Notes under the pieces: model-generated
The model's input: the letters and a program-made list of their open reading frames with translations, nothing else
Told to the model about the DNA's origin: nothing
The model's database searches: none
Position numbers and translations under genes: made by a program
Shown: positions 1 to 64,000 of the stretch, piece after piece
Numbering within the stretch: the first letter of the stretch is position 1
How the letters are laid out: every line of letters begins with the position of its first letter
Assembly: GCA_965197905.1 (NCBI GenBank)
Contig: CBDAOB010000004.1
Span: 1,824,001-1,888,000 of the forward strand
DNA: 64,000 bases
DNA from: Candidatus Latescibacterota bacterium
Lineage (GTDB): Bacteria > Latescibacterota > UBA2968 > UBA8231
Direction: 5' to 3'

Positions 1-161
1 TGGTCGTGAGGCAAACGCACCGTCATGGATACGTTGGCAACGGTGTTGAATTCTCCGCCGCCACGAAGGGGCAATGTTAGGGGGTAGCGAACGTTCGAGA
101 CACCGACCTGGTCGATGTCGATGCCTCGTTGATCCGGGCTGTTCTGAATGTCCGGTAACAC
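1..161 (-). CDS. folE2: GTP cyclohydrolase I type IB (FolE2), 5' part; runs off the window start
   Basis: Manual minus-strand translation from GTG161 gives VLPDIQNSPDQRGIDIDQVGVSNVRYPLTLPLRGGGEFNTVANVSMTVRLPHD, which matches the FolE2 N-terminal pattern LPDxQ...IDxVGxxxxRYP...TVAxxSMxVxLP. Alternative in-frame starts are TTG191 and ATG221. Not in the ORF track. Confidence 0.85.
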   Translation of the reverse strand, partial: MLPDIQNSPDQRGIDIDQVGVSNVRYPLTLPLRGGGEFNTVANVSMTVRLPHD

Positions 162-201
162 GTTAGTTTTCGTAGGATTAGGTATCGCCAAGCTCGACTG
201 C

Positions 202-230
202 AATGTATGTTTGGACCCCATGCAAGTCAA
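202..230 (-). promoter_or_regulatory. sigma70-type promoter of folE2
   Basis: Minus strand TTGACT (230-225) - 17 bp - TACATT (207-202). Confidence 0.55.
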
Positions 231-272
231 TGGAATGGCGGCGACCGAGAGCCACGACCGGAGGAGGTGGAT

Positions 273-875
273 GTGGTAACGCTTTCAAAGATTTACACGA
301 AGTCAGGAGATGGCGGAACGACTCGATTGGGCAATGGTGAGGAGGTTTCGAAAACCCATCCCCGGGTAGAGGCCTACGGCGCCGTGGATGAGTTGAACGC
401 CGTGTTGGGTCTGGTGTTGACACAACCGTTGCCCGCGGAGCAAAAAGAAGTGCTACAACTCACCCAAAACGACCTCTTCGACCTCGGTGCCGACCTCTGT
501 CATCCGCAGAAGCAGGCTCGCGAGGAGGCGTCCGCGTTGCGCCTAGGCCACGATCAAGTTCAAAGGCTCGAATCCACCATCGACCACCTGAACGAGTCCC
601 TTCAGCCCTTGCGCAGCTTCGTTTTGCCCGGCGGCACCGTGGCGGCGACCTGGTTGCACCTTGCTCGCACGGTGTGCCGCCGGGCCGAGCGCAGAGTCTG
701 GGGTCTCGCCGAGGATGAAAGCGTCAACGAAGAGGTCCCGCGCTACCTGAATCGACTCTCTGACCTGCTCTTCGTAATGGCTAGGCATCATAACCACGCG
801 GCGTCCGGTGACGTGCTGTGGGAGCCGGCAAAGGGCCGAATCGAGGGCACCAATGAGACCTCCCAAACCGGATGA
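273..875 (+). CDS. cob(I)alamin/cob(I)yrinic acid a,c-diamide adenosyltransferase, PduO type
   Basis: KIYTKSGDGGTT, RVEAYGAVDELN, FVLPGG, ARTVCRRAERR and YLNRLSDLLF motifs; GGAGGAGG RBS before GTG273 (track ORF begins at 207). Confidence 0.95.
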   Translation: MVTLSKIYTKSGDGGTTRLGNGEEVSKTHPRVEAYGAVDELNAVLGLVLTQPLPAEQKEVLQLTQNDLFDLGADLCHPQKQAREEASALRLGHDQVQRLESTIDHLNESLQPLRSFVLPGGTVAATWLHLARTVCRRAERRVWGLAEDESVNEEVPRYLNRLSDLLFVMARHHNHAASGDVLWEPAKGRIEGTNETSQTG

Positions 876-966
876 GGAGCCGCTGCCAACTTGTGGTTTG
901 CACTAGGCTTCCTTACTATATTTTCCTTAAACCGGCAGGCACTTTTTCTACGGTATGAACTGAGTC

Positions 967-2208
967 ATGGCGCGGGTCTTGGTAGTTGAGCGTAGCCCAA
1001 AGATCGGGAAGCTCGTAGCCGATCAGTTGCAGCAAAACGGCTTCGACGCCACGGATGTGCGCCATGGGGCGGAAGCCGCCCTCGAGCTTCGTCGGCAGGA
1101 GTGCGACCTCATCCTATTGGACAACCAGGTGCCGATGGGTGGGGTAAAAACCGCCCGCATTCTGCGCCTGCACCCAAAATTCAACACGATACCGATCATT
1201 CTGGGCTTACCCACCAACAAGGACGAAGCCCGCAAGGTAATTACCGACAGCAACGAAGTCGGGGTGAGCAATTTCCTGCTCAAGCCGTTCACCATGGCGG
1301 CCCTGAAAAAGAAGCTGGACGATGTGCTCGGCGACGAAACTCCGGCGGAGAAACCCACCTTCATGGAGATTCGTGACGAGCTGCGGAACCTCAGCAATCT
1401 GCCGGCGATGCCGGAAGCCCACAGCAAGCTGCTGGCCCTGCTCAGCAAGGCCGACGACGAAGTGGATATGAACGCCGTCGCCAAGACCCTAGAGATGGAT
1501 GCAGCGATGTCGGCCAAGGTCATGCGCACCTGCCGCTCGGCGTTCTTCGGATTTCAAGGCAGCATGATGAAACAAGCGGTGGCTTTTCTGGGGGTTGCGG
1601 TGATTCGTCAAATCGTGCAGTCGGCGGTTATCGTCAGCATGTTCGATGACGAGAAAGAGGGAGATTCCAGCCTGAGCATGCAAGACCTGTGGCGTCATTC
1701 CATGGCAACCGGTTTGGCTATGGAAGTGATCGGAAAAGCGGACAAGAAAAAAACCCACTTCCTTCTGGGTGTTCTGCACGATGTGGGAAAGGCGGTGTTC
1801 AAGTTTCGCTTCTCCGAGCATTTTGCCTCGGTTCTCGATCTCGTGGCGAAGGAAGAGATCTCTATGTACAAGGCGGAGCAGGAGCTCCTGGGCATCACCC
1901 ACGCCGAGTGCGGGGGGGAGTTGGCGGTGCACTGGGATCTTCCGGGTGAGGTGCGTACCGCTATAGCCGCACACCATACCCCCGCGGAGACAACGCAACA
2001 CAAGCGATTGGCCGCCATGGTCCATATCGCCGATATCGCCGTCCGCACCATGAAAATTGGCTACGCCGGCGATGATCTGATTCCGCCGATGGATCCATAT
2101 GCGGCCAGGCTGCAGAAGAGCGTCGAGGAGATCACCGCCCAGCGCGATCAGATCGTCGGTCAGATCGACGCCATGGTGGGCGGGTCAGACGGGGAGGCAG
2201 AGAATTAG
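967..2208 (+). CDS. Response-regulator receiver + HDOD domain signalling protein
   Basis: N-terminal REC (LILLDNQVP, FLLKPF); HDOD signature LPAMP...DAAMSAKVMR...LWRHS...LHDVGK...LLGITHAECG...HWDLP...IAAHH. Confidence 0.9.
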   Translation: MARVLVVERSPKIGKLVADQLQQNGFDATDVRHGAEAALELRRQECDLILLDNQVPMGGVKTARILRLHPKFNTIPIILGLPTNKDEARKVITDSNEVGVSNFLLKPFTMAALKKKLDDVLGDETPAEKPTFMEIRDELRNLSNLPAMPEAHSKLLALLSKADDEVDMNAVAKTLEMDAAMSAKVMRTCRSAFFGFQGSMMKQAVAFLGVAVIRQIVQSAVIVSMFDDEKEGDSSLSMQDLWRHSMATGLAMEVIGKADKKKTHFLLGVLHDVGKAVFKFRFSEHFASVLDLVAKEEISMYKAEQELLGITHAECGGELAVHWDLPGEVRTAIAAHHTPAETTQHKRLAAMVHIADIAVRTMKIGYAGDDLIPPMDPYAARLQKSVEEITAQRDQIVGQIDAMVGGSDGEAEN

Positions 2209-2848
2209 CCAGGCTTCTCCAAGCCTCACAGTCGATCTGCGAACCGGCTTACCGCACCACTGTGTAGGCCTTTTTTTGTGCCTCCTGTTACACACCGGGG
2301 TAGGGGCGCAGTACGAAGCCGAAGTCACAGCAGAGCGCCAGTCGAATTTCTACCTCTCCGCTGGCCTAGGCCTGCTCACCGTAGGCACTAAGGCAGGCAT
2401 TGCCATTCCGGCCGGATTCATGGCGGTGCTTTCCCCTTACCGGTTGCTGGTTTCCGCCAGCGCGATCGATATCGGGCTTCTGGAAGGAGACTCCAAGGAT
2501 CCGCGGTACGAGCGTTTATTCGTGCCGGGGGGCTCCCAAGCCTGCCTGGATCGAGAGACCGGTTTTCTTGTTTCGGATTTTCGTTGTTCTGGAGGGACCG
2601 TCCTCCGAGGCTCGACCGGTGCCGATCTCAGCGTCATACCCATAGAGAATCTTTGGCTCGGAAACCAACCGGGCAACCTGTTCACCGGTGTCGGCTTTCG
2701 TGCCTTCAACCCGAAGACGGCCTACGTCACCTTCGGCCTGGTGTTCAATTCGCAGACGGAAAAAGCAGGCGGATTCAAGGTCAATATCGGCAGCGACTAC
2801 GTGTTTGTCGGTATCCTCGGAGGGTTCAACCTACGCCGATGGTTCTGA
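2099..2848 (+). CDS. Hypothetical exported protein, possibly an outer-membrane beta-barrel; true start probably downstream of 2208
   Basis: Signal-peptide-like LFLCLLLHTGVGA|Q, alternating beta-strand-like segments, terminal aromatic (RRWF). Start codon unclear. Confidence 0.55.
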   Translation: MRPGCRRASRRSPPSAIRSSVRSTPWWAGQTGRQRISQASPSLTVDLRTGLPHHCVGLFLCLLLHTGVGAQYEAEVTAERQSNFYLSAGLGLLTVGTKAGIAIPAGFMAVLSPYRLLVSASAIDIGLLEGDSKDPRYERLFVPGGSQACLDRETGFLVSDFRCSGGTVLRGSTGADLSVIPIENLWLGNQPGNLFTGVGFRAFNPKTAYVTFGLVFNSQTEKAGGFKVNIGSDYVFVGILGGFNLRRWF

Positions 2849-2867
2849 ACGTGCCCTCGCCGTTGTG

Positions 2868-3927
2868 ATGGCGGGTCGCATCGCCTGCCGCCGGTACCGC
2901 TGCGCACGCAACATCGCCTTCGCCGCCTTGAGCCTGCTGTTCGCCGCAGACGGAAACAGCCAGACGCTTCCGCCGGAGACCCACCCCAGCCTGTTGTTTA
3001 CCGCCGCTGAGCTACCTCTACTAAAGAGCCGCATCGCGCGCGCTCCGTACTCGAGTTGGTGGCAAACGACGCTGCAACGCGCGCAAACCGTTCCCGATAC
3101 CGTAACCGTAGAGCGATCGAAGGCCCGTTACGCCAAGAGCCTGGCGTTTGCCTATCTCATGACCGACGACGAGAGCTTCGCACGGTTACGATATGTTGCA
3201 CGAGTTCGTGAGCGCGGATGCTGCCTCACTGGCCGCGGTGCGCGGTCTCCTCGCCGAGGAAGCGGCGCGGTTGATGAAGGGTATTGTCGTGCAGGAGATC
3301 AACCTCGGTTTCGTGACCATCAAGCTGCGTCTGCACGAGACGCCCCACATCGACAACTGGCATCTGCGGGCGTACGGTGGGCTGGGGTTTGCCGCCCTGG
3401 CACTGGCGGATCATCCCGGCGTCGACGACAAAACCCCCCAAGATTGGTCTGACCGGGCAGTGGATCTGTCCAGCCGCACCCTGGAGTATCAGATAGACCC
3501 CGTGGACGGCGGCTACGCCGAGGGTCCGTTCTACAGCCGCTACGCCGCCGATGTTTACCTGCCATACTTGATCGCCATGAAACGTCTCACCGGACTTGAT
3601 CTCATCGACGCGCCGATCGTGCGCAAGATGCACGACTGGTCGGTAAACATCCGCTTGCCCAATGGACGCCGACCAAACATCGACGACGGCCACCTGGACG
3701 AATTCTACGGTCATTACCTGGCCGCTGTCGACGACGACGGTCCGGTGCATCTTTGGGACTGGCAAAACAACGAGACCGGGCTGTACGTGCGGGAGTTTTC
3801 AGAGCTGGATGCTATTGCGCTCTACGACGACCGCATCGAACCCCAGGAGCCCACGCAAGGACCGACGATCTTCATGCCGGAGGCCGGAGATGCGGTCTTC
3901 CGCAACGACTGGTCGGCCGACGGGATC
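2868..3927 (+). pseudogene. Heparinase II/III-family polysaccharide lyase, 5' exon; also frameshifted at ~3180
   Basis: Signal peptide, then HPSLLFT (frame of ORF 2688). The frame switches at ~3180 to GYDMLHEF...DNWH...DGGYAEGPFYSRY...PNIDDG...GDAVFRNDWSADGI (frame of ORF 3193), ending exactly at the intron 5' end. Confidence 0.8.
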
Positions 3928-4511
3928 GTGCGCCACGAGGCGCCAGAGAACCGGGTGGGATGCAAGGACCCACCAACGGGCTGTCGCAGCAGCCCGTTGA
4001 AGCTGGAGGCAGCCTGACCCTGGGAGCGCAGGGGAAGGTGGAAGCAGCCTCGACAACGACAGAGTGGAGTGGCACCTCCAGACACTCCACGTCTGGCAAG
4101 CAAGACGGAATGGTGTAACCCGAAGTGAACCAGTGATGGAACCCCCTTTAGCGGCCCGCCAACCCAAACCTGGTGGATAAGGGTTGGTACGCAACGCACG
4201 TGGTCGGATATATGACCGACTGCGACTCTGGGGAGGTGTGATACCCACCGAAGCAGAGGCCTTGGAGAATGCCTGCGGCGTACCCAAGGCGAAGTTGCAG
4301 GGGAAAAGCTGGGCACCTCCCCCGTCAAACGGTTCATGGTGAACGTGGGAACCGAGCCGAGTCCGACCGTTATCGGGGCAGCGCGCTGTCCGCTGTGGGG
4401 CTTGGCAAGGGACGGAGCCTCTGTAGTAGTCCGCGAGCGGGAAAGCCGCTTACATGGCGAAGGGAGGCAGCAAGTTGCGCAGTGGGGTACTGGAAAAACA
4501 GGAGGACGCCG

Positions 4512-5942
4512 GTGAATGCCAGCGCTTCGTGGCCCGAGGCAGAACAAGCCCGTAATCGAGTACTGGAAATCCAGACCAAACTGCACCGTTGGGCTGTAGA
4601 GGATCGAAGCAAGTGCTTCGACGACCTGTTCAACCTGGTGTGTGACCCGGCGTTTTTGAGTGTAGCCTGGCGTCGGGTGCGCAGCAACAAGGGTGCTCGT
4701 TCGGCCGGAGTGGACGGACAAACGGCCTACTCTGTGGAGACGGAACGCGGCGAGGAGGCCTTTCTCGCCGAGGTGCGGGTTGATCTGAAGACCCGCAGTT
4801 TCCGGCCTCTGCCCGTACGCGAGCGGTTGATTCCGAAACCTGGCACAACGAAGAAGCGCCGGCTCGGCATCCCAACCGCTCGGGACCGAGTGGTCCAAGC
4901 CGCACTCAAGCTGGTGCTCGAACCGATCTTCGAAGCGGACTTCAAGCCGTGCTCCTACGGCTTCCGCCCGAATCGGCGGGCTCAGGACGCCATCGCCGAG
5001 ATTCATCAATTCTGCTCCCGCTCTTATGAGTGGGTGGTGGAGGGCGATATCCGTGCTTGTTTCGATGAGATTGATCACGCAGCCCTCTTGGACCGCGTGC
5101 GTCGACGTATCGGTGATAAGCATGTTCTGAGGCTTGTAAAAGCGTTCTGCAAGGCCGGTGTCCTCACGGAACAATCGGTGTTGCAAGAAAGCACTTCGGG
5201 CACTCCGCAAGGCGGTATTCTCTCACCGCTGGTGGCAAATATCGCCTTATCCGTCCTCGACGATTATTTCACTGAGGTCTGGAGAAAGGTGGGCGCTACC
5301 TCCAGTGCGCGACAAGCGCATCGGCGAAAGGGGCTACCGACTTGTCGGCTTGTCCGTTACGCTGACGATTTCGTGCTGCTGGTGGCGGGCACCGAAGCTG
5401 CAGCGTATGACCTGCGCGACCAAGCGGGGGTGACTCTCACCCCCATGGGTCTGCACCTGTCGGAGACGAAGACCGCCATCACGCACATCAGCCGTGGCTT
5501 CGATTTCCTGGGTTTTCGCATTCAGAAGCGACGGAAACCGGGCCCGGTTGGCGCACGCATCTATACGTGGCCAAGAAAGGAATCTCTGGCCCGGTTGAAG
5601 AGCACGGTGCGCGCAGTCACGAGAACGGGTCGGCAGAGGCCGTTGAAGAGCCTTCTGCGCCAACTCAATCCGGTGTTGCGGGGGTGGGCCAACTACTTTC
5701 AGTACGGGGTGTCGAAGGCCACTTTCAACTACGTGCGGGGCTTCACTTGGCGCCGCGTAGTGCATTGGCTGCGCCGCAAGCACCCGCGCTTTAATTGGAG
5801 GAAGCTGAAACGCCGCTACCTGCCAGGATGGTGGCCCACCGAGGACGGGATTGCTCTTTACAACGTCGGCGAAGTAGCAGTGACTCGTTACCGCTATCGA
5901 TCGGCGCGGATCCCTTCTCCCTGGCCTGCGACAACCGGATGA
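4512..5942 (+). CDS. ltrA: Group II intron reverse transcriptase/maturase, no C-terminal HNH endonuclease
   Basis: RT0 AWRRVRSNKGARSAGVDG, IPKPG..RRLGIPTARDRVVQ, SYGFRPNR, GDIRACFD, GTPQGGILSPL, RYADDF, GFDFLGF; maturase X LNPVLRGWANYF; AGGAGG RBS before GTG4512 (track ORF begins at 4269). Confidence 0.96.
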   Translation: MNASASWPEAEQARNRVLEIQTKLHRWAVEDRSKCFDDLFNLVCDPAFLSVAWRRVRSNKGARSAGVDGQTAYSVETERGEEAFLAEVRVDLKTRSFRPLPVRERLIPKPGTTKKRRLGIPTARDRVVQAALKLVLEPIFEADFKPCSYGFRPNRRAQDAIAEIHQFCSRSYEWVVEGDIRACFDEIDHAALLDRVRRRIGDKHVLRLVKAFCKAGVLTEQSVLQESTSGTPQGGILSPLVANIALSVLDDYFTEVWRKVGATSSARQAHRRKGLPTCRLVRYADDFVLLVAGTEAAAYDLRDQAGVTLTPMGLHLSETKTAITHISRGFDFLGFRIQKRRKPGPVGARIYTWPRKESLARLKSTVRAVTRTGRQRPLKSLLRQLNPVLRGWANYFQYGVSKATFNYVRGFTWRRVVHWLRRKHPRFNWRKLKRRYLPGWWPTEDGIALYNVGEVAVTRYRYRSARIPSPWPATTG

Positions 5943-5971
5943 GACTCTGCGGTCACACGGCACCTTGTGGA

Positions 5972-6068
5972 GAGCCGGATGCGTGGTAACGCGCACGTCC
6001 GGTTCGGAGGGCGGGCCGGAGAAACCCACATCACGCGTGTGGCGCAGGGCGCTCCGGTCCGACCCTAC
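5972..6068 (+). ncRNA. Group II intron catalytic domain V and branch-point domain VI
   Basis: DV GAGCCGGATGCGTGGTAACGCGCACGTCCGGTTC (AGC triad, GTAA tetraloop, AC bulge); DVI GGGCGGGCCGGAG(6009-6021) pairs with CTCCGGTCCG-A-CCC(6052-6065), leaving A6062 bulged 7 nt from the 3' splice site. Confidence 0.93.
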
Positions 6069-7448
6069 TACATGCTGCTGCGCGGCGAGCATGGTCTCAC
6101 CCGCAACCGGGGACTGGCGCACGAGCATGCCGACGAGACCAGCTTCATCATCTACGCTTTTGGAGAGATGCTGGCTGTGGATGCGGGGTATATCAACTTC
6201 ACCAACCACCACAAGGTCAATGCTGGTCGCAATCACAACGTCATCCTGGTGGACGGTGAAGGGCCGCCGCTGTTCGTGGATCCGTTGATCGGCGAGTCCA
6301 TCGGCGGCGGCAACAACGCGTTTATCGAGGAGTTTTTCAGCACCGAGCACCAGGACTACGCGGAAGTGCGCGCCCAGTACGGCGGCGTCGACCTGCGGCG
6401 GCGGGTGATGTTTCCCGGAAAACAGTATTTCATTCTGGCCGATGAGGTGCGCGATCTCGAGGTCCACCAGTACGAATGGCGTCTCCACGGAAACGGGGGT
6501 GGAGACACCGGTGCTGACTATTCCCGTGCCGGCCCCTTGGCGCGCTGGGTCCGACCCAAAGCACAACTGGTCGCCTTCGTCGTCCCCCAGGACGAACTCA
6601 CGTTGGCCGAAGCCGACACCGTCCATTCCTTCACGTTTAGCCAGGAGAAAACCCATACCTTTCTGCAGGCTCAGACCACCGGTAGCAACGTGGAGTTTCT
6701 ATCCGTATTGGTTCCCGGGGCAAGCGGAATGCCGATGCCCTCCTTCGATGTCGGCAGCGCAACCGGCGCCCAAGCTGTGCACATTGAAGGGGACGGATTC
6801 CGCGATCTGGCGTGGGTCGCCGAGCACGGCGCCGACTCCATTCTGGTCGAAGATCAAAGCGGCAGTGTCCGCACCGACGCCCGCTTTGGACAGCTCCGCT
6901 ACGAAGGCGATCTGTTGCGGTCTTACACGATTCAGGACGCCAGCTTTCTGCGCGTCGGGACGGAGGAGGTCTTCAGTGCCGCAGATACGGTCGATCTTTC
7001 CTTCAACTTCGACGAGGGTGGCCTACGGGGGTTTGTCGCGGCGGCGGACGGTGGGGTCGAGATCCTGATACCCGTGTCCGCTTCGGCGCTGGATTCGTTG
7101 CAATTCGACGGGACGCTGCTTGACAGTAGTCTCGCCGCGGGGCGACTGAGCCTGAGGATTGCCGGTGCAGGCCGTCTTGTGGTGCGTACCCAACCAACAC
7201 CAGCGGACACCGTCGGAGGAGAGTCAAGCGGTCAGACGGCGGCAGCGGAGGAGGCGGGCTCTGCTGCCGAACCGGGGGATTTCGACCACAGCGGTCTGGT
7301 CGACCTGGAGGACTTCAGCTTGTGCGCCCAGGCATACGACTCCAACGCAACGACAGCGACGGCGACTTTCGATCTGAACGACGACGGCAGGATAGATTTC
7401 GAGGATTTCTTCCTCTTTGCGGATCTCTTCCCGCAGTCCGCTCCGTAA
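6069..7448 (+). CDS. Heparinase II/III-family lyase, 3' exon, with C-terminal EF-hand/dockerin-like module
   Basis: YMLLRGEHG...HEHADETSFIIYAFGEMLAVDAGY...HNVILVDG...RRRVMF...YFILADEV...YEWRLH; C-terminus GDFDHSGLVDLEDF...FDLNDDGRIDFEDFFLFA. Confidence 0.85.
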   Translation, partial: YMLLRGEHGLTRNRGLAHEHADETSFIIYAFGEMLAVDAGYINFTNHHKVNAGRNHNVILVDGEGPPLFVDPLIGESIGGGNNAFIEEFFSTEHQDYAEVRAQYGGVDLRRRVMFPGKQYFILADEVRDLEVHQYEWRLHGNGGGDTGADYSRAGPLARWVRPKAQLVAFVVPQDELTLAEADTVHSFTFSQEKTHTFLQAQTTGSNVEFLSVLVPGASGMPMPSFDVGSATGAQAVHIEGDGFRDLAWVAEHGADSILVEDQSGSVRTDARFGQLRYEGDLLRSYTIQDASFLRVGTEEVFSAADTVDLSFNFDEGGLRGFVAAADGGVEILIPVSASALDSLQFDGTLLDSSLAAGRLSLRIAGAGRLVVRTQPTPADTVGGESSGQTAAAEEAGSAAEPGDFDHSGLVDLEDFSLCAQAYDSNATTATATFDLNDDGRIDFEDFFLFADLFPQSAP

Positions 7449-7473
7449 CAACAGCTTCCCGGCGGAGTGACTG

Positions 7474-7926
7474 CTACACCGCGGTCATCGCGTAGTTCAG
7501 AATCTCCACCACCTGCGCTGGCTCGGAAGCTACCGCCTGTGCGGCGGCGTCGACCTCCTTTAGCGGGTGCCGAAGGTCAGGCGGATGCAGCACAATCAGC
7601 GGCTTGTTCAGGGCGAAGGCGTATCCGGCATCGAAAGCGGCATTCCACTGCCGGTACTCTTCGCCAAATTTCACCACCACAACATCGCAATCGCGTATAA
7701 GCGTGCGCGTGCGAATGGCGTTGATCTTGCCCCCTTTGTGATCGGTCCAGAACGAATCCTCTTCGGGGCCGAGAATGTCGACACCGCAACCATCGCTGGC
7801 GCCATGGTCCATCACCGGCGCGAAGAACAGCACGTCGAGCTCTGCCTCCTCGGCGCCCTGAGTAATTTGCTGGCGCCAATCGCTGTGCACTTCGCCGGCC
7901 AGATAAACCTTCCATTGCTTTGACAT
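7474..7926 (-). CDS. YtoQ family protein (nucleoside 2-deoxyribosyltransferase-like fold)
   Basis: VYLAGEVHSDWR, INAIRTRTLI, FGEEYRQWNAAFDAGYA, HPLKEVDAAA. Confidence 0.88.
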   Translation of the reverse strand: MSKQWKVYLAGEVHSDWRQQITQGAEEAELDVLFFAPVMDHGASDGCGVDILGPEEDSFWTDHKGGKINAIRTRTLIRDCDVVVVKFGEEYRQWNAAFDAGYAFALNKPLIVLHPPDLRHPLKEVDAAAQAVASEPAQVVEILNYAMTAV

Positions 7927-8125
7927 CTCGCTCCCCCACGGTTTGGTTGTCGGCTGCCGGCATCGCGTCTATCGACGCGGCCGTGACGCTCGCATCGTCA
8001 TTGTGCCGATACACGAAAAAAATAGTAGGATTCGGCTGTGAGTGGCGCAATTCTTCTTGCCGCTTACCGTTCGGCCTCCTATGTTCTGTGCATCGAATCA
8101 GGCGGTTTCATCAAGGAGGTCGGCG

Positions 8126-8428
8126 ATGAAGTCTGCAATCGAGCTGGCAATGGAAAAAGCGGATGGTGCAGTTGATGGTGACGACTACGTCAAATTAACT
8201 CCGGAACAGGTACAGGCTATTGATCAGGTGACGAAGGAGTACGAAGCCAAGTGGGCTGAGCAAGAGATCATGGTAAAGGGCAAGTTGGAAAAGATGCAAC
8301 GGGAGGTCGATCCGCAGACCATGGCCGAGCATCAACGGCAGTTCCAGAACGAGATCAACCAGTTGCGCGAGCAGATATTTACCGAACGCGACAGCAAGAT
8401 CGAAAAGATTCGTCAACAAGCTACATAA
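8126..8428 (+). CDS. Hypothetical helical/coiled-coil protein (MKSAxELAME.. type)
   Basis: AAGGAGGT RBS before ATG8126; charged helical sequence; followed by a terminator. Confidence 0.75.
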   Translation: MKSAIELAMEKADGAVDGDDYVKLTPEQVQAIDQVTKEYEAKWAEQEIMVKGKLEKMQREVDPQTMAEHQRQFQNEINQLREQIFTERDSKIEKIRQQAT

Positions 8429-8448
8429 CAGAGTTTTCGAGAGGCGGG

Positions 8449-8486
8449 CAGAAGCGGGAAGGTCTACGGACCGACCCGCTTTTTGT
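8449..8486 (+). terminator. Intrinsic terminator between convergent genes
   Basis: AAGCGGG-aa-GGTC-TACG-GACC-ga-CCCGCTT-TTT; C(UACG)G tetraloop followed by a U-tract. Confidence 0.75.
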
Positions 8487-8493
8487 TGGCCTA

Positions 8494-10857
8494 CTATAGG
8501 CTGCGGGCACAGCGGAAGCCGATGGTGTAGTCGAAGCGGGAGTTTGGTCCATAAGCGAGGCGGTTGGTGGCCAGATGGATGTGGGGGTTCTGGTCGGCCA
8601 GCGAACCCCCTCGCAGGACCTTGAGCCCGGCCTCGCCAGCCTCGGTGTTCAGCGGGTCTCGAGTCGGACCGGTCACGTAATAGTCCCGCGACCACCAGTC
8701 GGCCACCCATTCCCACACATTGCCCGACATATCGAGCGCTCCGTACGGACTTGCTCCTCGCAGTTTCGAACCCACCGGCCAGGTGCTCTCCTGTCCGCAC
8801 CCGTCGCCGCCGTCATCCATGACGATCCAGTCGCAATCGGGATCTTCATCGCCCCACGGGTAGCGCTGACCCTCCGTGCCGCGGGCCGCTTTCTCCCATT
8901 CCGCCTCGGTGGGCAAGCGCTTATTCGCCCACCTGCAGTAGGTGTTGGCCTGAAACCAGGTGACGGCGTTGACCGGGTGCAACGCCCGTTCCGGCTTTCC
9001 CCAGTTGGTGAAGTCGCCTTCGAAGTGCAGCCGATACGCCTCCGGCCCGCTGTACGGTTCGCTACAGGACCTGTCGTGGACGCAGGCCTCGTATTCGGCC
9101 ACGGTGACTTCGTGCCGGTCAATATGGAAGGCGCTGACGAAAACCGTGCGCTCAGGCCGCTCGTCGCCGGCGCCCCGTTCGGCTCCCATGCGGAAGGGAC
9201 CGGCCGCTACCAAAACCATTTCCTCCAGGTCGACAGGAAGCACCGCGCCCGCCACGGGAACATCCCCCTCCTGGCGTTGTACAAAGCGGTTTCTCTGGCG
9301 CCAGTCTGAATGCCTTCGAGCTGCGGATTCGATGCCCGGATCCGGCACCTGAGTGGCGGCAATAGTGGGACCGGAGGTGGCACAGCGCACCCCCACATAC
9401 GGGTACCATCGCAGGGGCGGCATGCGGTAACGGTTTGCGGCGCGCATGTCCGGGTCCGGATCGACGTAAAACCAGCCATTGCCGCGCAACACTTTGCGAC
9501 TTCCGTCTCCCAGGTGCACCGGGTTTTCCACCGGAGCCTTGGCATAATAGCTGCGGTCGTAGTCGTCCATGACCCACTCCCAGACATTTCCGGCCATATC
9601 CAGCAGGCCGTACGGACTTGCACCCAAAGGCCGTCCTCCCGCGGGACCGGTGCCATCATGCCCACAGCCCAGTCCCAAACCCGCACGCATCATGATGGCG
9701 CGGTCGCAATCGCCCGCTCCGCCAGGCGGGGTGTTCCCCCACGGGTAGCTAAACCCAAAGGTCCCCCGCGCCCCTTTCTCCCACTCGGCCTCCGTCGGCA
9801 GCCGCATTCCGGCCCAACTGCAATAACGCGAGGCATCGAACCAGCTGATACAGTTGGCCGGATGGTCGTCACGGTCGTCCCGTCCCCAGTTGCACGCCTC
9901 GCCGCTGGCCGCTTCGGGACAGGCGCCCGCTTCGACACACCGTCGATACTGGGCTTGGGTTACCTCGAGTTGCTGCAGGAAATACCCGTCCAGGAATACC
10001 GCGTGGGGGGGTGATTCATCCTGGTACTTTTTACTGCCCATGGTGAACGAACCGCCGGGTACGCCCAACAGCAGGGCCGATTCGCCCGACGGCAGCGGTT
10101 CATTGCGCCGTCCCAAAGAAACGGTGAGTTGGGTATCGAACTCCCGGGCAAACGGCTGGACATTCTCCCTCCGCAGGGTCTCGATCCCGATCCCCGACAC
10201 CTCGACGTCGAAGCGCGCTTGCACGACCGCCTTGGGAGACCAGCTGCCCGCAGAGTGCCGATTCGTGCTCCCGTCCAACAGGGTCAGCTTTCGACTCGCC
10301 GCGAATTCTCCCGCCACCAGGCGATAAAAATAGACCCCGGCGGCCACGGCCTGGCGCCGATCGTCTGTTCCGTCCCAAACGATTCGATAGGTGCCAGCGG
10401 ACAGATCTTGATCAACGAGGCGCCGCACCCGCCGACCGAGCAGATCGTAGACCTGGAGCCCTACCTGGGTTGAATGGGACAAGTGGAACGGGATGACCGC
10501 CAGGGGATTGAACGGGTTGGGAAACGCGAAACCCAGCTGGGTCTTGGCATAGTTGGGGGAGCGTGAGGAGGAACTGCTGATGGACGTGGCAACGTCGGGA
10601 AGGGAGACGACGTAGGAACCGCTGGCAGTTGTCCGCGTCTCAAACAGGTCGCCGGAACCCTGGTCGATAAATCGCACTGTAACCCCGGCCACCGGGTGCC
10701 GATCAAGATCGAGCCGAACCGTGCCCAAAACCTCGAACCCCCAACTGGGCAAGGCCATCCCCACTAAGACGAGGAAGTTTGCTGGACAGTGCCACCGGAG
10801 GGTTCTACTTTTCAGCAGATCGAACACCGTATCTTCTTTTTCTTCAACCAGTTCCAT
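8494..10857 (-). CDS. Exported protein: carboxypeptidase-regulatory-like + FlgD-Ig domain + two FGE-sulfatase (SUMF1/EgtB/PvdO) domains
   Basis: FPNPFNP...VYDLLGRRVRRL...WDGTDD...VAAGVYFYRL; two copies of F.MG...EVT...RLPTEAEWEKxARG...YPWG...SPYGxxDMxGNVWEW...KVLRG...GxRCA. Start uncertain. Confidence 0.9.
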   Translation of the reverse strand: MELVEEKEDTVFDLLKSRTLRWHCPANFLVLVGMALPSWGFEVLGTVRLDLDRHPVAGVTVRFIDQGSGDLFETRTTASGSYVVSLPDVATSISSSSSRSPNYAKTQLGFAFPNPFNPLAVIPFHLSHSTQVGLQVYDLLGRRVRRLVDQDLSAGTYRIVWDGTDDRRQAVAAGVYFYRLVAGEFAASRKLTLLDGSTNRHSAGSWSPKAVVQARFDVEVSGIGIETLRRENVQPFAREFDTQLTVSLGRRNEPLPSGESALLLGVPGGSFTMGSKKYQDESPPHAVFLDGYFLQQLEVTQAQYRRCVEAGACPEAASGEACNWGRDDRDDHPANCISWFDASRYCSWAGMRLPTEAEWEKGARGTFGFSYPWGNTPPGGAGDCDRAIMMRAGLGLGCGHDGTGPAGGRPLGASPYGLLDMAGNVWEWVMDDYDRSYYAKAPVENPVHLGDGSRKVLRGNGWFYVDPDPDMRAANRYRMPPLRWYPYVGVRCATSGPTIAATQVPDPGIESAARRHSDWRQRNRFVQRQEGDVPVAGAVLPVDLEEMVLVAAGPFRMGAERGAGDERPERTVFVSAFHIDRHEVTVAEYEACVHDRSCSEPYSGPEAYRLHFEGDFTNWGKPERALHPVNAVTWFQANTYCRWANKRLPTEAEWEKAARGTEGQRYPWGDEDPDCDWIVMDDGGDGCGQESTWPVGSKLRGASPYGALDMSGNVWEWVADWWSRDYYVTGPTRDPLNTEAGEAGLKVLRGGSLADQNPHIHLATNRLAYGPNSRFDYTIGFRCARSL

Positions 10858-10890
10858 CTCACGCTACGAACAGCAGCAAGCTCCGTCAAC

Positions 10891-13800
10891 ATGCTTCCTG
10901 TCTCAGCTGCAGCCCTGCTCACGCTGTTTCTAGCGGCGCGGTGTGGCGCGAATCAGTTAGAGCTGGTGGCCAGTGATGCCATTGGCCTCACCGTCGAGTT
11001 TCGCCAAACTGCTCAGCCTCCCATCGAGCGCCAGATTCAGGGTAAGCGGTTCCACGAGCTCTCGGTGTCCGGCCCCCGGCCTCTGGCGCCAGGGATCCCT
11101 TCGGTGCCGTTTCGGTCGACGTTGATAGCAGCGCCTGCCGGTTCCGGGCTCCGTCTCGAGGTGCTTGAGGCGCACTACCTGCAGTACGAAGAGATCGACC
11201 TGCTGCCGGTGGTAGCGGCCATTGCCAGCGACGGGGGGGTCGAACTGTTCCGCCGAGATCCGCTGGCCTACGGCACCGACACCTTTGGGCCGCCCGAACT
11301 GGCTACGAGCGAGTTCCTCGGCATCCAACGAGGGGTCCACTCGCATCGGTTACAGCTACACCCGTTTCGGTACAATCCGGTGCGGCGGGTGTTGCGAGTG
11401 TTCGATCGGCTGGTCATTCGGGTGCACTTCGTAGGGGGCCGCCTTTCGAAGGTGCCGCCTATCGGCGCTCGACGTTCCCCCTTCCACGGCCATTTCTTGA
11501 ATCCCGTTTATCCGGCGGCGCGTCGGCCGGTCGCCAAAACGAGTCAGAACGAATGGTACGATCGCACCCAACCATGGGTGAAGCTGGTGGTGGACCGGGA
11601 CGAGCTGTTTCGCGTCGAGAGGGGATTTCTCGAGGGGTTGGATCTCGACTTGAATGGGGTCGATCCGCGCACGTTTCGGCTCTTCCACCGGGGACGCGAA
11701 CAGAGGGTATTCGTCTCGGGGGAAGAGGACGGCATCTTCGATAAAGGGGATTTCCTCCTTTTCTACGGTCAGTTTCGCCGCGACGATCGCGATTTCGACA
11801 GCATTTTCGGTCGGCAGAACACCTACTGGCTCACCTGGAGTGGCGAGCGGGGACGGCGCTTCGTCGAACGGGACGGGGCTCCCACAAACCAGTTTCCCGA
11901 GTCGATCTATCACTGGTCGACGGCTCACTTCGAGCAGGATCTGTGGTATGACCCGCTACCCGATGCGCCGGACAATCTGCGCGATCACTGGTTCTGGGAT
12001 CAGCCGGTCTTTGCAACCAAACCGGACGTGCCTTCCTCGCGCATATTCGCCCGCGACCTGAGCTATCCCAAGCTCGACGAAGAGTACACGGCGCGCCTTC
12101 GCGTGGCTCTCCACGGAACGACCAATCTGGGCCATCATACGGTGGTAAAACTGAATAACAAGGAGATCGACGACGCCATCTGGGAGGGCCAGGTGGAACG
12201 TAGATTCGAGCGCGAAATCCCCAGCAACTACCTGCGCGACGGCACCAACCGGATCCTGCTCCAAGCTTTCGCCGATCAGGCAAAGTGGGACCAGGTGTTT
12301 TTCAACTGGTTCGCGATCGATTACCGCAGGCTCTACCGCGCCAAGGTCGGTTTCTTGTCGTTTGAAAGACCGGCCATCCCCAGCGGGGAAAGGATCTCAA
12401 TTGGTGGTTTTCACAACCGCAAGATACAACTATTCGATGTGGCGAATGGGATCCGCTTCACAAGCATAGAGGTCGACTCGACCGAGACTGGAATCGCTGC
12501 GACCTTCGAACATCGATCGGCGGAGGTTGCGGCCTTCGTGATCGTCGACAGCACCCGGATTCTCAGCCCCGCCGGCTCCGTTGACGAACCCTCCGCTTGG
12601 CGCACACCAGATCGCGCCGCGGACTATCTCATCATTACACACCCGCTCTTCGTGGAATCGGCGGAGCGCCTTGCCCGCCACCGCCAACGCAACGGTCTGA
12701 CCACGGCGATCGTTAGCACGGAGGATATCTACGACGAGTTTTCGTTTGGCCTTTTTGATCGCGATGCGGTGAAGGCGCTGGTTCAATACAGCTATGATTT
12801 CTGGGAAACGCGGCCGACCTACCTGCTGCTCATGGGGGATGCCACCTTCGACTACCGCAATCTCTTCGGCGGCGGAGCCCCAAGTTTCGTGCCCAGCACA
12901 TATTACCACGCCCGCAACCGGGGCCATGCCCCGAGCGACGTTCCGTATGGATTCCTAGAAGGGGACGACCTTCTGCCCGACTTGGCCGTGGGCCGTTTGG
13001 CCGTCGGGTCGCCCGAGGAAGCGGCAGCGGCGGTGGAAAAGATCATCCGCTACGACACCGAACCCGAACCGGGTCCCTGGCGCGGCCGCGTCGTCTACGG
13101 GGCCAACTACCACGCTCGGGGTCTCTTCACCGAACCCAGCGACCGCCTCGCGGACCGCTATACCGAACCCTTGGGGCTGCAATCGATCAAGGTCTACAAC
13201 GAAGATAACGCCCCCATTCCCAACGCCACGGGGAAGCGATTCCTCGATGCCCTAAATGACGGTGCGCTGCTGGTCAATTTCAGCGGCCACGGCAGCGCCG
13301 GCACCATGCAGTTTCTGTTCTCCCTGCAATTCCCGGACTGGGATTATCTGAGCCAGGTGAACAATGACCGGCGTCTGCCTCTGGTGCTGGCGCTTTCCTG
13401 CCTGAACGGCATGTTCGCCAATCCCCACGTGGAGAGTCTGGGGGAGGTTTTCACCGACAAACCCACGGGGGGTTCGATCGCGTATATCTCCGCTACAGCT
13501 GAGAGTTTTGTCGCCCAGAACGAGCTCCTGGGCGAGAACCTGTTCGCAGAATTGTTTGAACGGGGGAATCTGGCGTTCGGGCTGAGTCTCAACGCCGCCA
13601 AGACCCAGGTCCTGGCCGCCCATTCCAGTTTCAAGGAGGCGGTACTGACCATGCAGCTTTTCGGGGACCCGGCGCAGAAGCTGGCCCTGCAGCGCGCGCC
13701 CGATTTTGTGGCTGCGCACCTCAGCGTCCCGTCGCAGGCGCTGTTCCCAGGGGAAAGGACATCGATCGAGCTGGGACTGGAAAACCACTCCATTTCTACC

Positions 13801-16395
13801 CCAGACAGCGTTCGCGTGCTGCTCCTGGCCCACCCTCCAACGGGGTCCGATCCCGATACCTTGCTCGACCGCCAACAACCCGGCTTCACCGAGGAGCAAT
13901 CGCTTTCGGTGCCCTGGTCTATCGGCGTCGCCGGGAGTTATCACCTGGAGATGTTTCTCGATCCGGACGGCGAGACCGCCGATGAAAAACCCTTGAACAA
14001 CAGCTACCTGTTAGGCGTTGAAGTTCTGGAGCCCTTGATGCCGATACCGGGATCTCCAAAAACGCATGCTGTGCTACAGTCAAATGGCATCGCACTGACA
14101 GCTCTGCTGCCCATCGATGCCGGCGCGCTCGAGTGCGAGTTTGCGCTGTCCACGGGCTCCGAATTCGCAGCAGGCAACACGACCTTGTCTCCCGCCGTCG
14201 TCTCGAGGAACGGTCTGGCCACTCACGAAGTGACCGTCGAAGAAGAAAGGGTCTACTTCTGGCGCGCCCGTATCCAACGCAACGGATCAGCCGGTCCGTG
14301 GAGCGCACACCGGTCATTTTCGATCTCCAGTGAACCGAATCCCCCGGACTGGCGTCAGTCAGGTAAACAGTTTGTCGATGCGAAGATAAACCCCTTGGAA
14401 CTCGACCCGCGCGGTGGGTTGGTTTTGTCTCCGACCAAGCAGCCCTTCCGCATGACCGGTGCCCAGCGGGAAGGGTGGTTTACCGTAGCCGAGCTCGAGG
14501 GCGCCGGCGTCGTCTGCACGGATGGGAGCTATCTCTACGCCAAACGCTGGTTCAACGACCCATCCACGGTTTATCCAGGCAGCGACTATTTCACTCGGAT
14601 CGGAACCGGATTCAACGGCACTTCGGCCGGAGTGGTCTACGACACGCTAGCTGATTCCACCACCGCCGGCATCTCGGCCACCTACCACAGCGATGGGTTC
14701 ATTTACAACGAAAGCGGGCGCGCCTTCGAGTTGGAGCGCATCGCAGTTTCGACGGGAAGAATGGACACCGTCGAGGTTCCGGATGGGCTGGTGGAGTGGA
14801 AGTACGGTCGCGTGGAAGAGGGGCACTCGTTACTGACCTCCGACGGGAAACACATTTACAATGTCTCCATGAGCTCAGAAGCGGGCACGCGCAACGAGTG
14901 GCGGGTGCGGGTCTTCGATCCGGTAAACGGGTGGGCGTTGGTACGCGATTTTACCTCTCCCCCTACGGAGACCGGTTTCACCTACAAGTGGACCGATGGG
15001 GTTATCGCTGATACCGAGGACCTCTATTTCATCGAGTTCAGCGGTGGCCACCGCGTCCGACGAGTGCACCGCGCCGATGGCGCCGTGCGAGACGAGTCGG
15101 TGGGGGATCAGGATTCTACCCGAATCGTTTCGGGCCAGTACGACTGGGTCAATAATAAGGTGTGGCTTGGAGACCTCTTCGGACCCACCATCTACCGCTA
15201 TGCTGGAGGGGAGCGCGTCGAGGATGCCGAATTTGTCTCGCCAGCCATTGGGCCAGCGGCGGAATGGAGCTGGGTTGCACTCAACGGCACGGCTCCGGTG
15301 GCGCCAAACCTGCGCATCGATCTGCTCACCCGCAGCGCGGTCGACGGCACCTGGATGCCCTTGGAGGGCTTTTCCGATCTGTCTCCGAACGGGTCGATAG
15401 ATATCAGCTCGGTGTCGGCGGCCACCCATCGCTATCTCAAGCTGCGGGCGAGATTCTCTGGGGCGGCCGCCGCCACCCTGCACGACTGGTCGGTACGGTA
15501 CACACCGCTGCCATCCCTGCAGGTAGTCACCGCCACCGGCGAGGTAGATTCCTTGATGCGGATCGAGGCCGTAGTGCGGATCCTGGAGCCGCCAGCCAAC
15601 GATCCGGTCGTGATCCAGGTGGAGAATGCCGGAGGCACCGTTCTGGCCGCGCAAACCATCACCGATCTCTCCAATCCAGGTGCCGCGCAGGTGATACGTT
15701 TCGACGGCCTGCCGCCACCGGGGCCGCAAGAAGAGCGGTTCGTGCGCCTGGTCACCGCCCAGCCAGACGCGGATCCGCAGGACAACCGGCTCGCGGTAAC
15801 CTTTCCGCTCTCAGCTGCTCCGACGCTTGTTGTTGTGCCTTCCGGTCGGGCTTTTCAAGACGGGGACTTCTTGCGACCGGACGAAGCCCTGTGGATTCTC
15901 CTTGCCTCCGCGCCCGAGACGGTCGAGTTATTGGTGGACGAGGTCCATGTAGAGGCCGACTCGATACGAAACGACGACGATGGGGGTTTACGTCTGCTCT
16001 ACCGATCAACGGCCCCCGAAGGAAGACACCACCTGCTGATCAGGACCGGTGATCTGAGCGGCGGCAACCGCGACTGGTCCTACCAGTTCCTCTTGCGCGA
16101 CGATCTTAGCATCGCTCAGGCGCTGGTCTTTCCAAACCCCGTGCAAGAGAACGCCGACTTTACCTTTTCCCTCTCTCACGACGCCAAGGTGACGGTGCAG
16201 GTGTTCTCGTTGAGCGGACGCCTAGTTCGACGCCTGGGCACGGAGGAACAGCTCGCGGGATTCTGCACAGTATCGTGGGACGGTCGCGACGAAGACGGCG
16301 CACGGGTGACCAACGGCACCTACCTCTACAGAATTGATGCCCACAACGGGGCCGAAGGAGCAGTGGTACGGGCAGCGCTAACGGTGGTGCGCTGA
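10891..16395 (+). CDS. Large C25 (gingipain/PorU-like) cysteine peptidase with propeptide, CARDB-like/Ig domains and C-terminal FlgD-Ig
   Basis: ADYLIITH, DIYDEFSFG, YLLLMGDA, PDLAVGRL, catalytic FSGHGS (His) and ALSCLNG (Cys), LFGDPA; C-terminal VFPNP...FSLSGRLVRRL...WDGRDEDG..NGTYLYRI; signal peptide from ATG10891 (track start 10789). Confidence 0.9.
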   Translation: MLPVSAAALLTLFLAARCGANQLELVASDAIGLTVEFRQTAQPPIERQIQGKRFHELSVSGPRPLAPGIPSVPFRSTLIAAPAGSGLRLEVLEAHYLQYEEIDLLPVVAAIASDGGVELFRRDPLAYGTDTFGPPELATSEFLGIQRGVHSHRLQLHPFRYNPVRRVLRVFDRLVIRVHFVGGRLSKVPPIGARRSPFHGHFLNPVYPAARRPVAKTSQNEWYDRTQPWVKLVVDRDELFRVERGFLEGLDLDLNGVDPRTFRLFHRGREQRVFVSGEEDGIFDKGDFLLFYGQFRRDDRDFDSIFGRQNTYWLTWSGERGRRFVERDGAPTNQFPESIYHWSTAHFEQDLWYDPLPDAPDNLRDHWFWDQPVFATKPDVPSSRIFARDLSYPKLDEEYTARLRVALHGTTNLGHHTVVKLNNKEIDDAIWEGQVERRFEREIPSNYLRDGTNRILLQAFADQAKWDQVFFNWFAIDYRRLYRAKVGFLSFERPAIPSGERISIGGFHNRKIQLFDVANGIRFTSIEVDSTETGIAATFEHRSAEVAAFVIVDSTRILSPAGSVDEPSAWRTPDRAADYLIITHPLFVESAERLARHRQRNGLTTAIVSTEDIYDEFSFGLFDRDAVKALVQYSYDFWETRPTYLLLMGDATFDYRNLFGGGAPSFVPSTYYHARNRGHAPSDVPYGFLEGDDLLPDLAVGRLAVGSPEEAAAAVEKIIRYDTEPEPGPWRGRVVYGANYHARGLFTEPSDRLADRYTEPLGLQSIKVYNEDNAPIPNATGKRFLDALNDGALLVNFSGHGSAGTMQFLFSLQFPDWDYLSQVNNDRRLPLVLALSCLNGMFANPHVESLGEVFTDKPTGGSIAYISATAESFVAQNELLGENLFAELFERGNLAFGLSLNAAKTQVLAAHSSFKEAVLTMQLFGDPAQKLALQRAPDFVAAHLSVPSQALFPGERTSIELGLENHSISTPDSVRVLLLAHPPTGSDPDTLLDRQQPGFTEEQSLSVPWSIGVAGSYHLEMFLDPDGETADEKPLNNSYLLGVEVLEPLMPIPGSPKTHAVLQSNGIALTALLPIDAGALECEFALSTGSEFAAGNTTLSPAVVSRNGLATHEVTVEEERVYFWRARIQRNGSAGPWSAHRSFSISSEPNPPDWRQSGKQFVDAKINPLELDPRGGLVLSPTKQPFRMTGAQREGWFTVAELEGAGVVCTDGSYLYAKRWFNDPSTVYPGSDYFTRIGTGFNGTSAGVVYDTLADSTTAGISATYHSDGFIYNESGRAFELERIAVSTGRMDTVEVPDGLVEWKYGRVEEGHSLLTSDGKHIYNVSMSSEAGTRNEWRVRVFDPVNGWALVRDFTSPPTETGFTYKWTDGVIADTEDLYFIEFSGGHRVRRVHRADGAVRDESVGDQDSTRIVSGQYDWVNNKVWLGDLFGPTIYRYAGGERVEDAEFVSPAIGPAAEWSWVALNGTAPVAPNLRIDLLTRSAVDGTWMPLEGFSDLSPNGSIDISSVSAATHRYLKLRARFSGAAAATLHDWSVRYTPLPSLQVVTATGEVDSLMRIEAVVRILEPPANDPVVIQVENAGGTVLAAQTITDLSNPGAAQVIRFDGLPPPGPQEERFVRLVTAQPDADPQDNRLAVTFPLSAAPTLVVVPSGRAFQDGDFLRPDEALWILLASAPETVELLVDEVHVEADSIRNDDDGGLRLLYRSTAPEGRHHLLIRTGDLSGGNRDWSYQFLLRDDLSIAQALVFPNPVQENADFTFSLSHDAKVTVQVFSLSGRLVRRLGTEEQLAGFCTVSWDGRDEDGARVTNGTYLYRIDAHNGAEGAVVRAALTVVR

Positions 16396-16408
16396 GGGAG
16401 TTCGAACA

Positions 16409-16437
16409 TTGACACTCGCGCCCCAGCGGCCTATCAT
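16409..16437 (+). promoter_or_regulatory. sigma70-type promoter of gltA
   Basis: TTGACA - 17 bp - TATCAT. Confidence 0.7.
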
Positions 16438-16532
16438 TTCGCCGGATCGCTAACCAGCCACGGCATCCGTAGTAGCCATTACCTTCCACGATTCAAGCGT
16501 CACCACAGGACAACGCTCGAGGAGATTATCCT

Positions 16533-17822
16533 ATGACCGAAAAAGCCCAACTCAAGCTCAACGGTACCGAGCTGGAACTTCCGGTAATAGTGGGAACCGA
16601 GGATGAACATGCTCTCGACATCAAGAGTCTCAGAGCGGAGACCGGGCACATCACCCTGGACAGCGGTTTTGGCAACACCGGCTCGTGCCAAAGTGCCATA
16701 ACCTTCATCGACGGCGAGAAGGGTATCCTGCGCTATCGTGGTATTCCCATCGAAGAGCTCGCCCAACACAGCACCTTCATCGAAAGCTCTTATTTGCTCA
16801 TTTGGGGCGAGTTGCCCACGGCCGAACAGCTGGACACGTTTAGCGACCTTCTCACCAAGCACCAGATGCTGCGAGAAGAGATCCGACACCACTTCGACCT
16901 CTTTCCCGCCAACTCTCCGCCGATGGCGGTGCTGTCGGCGGTACTCAATGCCTTGAGCTGTTTTTATCCGGAGCTGGTCGAGATCGAGGACGACAACGGT
17001 TTTATCGAGGTCGCCGCCCGCATCATTGCCAAGATTCGCACCATTGCCGCCTACTCCTACCGCCACGAGATGGGTTACCAGATCAACTATCCACACCCGG
17101 ATAAAACCTTCTCCGAAAACTTTCTGCACATGATGTTCAGCGATCCGTACGTCGAGTTCGATGCGCAGCCGGAGCTGGTGCGGGCACTGGATCTGATCTT
17201 TCTACTCCATGCGGATCACGAGCAGAACTGCAGCACCTCTACGGTGCGTATGGTCGGCAGCTCCGAAGCCAACCTGTTCGCCTCGGTGGCCGCAGGAGTG
17301 TGTGCCCTCTGGGGGCCCTTGCACGGAGGCGCGAATGTTGCCGTAGTGGATATGCTGGAGCATATGCACGCGGAGAATATCTCGGTCAAAGACTTGGTAC
17401 AGCAGGTTAAAGACAAGACAGAGGGCCTGCGCTTGATGGGATTCGGTCATCGGGTGTATAAGAATTTCGACCCGCGGGCGAAGATCATTAAGCAGTCCGC
17501 AGTGGAGGTCCTGGCTAAACTGCATATCAAGGATCCGCTGCTGGACCTGGCCGAGGAGCTGGAAGAGGCCGCGTTGAACGACGATTACTTCATCGAGCGC
17601 AAACTGTATCCGAACGTCGATTTCTACAGCGGCATCATCCTGCGCGCCTTGGGCATCCCCAAGAAAATGTACACCGTCATTTTCGCCATTGGGCGTATGC
17701 CCGGTTGGATAGCCCACTGGCGGGAGATGCGCTTCATCACCAAGGACCGTATCAGCCGGCCGCGGCAGGTCTATACTGGGTATCCCCAGCGCCCGTACAT
17801 CCCCCTGGTGAATCGGCGCTGA
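16533..17822 (+). CDS. gltA: Citrate synthase (type II)
   Basis: DSGFGNTGSCQSAITFIDGEKGILRYRG, LHADHEQNCST, LWGPLHGGAN, MGFGHRVYKNFDPRA, LYPNVDFYSG; GAGGAG RBS. Confidence 0.98.
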   Translation: MTEKAQLKLNGTELELPVIVGTEDEHALDIKSLRAETGHITLDSGFGNTGSCQSAITFIDGEKGILRYRGIPIEELAQHSTFIESSYLLIWGELPTAEQLDTFSDLLTKHQMLREEIRHHFDLFPANSPPMAVLSAVLNALSCFYPELVEIEDDNGFIEVAARIIAKIRTIAAYSYRHEMGYQINYPHPDKTFSENFLHMMFSDPYVEFDAQPELVRALDLIFLLHADHEQNCSTSTVRMVGSSEANLFASVAAGVCALWGPLHGGANVAVVDMLEHMHAENISVKDLVQQVKDKTEGLRLMGFGHRVYKNFDPRAKIIKQSAVEVLAKLHIKDPLLDLAEELEEAALNDDYFIERKLYPNVDFYSGIILRALGIPKKMYTVIFAIGRMPGWIAHWREMRFITKDRISRPRQVYTGYPQRPYIPLVNRR

Positions 17823-17952
17823 CGTCTCAAGGCTCGCGACTCGAAATCCCCGGGTAGGGTGCGGCGCTTGGGTGGTTTTGCAGTTGACCCATTGATTCGT
17901 GCAGGTATTTTCAAGGGTGTCCCTACCCTCACCTCACAAGGAGAACACGACG

Positions 17953-18243
17953 TTGACCCCGACCATAAGTGTGCGCCACGACAAGGTTTCTGATGCCACT
18001 CGTGAGTACATCGAAAAGGCGTGCGAAAAGTTTGGTCAGTACTACGATCGGATCGTCGAATGCGACGTTGTAGTCGAAAAACAGAAGAAGGGAACGCAGG
18101 TGGAAATCGTTCTGAAGGTGCCGCAGCAAACCCTTACTGCTTCTTGTCTTGAGGAGAATCTCTACAAAGCTGTGGACGCCGCTAAGGAACGAATAGAAAC
18201 CCAGCTCAAGAAGTATCACGACAAGAACGTTGCCCACCGTTGA
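17953..18243 (+). CDS. raiA: Ribosome hibernation factor, short HPF/RaiA
   Basis: ISVRH...DATREYIEK...DVVVEK...NLYKAVDAAKERIETQLKKYHDK; AAGGAG RBS before TTG17953. Confidence 0.88.
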   Translation: MTPTISVRHDKVSDATREYIEKACEKFGQYYDRIVECDVVVEKQKKGTQVEIVLKVPQQTLTASCLEENLYKAVDAAKERIETQLKKYHDKNVAHR

Positions 18244-18262
18244 TCTGGGCGGGGGTATCTGC

Positions 18263-18295
18263 AACCGGTCTGGCCCTGGTCAGGCCGGTTTTCTT
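18263..18295 (+). terminator. Intrinsic terminator after raiA
   Basis: AACCGGTCTGGC...GTCAGGCCGGTT stem followed by TTCTT. Confidence 0.7.
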
Positions 18296-18310
18296 GTGTA
18301 CCACCTCTTC

Positions 18311-18339
18311 TTGACATGCCCAAACGGGCAACGTATGAT
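18311..18339 (+). promoter_or_regulatory. Near-consensus sigma70 promoter of the secretin gene with a palindrome in the spacer
   Basis: TTGACA - 17 bp - TATGAT; the spacer holds TGCCC-AAAC-GGGCA (18317-18330). Confidence 0.75.
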
Positions 18340-18376
18340 GGGAAAAACGCGGTCCCTGGGAAAGAAATTCGGAACT

Positions 18377-20812
18377 ATGAGATATCGGCGTCCTGCCCGT
18401 TTTCTGCTGTATTTCGCCCTGTTCTCTCTGCCCATCCAGGCGCAGGCGACCGTCGATTTCGTTGTCTCGCCGCTGTCGTCCCGTTCTAAGAACATCCGTT
18501 TGTTCGAAGCGGCAGATACGCGGGTGATGCTGCCAGCGGGATACGCCCGCGATCCGTCCGCGGCCGCTTCGATGGCACTCAGAGCGGGAACCGTCGACGC
18601 TCGCGTCTATACAAAACCGAACCTCGACGGCGGTGTGCTGTCGCTGGAGCTTGCCCTCGTGCGGGGCATTACGGCGGGATACGAATTCGCCCTGTTCAGC
18701 CCGGACGGTGAAACCGCGGCCGACGACGATCTGGCGGAGGTTGCCAGGCGCTTGAAGAGGCTTCGCAAGGCGAGCGCAAAGGTGTCGCGGGGCAAGCCCG
18801 AACTAGGCTACGAGATGGTCCGCCTGGGAAACATCGAAGCCGACCGCGCCCTGGCATTGCTCAAGTCCCTGGGCTACAGCACGGTGGAGTTCTCCAGCAA
18901 AAGCAAGACCCGCGAAAAGGTCTTCGATATCAAAGGCGACCGCGACGCCGACCTGCCTCGGGTGGTCAAGGTCATAAACGACTCCAAGACCAGCCTGTTG
19001 GAGGCCGATCCAAGCGGGTCCGCGCGCAAATCGACTACCAGCAAAAGCAAGGGCGTTCAAGGTGCTCCACAGCTGGGAGGTTCGCACCTGCACAGCACCA
19101 CCACCGGATCGCCGCAGGAACGTCTCCTAATCATTTACGACAGGAACGAGCTGGAGGCGCTGGAGAAGCTGATTAACGTATTGCGCACCCAGATCGATGT
19201 TCCGGCGCAGCAGATCGTCATCGAGGCGCTGGTCATCGAGGTGAATACCAACCGCTTGCGGGATGTGGGGGTCGAGTTGACCGGTTCGAAGAACCACGTA
19301 AAGGGGTCGTTCTCGCGTCCGGAAGGAACGACCGGCAACCCGCTTACCACGCTTCTGTTCTCGCGCGAGACCTTCACGGATTTCCTCTCGTTGAAGGGGA
19401 AGCTGGAGGCTCTCGTCGAGGTCGGTGATGCGGAGATCCTGTCCAGTCCTTCGGTGTTGGTGCTCAACGACCGTCAGGCCCGGGTGCAGGTGGGTAGGCA
19501 GATACCGATCGTGCGCTCGACGACCCCCACCGCCGGGACGACGGTCAAAGGCATTGAGTATTTCCCCATCGGCATCGTGCTTAACCTCCGACCTCGCATC
19601 AACCTGGACCAGAGTGAAGTGACGATTCAGATCGAGACCATTATCAGCTCCATCTCGACCGAATCCGCTACCAAGCTAGAAGACGGCATCTCGGAGGATA
19701 TCTCGTTTGCGCCCATTGTCGACAATCGAGTGGTCGAAACCTACATCAGAGTCGCGGACGGAACCCCGTTCATCATCGGCGGATTGCTGTCGACCGAACG
19801 CTTGGACAGCAAAGTGGGCGTGCCGTTTCTGTCGGCCGTGCCGTTTTTGGGCCATCTGTTTTCCCGCAAGCGGGTAGAGAACACCCAGCGGGAGGTTATC
19901 GTCGTCATCACGCCGCACATCGTTCCGCTGGAGGCGCGGAATTTTAGCTACCTCATCCCCAAGGATTCGGACATTTTCGACCGTTTCGACACGCGGCTTT
20001 TTCGCAACGCCTATCGCGTGCGCGACGACGACATCTGGGACCTGAAGTTTATCCGTCAAAGCCCAGCCCTCCAATCTCTGCTGACAAAGGTGCGCCGGAG
20101 TGCCGCAGACAACGTGATGTTGCAGCGCCAGGAACCCTTCAAGGGCTTGCTCGCGGGTGAGATTCCAGGGGAAGAGGTGCTGGTGCGCCGCATGCTGCGA
20201 GACATCGTGAAGAAGCTCGAATTCGGCCAGGAGATCGAGACCGAAAAGGTGTTCTTCTTCGAATCCTCGAACGCGGCAGGGGCCGAAGTCGATCTGGTCG
20301 ACCGCGGACTGGATGAGGTGGTGGCGCCGGTCCTGGAGGTGCCTGAGGGCGCGGTGCTGTTGACTTTCGGCGCCCAAGACGAACCCCGGTCGGGACAGTC
20401 CTTCAGCTACCCCTCGGCGGTGGTGCAGGATACCATCGTGCCCACCGACGAGAAGGAGTTGGTCGCGTTTCTGCGACAGCTGAATCCCCTCGACGACCAA
20501 GGGCGGCCGTTGCGATGGACCATCGTGCTGGCCAGCGCCGCCGACGTGGCGCAGCTCCAACGGGTGCTGGTTCTCAAACGGTTGCTCGAGCTCAACGGCA
20601 ATTTGCGTTTGAGTCTGCAGTCGTTCCATGCCGGGCTGCAGATTCTGTTTCCCACCCGCGAGGATATGCGCAACCGGTACCACCTGATCGACGGCGAGGT
20701 AGCGCAGCTTTTCTACGAGACCTCACCCAACCAATACTATCCTGCCTTTGAGCGAATCTTCAACCGCACCGCCCAGACCGCCGAAGACTACCTGCGATCG
20801 GCCCGACCATGA
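18377..20812 (+). CDS. Secretin-family (GspD/PilQ-like) outer-membrane protein with a long C-terminal extension
   Basis: IDVPAQQIVIEALVIEV, AEILSSPSVLVLNDRQARVQVG, GIVLNLRPRIN, VADGTPFIIGGL, GVPFLSAVPFLGHLF, REVIVVITPHIV; signal peptide from ATG18377. Confidence 0.9.
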   Translation: MRYRRPARFLLYFALFSLPIQAQATVDFVVSPLSSRSKNIRLFEAADTRVMLPAGYARDPSAAASMALRAGTVDARVYTKPNLDGGVLSLELALVRGITAGYEFALFSPDGETAADDDLAEVARRLKRLRKASAKVSRGKPELGYEMVRLGNIEADRALALLKSLGYSTVEFSSKSKTREKVFDIKGDRDADLPRVVKVINDSKTSLLEADPSGSARKSTTSKSKGVQGAPQLGGSHLHSTTTGSPQERLLIIYDRNELEALEKLINVLRTQIDVPAQQIVIEALVIEVNTNRLRDVGVELTGSKNHVKGSFSRPEGTTGNPLTTLLFSRETFTDFLSLKGKLEALVEVGDAEILSSPSVLVLNDRQARVQVGRQIPIVRSTTPTAGTTVKGIEYFPIGIVLNLRPRINLDQSEVTIQIETIISSISTESATKLEDGISEDISFAPIVDNRVVETYIRVADGTPFIIGGLLSTERLDSKVGVPFLSAVPFLGHLFSRKRVENTQREVIVVITPHIVPLEARNFSYLIPKDSDIFDRFDTRLFRNAYRVRDDDIWDLKFIRQSPALQSLLTKVRRSAADNVMLQRQEPFKGLLAGEIPGEEVLVRRMLRDIVKKLEFGQEIETEKVFFFESSNAAGAEVDLVDRGLDEVVAPVLEVPEGAVLLTFGAQDEPRSGQSFSYPSAVVQDTIVPTDEKELVAFLRQLNPLDDQGRPLRWTIVLASAADVAQLQRVLVLKRLLELNGNLRLSLQSFHAGLQILFPTREDMRNRYHLIDGEVAQLFYETSPNQYYPAFERIFNRTAQTAEDYLRSARP

Positions 20813-21290
20813 GAGGTAGGCAAAAAGGAATTCGGATGATGTGTTTTACCACCTGCGTTCTGCCCTTCCTGTTGCTGGGATTGACGGCGTGCTCGGAACC
20901 GGGGCGGCAGGTCACCCGCTCCACCGAAAACGGAGCTTTTGCGCTCACCCTGAAAGCGAAGAGGGGATGGGTCAGAGTGAACGAGGTCCTGCCGATCGAA
21001 GTAAAACTGGTCAGCTTGAACGGTCCTCTAGACGACGGATTGGACGAGGAGATCGAGTTTCTGGTCAACAACGGGTCTCTCGACGAGGACGAGCTGGACG
21101 CAGTGCTCGAAGCACCTGACGACGAACACCCCGCGGCGACACCACCTTCCGTGCGTGGATCAGTTTCGAAGCCGATCCGGAGACCTCGACGGTCACCGAA
21201 AGCCAGGGGGAGATACACGCCCTGTTCCGCGACGTGCTGGCGACCTTGAAGATCCGCATCGTCGCCTCTTCTGACGATCTCAACAATTAA
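20809..21290 (+). CDS. Lipoprotein coupled to the secretin; apparent frameshift at the C-run 21129-21132
   Basis: Lipobox LTA|C; ATGA overlap with the secretin stop. Adding one C gives ...DEHPRGDTTFRAWISFEADPETSTVTESQGEIHALFRDVLATLKIRIVASSDDLNN* ending at 21290. Confidence 0.7.
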
Positions 21291-21549
21291 CCGGCGAAGT
21301 CCCCTAGTCCGACATCCCCTACCGCCCGTCCACCTGATCGCGCACAGGTAGTTGCACGTTTATGACAAGCACGTTTTTCACCATCCGCCTGCCCGGATCG
21401 AGGTCGGCCCTTCCGCGACTCCGCCCGCCTCCACGGCCCCTCGACAATATTCGTTGCATTGCATATACTTACACCCCTTTATCTCGAGCGATTCCATCGG
21501 GTTACCACTTCGATGGCAAGCTATCCGCCCAAACCCACTCAGGAAATAG

Positions 21550-26142
<4,593 letters not shown>

Positions 26143-26147
26143 CCCCA

Positions 26148-27632
26148 ATGGGCAAACCCACCGGATTTCTAGAGTTCCAGCGGCAGCTGCCGGCCGACCG
26201 ACCCCCGAAAGAACGGGTGGGCGATTGGGACGAGTTCCACCTGCACATGCCGGAGGCGAATCTGCAGGATCAGGGGGCGCGCTGCATGGATTGCGGCGTG
26301 CCGTTCTGCCATACCGGGGCTCTGATCAACGGCATGGCTTCGGGCTGTCCCATCAACAACCTCATCCCCGAATGGAACGACCTGGTGTACCGCGGCCTGT
26401 GGCGCGAGGCCCTGGAGCGTCTGCACAAGACCAACAACTTCCCAGAATTCACCGGTCGGGTCTGTCCAGCGCCGTGCGAAGGTTCGTGCGTGCTGGGGAT
26501 CGACAGTCCGCCCGTGACGATCAAGAATATCGAATGGAGCATCGTCGAACGTGGCTTCGATGAAGGGTGGATCGAACCCGAACCACCAAAGCAACGAACC
26601 GGAAAATCAGTAGCCGTCATCGGTTCCGGACCAGCTGGTCTGGCCTGTGCGGCGCAGCTCAACAAAGCGGGGCATCTAGTCACGGTGTACGAACGGGCGG
26701 ATCGCGTTGGCGGCCTGCTGATCTACGGCATTCCCAACATGAAGTTAGACAAGAAGGTCGTGCAACGTCGCATCGATCTCCTCGCGGCAGAGGGTGTGAC
26801 TTTCGTGACCGGCACGGAGATCGGACGGGATATCCAGGCAGACCAGCTGCAAGTGGAGTTCGACGCGCTCGTGCTGTGCGGAGGAGCCACCAAGGGGCGG
26901 GATCTTCCGATCGAAGGCCGCCAGCTGTCGGGGATCTACCAGGCCATGGAATTCCTACGGGTCAACACCAAGAGCCTGCTCGATTCCAACCACCGGGATG
27001 GCGCCTATATCTCCGCCCGCGACAAACATGTGATCGTGATCGGCGGAGGTGACACCGGAACCGACTGCGTGGGGACCTCCATGCGTCACGGATGCAGGAG
27101 CCTCACCCAGTTCGAGATTCTACCGCGACCGCCCGACGAACGCGCTGACGACAACCCCTGGCCTGAATGGCCCAAGGTCTATCTGCTGGACTACGGCCAG
27201 GCCGAAGCGAAGGCCCAGTTCGGCGAAGATCCCCGGGAGTACCTCATCAGCACGACCCGGTTTGTCGGCGATGACCAGCAGGCGGTGAAGGAGCTCCACA
27301 CGGTCAACGTCAAATGGGAGGTGGGGGACAACGGCCGTCGGGTGCCTGCCAAGATTCCAGGAACGGAGAAGGTCTGGCCCGCCGATCTCGTCTTGCTGGC
27401 GATGGGGTTTCTGGGACCGGAGGATGTTATGCTCGAACAGCTGGGGGTGGAGCGAGACCCGCGGTCCAACGCCAAGGCGGAGCACGGCTCCTTCTCCACC
27501 AGTGTCGACGGGATCTTCGCGGCGGGAGATATGCGACGCGGTCAGAGCCTCGTGGTTTGGGCGATCAACGAAGGTCGAGGCGCCGCCCGCGAGTGCGATC
27601 GCTACCTCATGGGCTCGACCAATCTGCCGTAG
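26148..27632 (+). CDS. gltD: Glutamate synthase small subunit
   Basis: [65 protein letters not shown]. Confidence 0.99.
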
Positions 27633-27660
27633 GATCCCGTTGCACGGTGGGTCGGGATCT
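27632..27660. terminator. Hairpin between convergent gltD and the DUF4340 gene (possible bidirectional terminator)
   Basis: GGATCCCG ... CGGGATCT inverted repeat; no clear U-tract. Confidence 0.4.
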
Positions 27661-28688
27661 CAGAACATCCCCGGTGCCCGCGGCGCGGCGCGGTCGTAGA
27701 TCGAAGGCTGCCCCAGGGTGTCCAGCAGTGCGCTGATCGCGGGGAACATCAACTCCGCTTGCTCCACCGTCAGGGTGCTTATCTGTCGGGCGCGGCGGTG
27801 AGACACGATGGCTGCCTCGTCAGCAGCTACCACCTCTAGCGTATCGACTACACCTTTGTCGTCTTCCAGCAAAACCGTGCGCGCACCCTCGACCCCTACG
27901 TCGATCTCTCCAGCCGCCAACAGTCTGTCGTAACGCAACCGGGACAGATAGCTCAAGTAGGCGTACACGCTGTTGTCCACACAGGTCGTATCCTGACCGG
28001 CCCAACGCGTGCGCCAACGGTAACTCGGTCCGCGAAACGAACGGCTACCTGCAGGATCGGTAGGAACCTCTTCTCTCCACAAAGATCCCAACTCGGTGGC
28101 ACGACCGGGGAATGTGATCCGCACGATGGCGCTGCGCGGCAGCGCCTGGGGCAACAGGTGGCGATCTATCATCGGAACCGCTGCCTCATCAAGGGCCAGC
28201 CTGGGATTGGCATGCAGATGGAATACCGTATCCTCCCCTGCCCTGCGGAAGTAAGACTCACTCCCGAGAGCGCCAGGAATACCTCGACCCACTTCTGCAG
28301 CGACGATGGTTCGTCCTCGTTCATCCAGTACCGCCACCTCGATCGCATCCTGAGCACCAAACCCGAATCCGTGCGCGGTGTGTCCGTTGTCGGCGACGAT
28401 CGAACCGCTGCTGGTCATCACACACCTGAGCAGCTGATCGACTCGCTGGCGCTGCGCATACGCATCGAAATAGGCCGGGTAGCGCCAAACACTGTCCCGC
28501 AACACATACGCCCATCGCTGTCCGCTTCGGGCGACGCGGAGCGTTTGCGCCCGTTGCGGATCGATCCCCACCACCGGATGCACACTACCCGCCAGATTCC
28601 GCTGAGAAGCGGCGCTCCGATCCAGGGCGAAGTCGACCACTAGAAGAAGGCCGAGCACCGCGGCGAGAACGATCAGATGTCGTTTCAT
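27660..28688 (-). CDS. DUF4340-type ABC-associated exported protein
   Basis: N-terminal membrane anchor; W.Y...YA...RVDQLL...GFG...SYFRRAGEDTVF pattern; last gene of a GldA/F/G-like operon. Confidence 0.7.
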   Translation of the reverse strand: MKRHLIVLAAVLGLLLVVDFALDRSAASQRNLAGSVHPVVGIDPQRAQTLRVARSGQRWAYVLRDSVWRYPAYFDAYAQRQRVDQLLRCVMTSSGSIVADNGHTAHGFGFGAQDAIEVAVLDERGRTIVAAEVGRGIPGALGSESYFRRAGEDTVFHLHANPRLALDEAAVPMIDRHLLPQALPRSAIVRITFPGRATELGSLWREEVPTDPAGSRSFRGPSYRWRTRWAGQDTTCVDNSVYAYLSYLSRLRYDRLLAAGEIDVGVEGARTVLLEDDKGVVDTLEVVAADEAAIVSHRRARQISTLTVEQAELMFPAISALLDTLGQPSIYDRAAPRAPGMF

Positions 28689-31600
28689 ACCATCATCATC
28701 GGGGTGCGGCGGCGGCGGTAGCGAACACCCCCCAGGGCCAGGAAAGCCAGCGGGGCGCTACCCACAACGATCAGGCGCCACCACGCCTTGGCCTCGGGGT
28801 CCTGGTGCGCAAAACCTCGGGGCGTGCTGCGACGGGCTTGCAGCGCGGCCATCTCCCCGCCGAACGCCAGCTCCGCCACCAGATTCAACAAGAGCTGATC
28901 GTGTTGGAAACCGGGGGCTGACAGGTATCGATTCTTGAACATCTCCGAACTTCCGACCAGCACCAGTTTTCCCGACGGCTGAGATCGATCGACAGGACCA
29001 AGACGAAAATCTACCCGTGTTTCCTCCTTCTCCAGGACAAGGGACGGAAACCGACCTTCGATCGACACGGCCAGCGGCTGCTTGGCGGGCAGGAATTCCT
29101 GTGGGGTGAAAATCTGCGGCGGTAACCAACCACCTTTCCATGGATAGGACCAGACGCGATCAGAGGTGGAGATCAACACGTGGTGTTGCAGGTTGTAGGT
29201 GGCCAAGCGGCCTCGATCGAAGGCAAAGCGGTTGCCCCAGACGAAAAGCAGGTCACCCAACCTCCGGGTGATCGCCAAGTCCGGCGCATAGTTGGCTCCC
29301 ACGGTTCGAATCAAGAACGGCAATGCCACCTTCTGCGGGTCGTACTCCCTGATCGCCCTTCGATTGACCTGCGTCTCCAGCTCCAGGTGATGCTGTGTTT
29401 GATCCATCAGCACTTCCCGAACCTGCTCGATGCCCAACAGGTTCAGATAAACCTCGGCATCTTGAAACTGCGGTTGGGGCCAGTACACGGTGTGAAATCC
29501 GGTGCCTCGGTACTGGCGCTGCTGAATGTTGAAATGCTGCTGCGCGATGAGAACGTGCCCGCCGCTGGTGAGGTACGGTCCCAGTTGTTTGAGCACCGGG
29601 GTGGCGTCCCGCCTCGGCTGCAGCCAGATCACCACATCGGCATCCATCGGCAAAAGCGGGTTGCGCGGGTCGACGTGGGAAACGCCGTATCCGTAATCGA
29701 GCAGCAGCGATTTCGCAGCGCTGTAGACATCAACCCCCTTGGGAGGGATCAGGTTCTTCTTGTGAAAGTCCTCCAGCGCCTCTGCGGGAGATAGGCGTGG
29801 CAAATCGGAGACGATAGCCACCCGGGGTCCCGCGCCTGTTTGCCGACGGTGCAGGGCGGCGAGCAGCAGGAACTCCATATGTTCGACGGTGCGTTCATCT
29901 AATCGGGGGATAACCTCCACCTCATCCCCGACGCCCAAGACCAGGCCGCTCCACACTCTTTCGGTGAAGACGGAATCCTCGCGCACGACTTCGGTCTCAA
30001 AAGCTCTCAGTCCACGATTTCCCAGACGGCGGAGTTCCGGCTCTGGCATCTCGTCCGGACCGCGGGTCTGAAAGTCGATGCCGAGCCTGCCCAACAGAAA
30101 ACGCGCGCGTTTCTGCGCTCGCTTCAACGTCGTTGGCAATGTCGAGCTGGGGCTGCTGATCAGGATAGTTTGCGGCTGCGGGGCTGCCGACAACTGCCGG
30201 CGAGTAAGAGGGGCGGGGGAGTGGGCCCCACTGGCGGTGACATCCAGGTAGAAGTCGCCTCGCTGCCGCCAAAGAAGACCTCCCAGAACAATCACGCCCA
30301 AGCCGAGGCCAACGCGGATCGCCAACCAGCGCGTCAAACCCAAGTCCACCCGCGGCCGTGTCGGCAGATATCTGCGGACCACGACCGCGACCAACAGCGC
30401 CGGCAACAGAAATACGACCACCAGACGCCACCAGAATCTTGCGCCCGTGCCAACAGAAGGCAATGTTTCCGGTACGACTCGGCGCATCCGCGCCTGCACA
30501 AGGCGATCGGCGGAAGAGAAGGTGCGCAGCAAGGTGCGCAGAAAGACTCGGTGAGCATAACCCGGCTGGTTGATAATCCCATCCTGGAAGAGGGCGGGGC
30601 TGCTCAGCACCACGAGCTGACCTGCGAGGGGGTCGGCAGGTTTGAGCAAGACGGCGAGATTCTGCTTCGGGACCCTGAGATGGGGCTGTAGATCCGCATC
30701 CGCAAACGGGCCGGGAGGCAGGGCACGAACCCAGGTGTTTCCCGTGGTTGTGGCGATCACCTCGGGAAAGAAGCCGGCTTCGCCGGCACGGACGGGATTT
30801 ACTTCCAAAGAGCTGGCTGAGACGAAATTGAGGCCGCCTCGAGCCGGTCCATGAAAACTCTTCAGGTTGTAGAACGCGGGGAGGCAGCGAATGTGAAACG
30901 GGGCTACCACTTCGCTCACGGAACCCTCTCCCGCATACAACGGCACCGGGCCGGTACTGGCGTCCATCAACAAATCAGGCAGCGGCCGCAGGCCGAACGG
31001 GGCCAGCAACAGCTCCCAATCGGGCGGCTGACGAAAGGCGCGGTAGCTGATCGCGTCTCCCGCGAACTCATACCCGACAGAATAGGAGCTCCCGGCGAGC
31101 AGGGCGGTTCGGCCCGAGGCCAGGAAATTCTTGAGTTGCTGTATATGAGCGGGTGTGACGCCGGCCGGTTGCACCCAGAAGAGCACATCTACCTCGCGCG
31201 GGATGTCGCTCTGGTGTTCCAGGTCCAGATGAACCACATCCCCCTGCTCGGCCAGGAAATGGGCGAGCAACTGAAACTGTTCGGGTGCCGCCAGGGCGAA
31301 GGTCGGGCGCCGGGGATCGAGCTTGGCGCGCAGGTGGTGGATGACCAGCTGTTCGAGATGGGGCAGATGGGCCGGTCCGATGCCCTGAACAAGAATCTCG
31401 GGGTGACCTTCCAGGGCCAAGACCAGAGATGACCAGACGGTCTGTTCGCTGGTCTGGTCGTGAACCACGCGCTTCACGGTGACGGGAGATGCCTTCTTCC
31501 GCGCTGCGTAAACGACGCCATGGGGCTCGTCCAAACTCGGATCGAGCACCCGGTATTCGATCTTATCCGGCGCCTGGGCGTGCAACGCGCGCAAGAACCG

Positions 31601-31855
31601 CACGACCTGAACCTCCACATTCTTGAGGTGAGAAGGCATCCGGTCCTTCGCCGAGACAAAGAAGGTGAGGGAAAGACGGCGATCCAACCGTCGGAGAAAA
31701 TCTTCGGTGTCGACGCCCAGGCTTCCGGGCTCCCTGCCGGCCAGGTCCACCTGTAACCACGACGCGCGTTCTAGCACCATGCGGTTGGACAGGACAGCTG
31801 TAGCAAGAAACAGGGCAAAAGCGAAAAAGAGGTAGGCGTAAAACCGACGCTTCAA
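28685..31855 (-). CDS. GldG-like ABC auxiliary protein with two tandem GldG modules
   Basis: Two repeats of TM - (DL/DVT...) - WSxLVL - xDVxxWxQP - FLxSG - G.LVVxxSxxxF - N/TL - WWRLxVV. TTG31855 overlaps the permease stop (track start 31891). Confidence 0.8.
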   Translation of the reverse strand: MKRRFYAYLFFAFALFLATAVLSNRMVLERASWLQVDLAGREPGSLGVDTEDFLRRLDRRLSLTFFVSAKDRMPSHLKNVEVQVVRFLRALHAQAPDKIEYRVLDPSLDEPHGVVYAARKKASPVTVKRVVHDQTSEQTVWSSLVLALEGHPEILVQGIGPAHLPHLEQLVIHHLRAKLDPRRPTFALAAPEQFQLLAHFLAEQGDVVHLDLEHQSDIPREVDVLFWVQPAGVTPAHIQQLKNFLASGRTALLAGSSYSVGYEFAGDAISYRAFRQPPDWELLLAPFGLRPLPDLLMDASTGPVPLYAGEGSVSEVVAPFHIRCLPAFYNLKSFHGPARGGLNFVSASSLEVNPVRAGEAGFFPEVIATTTGNTWVRALPPGPFADADLQPHLRVPKQNLAVLLKPADPLAGQLVVLSSPALFQDGIINQPGYAHRVFLRTLLRTFSSADRLVQARMRRVVPETLPSVGTGARFWWRLVVVFLLPALLVAVVVRRYLPTRPRVDLGLTRWLAIRVGLGLGVIVLGGLLWRQRGDFYLDVTASGAHSPAPLTRRQLSAAPQPQTILISSPSSTLPTTLKRAQKRARFLLGRLGIDFQTRGPDEMPEPELRRLGNRGLRAFETEVVREDSVFTERVWSGLVLGVGDEVEVIPRLDERTVEHMEFLLLAALHRRQTGAGPRVAIVSDLPRLSPAEALEDFHKKNLIPPKGVDVYSAAKSLLLDYGYGVSHVDPRNPLLPMDADVVIWLQPRRDATPVLKQLGPYLTSGGHVLIAQQHFNIQQRQYRGTGFHTVYWPQPQFQDAEVYLNLLGIEQVREVLMDQTQHHLELETQVNRRAIREYDPQKVALPFLIRTVGANYAPDLAITRRLGDLLFVWGNRFAFDRGRLATYNLQHHVLISTSDRVWSYPWKGGWLPPQIFTPQEFLPAKQPLAVSIEGRFPSLVLEKEETRVDFRLGPVDRSQPSGKLVLVGSSEMFKNRYLSAPGFQHDQLLLNLVAELAFGGEMAALQARRSTPRGFAHQDPEAKAWWRLIVVGSAPLAFLALGGVRYRRRRTPMMMV

Positions 31856-32604
31856 TACTTGCTCCGTTGCAGACTCAGTGCGGTCATCCAAGCGAAGAAG
31901 GAGCTCAACAACGCGAAGTAGAGGATATCCGCACCGCCTATCACACCGCGGCTGAACGCCTCATAGTGAGGCATGACCGATATGGATTCGTAAAGCCAGG
32001 TGCCGAACTGGGCGCTCGGAGCCAACCCATCGACCACCTCCACGACCTTGTCGTGGCCACTCAGCACAAAAACGAAACCGAGCAAGGCGCCGAGTACGAA
32101 GGCGACGATCTGGTCATGGGTCAGACTGGACACGAACTGGCCGAACGCCAGGAAGAATGCGCCCAGGAAAAGCGCACCTAGATAACTGGCGAGAATCACC
32201 CCCATGTCCGGGTCGCCGAGCCAGGCGAGCATCACGACGATGGGAAAACTTCCCAACAACACCAGGGCATAGAAGAAAAAGGAGGCCAGGTATTTTCCCA
32301 GCACGATCTGCAAGGGGGTCAGCGGCAAGGTCATCAATAATTCGAAGGTGTTCTGTGCCCGTTCCTCCGCCCAACTGCGCATGGTAATTGCCGGCACCAA
32401 AGGAATGAGCAGGAACGGCAGGATTTCGAAGTAAGGACTCATGTCCACGACAGCGTTGAGGAAAAAGGAATTCATGAAGATGGTCGCCGAGAGACCGAGA
32501 AAGACGCTGGCGTAGACATAGGCGATGGTGGAATCGAAGTACGCCTCCAGCTCGCGCCTAAACACCGTTCTGACGCCGGACGCGAACCCCTTGAAATCAG
32601 CCAC
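31852..32604 (-). CDS. ABC-2 type permease (GldF-like)
   Basis: RRELEAYFDSTIAY, PAITMRSWAEER..TFELLMTLP, VLGKYLA, SSLTHDQIVAF, HYEAFSRGVI. Confidence 0.92.
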   Translation of the reverse strand: MADFKGFASGVRTVFRRELEAYFDSTIAYVYASVFLGLSATIFMNSFFLNAVVDMSPYFEILPFLLIPLVPAITMRSWAEERAQNTFELLMTLPLTPLQIVLGKYLASFFFYALVLLGSFPIVVMLAWLGDPDMGVILASYLGALFLGAFFLAFGQFVSSLTHDQIVAFVLGALLGFVFVLSGHDKVVEVVDGLAPSAQFGTWLYESISVMPHYEAFSRGVIGGADILYFALLSSFFAWMTALSLQRSKY

Positions 32605-33364
32605 GGGAGCTTCTCACCTCTTGGGCTGTGCGCACCAGGTGGGCAAAAACCGTTTCCAGAGATGCCGCCCCCGCTACGCCCGCGGTGTCGGCGAGCTCGT
32701 CGATACGCCCGTCTCCCAGCAATCGACCAAGGTGAATGATCAAGACGCGATCGCTGATCGCCTCCACATCGCTGACGATATGAGTGCTGAAGAGTATGGC
32801 CCTGTTCGCGCTCAACCTTCGAAGCATCTCGCGGAAGGCGATGACCTGAAGTGGATCGAAGCCATGGGTCGGTTCATCGAGGAATAAGACGGGTGGATCG
32901 TGAATCAGTGCCGTCGCCAGACCGATGCGCTGACGAAACCCGGTGGAGCACTGGTTGACCCGCTGGAGGAGCACGGATTCGATATCACAGAGCTCGACAA
33001 CACGCTCGAAGCTGTCCCTCAGCTCTCGCTTGCCGAGACCTCGGGCCGCGCCCACGAACATGAGAAACTTGTCGACCCTCATCTCGCGGTACAGTGGCGT
33101 GTCGCCAGCCAGGTATCCGATGCACCGGCGGACTTCGAGAGATTCGCGCACCACGTCATGTCCGTCCACCGTGATACGGCCGGAGGTGGGATAGAGATAG
33201 GTGGACAGCATCTTCAGCATGGTGCTCTTGCCGGCTCCGTTGGGACCGACAAAACCAACGATTTCGCCCCGTTCCACCTGAAAGGTCACGTTGTCCACGG
33301 CGGTGAGCGCCCCGTACTGCTTGCTGACCGAATCGACCGAGATCATGGAAGGGAAACTATGCAT
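32597..33364 (-). CDS. ABC transporter ATP-binding protein (GldA-like)
   Basis: Walker A GPNGAGKST, CSTGFRQRIGLA, LFLDEPT, STH. Confidence 0.95.
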   Translation of the reverse strand: MHSFPSMISVDSVSKQYGALTAVDNVTFQVERGEIVGFVGPNGAGKSTMLKMLSTYLYPTSGRITVDGHDVVRESLEVRRCIGYLAGDTPLYREMRVDKFLMFVGAARGLGKRELRDSFERVVELCDIESVLLQRVNQCSTGFRQRIGLATALIHDPPVLFLDEPTHGFDPLQVIAFREMLRRLSANRAILFSTHIVSDVEAISDRVLIIHLGRLLGDGRIDELADTAGVAGAASLETVFAHLVRTAQEVRSSRG

Positions 33365-33394
33365 TTGCCCGCAGACGACAATGCGAGGAAGCAG

Positions 33395-35097
33395 TCATTC
33401 GCCCATCGTGCACGACAGCGAACGCAAACGGTTGAAGGCTGCAGCCAGCTCGTGGGGCCGAAACCGCGCCAGATCAGCCAATTCGATACCGCTCAGATGG
33501 TCCAACCCCTGTTCTGCCACCGCGTCGATCTCCTGGACAAGCTTGGCCATGTTCACAGACGGTCCGCAGTTCGTGACGCAATGCTCTAACGCGGCGGCGA
33601 TGGCCCGCGTCTGGCTGGAATCCACCACTTGTTCGGCGGCGCGCAGGTCGATGGCATCTTCGCCAAACAGGATCGTGTAGCGGTCGTTTGGTAGATCGCC
33701 CGGTCGCCCTTGCGCGGATCTAGCAGATCGAGTTGCAGCGACCGATGAGAGACCTCTTTCCATATACCACTTGACTCGCTTCGCCGTGGTGATGCGCATC
33801 GACGGGCTATGGAAGCGGCTTCGCCCGTCGCGTCTCGTGGTCTATAGTTCTCCATGACAATGACCGTGTCCGCGACCTCGAAAAAATCACCATTGCTGCC
33901 GGCCACGAGAATCGTGGAGACCCCAAACTGTTCGTACAGGGTTCTCAAGCGGTCAATCAAGGGAATGATCGGTTCGTTCTCGGGGTCTACAAGCTGCTGC
34001 ATGCGATGGTCCCGGGACATGAAGTTGGAAGCGCAGGTGTCTTCGTCGATCAACAACAGGCGTGCCCCAATCTCGATCGCTTCGACGGTTGCCGCCGCCT
34101 GAGAGGTGGAGCCGGACCCATTGGAGGTGGAGAAATTTCCCGTATTGGATCCATCGGGCAACAATCCGAAAAACGGAGAGATGTCCACCGACGTGATGCT
34201 GCGTCCATCTTCAGCTCGAATCTTGACCGCGGTCTCATCGGTTACAACCCATTCCCTGCCGTCACCAGGCACGTGGTTGTACACCCCGCGTTGCAGCGCC
34301 TGGAGTAAGGTTGATTTTCCGTGAAACCCGCCTCCGACGACAAGCGTTACACCCTGGGGGATTCCCATGCCATCTATCTTGCCGCCGTTGGGCGCGTCGA
34401 GTGAGAGGCGAAGGGACGGCGGCGATTGAAACGGAACCGTTCCATGCTCGGCCAACGGAGTCTGTTCGACGCCGGATCGCCTGGGCAGGACACTGCCATT
34501 GCCGACAAAAGCTACCAGGTGGTGGCGCTGCAGCTGGCGGCGGAGGCAATCGGCGTCTTCGTTCACGGCGGCATAGCGCGTCGCATTGGTTCGGACCGCT
34601 CCAGGGTCGATGAGCGACGACGCCACGATCGCAGGAATATCCTCGAAGATCATGGCCATAGCCTCGTGACCGCGCACGCTGCGGCCGGCGGCCGGCAACC
34701 CGACAAAGAAACGTGCTTCCACAGCGTCGTCGCGCAGCATTACGCAGGTTCGCTCGAGCATCTCCTGTCCGGGGGTATCGATGCCAATGAATCCACTCTT
34801 GCCCGAACCGCGCCGACGGCAAACGACCTGCGCCTGCTCGGAGAACTGCGACGCCAGAAAGCTACAGAAACCAGTGATGCGGCTGCGGTTGGCCCAGAGG
34901 GTTTCGGGGTACCCGCTCCGCTCCAAATCGAGGCGTACGCGGAAGCGGCTGGGAGCTGCAAACGGATCCCCCTGGACGTGATCGATCGACAGCAAATAAT
35001 CGTCAAAGGCGTAGCTGCCGCGGATTTGCTTGTAGGTTTTGTACCCCTGCCCGTCGATCTGGATGAGCAGGTCTTTTAACGTGGCGGGATTCGCCAT
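33395..35097 (-). CDS. ABC-ATPase domain protein (PF09818 type, MRB1590-like); frameshift at ~33688
   Basis: IDGQGYKTYK, DHVQGDPFAAPS, GSGKSG, LPAAGR, VGGGFHGKSTLL, KIRAEDGR, ASGST-like GSGSTSQAA, LIDEDTCASNFM. The C-terminus (TILFGEDAIDLRAAEQVVDSSQTRAIA...ARFRPHELAAAFNRLRSL) continues in another frame to 33395. Confidence 0.85.
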
Positions 35098-35116
35098 CTT
35101 GGAAAGCCTTTCGAAG

Positions 35117-35144
35117 TTGACACCTTGGGGCCGTACTCTATTAT
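35117..35144 (+). promoter_or_regulatory. sigma70-type promoter of the beta-barrel/TolB-like operon
   Basis: TTGACA - 16 bp - TATTAT. Confidence 0.55.
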
Positions 35145-35168
35145 AAAAACACAGCAGCATCCCACCCG

Positions 35169-35804
35169 ATGGAGAACTGTGGCAGGAACCTTTTGACGAT
35201 TATTCTCTTGGTGTTGCTGGCGGCAACACCCGGTCTTGCCCTCAAATCTTCGGTAGACCCTCAGAAGACACATCTAGTTATCAGCCCGACGCTGAGCTTT
35301 CCGGTCGGGAACTTCTCCGATATTGCCGGAGTCGGAGGAGGTCTGAGCGTCGACTACCGCCGCCCGCTCGACGCCAGCATCGAATTGACCGCAAGTGTGG
35401 GGGGCCTCCTGTTCGCCAAGAAGAAAGGGTCAGAACAGCTTCTCCCTATCGACGCCGGACTGAATGTTCCCACAAGCCTGGAGCTGGAATCCCGTCTCGG
35501 CACGGCCATTTTTCCGGCTAAGATCGGCGTTCGCTACATCGTCGATAACAATATCTTCCTCAAGCTGGAGTTAGGCGACCTCTACTCGCGGGTCGAACGG
35601 GAAGGCATCATCACGAGAGGCACGGAGAAGGGCGTCACGCTGGGACGAACGGAAACCAACTCCCACGGGTTACTCATCTCGATCGGTTTAGGGCTCGCCA
35701 GAGGAATGCACCGCGGCGGTCTCGAACTCAATTACTCGCTTCGCGGCAGCGGACCGCTCAATGACGGCGATCTGGCCTGGCTCGCCATTTTCTTTGGCAT
35801 TTAG
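35169..35804 (+). CDS. Outer-membrane beta-barrel-like protein
   Basis: Signal peptide; SFPVGNFSDIAGVGGGLSVDY, IFPAKIGVRY; amphipathic strands; C-terminal aromatic-rich strand. Confidence 0.65.
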   Translation: MENCGRNLLTIILLVLLAATPGLALKSSVDPQKTHLVISPTLSFPVGNFSDIAGVGGGLSVDYRRPLDASIELTASVGGLLFAKKKGSEQLLPIDAGLNVPTSLELESRLGTAIFPAKIGVRYIVDNNIFLKLELGDLYSRVEREGIITRGTEKGVTLGRTETNSHGLLISIGLGLARGMHRGGLELNYSLRGSGPLNDGDLAWLAIFFGI

Positions 35805-35810
35805 ACACCC

Positions 35811-38354
35811 ATGAAACAACGCAAAGCTGACCTCGGGTGGCTCATTCCGTGGGTCGTGCTGCTGCTAGGCGCACCCCACTGCGGCGAGCAATCGACCAAG
35901 TCACGTGACCTCATCCCCGACGACTACAGCAGTGAAGACCGAATCGCCTTTACCTCAGATCGGGACGGCGATTTCGATATCTATGCCATGAGCTCCGATG
36001 GCGAAGAGCAGTTTCGATTGACTCGCCACGAAGCGATGGACGGCGAACCCGATTGGTCTCCCGATGGCACGCGGCTGGCGTTTGTCTCCAACCGCGCCTT
36101 CAACAACGAGATCTATACCATGAACAGCGATGGCTCCGACGTGCGCAGGCTGACCGAGCACGACGCCGTTGACGGCAGTCCGGCTTGGTCTCCGGATGCA
36201 TCGCAGATTGCGTTCGTGTCTGACAGAGACCAAAACCTGGAGATCTACGCCGTAGATACGGCTTCCGGCGAAACGGACCGCGTGACCGACCACGAGGCCG
36301 ACGACGTCGAACCGGCGTGGTCCCCCGACGGACGACAGCTCTTGTTCGTCTCCGACAGGTCGGGAAACGCAGAAATCTACAGTGCCGATGCGGACGGCGG
36401 CAATCCGGTCAATCTGTCCCGTCACGACGCAGAGGAAGGATCACCTTCCTGGTCGCCGGACGGCAGCACCATTGCCTATCTATCCGACCGCGACGGGAAC
36501 AGCGACCTCTATCTGATGAACGCACAGTCGCCCGAGATCGAGCCTGTGAATCTGACCTACAACAGCGCATTCGACGGTTTTACGCCAAGCTGGTCACCTG
36601 ACAGCGAACAGCTGACGTTCGTTTCCAGCCGCAGCGGCAATAACGATTTCGAGATCTACTCGATGTTCGCGAAACCGCAACGATTTGTCGAGACACTCAA
36701 TCAGGCGGGTTTCCCCGCTTGGTCTCGCAACGGCAGCCGCCTGGCTGTGGTGGCGCAGGGAGATGTGAATACAGACATCTTCGTAACCGATTCCGACGGC
36801 ATCGAGATCGACAATTTGACCACCGACGCGGCGCACGAGCGGTTCCCGGCGTGGCACCCCGACGGCAGTGCCATCGCCTTTACCTCGGACCGCGATGGCA
36901 ACGATGAGATCTATTGGATGAGCTCCGACGGCATGGTTCCGTTCGAGCTGATAACGGACCCCGCCAAGGACTATGATCCGGTATGGTCGCCGAACGAATC
37001 GACCATCGCGTTCGTTTCCGACAGAGACGGAAACGCAGAGATCTATCTGGTCCGTTCCGGAGCCCAGGATGAGGCTACAAACCTGACCAACCATGCGGCT
37101 GAGGACCGCGATCCCGCCTGGTCACCGGACAGCGACCGGGTCGTCTTTGTGTCTGATCGCGACGGCAACGACGAACTCTACATTTTGACGCTGGCAGATT
37201 CCAGCCTCCTGCGCTTGACCAACAACACCCAGCGGGACGGTGCCCCCACATGGTCGCCGGACGGCAAAGAGATCGCCTTCACGTCCGACCGCGACGGTGT
37301 CGTCGATCTCTACAAGATCCAAGCGGACGCAACCTCCAGCGAGGCGATCAGGCTGACCGAGGATGGCGGGGTCGATGACCCTGTTTGGGCCCCGAAAAGA
37401 GCCGAGATAGCTTTCGTCTCCGATCGCGACGGCAACCTGGAGATCTTTTCCGTCGATGCGGATGGGGGCACGGCGGTCAATCTTTCCGATTCCCCCGGGG
37501 AAGATTACGCTCCAGCCTGGTTTCCCGACGGTTCGCTGTTGGTGTTCGTATCGGATCGCGACGGGCAATTGGATCTGTATCGGATGAAGAAAGACGGTGA
37601 CGAGGTCACGCGACTCACGGAGAACGAGGCCGAAGAGGATGCCCCGTCCTGGTCGCCCAGTGGTCTGCAGCTGGTATATGCTTCCGGCTTCACCGGCAAT
37701 CTCGATATCCATCTGATCGGTTCCCAGGGTTTGGTGCCCGTTCGCGTTACCGATAACCCGGGTGCGGACGTCTGTCCGACCTGGTCGTCGGACGGAACCC
37801 ACATCGCCTACGCGTCGAACCGGGACGGCAATTACGAGATCTATACCTCAAAGCTAGAATCGCTGCAGACAACCAACCTGACCTTGGCTGCGGCGGATGA
37901 CCTCTATCCGGCCTGGTCGCCCAACGGCAGGGAGATCCTCTTCGTTTCGAATCGGGACGGCAACACCGAGATCTACCTCATGAAAGCTGACGGTTCTAAC
38001 GTAGTGCGACTGACCAACAATCCCTCCGAGGACCTGTTTCCCACCTGGTCGCCCGACAACCAGGTGATTTTCGTGTCCGACCGGGACGGCCGCTTCGATC
38101 TGTATGGAATGGATCTCGTGCGCGGCGCGATGGACGACGTAACCGAAATGGATGGCGGTCCCATCGCGAGTCAGCGGCGACTCACCGACTTCGGCGTCAG
38201 CGCCAGTTCCTCCATTTCCTGGTATTCGGTCCGTGACATCGCCTTCGCTTCCGACCGCGACGGTGCCTCGAGAATCTACCTTCGCGACATCACGCCTGAA
38301 CGCCTGACTTCGAGCCGTGGATTCGACTGGAGTCCAACCTGGTCGCCGCGCTAG
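35811..38354 (+). CDS. TolB-like lipoprotein with 18 PD40 repeats
   Basis: Lipoprotein-like signal (LLLGAPH|C); 18 copies of PxWSPDGxxIAFxSDRDGNxEIY. Confidence 0.9.
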   Translation: MKQRKADLGWLIPWVVLLLGAPHCGEQSTKSRDLIPDDYSSEDRIAFTSDRDGDFDIYAMSSDGEEQFRLTRHEAMDGEPDWSPDGTRLAFVSNRAFNNEIYTMNSDGSDVRRLTEHDAVDGSPAWSPDASQIAFVSDRDQNLEIYAVDTASGETDRVTDHEADDVEPAWSPDGRQLLFVSDRSGNAEIYSADADGGNPVNLSRHDAEEGSPSWSPDGSTIAYLSDRDGNSDLYLMNAQSPEIEPVNLTYNSAFDGFTPSWSPDSEQLTFVSSRSGNNDFEIYSMFAKPQRFVETLNQAGFPAWSRNGSRLAVVAQGDVNTDIFVTDSDGIEIDNLTTDAAHERFPAWHPDGSAIAFTSDRDGNDEIYWMSSDGMVPFELITDPAKDYDPVWSPNESTIAFVSDRDGNAEIYLVRSGAQDEATNLTNHAAEDRDPAWSPDSDRVVFVSDRDGNDELYILTLADSSLLRLTNNTQRDGAPTWSPDGKEIAFTSDRDGVVDLYKIQADATSSEAIRLTEDGGVDDPVWAPKRAEIAFVSDRDGNLEIFSVDADGGTAVNLSDSPGEDYAPAWFPDGSLLVFVSDRDGQLDLYRMKKDGDEVTRLTENEAEEDAPSWSPSGLQLVYASGFTGNLDIHLIGSQGLVPVRVTDNPGADVCPTWSSDGTHIAYASNRDGNYEIYTSKLESLQTTNLTLAAADDLYPAWSPNGREILFVSNRDGNTEIYLMKADGSNVVRLTNNPSEDLFPTWSPDNQVIFVSDRDGRFDLYGMDLVRGAMDDVTEMDGGPIASQRRLTDFGVSASSSISWYSVRDIAFASDRDGASRIYLRDITPERLTSSRGFDWSPTWSPR

Positions 38355-39818
38355 CGGCGATCCTTCGCGGGCGTCAAGTCCCAACGAAGAGGTTCTCGAG
38401 GCCCAGGCCCGGGTCTGCACCGGTCCCCGCCAGGCGAGACCTCTCGGCCACCGTTCCGAAGACCCCGATCCGCACCGAATTCTCCAACTGATCCTGAAAT
38501 CGGCGCAAGGCGAAGCGGACGGTACCGCGGTGTCCCCGGCGCAGATGGGCGCTTTCTTCGCAGCCATGACCCTGCGCCGCACCTTCGCTCCGCCGACCAA
38601 CTGGAACGCGGCGGAGGAAGCGGCGTTTGCGCGATACGGCGACATGCTGCAGGCAGTGTTGCCCCCGGAAATCGGATTCTTGCTGCGCCCCCACAACGAG
38701 TTCAACCCTGCGGATGAGAACACCTGCCACCTCGTTGAGGCCCTGCGCACCATCCTTCGGGGTGACCACCTTTCCTACCTCGAAACCCGGCAGGTGCTGG
38801 AGATCATTCTTCACCAAGAGGTCCCGGCGGCGCTAGCTGTGGCGGTGTTGATAGGTCAGCGCATGAATCTGGAGAGCATCGAGGAAAGCCGGGCGTACCT
38901 GGATGTCCCAGGCGGACCGGAGGCGGCGGTCGCGGTCGAGCTTGAGTCCCTGACTCACTTGGGTGAGCCGTACGACGGTGCGAGGCGCTATTTCCGACCT
39001 TCGGTGTTTGTCGCTGCGGTTCGTGCGGCGTTGGGGCGGCCAACCGTGCTGCACGGTGTGGACGGCATGCCACCCCCAAATGGGGCGTGACCGACGAGCA
39101 GGTAGTACGTGCCCTGGGGGCCCGCACCGACCTCAACCTGGAGGATGCGAAAACGTTGCTTGAGGACCCCGAAGTGGGTTGGGTCTACATCAGCCAGCGC
39201 GAGTATGCCCCCGGTCTTTACCGGTTGCGGCAGCTGCGAGAACACATCAAGAAGAGGCCTCCGTGGGCGGCGACCGAGAAGGTGTGCCAACTGTTCAGGT
39301 GCGGCGCCAACGACTGCATGGTCGCCGGCATCTACCACCACGGCTACGACGACTCACTGCTGCAGCTGATGTGGGAGCGGGGTTTGAGTTCCGGGTTGGT
39401 AATGAAGGGAGAGGAGGGAAGCAGCTTCTACTCCCTGCGCCGGGGAAACCCATCTGCCCGCAGCACCATGGCGATGAATTACACCCGAGGATTCCGGCGT
39501 AGAGGGAGTCAGCGGTTTGATTTCACCCACGACGTCGATCCGCGTCAGTACGGTTTCGAATACGAGCTGAATCCACGGTTGACCGCGGTCACCGCAGCAG
39601 CGGTCGCCGCCACCGGTTCGGCGGCGTAAAATGGGGTCGAGGGGCACGGGTTCGATCGCATCGCCCTGAACGCAGGCCTGTTGGACTACTTTCTAGGATT
39701 CTCCGGCGATCCCCAGGGGTCGATTCAGGAAGCCCGCACCGCGATGGTGAATGGGCAGGCCGCGGCACGGCTGCAGGCGTATGTAGTGCGTGCGCCGGCC
39801 CGTGCGGCATCCGGCTAG
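38317..39818 (+). pseudogene. Anthranilate phosphoribosyltransferase-like (glycosyl transferase family 3, YbiB/TrpD2-like) gene, disrupted
   Basis: SPAQMGAFF, LGEPYDG, LHGVDGMPP|KWGVT (frameshift at C-run ~39073), LREHIKKRPPWAATEK, GIYH, KGEEG. In-frame TAA at 39627, after which FDRIALNAG...GQAAARL continues to TAG 39818. No good start codon. Confidence 0.75.
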
Positions 39819-39836
39819 GGTTAGCTGGATGGCGGC

Positions 39837-40652
39837 TCAGACAGGCTCAGAAAGTGCCACGGCGTAGGCCAATTGTAGAGCGAAGGCGATGGCGGTCGCG
39901 ACCCCGCAAACCCCCGCGCCAAGGTAGGCACCCAGGCCTTCCCGGCCGGGAAACCGCACGAAGATCGACGCTACCCCGTACCCCCCGGCGAACCCTCCCA
40001 AGTGAGCCCAATTGTCGATGCCGGGGAACACCAAGCCGAAAACGAAGAGGATACCTGCCCACTGCAGAAACTGCCGGGTGAACAACGAGCTTCCCGATCT
40101 CCGGCCGTATACGATCGCCGTTGCCAGCAGGCCGAAGATCGAACCCGAAGCACCCAAGGTGGCGTTGTGGCCCATCGTGGCCGACAGCCAGAAGCCCGCA
40201 ATCCCCGCCACCGTGAAGATGGTGAACAGGCGGAACGGTCCGAACAGTTCCTCGACCAAGGGACCCAGCTGCCGGACCCACATCATGTTGAAAAAGATGT
40301 GAAGCAATCCCCCGTGTAGATAAATGGCGGTGATGAGGGTCCACCAATGCCCGTACTGGTAGACCAACCCGCCGCCGGTCATACCAAACATCAGGTTCGC
40401 TTCGAAGCTGGGAGCGAGAATGCCCAGCATACCCCGAGATTGAAAAATCGCCGATGGGTCGCTAAGCAGCGCCAGCAGATATAGACCAACACATACGACG
40501 AGGATCAGATGGGGGAAATCGAGGCGCAAGCCGACCTTGCGCATAGCTGTGGTGAATCCCCACAACCCGGGTTTGGGTTGGCCACAATGCGGGCAGCTGG
40601 CGGCGTCATTACTGACGAGCTTGTGGCAACGAGGACAAAGGATGGCTGGCAT
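39837..40652 (-). CDS. Rhomboid intramembrane serine protease with N-terminal zinc ribbon
   Basis: CPRC...CPHC; WWTLITAIYLHGGLLHIFFNM, GASGSIFG, IDNWAHLGGF. Confidence 0.93.
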   Translation of the reverse strand: MPAILCPRCHKLVSNDAASCPHCGQPKPGLWGFTTAMRKVGLRLDFPHLILVVCVGLYLLALLSDPSAIFQSRGMLGILAPSFEANLMFGMTGGGLVYQYGHWWTLITAIYLHGGLLHIFFNMMWVRQLGPLVEELFGPFRLFTIFTVAGIAGFWLSATMGHNATLGASGSIFGLLATAIVYGRRSGSSLFTRQFLQWAGILFVFGLVFPGIDNWAHLGGFAGGYGVASIFVRFPGREGLGAYLGAGVCGVATAIAFALQLAYAVALSEPV

Positions 40653-40815
40653 AGTGAACAATCTTCATTGCGAGATTCGACTCGCGCGAACAATCTCGAT
40701 CCGGATTTCCCGGTTGGATCGAATATAGAGGCAGACCGCAGCCGGTTCCACACCGCCAGGTCATTGCGTCCCCATGGGGGCCGCCGTATTATGATCCGGT
40801 CCAACGAGGAGGGGG

Positions 40816-41607
40816 ATGCGACCTATCATCATCGGTGCCGGCAGGGGCCGCCGGTTGAACGCATTGACTGAGCGACAGCCGAAATGTTACGCCGAGGTCG
40901 GCGGCAAACGGATACTCGACTGGCTGCTGGAAGCGCTGCAGGATGCCGGCCTCGAGTCACCCGTTTTCGTAGGCGGTTATCAGATCGATCTGATACGGGA
41001 AGATTATCCGCATCTACAATTCTGCCACAACGAAGCTTGGCCCAACAACAACATCCTCGCGTCCCTGTTTTACGCTGAAGACCACATGCACGATGGGTTC
41101 GTCTGTTCCTACGCGGACATCCTCTTTCGGGGCAGCGTCGTGCGCCGGGCGCTGGAGCACCCAGGGGACATGGTCTTGTGCGTCGACAGCGGCTGGCGCA
41201 AACGCTATAGCGACAGAAGCCAGCATCCCGAGGAAGACGCCGAGAAGGTGATCGCCGACGGCGACAAGCTGCTGCGCATCGACCGAGCTATCCCAGCCGC
41301 GGAGGCCACCGGCGAATACATTGGTGTCGCCAAGTTCAGTTCCACCGCGGTATCATGGCTTCGCGGCCACCACGATCGGGTCAATATGATGTTCTCGGGG
41401 CGCGTCTGGAGAGACGGCGCGCCGTTCGAAAAATCCTACCTGATCCATCTTTTCCAGGAGATGATTGAACAGGGCCTGGAGTTTCATATGGTGACTACCA
41501 ACGGCGAGTACATGGAGATAGATACCGAGGAAGATTATGCGCTGGCCAACGCCGGTTGGCCCACCCGGTTTGTGCGACCCGAAGGCACTTCTTATGTCGA
41601 CGGTTGA
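40816..41607 (+). CDS. NTP transferase, phosphocholine/phosphonate cytidylyltransferase (LicC-like) family
   Basis: IIIGAGRGRRL..LT...PKC, VGGYQ, NNILASLF, SYADILF, GEYIGVAKFS, MEIDTEEDY. Confidence 0.85.
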   Translation: MRPIIIGAGRGRRLNALTERQPKCYAEVGGKRILDWLLEALQDAGLESPVFVGGYQIDLIREDYPHLQFCHNEAWPNNNILASLFYAEDHMHDGFVCSYADILFRGSVVRRALEHPGDMVLCVDSGWRKRYSDRSQHPEEDAEKVIADGDKLLRIDRAIPAAEATGEYIGVAKFSSTAVSWLRGHHDRVNMMFSGRVWRDGAPFEKSYLIHLFQEMIEQGLEFHMVTTNGEYMEIDTEEDYALANAGWPTRFVRPEGTSYVDG

Positions 41608-42673
41608 CAATTACGGAGTTCTCTTTCCCACCAGCGTGGTCGGGTCCATGCCGCGCCCCGACTTTGTGCGCGAGTTGCTGGCCCCTGGATCTGCAGCGTC
41701 GAATGCCCAGGCGCATCGCGCCATGAACACCGCTGTTGCCCATGTCGTGACCATGCAAGAAGTGGCCGGCCTCGACGTAGTCACCGACGGAGAGTGGCGC
41801 CGCGCTTCCTATATCGGTGTGATCGCCGAACTGGCGCATGGGTTTCAGGTCGGCACAAACCCGACAGACGGCAGGCCGTGGACGACCGTGGTAGAGAAGT
41901 TGGAGCCCAAGGCGCCAGGTTTCATTGCCGCAGAAGCCCGTTTCCTCAAAGGGGCAACCCGTAAACAGACAAAGATTACGCTGCCGGCGCCGGCTCTGCT
42001 GGGAGAACGGATGTGGGACCCTGAGCGGTCGCGTCAGGCCTACCCATCACGTCAGTCGTTCGTCGAGGCGTGTGTGCCGATCCTGCGGCGGGAGCTGGAG
42101 CTGGTGTGCGCGGAAGGGGTGGACGTGATCCAGATCGACGATCCCCACCTGTGCCTGTTTGTGGACCCCGAGGTCAGAAGCCGTTGCGAGGATGCCGAAG
42201 CCGAAGCCGATTTTTCGGTGGCCGCCAACAACGCGCTGATGGAAGGAATAGGGAGCGTCACGCGGGCGGTGCACCTCTGTCGCCGCGCTGGGGCTCGGGT
42301 ACGGGGCGAGGCTTTTTTTTCCGGCGGCTACGAGGCCATCAAGTCCCAAATCAATCGGTTGGAGGCAGACCACCTGACCATGGAGTTTGCCAGCCCTGCG
42401 GCGGGGACGCTCGAGGCACTGGCTGATTTGCGAGAGGATCTGGAGATCGGATTGGGGTGTGTTAGCGTCGAGCCCGGTGTGGTGGACACCAAAGAGACGA
42501 TCGTTTCCCGGGTTGAAGGCGCATTGGAGGTGTTGTCTCCGGAGCGGGTGGTTCTGAATCCGGATTGTGGGTTCGCTCCCGGATCGGCCGCGGTCGTCGA
42601 TGTCGAGGAGGTGTATCGAAAATTGAAACAGATGGTAGCAGCAGCCGAGATTCTGCGCGACCGATACGGTTAG
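41594..42673 (+). CDS. Cobalamin-independent methionine synthase II family (single catalytic barrel)
   Basis: TSVVGSMPRP, QEVAGLDVVTDGEWRR, IQIDDP, HLC, MEFA, NPDCGF; start at ATG41594. Confidence 0.88.
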   Translation: MSTVDNYGVLFPTSVVGSMPRPDFVRELLAPGSAASNAQAHRAMNTAVAHVVTMQEVAGLDVVTDGEWRRASYIGVIAELAHGFQVGTNPTDGRPWTTVVEKLEPKAPGFIAAEARFLKGATRKQTKITLPAPALLGERMWDPERSRQAYPSRQSFVEACVPILRRELELVCAEGVDVIQIDDPHLCLFVDPEVRSRCEDAEAEADFSVAANNALMEGIGSVTRAVHLCRRAGARVRGEAFFSGGYEAIKSQINRLEADHLTMEFASPAAGTLEALADLREDLEIGLGCVSVEPGVVDTKETIVSRVEGALEVLSPERVVLNPDCGFAPGSAAVVDVEEVYRKLKQMVAAAEILRDRYG

Positions 42674-42721
42674 AGCCACAGCTCCTTCTCCGCCGCGGGC
42701 GGTCGCGACGGCTCGTGTATC

Positions 42722-44023
42722 CTAAAGACGACCGCCACTGTTGGCCCGGCGAATCCAAACCCGCACCCGTTTCATAGAAAGATCCAGCGAAGGTTCGACG
42801 TGCCGCAAACGCTCGATCACCTCACGCGCGGTTAACGACCGCAGGGCCGCGACGGAGGCGATGCCGGCCTGCACCAGGTGGTTCCCATAACGAACCCCGA
42901 TGCCTTCGTGAAGGTAGAGTTGTGTTATGGTGCGAAGATGCTGCAGACGAGCGGGATCGAGATCGCTTGCCAGCGCCTGCCAGAGAGCCGTTGCCCCGTG
43001 CCCTCCAAGCTCGGTGAGGTAGTCGACCCGGTGCGCTGCCAGGGCGGCGCGCGTGGCCTGATCCAACGGTACTACCTGCTCAACCCTGGGCGTCACTGAG
43101 GTGATCGTCCAACGGTCCATATAGCGGTACACCGCGAAGGAAAAAAACACGGCCAGGAGCACCACAGCCACCTGCAGGCTGGTCGAGGCGGGCGCCTGCT
43201 TGCGATCGACGAAATGTCCAAATGATGGCGCCAGGCGGTGCCATACCAGGAAGCGATACAGCACCGCGCACTCGAGTGCAAAGGGAGGGAATCCCAAAAA
43301 CCCCGCCACCGGCATCTCGAACAGTTTGAGCTCGTCGAAGAAAGGAACGGTGTAGATCCATTTGGCGCGGGCCCAGTAATTGAAGAATTCCCAAAACAGC
43401 CCGGCGAACAGGCCTGCCAGTAACATGCGCACCGTCGGTCCGTACACCCCCGACTCCAGCTGGCGCAGCAAACTGTCGCCGCCCCTTCGGTAATTCATGG
43501 GTGCAACGATGAGGATCGGACCGACCCAGATCAGCGGAAAGAAATACCGTGGGTAGAGAAGGGACATCGCCAGAAGGACAAGCCCCAAAAGCTGAAACAC
43601 CGTCAGCCGGACCGGGGTGATACGCACGGCCACCGATCTTACCTGCCTTGCGACCCCCAGTTGCGCCAGGTAATGATCGATCCAGAATATTCCGGGGAAC
43701 ACCGTAGCGAACGAAACGAAGGACCCCACCAGGCGCAGAAGGTCGTGGTCGGTGACGAAGATATAGTACCAGTTCTGCAACCGAAGGTTGAGCAGCTCGA
43801 AGAAGAACCAGCAGGTCGTGGACCACAGAAGAAGCAGGAAGAAACCGGCTCCGCAGCGTTTAACCAGCGACGATCCTTCGGTGCGGCGGATCAGCATATC
43901 CACCGTGTAGATCAAACCGACCCAGGCAAACAGATAGAACTCGGTGGCGAACGGTTCAATTCGGAGAAACATGAGCGCAAAACTCGCGCCCAACCACACG
44001 ATCCCAACCACGATACTGACCAC
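42722..44023 (-). CDS. Polytopic membrane protein with lycopene-cyclase-like W..FE..N...NW.Y repeats and a C-terminal HhH/DUF4332-like domain
   Basis: CWFFFELLNLRLQNWYY and FWEFFNYWARAKWIY..KLFEMPVAGFLGFPPFALE; GIGVRYGNHLVQAGIASV; AGGAGG RBS before GTG44023. Confidence 0.7.
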   Translation of the reverse strand: MVSIVVGIVWLGASFALMFLRIEPFATEFYLFAWVGLIYTVDMLIRRTEGSSLVKRCGAGFFLLLLWSTTCWFFFELLNLRLQNWYYIFVTDHDLLRLVGSFVSFATVFPGIFWIDHYLAQLGVARQVRSVAVRITPVRLTVFQLLGLVLLAMSLLYPRYFFPLIWVGPILIVAPMNYRRGGDSLLRQLESGVYGPTVRMLLAGLFAGLFWEFFNYWARAKWIYTVPFFDELKLFEMPVAGFLGFPPFALECAVLYRFLVWHRLAPSFGHFVDRKQAPASTSLQVAVVLLAVFFSFAVYRYMDRWTITSVTPRVEQVVPLDQATRAALAAHRVDYLTELGGHGATALWQALASDLDPARLQHLRTITQLYLHEGIGVRYGNHLVQAGIASVAALRSLTAREVIERLRHVEPSLDLSMKRVRVWIRRANSGGRL

Positions 44024-44171
44024 GTGAAAACCTTTCCTCCTGAATAGCGTACCAAAAAGAGGGCGTTTCGCTGCAGACGGTACGCCTTGAGAAGCTTCGG
44101 AGCAATCGGCTCGGCCCCGGAGTCTTGACGTTCGCCGTCCGCTCCCTATAGGTTGTGAATCCCGAGGCCCC

Positions 44172-46619
44172 GTGTTGACCACTTCGCTCATCGTTTCCGC
44201 GCTTCTTCTGGGCGCCCTGCTGCGCGTGTGGGCGCTGAATTTCGGATTGCCCTCCTGGCTGCACCCCGACGAATTCAGCTTCGTGTTTTTTCCGCTCAAT
44301 TTCTGGAGCGGCGACCTCAACCCGCACTTCTTTACCTATCCCACGCTGCAGTACTACCTGCTCAGTCTGGCCTACCTCTGTTATTTTGGGGTCCAGTACG
44401 TGGCGGGGAGTGGCTTGTCCGCGGATCAGTTCGTCGCGTTTCACTACTTCTGGGACCGCACCGAGCTGTTGTCGATTGCGCGATCCCTTAGCGCGTTGAT
44501 GGGCATCGCAACCGTCGGGTGCACGGCGCTGGTCGCGCGTGCGGCATACGGCCCGAGGGCGGGAGTCGTCGCCGCGTTTTTGATGGCGGTTTGCCCGCTT
44601 CACGTTCGTCAGTCGCACCTGGCCGGGGTGGACGCGGCGCTAACCTTATGGTTCACCGGGGCAGCGTGGGCGTCGTTGCGTCTGCTGCGGAAAAACAGTG
44701 CTCGCGACTACCTACTGGCAGGTCTGCTGGTGGGATTGGCCGGAGCCACGAAATATCCAGGTGCGATGGCGGGCACCGTCGTGCTGGGTGCACATCTGTT
44801 GGCGGGTCGGGGAGGAGGCGATCTGCGCCTCTACGGGGCAGGTGGCGCGGCGCTAGCCACTTTCTTTTTGTGCTCGCCCTATGTGCTGCTCGATTTCGAG
44901 GCGTTCCGCGCCTACTTCGAGCAGCAGGCGGCGCACCTCGGAGGGATGGGCGTCGGTGCTGCCGAGCTTGGTTGGTGGTATCACCTGCACGTCACGCTCG
45001 CCGACGGCGTCGGGTGGCCGCTCTTGATCCTCGGGACGGTCGCAGGATTCTGGCTAGCCCGTCAGCGCGGGCTCGAAACCGCCGTCGTCCTCGTCGGTTT
45101 TCTGGGATTATTTCTCGTCGTCGGATCTGGACACCGGCTGTTCATGCGCTACGCCCTCCCACTGGCACCGCTGCTCATCGTTCTTGCCGCCGGGTTGCTC
45201 GTCCGGATTCGCGGCAAAGCGTTAGCGGTGGCCGTTGTTTTGGTGGCGCTGCAGCCATTTTGGAGCTCGTTGCAGCAGGTGAGTTTGCTCGCGGGCACCG
45301 ATACCCGAGTTGAAGCGCGCCGGTGGATGGAGGCGAACATTCCAGCGGGGACTCCCATCGCCAATTTCGGTGGTTGGGCCGGAGACGTCGGTGTGCGCTC
45401 CTTCGAACAGCTATGGTGGGAGGCGTCCCTGTTCGAACGAAGGTTCGGACGCGAACGCCTGCTGCAGGCTCTTGATTATCTGGAAGGACTGGCGCCAGGC
45501 CCCCCGTACTTCAGCTACGGCATCCAGCGAACCAATCAGGAATCGGCAGCGGGCAGCTTTCCCGAGATCGAACGGCTGGATACGCCGTTTGTAGTGGTGC
45601 ACCGGCATCCGCTGAACGCCTCGAGCATAGATTCCGCTTTCGCGCTCGAGCTGACCCTACGGGGGCGTCGGGTTTTTGAGGCAAAAGTCGAAGGGCTGTG
45701 GTCTGGTGCGGTGGTGTTCGATCCCTTCGACGCCTTCTACGTGCCGGTATCAGGGGCCGGCAAGCTGGAGCGGCCGGGGCCGGAGATCGAGATCTGGCAA
45801 ATTCCAGGCGCTCCCGTACCCGAGCCGAATGCGCATACGGTTCGGGAGCTTTTCTCCCGCGCCTACACCCGCGGAATCACCGAGACCCTGCAACGCCGCG
45901 GTTTGCAGGAAGCTAATGATCTGCTCCAACGGGCGAGCCGGCTGGACCCGGAAAACCCAGAGGTCTACTTCATCACCGGTTATTTCGCCCAACGTGCCAA
46001 TAGTACGACGAAGGCGATCGAGAATTATGGCAGGTATCTGGAGCTGCAGCCCGCCAGTGTCGCCGCATACAATAACCTGGCCACTCTATATGAGGGCATG
46101 GGCGAAACGGATCGAGCCGAAGCCAGGCTGCTCGACCAGCTGCACCTGGCGTCCTGGAAACGATCGGCGCTTCTGGCGCTGGCAGGATTCTATCGGCGAC
46201 AGGGCGAGTTCGCCAAAGCGGCCCAGTTCTACACCGTGTTGACGACCCGTTTCTCCGCTTATGCGGAAGATCACGAACGCCTCGGGCTCACCTATGAGGA
46301 GCTGGCCCAGCCGACGGCGGCGGAATCTGCCTATCTGCGTGCGCTAAAGATCGACCGCAGGCGGGCTCGGGCGCACCTTTTGCTGGCGCGTCTTTTCCGT
46401 TCGCAAGGGCGTATCGCGGAGATGATAAAGGTGTGCCAGGCGTTAATCGGTTCCGATTCGAATCACCCCGAAGCACACCAACATCTGGCCTACGGCTTTC
46501 GGCACATGGGACAACGAAAACTGGCGGCGCACCACGCCCGTAGGGCAATCGCCTTGGCGCCGGAGGATTCCAACTTGGCGCCGCTGCGGCACTGGCTCCA
46601 GGCCGGCGGCGATCGCTAA
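44172..46619 (+). CDS. GT-C fold (GT39/ArnT/PMT-like) glycosyltransferase with C-terminal TPR repeats
   Basis: GLP..LHPDE, LNPHFFTYP, ARSLSALMG, PLHVRQSH, GLAGATKY, RYALPLAP, DTRVEARRW; TPRs AYNNLA..., AHQHLA. Confidence 0.88.
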   Translation: MLTTSLIVSALLLGALLRVWALNFGLPSWLHPDEFSFVFFPLNFWSGDLNPHFFTYPTLQYYLLSLAYLCYFGVQYVAGSGLSADQFVAFHYFWDRTELLSIARSLSALMGIATVGCTALVARAAYGPRAGVVAAFLMAVCPLHVRQSHLAGVDAALTLWFTGAAWASLRLLRKNSARDYLLAGLLVGLAGATKYPGAMAGTVVLGAHLLAGRGGGDLRLYGAGGAALATFFLCSPYVLLDFEAFRAYFEQQAAHLGGMGVGAAELGWWYHLHVTLADGVGWPLLILGTVAGFWLARQRGLETAVVLVGFLGLFLVVGSGHRLFMRYALPLAPLLIVLAAGLLVRIRGKALAVAVVLVALQPFWSSLQQVSLLAGTDTRVEARRWMEANIPAGTPIANFGGWAGDVGVRSFEQLWWEASLFERRFGRERLLQALDYLEGLAPGPPYFSYGIQRTNQESAAGSFPEIERLDTPFVVVHRHPLNASSIDSAFALELTLRGRRVFEAKVEGLWSGAVVFDPFDAFYVPVSGAGKLERPGPEIEIWQIPGAPVPEPNAHTVRELFSRAYTRGITETLQRRGLQEANDLLQRASRLDPENPEVYFITGYFAQRANSTTKAIENYGRYLELQPASVAAYNNLATLYEGMGETDRAEARLLDQLHLASWKRSALLALAGFYRRQGEFAKAAQFYTVLTTRFSAYAEDHERLGLTYEELAQPTAAESAYLRALKIDRRRARAHLLLARLFRSQGRIAEMIKVCQALIGSDSNHPEAHQHLAYGFRHMGQRKLAAHHARRAIALAPEDSNLAPLRHWLQAGGDR

Positions 46620-46741
46620 ACACTCTTCGAGCGGCAAACGACGCGGCCGGCGCTCCCTCCGAGCGCAGATTTTCTTATCGTATATTCCCGGGGTATCCCA
46701 CCCAGGTTCCTTTTCGCGACGGTGAAGAAGGTTCAACCAAC

Positions 46742-47515
46742 ATGCAAACCATAGAATCAGAAACCAATCCTTTCGGCGGCGTACTTCCCAAGCCGGAGGC
46801 GTTGCACAGCGATCCCGGCGCTTTCGCCGCCCAACTGTCCCACTCTGTCGAATCGTGGCGCAGGGACGGACATCGCCTGGTCTGGTTAGAGGTACCCATC
46901 CACAAATCTCAGCTGATTCCGATCGCCGTGGAGGCTGAATTCCAGTTCCACCACAGCACCCACAACTATTTAATGTTGACCCACCGCCTTGAGGAGGGCG
47001 CCTTCATTCCCGCTCACGCTTCGCACTACATCGGCGCCGGCGGGGTCGTGCTAGATGCGCGGGACCGGCTTCTGGTGGTGAGCGAACTTTATCACCGGGC
47101 CGACAACCAGCCACCGCGATATAAACTGCCGGGGGGCGCGCTTCACGAGGGGGAGCACCTGGCCGAGGCGGTGGTGCGCGAGGTTCGAGAGGAAACCGGT
47201 GTGGAGACCCGCTTCGACGCGCTGGTCTGTTTTCGGCACTGGCACGGATACCGCTACGGCAAGTCCGACATCTATTTCGTCTGTCGCTTACACCCGCTGA
47301 GTGCAGAGATCTTCATCCAAGAAGAGGAGATTGCCGAGTGTATCTGGATGCCGGTGGATGATTATCTGCAGGCGGAACAGGTGAGTGCGTTCAACAAAGA
47401 GATTGTGCGGACCGCAAGGAACAGCCCGGGCGTGGTGCTCCGGGAGATGGAAGGATACGCGGATCCATCGCGCTACGAATTATTTATGCCGGCCGAGCTC
47501 CGGCGAGCGCGTTAG
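46742..47515 (+). CDS. Nudix hydrolase with pre-Nudix domain (NUDT6-like)
   Basis: WRRDGHRLVWLEVP...FQFHH...IPAHASHYIGAGG; Nudix box GGALHEGEHLAEAVVREVREETG; FRHWH..GKSDIYF. Confidence 0.92.
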   Translation: MQTIESETNPFGGVLPKPEALHSDPGAFAAQLSHSVESWRRDGHRLVWLEVPIHKSQLIPIAVEAEFQFHHSTHNYLMLTHRLEEGAFIPAHASHYIGAGGVVLDARDRLLVVSELYHRADNQPPRYKLPGGALHEGEHLAEAVVREVREETGVETRFDALVCFRHWHGYRYGKSDIYFVCRLHPLSAEIFIQEEEIAECIWMPVDDYLQAEQVSAFNKEIVRTARNSPGVVLREMEGYADPSRYELFMPAELRRAR

Positions 47516-48491
47516 GTAGCACCTCCGGATTAATCACGTGTTGGGGCGTCCGACCGGAGAAGAGGTCCACCACCGACTGGCCAGCCATGTGGGCCATCTT
47601 GCGACGCGCGCTCAGGGTCAGGGATCCCACATGGGAGGTGGCGACGACGTTGGGTAGCGCGACCAACTCCCGGGACCGCCCCACCGGTGGCTCAGTGACC
47701 TGGCAGTCGAGACCGGCCCCCTTCAGGTGACCGTCCTTGAGAGCGGTTATCAACGCCGCTTCGTCCACCAATCCGCCTCGCGCCGTATTGATCAAATACG
47801 ATCCCGGTTTCATGGCGCCCAGGAAACGCGCATCTACCAGCCCCCTGTTGTCGTCGGTCAACGGCAGATGCAGACTCACCACGTCTGCTTGCTGCAAGAG
47901 TTCCTCGAGGGACAATACTTCGCAGCCCAGGGCGCGGATGAACTCGGCGTCCGCCCAGGGATCGTGGACTACGGCGGTCATGCCAAATCCGGCGGCACGT
48001 TGCACCACCTTGGTTCCGATCAGACCGCAGCCAACAATTCCCAGGGTCAAACTCTCCAGGTCCTCGCCGATAGGCGGCACCCATTCGCCACCGGATTTTA
48101 GATGAGCATCGTTGGCGGAGATGTGACGCACCAGTGCCAATAGCAATCCGAAGGTCAGGTCAGCTACCGTGGGCGCCATGGCGCCCGGCGTATTGGTAAC
48201 CACGACCCCGGCTCGGGTGCAGTGGTCGACGTCGACGCGATCGTACCCCACGCCGTACCGCGCCACGATGCGCAGACGGCCGGCTCTCGCCATGGTGTCG
48301 GCGTTGAAACGTTCGTTTCCGGCCACGATCCCATCGACATCCGCCAGCTTTTCGCGCGTGTCGTCGTCGGCCCAGTCGGGACCGCCATATTCATCGCTCG
48401 GCTCGAAGCCGGCCTCGCGCAGCACAGTTAGCACCGGGTTGTCGCCACCAAACTCCGTCCGCACACTAATGAGAATTCGTTTCTTGTCCAC
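47484..48491 (-). CDS. D-2-hydroxyacid (phosphoglycerate dehydrogenase-like) dehydrogenase
   Basis: ARYGVGYDRVD, TNTPG, GIVGCGLIG, LHLPLT, INTARGGLVDE, GLDC..EP, TSHVGS. Confidence 0.9.
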   Translation of the reverse strand: MDKKRILISVRTEFGGDNPVLTVLREAGFEPSDEYGGPDWADDDTREKLADVDGIVAGNERFNADTMARAGRLRIVARYGVGYDRVDVDHCTRAGVVVTNTPGAMAPTVADLTFGLLLALVRHISANDAHLKSGGEWVPPIGEDLESLTLGIVGCGLIGTKVVQRAAGFGMTAVVHDPWADAEFIRALGCEVLSLEELLQQADVVSLHLPLTDDNRGLVDARFLGAMKPGSYLINTARGGLVDEAALITALKDGHLKGAGLDCQVTEPPVGRSRELVALPNVVATSHVGSLTLSARRKMAHMAGQSVVDLFSGRTPQHVINPEVLPNALAGARPA

Positions 48492-48635
48492 AGTTGAATC
48501 GTTGACCGAACGGTCTTAGAATAGACACAAGCTCGTCGTGTAATCCGCGAGAGCGCCCAAGTATAGAGCGTTTCATTCAGGAGTCAAGCAAGGTCGATGC
48601 TGCTGCATATCGTCTCCAGATCCTGCTGTAAATCG

Positions 48636-49166
48636 ATGCGAATCCTCATCGGTGGGCTGGTCGTATCCGCGTTGGTCGCCTGTTCTCCCTCCGGAATCTT
48701 CCGGCGCGAACTGGTGTTCACGAGCGAGGATCTTCAGGCGAAACTGACACAGAAATTTCCGCGCAAAGAGAAACACCCGCTCATGGCCGTCACCTTCAGC
48801 AATCCGGAGATCCTGTTGGAACCCGGCGCCGATGCCATGGGGATTCGTCTCGAAATCAAGATGGCGCCTCGGTTGGGCAAGCAGCGCAAGGGCAAGGTAG
48901 TGGCAGAAGGCGGCATCGAGTACCGTCCGCAGCGTGGCGAGTTCTTCATCGTCAGGCCCAAGGTCATATCGATCGAGCTCGACGATCTAAAAGGGAAGTA
49001 CGAGAAGAGCGTACGGTCGGTCGCCGACCGAATCGTCGAACAATATCTGTCCGAGGTTGCGGTGTATCGGCTGGATCAAAAGGATTTCAAACAGAAAGTG
49101 GCCAAGCTGGTGCTCAAATCGGTCGACATAAGAGACGGCAAGCTCGTGGTCGTCGTGGGATTGTAG
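48636..49166 (+). CDS. DUF1439 (YceB-like) lipoprotein
   Basis: Lipobox LVA|C; LQAKLTQKFP, YLSEVAVYRL, LKSVDIRDGKLVV. Confidence 0.72.
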   Translation: MRILIGGLVVSALVACSPSGIFRRELVFTSEDLQAKLTQKFPRKEKHPLMAVTFSNPEILLEPGADAMGIRLEIKMAPRLGKQRKGKVVAEGGIEYRPQRGEFFIVRPKVISIELDDLKGKYEKSVRSVADRIVEQYLSEVAVYRLDQKDFKQKVAKLVLKSVDIRDGKLVVVVGL

Positions 49167-49172
49167 GGCATA

Positions 49173-50231
49173 ATGTTCAAGGTTACAGACGATCTGAGAA
49201 TCGCCGACTTGCGCCCCCTGATACCACCGGCAATTCTCATGGAGCAGTTCCCGATCAGTGAAACCGCCTCCAACACGGTCACCGCCGCTCGCGAGCAGGC
49301 AGCCTGCATTATCGACGGCGGCGATGACCGATTGCTAGTGGTGGTGGGTCCCTGTTCCATCCACGACCCAAAAGCTGCGCTCGAGTACGGGAGCCGGCTC
49401 AAAGAGAAGGCGCTGCGGCTACGGAGCGAACTGTGCATTCTCATGCGGGTGTATTTCGAGAAACCTCGCACGACCGTCGGATGGAAAGGGTTGATCAACG
49501 ATCCGCGGTTGGATGGCAGTTTTGCCATCAATGAGGGTCTGCAACTAGCCCGGAGCTTATTGCTGGAACTCGGCAATATGGGTTTGGCAGTGGGCTCCGA
49601 GTTCCTCGATACCATCACGCCACAGTTCATCGCCGACCTGATTTCCTGGGGAGCGATCGGGGCCCGCACTACCGAGAGTCAGATTCACCGGGAGCTCGCC
49701 TCAGGTCTTTCCATGCCGGTAGGGTTCAAGAATGGCACCGACGGCAACGTACAGATCGTCGTGGATGCCATCGGAGCCGCGCGCAACCCACACCACTTCT
49801 TGTCGGTCACCAAGCAGGGCATCTCGGCTATCGTTGCCACCGAAGGAAACGACAGCTGCCATCCCATTCTGCGGGGTTCAACGGTCGGTCCAAACTACGA
49901 CGAGATGGACATTCAGCGGCTGGGGGCGACGTTGGAAAAAGCCGGTTTGGGCAACCGGATCATGATCGACTGCAGCCATGGCAACAGCGAGAAGGACCAC
50001 ACGCGGCAACCGCTGGTCGCCGAAAGAGTGGCCGGGATGGTTGCTTCAGGGAATGAGAGGATCTGTGGCGCTATGCTTGAAAGCCATTTAATAGGTGGGA
50101 GGCAGGACAACAAACCCGGCGCCGAACTGGCCTACGGCCAAAGCATTACCGACGCGTGCATCAGCTGGGAGGAGACGGTCCCGGTTCTCGAGGTGTTTGC
50201 CGAGGCGGTGCGCCAACGGCGCGGGTCTTGA
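49173..50231 (+). CDS. aroG: 3-deoxy-7-phosphoheptulonate (DAHP) synthase, class I-alpha
   Basis: VVVGPCSIHD, RVYFEKPRTTVGWKGLINDP, GAIGARTTESQIHRELASGLS, GFKNGTDG, DCSHGNS, YGQSITDAC. The aroF/aroG/aroH isoform cannot be distinguished. Confidence 0.95.
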   Translation: MFKVTDDLRIADLRPLIPPAILMEQFPISETASNTVTAAREQAACIIDGGDDRLLVVVGPCSIHDPKAALEYGSRLKEKALRLRSELCILMRVYFEKPRTTVGWKGLINDPRLDGSFAINEGLQLARSLLLELGNMGLAVGSEFLDTITPQFIADLISWGAIGARTTESQIHRELASGLSMPVGFKNGTDGNVQIVVDAIGAARNPHHFLSVTKQGISAIVATEGNDSCHPILRGSTVGPNYDEMDIQRLGATLEKAGLGNRIMIDCSHGNSEKDHTRQPLVAERVAGMVASGNERICGAMLESHLIGGRQDNKPGAELAYGQSITDACISWEETVPVLEVFAEAVRQRRGS

Positions 50232-50263
50232 GACGGGCGCCTCAAGACCCCGGTCAGACCATC

Positions 50264-50785
50264 CTACCCGACAATATCTCCGCTGGGTCGTTCAATCTCT
50301 TTGCTCATCTGCTCTTTTGCCTGATCGAGCGAGGTGAAATGCCAGTCCTCGTAGTAGTCCCAACTGACCACCGCGTTTAGTGCTTCCAGCTCTCGCGTCT
50401 TTTCGTGCAGGTTGGCCCGAATGACATCGCCGATGGAGAGCAGCCCGATAAAATCCCCGTTCTTCTCGACCGGCAAATGGCGAACGCGCAGGCCGAGGAA
50501 CTTATCCATTAGATTGTAAAGGGTGTCTGTATGTGGAGCGGAATGCAACTCCGTAACCATGAACTCGGCGACGGTGGTTGTTTTCGGATCGAAACCCTCT
50601 TCGAGGGTGTTGCGCAGCAAATCCCGCTCCGTCCACACACCCACAATCTCTTCGTTTTCCCGAACCAGAATGGCGCCCACTTTGTTGGCGACCATGATCC
50701 GCACCGCTTCGTAGATCAAGGTGTCGCGGGTGACGCTGAGCGTTTCCCTGTTCTTTTCCCTGATGATATCCTCGGCGGTTTTCAT
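50264..50785 (-). CDS. CBS-pair domain protein
   Basis: VGAILV..GVWTERDL; RVRHLPV..GLLSIGDV. Confidence 0.92.
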   Translation of the reverse strand: MKTAEDIIREKNRETLSVTRDTLIYEAVRIMVANKVGAILVRENEEIVGVWTERDLLRNTLEEGFDPKTTTVAEFMVTELHSAPHTDTLYNLMDKFLGLRVRHLPVEKNGDFIGLLSIGDVIRANLHEKTRELEALNAVVSWDYYEDWHFTSLDQAKEQMSKEIERPSGDIVG

Positions 50786-50815
50786 GGTATCCTCCGATGT
50801 GTTATAGAAAAGGCG

Positions 50816-51505
50816 TTACTGCGATAGTTTCGAGGCGTACTGAACCGTTAGATCGACTGCATCCTCGATGGCGACCTTCGAGGTATTGATGGTCAGGTGG
50901 TACAACAGCGGGTTGTCCCAATTCGAATTGTGGTAGTTGTGGAGGTACAGTTTGCGCCACTTGTCATGTTGCTCGACCAGTTGTTTGGCGCTATCAAAGT
51001 CCATCTCCCTCGATTCCATGATCCGCTCGCACCGCTCCTTGAAGGGCGCTACAATCTTTATGTGCACCGCCCGCGGGTGTTCCGCCAGAATCACCTGGCT
51101 CGCTCTTCCCACGATAACCGCTTTGTCCGCCTCCCCGAAATCCTGCACCAGGGTGGTGATGAGTAAGAGGTACGCGCCCCGATCGAGGTAGGTAGCTTCG
51201 TTGCTGGAGCCACTCTCACTGATATAGGGGAACTCCAGCCCGAATTCGGGGAAGTACGCCGCCGATGCCAGCGGAAAGCCGCCCTGGCCCATCTCAGGTA
51301 CCAAGAGGCGGCGCAGGAAAAACTTGACCCGCCCTTCGCCCTTCTCATCCAGCTGCTCAACCTCTTCCGCCGTCGTATCGGTAATGGAAGCGATCTCCTC
51401 GACCAGCCTGCGGTCGACCAGCTCGCACTCGAGGCGCTCGGACAATTTCTGGGCGACCACGTCTCCGCCACTGCCGATCTGTCTGGCCACGCTGATTATA
51501 GCCAT
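50816..51505 (-). CDS. Cytidylate kinase-like family protein
   Basis: IISVARQIGSGG, VIVGRAS, R..Y...Y...WDNPLLYHLTINT. Confidence 0.88.
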   Translation of the reverse strand: MAIISVARQIGSGGDVVAQKLSERLECELVDRRLVEEIASITDTTAEEVEQLDEKGEGRVKFFLRRLLVPEMGQGGFPLASAAYFPEFGLEFPYISESGSSNEATYLDRGAYLLLITTLVQDFGEADKAVIVGRASQVILAEHPRAVHIKIVAPFKERCERIMESREMDFDSAKQLVEQHDKWRKLYLHNYHNSNWDNPLLYHLTINTSKVAIEDAVDLTVQYASKLSQ

Positions 51506-51678
51506 CAGGATGTCCTCAACGACAAGCCTACACTACCTTGTTAGAAACCGAATTCATTCGGCAGTTCCACGCCCACCCAAGTCCTCAGGTACCATAAAAA
51601 CAAAAAAAGGTACGATTCTCAAGTTCTAAGATTTCACCGTTTTCCGGGGGAAATGACCGCCCATGAGACACGAGGGCT

Positions 51679-52509
51679 TCAGTCGGTGGGGATGAGTTCG
51701 AGATTGCGCGTCAGGCGTCCCATGACGACCCTGGCGCCGTGGGCGAAGATCAGCAGCCACTCCTCTTCTACCGCGCGTTTTAACATCACTTCTTTGTTGC
51801 GCATGGTGTCCCGGGGGAAAAGGTCGAATCCCATGACGTAGTGGGTTTTCAGGTGTGAGGGCGTGGGAACCAGGTCTCCGAGGAAGCAGGCGATTTTGTC
51901 GCCCGAGCGGATTATCACCGACTTATGGTGCGCGGTATGCCCTGGCGTGGGGACGACCTCGACCCCATCGGCGATCTCCTCCGTTGCTGCGGTCAGCTTC
52001 AACTGCCCGGAGGTTTGGACCGATTCCCACGTCCACGGCAGGTAGCTCGAGCGGCTGCGCGGATCGGGTGCCTGCGCGTAAGCGAACTCGTTGCGGTCCG
52101 CGAAGTACTGCGCACCGGGAAAAGCCGGCACCAGATCTCCATTCTTGTCGTGAATACAGTTGCCACCGCAGTGATCGAAATGGAGGTGGGTCAGCACCAC
52201 CTTGGTTACGTCGGCGCGATCCAGACCGCGACCGGCCAATCCTCGATGCAGATCGGTCTCGTTCTTATCGACGGCGTAGAGGTAGGCGAATTTCTCATCG
52301 TAGTTGGAGCCCAGTCCGGTCTCGATGAGAATGGAATCGTCGGGGGTGCGCACCAGAAGGGTGTTCAGGCCGAGCAGAATGCGGTTGCGGTCGTCCGCGG
52401 GATCGGTTTTCTCCCAAAGCGGTTTTGGGATGCTGCCAAACATGGCACCGCCGTCGAGCCGAAAGGTGCCGTCGCTGATGACGGTCAGCTCGAATCTGTC
52501 CAGTTCCAT
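51679..52509 (-). CDS. MBL-fold metallohydrolase (YtnP-like)
   Basis: FRLDGGAMFGSIPKPLW, THLHFDHCGG, TPGHT, GDL, FAH. Confidence 0.92.
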   Translation of the reverse strand: MELDRFELTVISDGTFRLDGGAMFGSIPKPLWEKTDPADDRNRILLGLNTLLVRTPDDSILIETGLGSNYDEKFAYLYAVDKNETDLHRGLAGRGLDRADVTKVVLTHLHFDHCGGNCIHDKNGDLVPAFPGAQYFADRNEFAYAQAPDPRSRSSYLPWTWESVQTSGQLKLTAATEEIADGVEVVPTPGHTAHHKSVIIRSGDKIACFLGDLVPTPSHLKTHYVMGFDLFPRDTMRNKEVMLKRAVEEEWLLIFAHGARVVMGRLTRNLELIPTD

Positions 52510-52525
52510 GGGCGGTCGTCTGGGG

Positions 52526-53641
52526 TCAGAACCAGCGAATTACCACATCGCCCACGACGAATCCGACGATGGCGATACCCATGCCCACGGCAAACATCTC
52601 CATGCCGCTGCGAATCATGCTGCGGCCGGTGAAAATGCTGCGTGCGGCACCGACGGCGAAATGCGACAGCATCGCCACGACAAAAGCGCACCAAATCGCC
52701 AGGTAGCCATCCAGGAATAGAAACGGGGCCACCGGGATCATGGCTCCCAAAGCAGTAGCGAATCCGGTCAACCATCCTTCCTTGACCGGCGTGACGTGCG
52801 CTCCGCTGATGTGCAGCTCGTCCCGAACCTGTTCTTCGAGGGCGCGCTCAGGATCGCGCATCAGGGCGCGGGCCATCTCGTTCGACCGGTCTCGATCGAT
52901 GCCTTTGAGCTCGTACATCAACGCCAGCTCTTTCTCTTCGAGCTCGGGCATCAGCTCGATTTCGGCCTTCTCCATTTCTATCTCGTTTAAGTACACCTCC
53001 TGTTCTGATTTCGCTGCCAGGTAACTCGACGATCCCATGGAAAGCGCGTCCGCGATCACCCCCGCCAAACCGGTTACCAACAGGATCGGGGTGGCGACGG
53101 AGGCACCGATAACACCTGCCACCAGGCCGAAGTTGGCCGTCAGCCCATCGTTAAATCCGTATACCACGTTGCCCAGATAACCGCCCGACTTGAACTTGTG
53201 CCACGGTTCGGAATCACTGACGCCAACCATCGAACCAAGGGTTTCCGCATGTTTTGCGGACTCGGTGGCCAAGGTGCGCGCCGCATCCTTGGCAGAGCCC
53301 GGGGCGCTGTCGCGGTGAAGCTCGAGATATGCCCGTACTTCGTGACCCTCCTCCCGCAACAGGACGGGTAGCAATAGACCTGGTCCCCAGCGGCCGGCGA
53401 TCCAAGCCAGTAACCGCGCGCGCAAGGAAGGCCGTGGTGTGTCCGTACGGTGTTCGTGCTCGGACAGCACGCGGCTCCACATTCCGGTGTGGCGATCTTC
53501 AACTTGGGCAAGCTTGGTGAACACATCCCGCCGTTTGGGGTCGGTTTCCACGTCTGCCAGGGCGCGGTACAGGAAGGCGGCGTCCGCTTCGTCCTGGAAG
53601 TGATCACGCCAGGCGGCAATGTCGTTGGGAAGGGAGGACAT
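52526..53641 (-). CDS. Rubrerythrin/ferritin-like - VIT1/CCC1 fusion (iron exporter-like)
   Basis: N-terminal DEADAA..Y..LA, EDRH, ESAKH; VIT1 VYGFNDGL, ALSMGSSSYLAAKS, GAMIPVAPF. Confidence 0.9.
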   Translation of the reverse strand: MSSLPNDIAAWRDHFQDEADAAFLYRALADVETDPKRRDVFTKLAQVEDRHTGMWSRVLSEHEHRTDTPRPSLRARLLAWIAGRWGPGLLLPVLLREEGHEVRAYLELHRDSAPGSAKDAARTLATESAKHAETLGSMVGVSDSEPWHKFKSGGYLGNVVYGFNDGLTANFGLVAGVIGASVATPILLVTGLAGVIADALSMGSSSYLAAKSEQEVYLNEIEMEKAEIELMPELEEKELALMYELKGIDRDRSNEMARALMRDPERALEEQVRDELHISGAHVTPVKEGWLTGFATALGAMIPVAPFLFLDGYLAIWCAFVVAMLSHFAVGAARSIFTGRSMIRSGMEMFAVGMGIAIVGFVVGDVVIRWF

Positions 53642-53679
53642 AGTGGGGAGAACCTATCCGGTCGGTTCGAGGGTGTCAA

Positions 53680-56028
53680 TCAAATCCGTTTCCAGAAATC
53701 GTCTACCCGCGACTTAATCTGATCGGCACTGTTTACCCTGTTGCCGTCGCGCCAATGAGAGGGGAAGAGGTGTTGATATCGCGCTTGATTAAAACGACGA
53801 TCTATCAACAAAACGATGCCGCGATCATCCCCCGAGCGAATGACGCGGCCCACCGCCTGCATCACCCGGTTCATGCCGGGGTAGGTGTAGGCGAACTCGA
53901 ATCCAGGGCGTTCTGCGTCGTCGTAGTACTGGCGCACCAGATCGCGCTCGAGGCAGATCCGCGGCAACCCAACACCGACGATGACGGCGCCCACGAGACG
54001 CTCGCCCACCAGGTCGATGCCCTCCCCGAAGATTCCTCCCATCACCGCGAACCCAACCAGAGTATGCTGGCTGGTCTCGTTGAACAGGTTCAAGAAGGCG
54101 GCGCGTTCCGCTTCTGACATGCGAGGTCGCTGCACCTCGATACGGGTGGCAGGGTGGGCCGCCACAAATCGCTCCACAACGGCATCCATGTACTTAAAGG
54201 AGGGGAAGTAGATCATGTAGTTGCCCACAGCCCGATCAGTCACGGCGGCGATCGCTTCCATAACCTCACCGTAGGTCGTCGCCCGCTTGCTGAACGTCGT
54301 TTCGATCCCGTCGGCTACCAGAACCCCTAGATTCTCCGCGGGGAAGGGGCTTTCCAGGTCGAGCACCCGATCCTCGAGGTCGCCTCCCAGTACCTGGCGA
54401 AAGTATTCAAGTGGAGTGAGGGTCGCCGAAAAGAAGACGGCAACCATGCCGCGTTTCAGAGCTTCCGCTATTCGCGTGGACGGGTCGCGGCAGAACAGTC
54501 TCAGAGACACGTCACGGCCCCGCTTTTCGGCATAGGTCACGTAGTGTTCGTCGTAGAGTTCGGCCACCCCCGTGAAGGTGCGGGTCTCGAAATACCGTTC
54601 GAAGAGCAGATCCCGGTAGGAGGCGGGTACTCGGGAGAGACCGGGCTCCACCGTATCGAGAAAACTCTGCAGCATCGGCAACAGCTCCAATGGCGCTTCG
54701 CTGTCCACCAGGAAACCCTTCTCCTCGGCAAGTGCCCTCTTCTCGAGCTCCACAAGGCATTCGTCGATGTCGGCGAGTTTGGCGGCCAAGTGCGTGTCTC
54801 GATCGTCGAGGGCCCGCTGGAGGGTGCGGAAGTCCTTCCTGCTGAGCTGCGCGGAATAGATATCTCGCGCGCGATCGAGCAGATTGTGGGCTTCGTCGAT
54901 GAGAAACAGGTAGTTCCCAGACCCTTCGAGAAAGAAACGCTTCAAATAAGCCCGAGGGTCGAAGAGGTGGTTGTAGTCACAGATTATCACGTCGGCCCAT
55001 AGAGATAGATCGAGCGAAAGCTCGAAGGGACAAACGGTATGTCGGCGAGCGGTGTCCTCGATCGCGGCAGGAGTGAAGGCGTCGAGCTGGAACAGTTCTT
55101 CGATCGCGCCACCAACGCGGTCGAAGTAGCCGATGGCAAACTCACAGCGCTCCGGATCGCAGCTTTTCTGCCCTGGCTCGACGAAACAGATCTTGTCGCG
55201 GGCGGTGAGCGTGATGCTTTTCACGGAAAGCCCGGCCCCGCGCATGTCGTCGAGCGCTTTCTCAGCCACGGCGCGTCCAGAGGTCTTGGCGGTGAGGTAA
55301 AACACCTTCTCCACCTTCCCCTGCCCCACTCCTTTAATGGCCGGAAAAAGCACCGAAATCGTCTTGCCGATACCGGTCGGCGCCTGGGCGAAAAGGTTCT
55401 CCCGGGCATCGATCGACTGATAGGTGGCCAGCATCAGCTCCCGCTGCCCCTTGCGAAGAGACTGGAAGGGAAAGGGGAGTTGGGCGATGGACCGGTCCCG
55501 CTGTGCGCACCACTTGCGGTAGGTGCTGACCCACTGCAGGTATTTCCGCAACAGGTCGTGGAAGATGTCGGCAAGCTCATCTCGCCCGTAGCTGCGCAGG
55601 TGCTCCACCGTCTGCCAGGTGTCCAGGTTTACGTAGGTGAGCTGAATCCCCACCTCTTCTACGTCCTTTTGGACTGCAACGATGTAGCCGTAAACCTGGG
55701 CTTGGGCCCAGTGTTGGGGAGCTTGGGCGTGTTCCCCGTCAACGTTGCCTCGCGTGGTTTTGATCTCTTCGATGCGGTAACTGTCGCCGGCAGCGATGAG
55801 GCCGTCGATGCGACCGCTGACCTCCACCGCGAATTCGCCGTAGTGCTCCACGTGGATTACCGGCACTTCGGTCAGGTACCCGTCGGGGCGCATCTGCTGC
55901 ACCTTCTGGTGTGCTCGCGTGCCTTCGGCGCCGCGACCGGGGTTGATGAAACCACTGGCCAGGTTGCCCGACTGGAGAGCAAATCCGACAAGGCTGCGTA
56001 CGGAGATCTCGATAGGTATTCGCTGCAT
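53680..56028 (-). CDS. PD-(D/E)XK nuclease - DinG/XPD (Rad3-like) Fe-S helicase fusion
   Basis: GTRAHQ, SGRIDG, EEIKT, AQAQVYG; QAPTGIGKT, Fe-S Cys (KIC..SC...RC...VCPFE), DEAH, SATL, GGIFGEGID, QAVGRVIR. Confidence 0.93.
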   Translation of the reverse strand: MQRIPIEISVRSLVGFALQSGNLASGFINPGRGAEGTRAHQKVQQMRPDGYLTEVPVIHVEHYGEFAVEVSGRIDGLIAAGDSYRIEEIKTTRGNVDGEHAQAPQHWAQAQVYGYIVAVQKDVEEVGIQLTYVNLDTWQTVEHLRSYGRDELADIFHDLLRKYLQWVSTYRKWCAQRDRSIAQLPFPFQSLRKGQRELMLATYQSIDARENLFAQAPTGIGKTISVLFPAIKGVGQGKVEKVFYLTAKTSGRAVAEKALDDMRGAGLSVKSITLTARDKICFVEPGQKSCDPERCEFAIGYFDRVGGAIEELFQLDAFTPAAIEDTARRHTVCPFELSLDLSLWADVIICDYNHLFDPRAYLKRFFLEGSGNYLFLIDEAHNLLDRARDIYSAQLSRKDFRTLQRALDDRDTHLAAKLADIDECLVELEKRALAEEKGFLVDSEAPLELLPMLQSFLDTVEPGLSRVPASYRDLLFERYFETRTFTGVAELYDEHYVTYAEKRGRDVSLRLFCRDPSTRIAEALKRGMVAVFFSATLTPLEYFRQVLGGDLEDRVLDLESPFPAENLGVLVADGIETTFSKRATTYGEVMEAIAAVTDRAVGNYMIYFPSFKYMDAVVERFVAAHPATRIEVQRPRMSEAERAAFLNLFNETSQHTLVGFAVMGGIFGEGIDLVGERLVGAVIVGVGLPRICLERDLVRQYYDDAERPGFEFAYTYPGMNRVMQAVGRVIRSGDDRGIVLLIDRRFNQARYQHLFPSHWRDGNRVNSADQIKSRVDDFWKRI

Positions 56029-56098
56029 GAGAGTAGACCGGTAAAATAGGCCGCTTTACCTTACTCTGCATAGATCCAACTCGGTCAAGGAGGAAAGG

Positions 56099-56986
56099 AT
56101 GTCAAAAGCGGCAGTGCCGGCGTGTCTGGGTGTCATTGGAGGTTCGGGGGTGTACGCCATGCACGGGGTGGAGGTGGTCGGCGAACACGAGGTTTCCACC
56201 CCATTCGGGGCGCCGTCCGACCTGGTCGTAGAGACGCGGATCGGCGGCAGAGCGGTGATGTTTCTACCGCGACACGGTCGTGGTCACACCCTCTTGCCGT
56301 CGGAGGTGAACTCTCGGGCCAACGTCTTCGCCTTGAAAAAGTTGGGGGCAACCCACCTTCTCGCGGTCAGTGCCGTGGGCATCATGCAAGAGCAGATACA
56401 CCCGGGCGACATGGTGGTTCCAGAGCAGATCTTCGATCGCACTCGGGGTGCCCGTGCCGGTACCTTCTTCGGCGACGGCATCGTCGGCCACGTGAGCTTC
56501 GCGGATCCATTCTGCGACGAGCTGCGCAAGATCGCAATCCAGGCAGCGGCCGCCGCTGGTGCCAACGTGCACGCCGGCGGGGTCTACGTCTGCATGGAGG
56601 GGCCTCAGTTTTCTACTCGTAGCGAATCGAACTATTACCGCGAAGCGCTCGACGCAACCGTCATCGGCATGACCGCCCTCCCCGAAGCCAAATTGGCGCG
56701 GGAAGCGGAACTCTGCTACGCCCTGCTGGCCATGGGTACCGACTACGATTGCTGGCATGAAGAAGAAGAGGATGTCTCCATCGAGGCGGTGATCAGCGTA
56801 CTCAAGGCCAACGCGGAGATGGCGAACGGGATTGTGCAGATAGCCGCAGGCATGCTGCCGGAGAAATCCGACTGTGCCTGTATGCACGCCGCCGAATACG
56901 CGATCATTACCGCTCCCGAGCACATATCGGGGGCGATCAAGAAAAGACTGTCCGTGCTCTACGGGCGGTATTTCGACGGCAGCTAG
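56099..56986 (+). CDS. mtnP: S-methyl-5'-thioadenosine phosphorylase
   Basis: GVIGGSG, TPFGAPS, FLPRHG, RANVFALK, CMEGPQFSTRSES, IGMT..PEAKLAREAE, TDYDCW; AAGGAGG RBS. Confidence 0.96.
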   Translation: MSKAAVPACLGVIGGSGVYAMHGVEVVGEHEVSTPFGAPSDLVVETRIGGRAVMFLPRHGRGHTLLPSEVNSRANVFALKKLGATHLLAVSAVGIMQEQIHPGDMVVPEQIFDRTRGARAGTFFGDGIVGHVSFADPFCDELRKIAIQAAAAAGANVHAGGVYVCMEGPQFSTRSESNYYREALDATVIGMTALPEAKLAREAELCYALLAMGTDYDCWHEEEEDVSIEAVISVLKANAEMANGIVQIAAGMLPEKSDCACMHAAEYAIITAPEHISGAIKKRLSVLYGRYFDGS

Positions 56987-57012
56987 GCCGCCAATACTGG
57001 CTGCACGCGACC

Positions 57013-59217
57013 ATGGACATTCGGTCTTTCGCAGAGCGCGTCCTTTTCGGAACCACTTGGGAAGACAAGCTAGTCAGGCTGAACGGTTTCGAGGACCCAC
57101 ATCCGGGACCGGCGCTCGCAACCCCTTCCTACCCGGGGCGACCGGACGGCTTGCGCCTTGATTCGTGGCATGACCGCGAGCAGCTGCGGTTCACCGACGT
57201 GAGACGTTTGAACACCGAACGAGACCGGGGTCTCGTGCTCCACTTCTTCGCCAATCACGAGCTCCTGGCGCTGGAGCTGATGGCGCTGGCATTGCTGAAA
57301 TTCCCCGACGCGCCGGCCAAGTTCCGCCGCGGGTTGGTGCAGACTCTTGTGGATGAGCAGGAGCACGTGCGTCTCTACCGCGGGCGCATGGAGCAGGTAG
57401 GGGTCGAATTCGGCGAGATTCCAGTGAGCGATTTCTTCTGGACGGCGATCGCGCCAATGGAACGCCCGATGGACTTCGTCGCCCGATTGAGTCTCACCCT
57501 CGAGCAGGCCAATCTTGACTATTCGGTCCACTACGCCCGCGCCTACCGCCGCCTGGGGGACGATGCGACGGCAGCTATCCTGCAACGGATCTACCAAGAC
57601 GAGATTGGTCACGTAAAACACGGTCTGTCCTGGTTCAACCGCTGGCGCGATCCCGAGCTCTCCGAATGGGAGGCGTACAAACGTGTCTTGAGCATGCCCT
57701 TGTCGCCGGCGCGCGCCAAGGGCATCGGTTTCAACCGCGAGGGTCGCAGCAAAGCGGGTCTTTCCGCCGTGTATATTGATGAGCTGGAGCTGTTCAATCA
57801 GTCGCGGGGACGCTGTCCCACCGTGTTCTGGTTCGACCCGAACTGCGAGGCCCGCGCGGCTTACGAGGGCACCGCATTCACACCTGCCAAACAGCTAAAA
57901 CAGCTGATGACGGATTTCGCCGAACTCCCGATGCTGCTGTGTGCGGCGGATGATGTGGTACTTGTGGTGCAACGACCGTCGACCGCTTTCTTGCGTGACA
58001 TGCATCGGGCGGGTTTCGCGATTCCGGAATTCGTGGAATACGGCGCTGACGGCCTGCAATCCTTGGGGCTTGCGGCGCGCAAGATACGCCGACTGACCCC
58101 CTGGGGGTGGAGTCGCGAGAGTGCGCGGTTTCTGGCGCCCCTGATGCCGAACCTGACCGCCGACAAAATCAAGAGGCCGCAGGATTTCTGGAACAGGGAG
58201 ATCAGGGAGCTCTATTCCAAATCGTTCAGCGCTGCTTTGCTGCGACGGGTGCTGCCCCAGCTGCGAGATGGGCGAGATTGGCTGTGTCGTGGGTGGGAGG
58301 TTGGCAAGACCTTCTCCGACAGGGACCAGCTCACGAGTCAGATCGAAGCGTGGGCGAAACAGGGGTGTCACGAGGTCGTGGTAAAAGCAGCCTTTGGCGC
58401 GGCCGGCCGCGAGCAGGTCTTCGTCTCCGCCGGACGGTTGCGCGACGAGCAGATCGGCTGGGTGACGAATACGCTGGCGCAGCAGGGCACCGTGGTGGCG
58501 GAACCGCGCCTGTCCAAGCGCTTCGACCTCTCTGTCCATCTGGATGTTGGGGAAGACGGTATGGTGATCCTGATCGGGTGGACCCGATTTATTACCGACG
58601 GTCGCGGTCAGTTTATCGGCGCCTTTGCGACCCGGATCTGGTCCGGTTTGTCGGATGAGGAGAAACGTTTCGTTTACGGTGACGGCCGCATGCCGCAGCG
58701 GTTACCCGATCTGTTCGGCGCGCTGGCAGACCTCGTGGGGGACGCGCTTTTCGCGCAGGGATACGCGGGGCCGGTGGGCATCGATGCGCTGGTGTACGAA
58801 GACGGGCCGACTCTGCGTCTCAAGCCGATCGTGGAGATCAACCCGCGACTGACCATGGGTCGAGTAGCACTCAACCTCGGTCGCCGCGTAAACGCGGCAC
58901 GCACCTCCGTCTGGGTGACCATTACGCGCCGTGAGATCGAAGCTGCCGGGTTTGCCGGCATGGGCGACTACCATGCGTTTGTTCTTGAACGACACCCAGT
59001 GGAAATGCAGGACGGACTTATCTCTCGCGGTCTGCTGCTGACCACAGACCCGTCCAAAGGGGAGATGTTTTGCAGCGGGTTGGTGGTGGGAGAGTCGATG
59101 GAACAATGCAGCGAATATTTGGGTCCTCTGTCCAAAAAGCTCCAACCCGCGTTCGTTCGACCAGCTGCGCAGCGGCCCGCTGGTGAAGTTCGGCGAAGTC
59201 CATTCCGATGTTCTTAA
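57013..59217 (+). CDS. Ferritin-like DUF455 diiron domain fused to an ATP-grasp-like ligase domain
   Basis: HFFANHELLALE, DEQEH, LEQANLD, DEIGH (diiron ligands); C-terminal VVKAAFGAAGR, VVAEPRL, GYAGPVGIDA, VEINPRLTMG (ATP-grasp). Confidence 0.85.
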   Translation: MDIRSFAERVLFGTTWEDKLVRLNGFEDPHPGPALATPSYPGRPDGLRLDSWHDREQLRFTDVRRLNTERDRGLVLHFFANHELLALELMALALLKFPDAPAKFRRGLVQTLVDEQEHVRLYRGRMEQVGVEFGEIPVSDFFWTAIAPMERPMDFVARLSLTLEQANLDYSVHYARAYRRLGDDATAAILQRIYQDEIGHVKHGLSWFNRWRDPELSEWEAYKRVLSMPLSPARAKGIGFNREGRSKAGLSAVYIDELELFNQSRGRCPTVFWFDPNCEARAAYEGTAFTPAKQLKQLMTDFAELPMLLCAADDVVLVVQRPSTAFLRDMHRAGFAIPEFVEYGADGLQSLGLAARKIRRLTPWGWSRESARFLAPLMPNLTADKIKRPQDFWNREIRELYSKSFSAALLRRVLPQLRDGRDWLCRGWEVGKTFSDRDQLTSQIEAWAKQGCHEVVVKAAFGAAGREQVFVSAGRLRDEQIGWVTNTLAQQGTVVAEPRLSKRFDLSVHLDVGEDGMVILIGWTRFITDGRGQFIGAFATRIWSGLSDEEKRFVYGDGRMPQRLPDLFGALADLVGDALFAQGYAGPVGIDALVYEDGPTLRLKPIVEINPRLTMGRVALNLGRRVNAARTSVWVTITRREIEAAGFAGMGDYHAFVLERHPVEMQDGLISRGLLLTTDPSKGEMFCSGLVVGESMEQCSEYLGPLSKKLQPAFVRPAAQRPAGEVRRSPFRCS

Positions 59218-59394
59218 GGAACCTATCCCTTTGTGTTCCAGATAGTTCACATAAAACGATGCCCCGCAAATCGCACTCAGCAAGGTAGTTCAAACTGCAA
59301 CTGAAAGCGGTGCTTCGGCACGGCAGTCTCCCTGTTTGTAGCTGTTTTGAAACGTGCATATCTTGAAACAACGAACGTGAAACTACCCTAAACT

Positions 59395-60741
59395 ATGCAA
59401 GGTCGAGCCTCTAATCCGCCGCCGTTGGTCCTGGCTATCCTCTTTGTTTTTGCCGTTGGCTCGCCGGCGGCCGCGGTCAACGGGGATCTCGATCGGGACG
59501 GAGACGTCGACTTCGACGACTTTTTCATCTTCGCTGACAACTTCGGTCTCACCGGTAGTCCGGATGATGCCGACACCGTCGTCGTCACCGTCCGCGACAC
59601 CATTACCGTCGCCCTGCGCGACACGATTACGGTCCGTGACACGGTTTTCGTCACGAGCGATACCACGACCACGGGTGGCACCCCCCTCTTCTTCGGCGAT
59701 CCCAACCTGGAGTCGGCGGTGCGCGATGCGCTTTCCAAGACCACCGGAAACCTGCTCAGCACCGAAGGCGAATCGCTTACGTTTTTGAATGCTTCGAACC
59801 GGAACATCGTGGTGCTCACCGGCATCGAAAACCTGAGCAATCTGGTGAGCTTGACCTTGAGCGACAACCAGATCATCGACATCAGTCCCCTCGAGCCGTT
59901 AACGGCGTTGCGCAGTCTCACCCTGGCCAACAACCAGATCCGCGATATCTCGCCACTGGTGTCCAACAGCGGCATCAGTACCGGCGCGACCGTAGTGCTC
60001 ACCGGCAACCCGCTGATCAACCTCGCTACCTCACAACAGATTCCGGCGCTGACTGCTCGCGGTGCCACGGTGAGCTCCGATCCGACCGTGGTAACCTTCA
60101 CCGATTCGAGTCTGGAAGCAGCGGTGCGCTCCGCCCTGGTACAACCCACCGGCGATCTGCTTTCCATCGATCTAGGCTTTGTTTCCACCCTCGACGCCAG
60201 CAACAAGGGAATCACCAGTCTGTCGGGGATCGAGAACATGACATCGTTGACCGAGCTCCTGCTGGACGACAATTCGATCTCGGACCTTGCGCCATTGGGC
60301 AACCTAACCGGCTTGACGAAGCTGCACCTGGCGCGCAATCAGATCGTGAACATCGATTCCCTCGCCCGCCTGACAAACCTGTTGGATCTTGACCTGCAGG
60401 GAAACCAGGTGAGCGCCTTACAGCCTTTGGCTTCTCTCACCTCCTTGAATCAGCTGGTCATGAGTCAGAATCAGGTAGCCGATCTGGCCCCCTTGAGTTC
60501 ACTGTCGTCGTTGACGATTCTCACCCTGGATATCAACCAGATCGTCGACCTTGCACCGCTGGCCAGCTTGACTCAGCTCCTGCAGCTCAACCTGATCGAC
60601 AACCAGGTCAGAGAGGTGGAGTCCCTCGTATCTCTGTCCGCACTGGCGGATCTATGGCTCAACGGCAACCCTTTGAGCAACACCGCCATCACCCTCCACA
60701 TCCCGCAAATCGAGGCCAACGGAACGTTTGTCCGCCGCTGA
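59395..60741 (+). CDS. Internalin-like leucine-rich repeat exported protein with an N-terminal EF-hand/dockerin-like motif
   Basis: Signal peptide; GDLDRDGDVDFDDFFIFADNFG; two F.D..LE.AVR caps, each followed by 22-aa LxxLxLxxNQIxDLxPL repeats. Confidence 0.92.
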   Translation: MQGRASNPPPLVLAILFVFAVGSPAAAVNGDLDRDGDVDFDDFFIFADNFGLTGSPDDADTVVVTVRDTITVALRDTITVRDTVFVTSDTTTTGGTPLFFGDPNLESAVRDALSKTTGNLLSTEGESLTFLNASNRNIVVLTGIENLSNLVSLTLSDNQIIDISPLEPLTALRSLTLANNQIRDISPLVSNSGISTGATVVLTGNPLINLATSQQIPALTARGATVSSDPTVVTFTDSSLEAAVRSALVQPTGDLLSIDLGFVSTLDASNKGITSLSGIENMTSLTELLLDDNSISDLAPLGNLTGLTKLHLARNQIVNIDSLARLTNLLDLDLQGNQVSALQPLASLTSLNQLVMSQNQVADLAPLSSLSSLTILTLDINQIVDLAPLASLTQLLQLNLIDNQVREVESLVSLSALADLWLNGNPLSNTAITLHIPQIEANGTFVRR

Positions 60742-63670
60742 ATCGACCGATCCGCTCAACCTCGCGCGCAACGGCACCTGGCGGAATTACGACGGCACCA
60801 ACGGTCTGCCCGGCCCCGCCCTTGCCGTGGGCCAGGACCGGGAAGGTTTCATCTGGGTTGGAACCTACGGAACCGGCGTCAGCCGCTACGACGGCGAGGT
60901 CTTTCACACTTTCAGCGCCGCGGACGGACTCCAGGTGAAGCACGTCTGGAATATGATCGCCGACGACCAGGGACGGATGTGGTTCGCCGCGTAGGAAGGA
61001 GTCAGCTGCTGGGACGGCGGACGTTTCCTCAACTACTCCACCGCCGACGGGTTGCCCCACAACGACGTGCACGTGGTGACCCAGGGACCCGATGGCGACA
61101 TCGGGATGGGCACCGAGGTGGGTCTCAGCCTTTTTAACGGGCACTCCTTCAAGAGTGTGGCCGAGGGGCTTCCCCATCCTTCCATCACCGCGTTGACCTT
61201 CGACCGGTCGGGGGCACTCTGGGTCGGCACCGACAAAGGGGTCAGCCGTTACGACGGCAAAAGCTTCGAGAATTTCTCCCTCGCCGACGGCTTAGCTTCC
61301 GAAAAAATCTGCGATATCCTCGAAGACGGCAGCGGGCGCCTTTGGATCGCCACCGAAGAGGGAGTCAACTGCCTGCAGAATGGCAAATTTCGGACGCTCA
61401 CGACCGCCGACGGTCTGGCCAACAATCACGTTCGCACGCTCATGGAAGACCGGGAAGGCCGACTCTGGTTCGGGACCCAGGGTGGTGTCAGCTTCGGGGA
61501 CGGCCGGCGGTTCGCCAGCCTCACCACGGCGGACGGACTAGTCAACGATCAGGTGTGGTCGGTGCATCAGGACCACGCCGGGGATTACTGGTTCGGGGGG
61601 TTCATCGGGCTGAGCCAATACAGCCAGAGTTTTTTCAGTTATACCACCGCCGATGGTCTGGCGCACAACGATCTACGCGCCATCCTGCGGCGCCAAGACG
61701 GAGATCTCTGGTTCGGCTCCTTGGGCGGGTTGAGTTGCTTCGACGGAGAGCGGTTCACCAACTATACCGAGGACGAAGGTCTGGCACGAAACCGGGTGTT
61801 CGCGCTGCTTGAGGAAGAGGATGGCACCCTTTGGATCGGCACGGAACGCGGGTTGAACCGTTTCAATGGGATCGAGTTCGAGACGTTTACCGAAGATGAC
61901 GGTCTGGTCCACAACCGGGTTTACACTTTGCTCAAGGGATCCGACGGACGCCTGTGGTTGGGAACGGAGGGGGGGTTGGGTTGGTACGACGGTGAACGTT
62001 TCGTCGCCTTAACCACCGCCGATGGGCTAATCGACGATGATATCAACGAGATTCTGGAAGATGAGAACGGAACGCTGTGGATCGGCACCGAGGGGGGTAT
62101 CAGCAAGTACGACGGCGAGACCTTTACCAACTTCGGCGTCGCCGACGGAATGCCGGACCCGCATGTCAACGGCATGGCCCTGGACCGCGACGGCCGGCTC
62201 TGGGCGGGCACGCTGGCGGGTGTCACCTGCTTCGACGGGTCGAGGTTCTCTACCCTGACGACAGCTGATGGTCTGGCCAGCGATGCCGTCTTACGGGTCT
62301 TTCAGGACAGCAACGGCTACATGTGGTTTGCTACCTGGGGCGGTCTTAACCGCTACGACGGGGAGGTGTTCCAAATCCTTACGCAAGAGGACGGTTTGGC
62401 GAGCAGCTCGGTTATGAAATTCTTTGAGGAGGAGGACGGGCGACTCTGGTTCGCAACCGGAAGCGGAGCGACCTGCTGCCGCTTGCCGGTGCCCTCACCA
62501 CCCCCGGTATATATTCGTGCGGTGGTGGCCGATCGGCGCTACACCTCGCTGGACGCCGTCTCCATCCCCTCCAGCGCAGGTTTGACTGCCGTGGAGTTTC
62601 ACGGCATCAACTTCAAGACGCGCCCCGGCGCCATGATCTACCGCTACCGGCTCAAGGCTCACAGCGAAGACTGGAAAACCACCCGTGCGCGCCGGGTCGA
62701 ATATCAGGACCTGGAACCCGGGTCCTATCTGTTTCAGGTGGTCGCCGTCGATCGCGATCTGAACTACTCGATGCCGGTTGAGGTAAAGATCACCGTGACC
62801 CATGATGTCCGGGATGAGCGCATCGACGAGCTGGAGTCGAGGGTGAGAGAGCGGACGCAGGAACTGCTGTCCAAGAACAAAGAGCTGGAGCAGACCCTCG
62901 TACAGCTGCGCGATGCCCAGAACCAACTGGTGGTCCAGGAAAAGATGGCCACGTTGGGCAACCTGGTTGCCGGCATCTCCCACGAGCTGAACAGCCCGTT
63001 GGGGGCAGTGAAGAGCGCCGGCGACGTACTGACCAAAGGCTTGGAGCGGATTCGCAACGCCGTGGTGGGCAGTGATACCATAGATAAGGTAAAAGCAGAC
63101 GGACATTTTCAGCGCGTTCTGGGTTTGTTGGAGGACAGCATCGGCACCTCGGGTCAGGCAATTGAGCGGATAAGTCACATACTCGGCAGCCTCAGGAGCT
63201 TTGCACGGTTGGACGAAGCCGAGTACCAGTTGGTCGATCTGCACGAAGGGCTGGAGAGCACGTTGATCCTCTTGGAACATCAGCTGAAAGAACGCATAAC
63301 GGTAGAAAAAGAGTACGGCGAGCTTCCCGAGATCTACTGTTATCCCGGGGAGCTGAACCAGGTTTTCATGAATGTGATCGTGAATGCCGTGCAGGCGATC
63401 GAGTGCCGCGGCACCGTGCGCCTACAATCGGAATTGGACCAGGATCACGTCATCGTGCGCATCGCCGACAACGGTCGGGGGATCTCCAAAGACCGCCTCG
63501 AGACCATCTTCGACCCCGCCTTCTCCAACAAGGATGCCCGGGTAGGCATGGGGTTGGGTTTGGCCATGAGCTACAACATCGTTCGCAAACACCAGGGTCG
63601 CATCGACCTGGAAAGCACTCCCGATGAAGGCACGATAGTCACCATCTGTCTTCCCGTTCGACCCGCCTGA
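60728..63670 (+). pseudogene. Beta-propeller (Reg_prop) + Y_Y_Y sensor histidine kinase with an in-frame TAG at 60992
   Basis: ORFs 60728-60994 and 61052-63670 are in the same frame, separated only by TAG (WFAA*EGVS). T.ADGL...D..G.LW.GT..G repeats; YRYRL...YQDLEPGSYLFQV; EKMATLGNLVAGISHELNSP; ELNQVFMN, DNGRG, GMGLGL. Confidence 0.85.
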
Positions 63671-63721
63671 AACATCGCTTCCCCGAACCCTATCTGTTAC
63701 TCATCTCGGCGAATATTCACC

Positions 63722-63749
63722 TTGCCCCCGGTGCCTGAGGTGTTATAGT
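63722..63749 (+). promoter_or_regulatory. Extended -10 sigma70-type promoter
   Basis: TTGCCC - 16 bp - TATAGT, with TGn immediately upstream of the -10. Confidence 0.5.
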
Positions 63750-63812
63750 TCTGGACTCTGAAACGGAACGACGGGGCTTCTGCCTCCCACATCCCGCGAA
63801 AGGAGCTCGATA

Positions 63813-64000
63813 ATGGATTTCTCAAGCGTTCTAGGTAATGGGCGGAAGGTGCTCTTCGTGGCGCTCTTCCTACTGCCAGCCAGCGCTCCGCTCTACGCGC
63901 AGGAAAGCCACGCACCGCCCAGCGGCGACTCATCGATTATTTCACCGGACGCACGGCTGGAACTGCTGTTCACCAGCAAATTGCTCACCGAAGGTCCGGC
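63813..64000 (+). CDS. SMP-30/gluconolactonase-family exported protein, 5' part (runs off the window end)
   Basis: AAGGAG RBS; manual translation MDFSSVLGNGRKVLFVALFLLPASAPLYAQ...SIISPDARLELLFTSKLLTEGP; the 'IxPDAxLE...TEGP' start is typical of this family. Not in the ORF track. Confidence 0.7.
   Translation, partial: MDFSSVLGNGRKVLFVALFLLPASAPLYAQESHAPPSGDSSIISPDARLELLFTSKLLTEGP

Follow-up and report, generated by a model that had tools for sequence, protein, structure and literature searches.

The window analysed here, a 64-kb stretch of Candidatus Latescibacterota DNA, carries a polysaccharide-lyase-like gene interrupted by a group II intron, with all features given below by window position located on the forward strand. 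The 5' exon comprises two parts separated by a deletion scar. Part A (2868..3183) begins with ATG 2868, encodes a hydrophobic leader that may represent a signal peptide, and spans the first ~105 codons; at the DNA level it is 87% identical to an ortholog (L038) of the same genus that is intact, and at the amino acid level 68% identical to a paralog on C5 whose frame is open across the catalytic region. At the scar (3184..3186), 3 nt replace 104 nt of the ortholog, which results in a net loss of 101 nt and a frameshift 740 nt upstream of the intron. The deleted stretch carries the FPPRxGDLGxPHxEGE motif, and its loss takes out 15 columns invariant in 14/14 full-length homologs. Because of this deletion, the frame of ATG 2868 differs from that of the exon junction ((3927-2868+1) mod 3 = 1), and reading from the natural start yields 194 amino acids (2868..3452), terminated by TGA 3450-3452 upstream of the intron.

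The remainder of the 5' exon, part B (3187..3927), encodes the predicted neutraliser N-W (motif 3352-3363), the predicted E-x3-Y acid (3520-3534), and a conserved Asp (motif 3676-3693), with roles predicted from PMC12915356. The 3' exon (6069..7448) encodes the predicted catalytic base H-x-H (motif 6117-6134), the Hepar_II_III_C domain, and a C-terminal dockerin/EF-hand-like motif scoring below the Pfam cut-off. All predicted catalytic residues are retained, divided between the two exons. No compensating frameshift occurs between 3186 and 3927, and ATG 3193, considered as a rescue start, has no leader, no conserved motif, and no visible ribosome-binding site. A promoter and terminator scan of positions 1900-7700 gave no excess over shuffles (1 vs 1.4 and 4 vs 4.8). 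As judged from its sequence, the lyase gene is likely a pseudogene whose full enzyme would not be restored by splicing, and lyase function appears to have been lost.

Identity of the interrupted lyase

The sequence-only reading had assigned the gene to heparinases II/III, an identity that was not borne out. In a PDB search, the nearest solved structure was Dp0100, an alginate lyase of PL39 (PDB 6JP4/6JPH/6JPN; E 4e-57, 197 bits), compared with E 5.5e-9 and 38 bits for heparinase III, and the HepB model gave 13.7 bits against a cut-off of 600. The host protein matches Pfam Hepar_II_III_C, and it is best described by sequence comparison as a PL39/PL40-like lyase, being a heparinase only by the name of that Pfam domain. 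The Tyr acid, the His base, and the metal tetrad (D + H-x-H) can be aligned and are invariant in 14/14 homologs, with residue roles of PL39-type lyases taken from PMC13709232 and PMC12915356. The PL39 neutraliser motif P-R-P-H-N-H, as given in PMC10056287, is absent from the host family, which has N-W-H instead; in its N-W the present lyase resembles PL40 rather than PL39. It also shares with Dp0100 and the PL40 ulvan lyase Uly1040 the order N, E-x3-Y, D, H-x-H, Y, with distances between these residues similar to those in Uly1040 (PMC12915356). No PL40 chain is present among the nine PDB matches to the host protein. Lyases of PL39 and PL40 are characterised by a toroid and beta-sandwich fold and by action on alginate or ulvan. 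Unlike Dp0100 and Uly1040, the present allele is frameshifted.

Structure of the intron

The intron (3928..6068) starts with GTGCG at 3928, directly after the 5' exon end at 3927, and ends with AC at 6068, thus showing GUGYG 5' and AY 3' ends; its length of 2141 nt (mod 3 = 2) and the presence of stop codons in all three frames (18, 18, and 5) agree with the sequence-only reading in every detail. Both boundaries recur in 11/11 full-length copies, the flanks of which differ. RF00029, the sole Rfam match across the window, covers 5970-6068 over the entire model with 57.3 bits (gathering score 40) and terminates on the 3' boundary that had been claimed. Domain V (5972..6005; 34 nt, AGC triad) is supported by RF00029 and by folding, and domain VI (6008..6068), which carries the AC 3' end and, at 6062 (position -7), a bulged A, by folding. 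The RT/maturase ORF (4512..5942) has a GTG start behind AGGAGG and encodes 476 amino acids with an intact YADD; it matches TIGR04416 with 371 bits (cut-off 300) as well as RVT_1 and GIIM, and terminates ~40 amino acids beyond GIIM. Searches of Pfam and NCBIfam at E 0.1 found no endonuclease domain in it, HNH included. This is a complete group II intron with an intact RT/maturase and no endonuclease, as the earlier claim of an intact intron had held. The intron presumably splices; in one RNA run (X19), the lyase exons had no cover.

EBS2 (4152..4158) was predicted from covariation with the exon sequence in equivalent columns of 52 introns, kinship being ignored (mean 5.14 pairs vs 4.38 ± 0.09, reached in 0/300 shuffles). 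EBS1 (4240..4245), predicted by folding in a hairpin loop with delta at 4239, covaried likewise (4.87 vs 4.01 ± 0.10, 0/300 shuffles, the same 52 introns, kinship again ignored). At the lyase site, IBS2 (3913..3919; -15..-9) forms five Watson-Crick pairs and one G-U pair with EBS2, and IBS1 (3922..3927) forms 5/6 pairs with EBS1, the lone mismatch falling on the wobble position of a Gly codon. Both IBS1 and IBS3 are the same as those of the home site of the intron in an IS256 transposase gene.

Homologs and intron-free alleles

The junction is in phase 0, and 15/15 examined intron-less homologs, together with the same-genus ortholog, cross the DGI/YML position (slash, insertion point) without a gap; 15/15 other homologs have no DGI motif. 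The continuous join had been taken to mean that splicing rebuilds the catalytic domain; the in-frame junction and the division of residues over both exons stand, whereas a working enzyme is not supported, with the natural start cut off by the deletion. Since precise sense-strand insertion always rejoins in frame, such a join is no evidence on function.

The genus comprises only three genomes, and the closest comparison is with a single one (G002), in which the lyase ortholog is intact and intron-free, with only 2 + 1 EBS2 pairs. Over 652 codons, the lyase differs from it by 132 synonymous and 46 non-synonymous codons, which indicates that the loss of the lyase is recent. Three neighbouring genes show no frameshift relative to G002. 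In the other genome (G001, 89% complete), no ortholog closer than the paralog was found, and a metagenome contig collection contained 0 matches to a 35-nt pattern taken out of the 5' exon.

Of 23 public sequencing runs, four were examined by contigs, and the statements below apply to the contig pieces listed. X1 and X2, which we take to be DNA runs because their contigs reach 80 kb, the cover extends past the gene, and the skipping contig differs from the window, each contain one contig that skips exactly 2141 nt; intron-less alleles, raised by the earlier reading, are thus present. A contig of X1 spans 3145-3300 gap-free and without mismatches, reproducing the deletion with 39 matched letters to one side of it and more than 100 to the other. 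Among the contigs listed for X1, the intron-free form is the only junction, and the deleted allele is present. A second X1 contig (depth 5.4) breaks at the deletion and may represent an undeleted allele; as the unitigs do not phase 3185 with 3927, a haplotype with the intron and without the deletion may therefore also exist.

Such a haplotype bears on the proposal that splicing yields a working lyase, with the intron tolerated or regulatory and the deletion either introduced by the assembly or confined to a minor allele. The in-frame junction, the predicted catalytic residues kept on both exons, the identity of IBS1 and IBS3 with the home site, and the possible undeleted X1 allele are in its favour. 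We nevertheless consider it very improbable, given that an X1 contig repeats the deletion exactly, that the three neighbouring genes are unshifted relative to G002, and that neither the ortholog nor any of 15/15 homologs nor the X1 and X2 alleles contain the intron.

Intron copies and the IS256 home target

The genome contains 11 full-length intron copies, 99.8-100% identical, and one 450-nt fragment; the full-length copies represent 9-11 loci, since two pairs overlap at contig ends. An IS256 5' exon precedes 7/12 copies, with PF00872 on both exon halves and the home motif W-A-D-G-I/Y in the transposase. IS256 elements encode a Mutator-type DDE transposase and have terminal inverted repeats and a target duplication of 8-9 bp. 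Here, matching termini and 8-bp target duplications were found at three copies, each intron-loaded IS256 with its own duplication, and no full-length host IS256 copy in the genome lacks the intron, which lies directly after the first catalytic Asp. In G002, all examined ones of seven intron copies or derivatives lie in IS256-type motifs; four IS256 copies each carry an identical 796-nt ORF-less derivative, and the RT copies are damaged.

The lyase site is identical to the 18-nt IS256 home target at 17/18 positions. Searching both strands with introns removed yielded ten sites with at most two mismatches, nine of IS256 type and the lyase; apart from the lyase, no non-IS site in the genome came that close. 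EBS2 forms 6 + 1 pairs with the IS256 home site, 5 + 1 with the lyase site, and 2 + 1 with the empty ortholog. Four other non-IS insertions have at least three mismatches to the home target, and an IS256-type site with one mismatch (C4:10369) is empty; similarity to the home site only partly predicts insertions. Two other copies lie in other chromosomal genes, one of them antisense. An 829-aa membrane-protein gene with another intron copy has a +2 frameshift downstream.

Because the intron-bearing lyase junction is not among the contig pieces listed for the four runs, it rests on the present assembly, in which the surroundings of two other copies, located at contig ends, are duplicated; an intron copy could thus have been misplaced here by mis-assembly of a multicopy repeat. 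We rate this as extremely unlikely: the joins at both ends are precise and the site pairs well with the EBS, only 3 nt of the 3' junction are in common with the IS256 flanks, and the same precision is seen for two other non-IS copies when compared with contiguous empty sites in G002.

Origin of the insertion

In our view, this g1, endonuclease-lacking intron mainly targets an IS256 transposase gene, and one copy very probably reached, by retrotransposition, a similar site in a lyase that the 101-nt deletion had likely inactivated beforehand. The event is likely a recent ectopic retrotransposition and an ordinary off-target jump. That chromosomal CAZyme genes are less usual hosts, as the sequence-only reading had remarked, is true in general; here, the insertion is explained by a site that mimics the IS256 home target.

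We infer both the mobility pathway and the order of deletion followed by intron. As suggested by the 9-11 near-identical copies, the intron would leave IS256 transcripts by splicing as an RNA-protein particle, in which EBS2 and EBS1 would pair with DNA coding for W-A-D-G-I directly before Y. The intron would reverse-splice at the paired DNA and be copied by its own RT with the nascent DNA strand as primer, a mode of priming described as established for endonuclease-lacking introns in PMC2504315. Within the genus, the lyase would have drifted to S-A-D-G-I/Y, with codons matching the IS256 target at 17/18. Even with transcription and splicing of the locus, reading from ATG 2868 would end at 3450, and the only possible product would be a leaderless protein of 704 amino acids from ATG 3193, without the conserved motif.

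The order could have been reversed, with the intron arriving first, lyase expression lowered or abolished, and the deletion arising as later decay; the insertion would still be off-target and the order alone would differ. Inhibition of the host gene by a group II intron is described in PMC6003770, and the frameshift in the membrane-protein gene is compatible with decay both before and after the insertion. This order seems improbable to us, however, since X1 has the deleted allele with the intron-free form as the only junction among those listed, so that intron loss would have to be precise or recombination invoked, and since the copy in the window shows 100% identity to the majority of the others and is hence very young.

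If the intron indeed entered an already deleted lyase by off-target retrotransposition, the locus is a natural case of target mimicry, in which S-A-D-G-I/Y codons match those of IS256 W-A-D-G-I/Y and the empty, intact ortholog serves as a control. A caution for annotation also follows: the whole gene should be checked, as an in-frame exon join alone proves no spliced working gene, and a splicing-dependent carbohydrate enzyme is not demonstrated by the present case.

A broader and rather doubtful possibility is that, jointly, IS256 and the intron constitute a splicing-dependent composite transposon, g1 introns are retargeting specialists, and the lyase copy is a by-product. Spliced mRNA would then be the sole source of transposase, and each jump would carry the intron with it; the EBS of g1 introns would have moved from one transposase catalytic motif to the next (IS256, IS3/IS481, IS30, ISL3, IS110, IS630 antisense, and tyrosine recombinase). 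By tying transposase expression to splicing, this would outweigh the lyase case. The literature searched, which covered few subscription papers, gave no match for group II intron retrohoming into IS256 or for g1 transposase target sites; no listed title concerned a group II intron inserted in an IS256 transposase, and for an interrupted polysaccharide lyase only an engineered knockout study was found.

Relatives of the intron

The RT/maturase clusters with 3/3 named g1 ORFs (Rh.js.I1, the R. opacus g1 fragment, and Sr.me.I2; support 100/97), outside of which fall g2, g3, and one unclassified reference ORF, in a tree with no named references for classes C, D, E, and g4 and with Sr.me.I2 on a long branch. 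It is 52% identical to the Rh.js.I1 ORF. RmInt1 of Sinorhizobium meliloti is a class D intron with its home in ISRm2011-2, an IS-dwelling element that also inserts ectopically. Like the present intron, it lacks an endonuclease and reaches a high copy number (PMC4615759); it differs in ORF class and IS family, the two being compared by description. The g1 introns Rh.js.I1, Ca.ac.I1, and Sr.me.I2 (Toro and Martinez-Abarca, 2013, PMC3552965) likewise have RT-X without endonuclease, YADD, an IEP of about 475 amino acids, and a length of 2.1-2.2 kb, while the present intron differs in its host (likely Ca. Latescibacterota vs Actinobacteria), in EBS1/EBS2 set to IS256 W-A-D-G-I, and in its high copy number. 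According to Mohr et al. (2010, PMC2882425), Thermosynechococcus elongatus TeI3/TeI4 share genomic proliferation, IS preference, and ORF-less derivatives mobilised in trans, and TeI3j, located within a glycosyl transferase gene, is a precedent for a carbohydrate-enzyme host; they belong to another lineage, and their EBS are split into six families, compared with one common set here.

Among 80 related loci, 23 were dropped as no boundary pair was found. Of the 57 retained, 45 had a transposase or integrase Pfam match in or beside the flanks, hosts being assigned by Pfam scans because the longest open frame is unreliable in GC-rich DNA; three more shared the junction of such an intron, and the remaining nine, left unassigned, included three at contig ends. 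GC skew was irregular.

Intron structure, boundaries and family

The group II intron at 3928-6068 (forward strand) is real, intact, and probably active, belongs to the g1 family, and sits off target in a lyase-like gene that carries a frameshift. The coordinates proposed in the sequence-only reading were correct: the element comprises 2141 nt with stop codons in all three frames, and the complete RF00029 model aligns to 5970-6068 (57.3 bits), ending exactly at the last intron base. In the folded 3' end, domain V spans 34 nt and domain VI carries its bulged A at -7. The RT/maturase ORF (4512-5942, forward strand; 476 aa) matches TIGR04416 (371 bits, cut-off 300), RVT_1, and GIIM, and a domain search of this ORF found no endonuclease family. 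In a 29-row tree, the intron-encoded protein clusters with three g1 references (support 100/97), apart from the g2 and g3 references, with labels as given in Table S2 of PMC3552965. The exon junction, DGI|YML, is in phase 0, and the exons align across it without a gap, as had been expected, with the intron-less ortholog from a second genome of the genus (G002) and with 13 further full-length homologs; the junction region is continuous in 15/15 homolog loci examined.

The interrupted lyase gene

The gene had been labeled a heparinase; among solved structures, its family is instead nearest to Dp0100, a PL39 alginate lyase (E 4e-57), with heparinase III at 5.5e-9. According to the accessible text of PMC12915356, the invariant residues of the host family (N-W, E-x3-Y, D, H-x-H, Y) match the catalytic set of PL40 Uly1040; they also match that of Dp0100, except that N-W here corresponds to N-H in Dp0100 (accessible parts of PMC12915356, PMC13709232, PMC10056287). 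The intron lies between the predicted catalytic acid and base, leaving the catalytic residues divided over two exons. A C-terminal Dockerin/EF-hand-like motif (7270-7445) scores below Pfam cut-offs.

The proposal that splicing restores the lyase in frame holds at the junction, where the phase-0 exons would bring together the separated catalytic residues, but not for the gene as a whole, since the frame from ATG 2868 differs from that of the junction. In the 5' exon (87-91% DNA identity to the G002 ortholog), the 3 nt at window positions 3184-3186 stand against 104 nt in G002, a net loss of 101 nt that shifts the frame, so that translation from ATG 2868 ends after 194 aa at TGA 3450, 475 nt upstream of the intron. 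The deleted stretch covers 15 columns invariant in 14/14 full-length homologs. The same deletion is found outside this assembly: a contig from the public sequencing run X1 matches 3145-3300 with zero differences and zero gaps. Three neighboring genes show zero frameshifts relative to G002, and codon differences within the lyase are mostly synonymous (132 versus 46 non-synonymous, 652 codons), an excess from which we infer that the gene was probably under selection until recently. A paralog on contig C5 of the window's genome (G000) keeps an open frame across the whole catalytic region; this copy (L001:3666-6161) follows its homolog from a third genome, G001, to about residue 750, and then its C-terminal tail diverges, without a C-terminal sorting-like domain. 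The G002 copy of the paralog is split near residue 506.

IS256 home of the intron

G000 carries 11 full-length intron copies (99.8-100% identical) and one 450-nt 5' fragment; two copy pairs fall in overlapping contig ends, and therefore 9-11 loci are counted. The duplicated ends around intron copies (C3:1-5574 and C4:329886-335462; the last 3.5 kb of C5 and C2:1-3519) are 99.7-99.8% identical. The same 5' exon, that of an IS256-family transposase, precedes 7/12 copies; PF00872 matches both halves of the split transposase, and the home motif W-A-D-G-I|Y lies at profile position 166-181, its Asp presumably being the first catalytic Asp. Every full-length copy of the 1377-bp IS256 contains the intron (C5:985907, C4:587965, C3:276941, C3:314676, C5:2674079/C2:439), and no intact intron-free copy was found in the G000 assembly (genome 91% complete). 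Three intron-bearing copies have their own 8-bp target duplications; the mismatched flanks of C3:314676 and C5:2674079/C2:439 suggest recombination between copies. At C4:335411, an IS256 left half is joined to a non-IS 3' flank, either an assembly artefact or a rearrangement. G002 has seven copies or derivatives of the intron, all examined ones behind IS256-type motifs. Four of its IS256 copies (L042-L045) each contain a near-identical 796-nt ORF-less intron (intron positions 672-2016 deleted); two of these four have 8-bp duplications, and the flanks of the other two are swapped. The RT-bearing copies of G002 show internal deletions or truncations. It is conceivable, if rather doubtful, that the IS256 is a splicing-dependent composite transposon whose transposase is made from spliced mRNA only, because homing of the intron into each IS256 copy after transposition explains the data equally well.

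Of 80 related loci, 57 had both boundaries found; 37 of these show a transposase or integrase Pfam match in sense with phase-0 flanks, seven show antisense IS630-type matches, one has an adjacent transposase match, and three others have the same junction as one of the IS630 cases. Targets among these loci (L048-L127) are conserved motifs of IS256, IS3/IS481 rve, IS30, ISL3, IS110, IS630 (antisense), and a tyrosine recombinase; almost every insertion is in phase 0, and EBS1/EBS2 covary with the target. RF00029 gave 28 matches in G000 (C1-C5). Besides the 11 copies, there are 12 matches of 113 nt with equal scores, slightly below the cut-off, and several others, which indicate that other intron families have also spread here.

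Target match at the lyase site

When both strands of G000 were scanned, with full intron copies removed in silico, ten sites differed from the 18-nt home target at no more than two positions: nine were IS256-type sites, and the tenth, with one mismatch, was the lyase site. The predicted EBS2 (4152-4158) and EBS1 (4240-4245), both on the forward strand, are supported by covariation with the exons over 52 related introns, which for each element exceeds all 300 shuffles; the shuffles ignore relatedness. Predicted pairing is 6 + 1 of 7 (EBS2) and 5/6 (EBS1) at the home site, 5 + 1 and 5/6 at the lyase site, and 2 + 1 and 5/6 at the empty G002 ortholog site. None of the 15 other homologs examined encodes D-G-I at the junction. 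EBS2 as the discriminating element would fit the homing role suggested for classes E and F, where splicing in vitro does not require EBS2-IBS2 (accessible text of PMC3753933). Target likeness alone is nevertheless too simple a picture, as four other, occupied non-IS sites fit the home target less well than the lyase site and one good IS256-type site in G000 is empty.

Alleles in public sequencing runs

Four of 23 public runs were compared with the window, using contigs that drop rare variants and cannot phase the deletion with the junction. The intron-less alleles that had been sought were present: one contig each from X1 and X2, which we infer to be DNA runs, skips exactly 2141 nt at the lyase site, the X1 contig (1650 nt) reading across the junction and showing three differences from the window sequence. 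As X1 contains both the deleted allele (3184-3186) and this intron-free junction, the deletion appears to be older than the intron insertion; a second X1 contig breaks at 3185-3187 and may be the undeleted allele. In the RNA run X19, the intron is covered, continuing into the IS256 3' exon, and the lyase exons are without cover. X19 also shows the ORF-less form (joint 4598-5944), and the joint seen in G002 is present in X5 as well as X19.

Insertions in other cellular genes

A further G000 copy (L003:2920-5060; C5:1334419) lies in sense orientation within the gene for an 829-aa PTPS_related membrane protein, in which a +2 frameshift follows some 930 nt further downstream. Another (L004:2959-5099; C3:569458) lies antisense at codon 45/46 of an otherwise open BNR-repeat gene, with a perfect EBS1 match and weak EBS2; being antisense, it leaves this gene beyond rescue by splicing. 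In G002, each of these two sites is uninterrupted and empty. The lyase and membrane-protein genes hint that the insertions which last are mostly those in damaged genes.

Insertion into a chromosomal gene had been described as less usual, which agrees with the accessible text of PMC4424553 and PMC6003770: in bacteria, most group II introns are located close to mobile DNA rather than in housekeeping genes. Precedents nevertheless exist, again from the accessible text: in the B. cereus group such introns occupy a wide range of chromosomal genes (PMC2504315), and in T. elongatus TeI3j interrupts a gene for a glycosyl transferase and ORF-less copies are mobilized in trans (PMC2882425). Our literature searches turned up no study of g1 targeting, nor any of a polysaccharide lyase gene naturally interrupted by an intron; subscription papers or supplements may hold one. 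Elsewhere in the window, a secretin-like ORF occupies 18230-20812.
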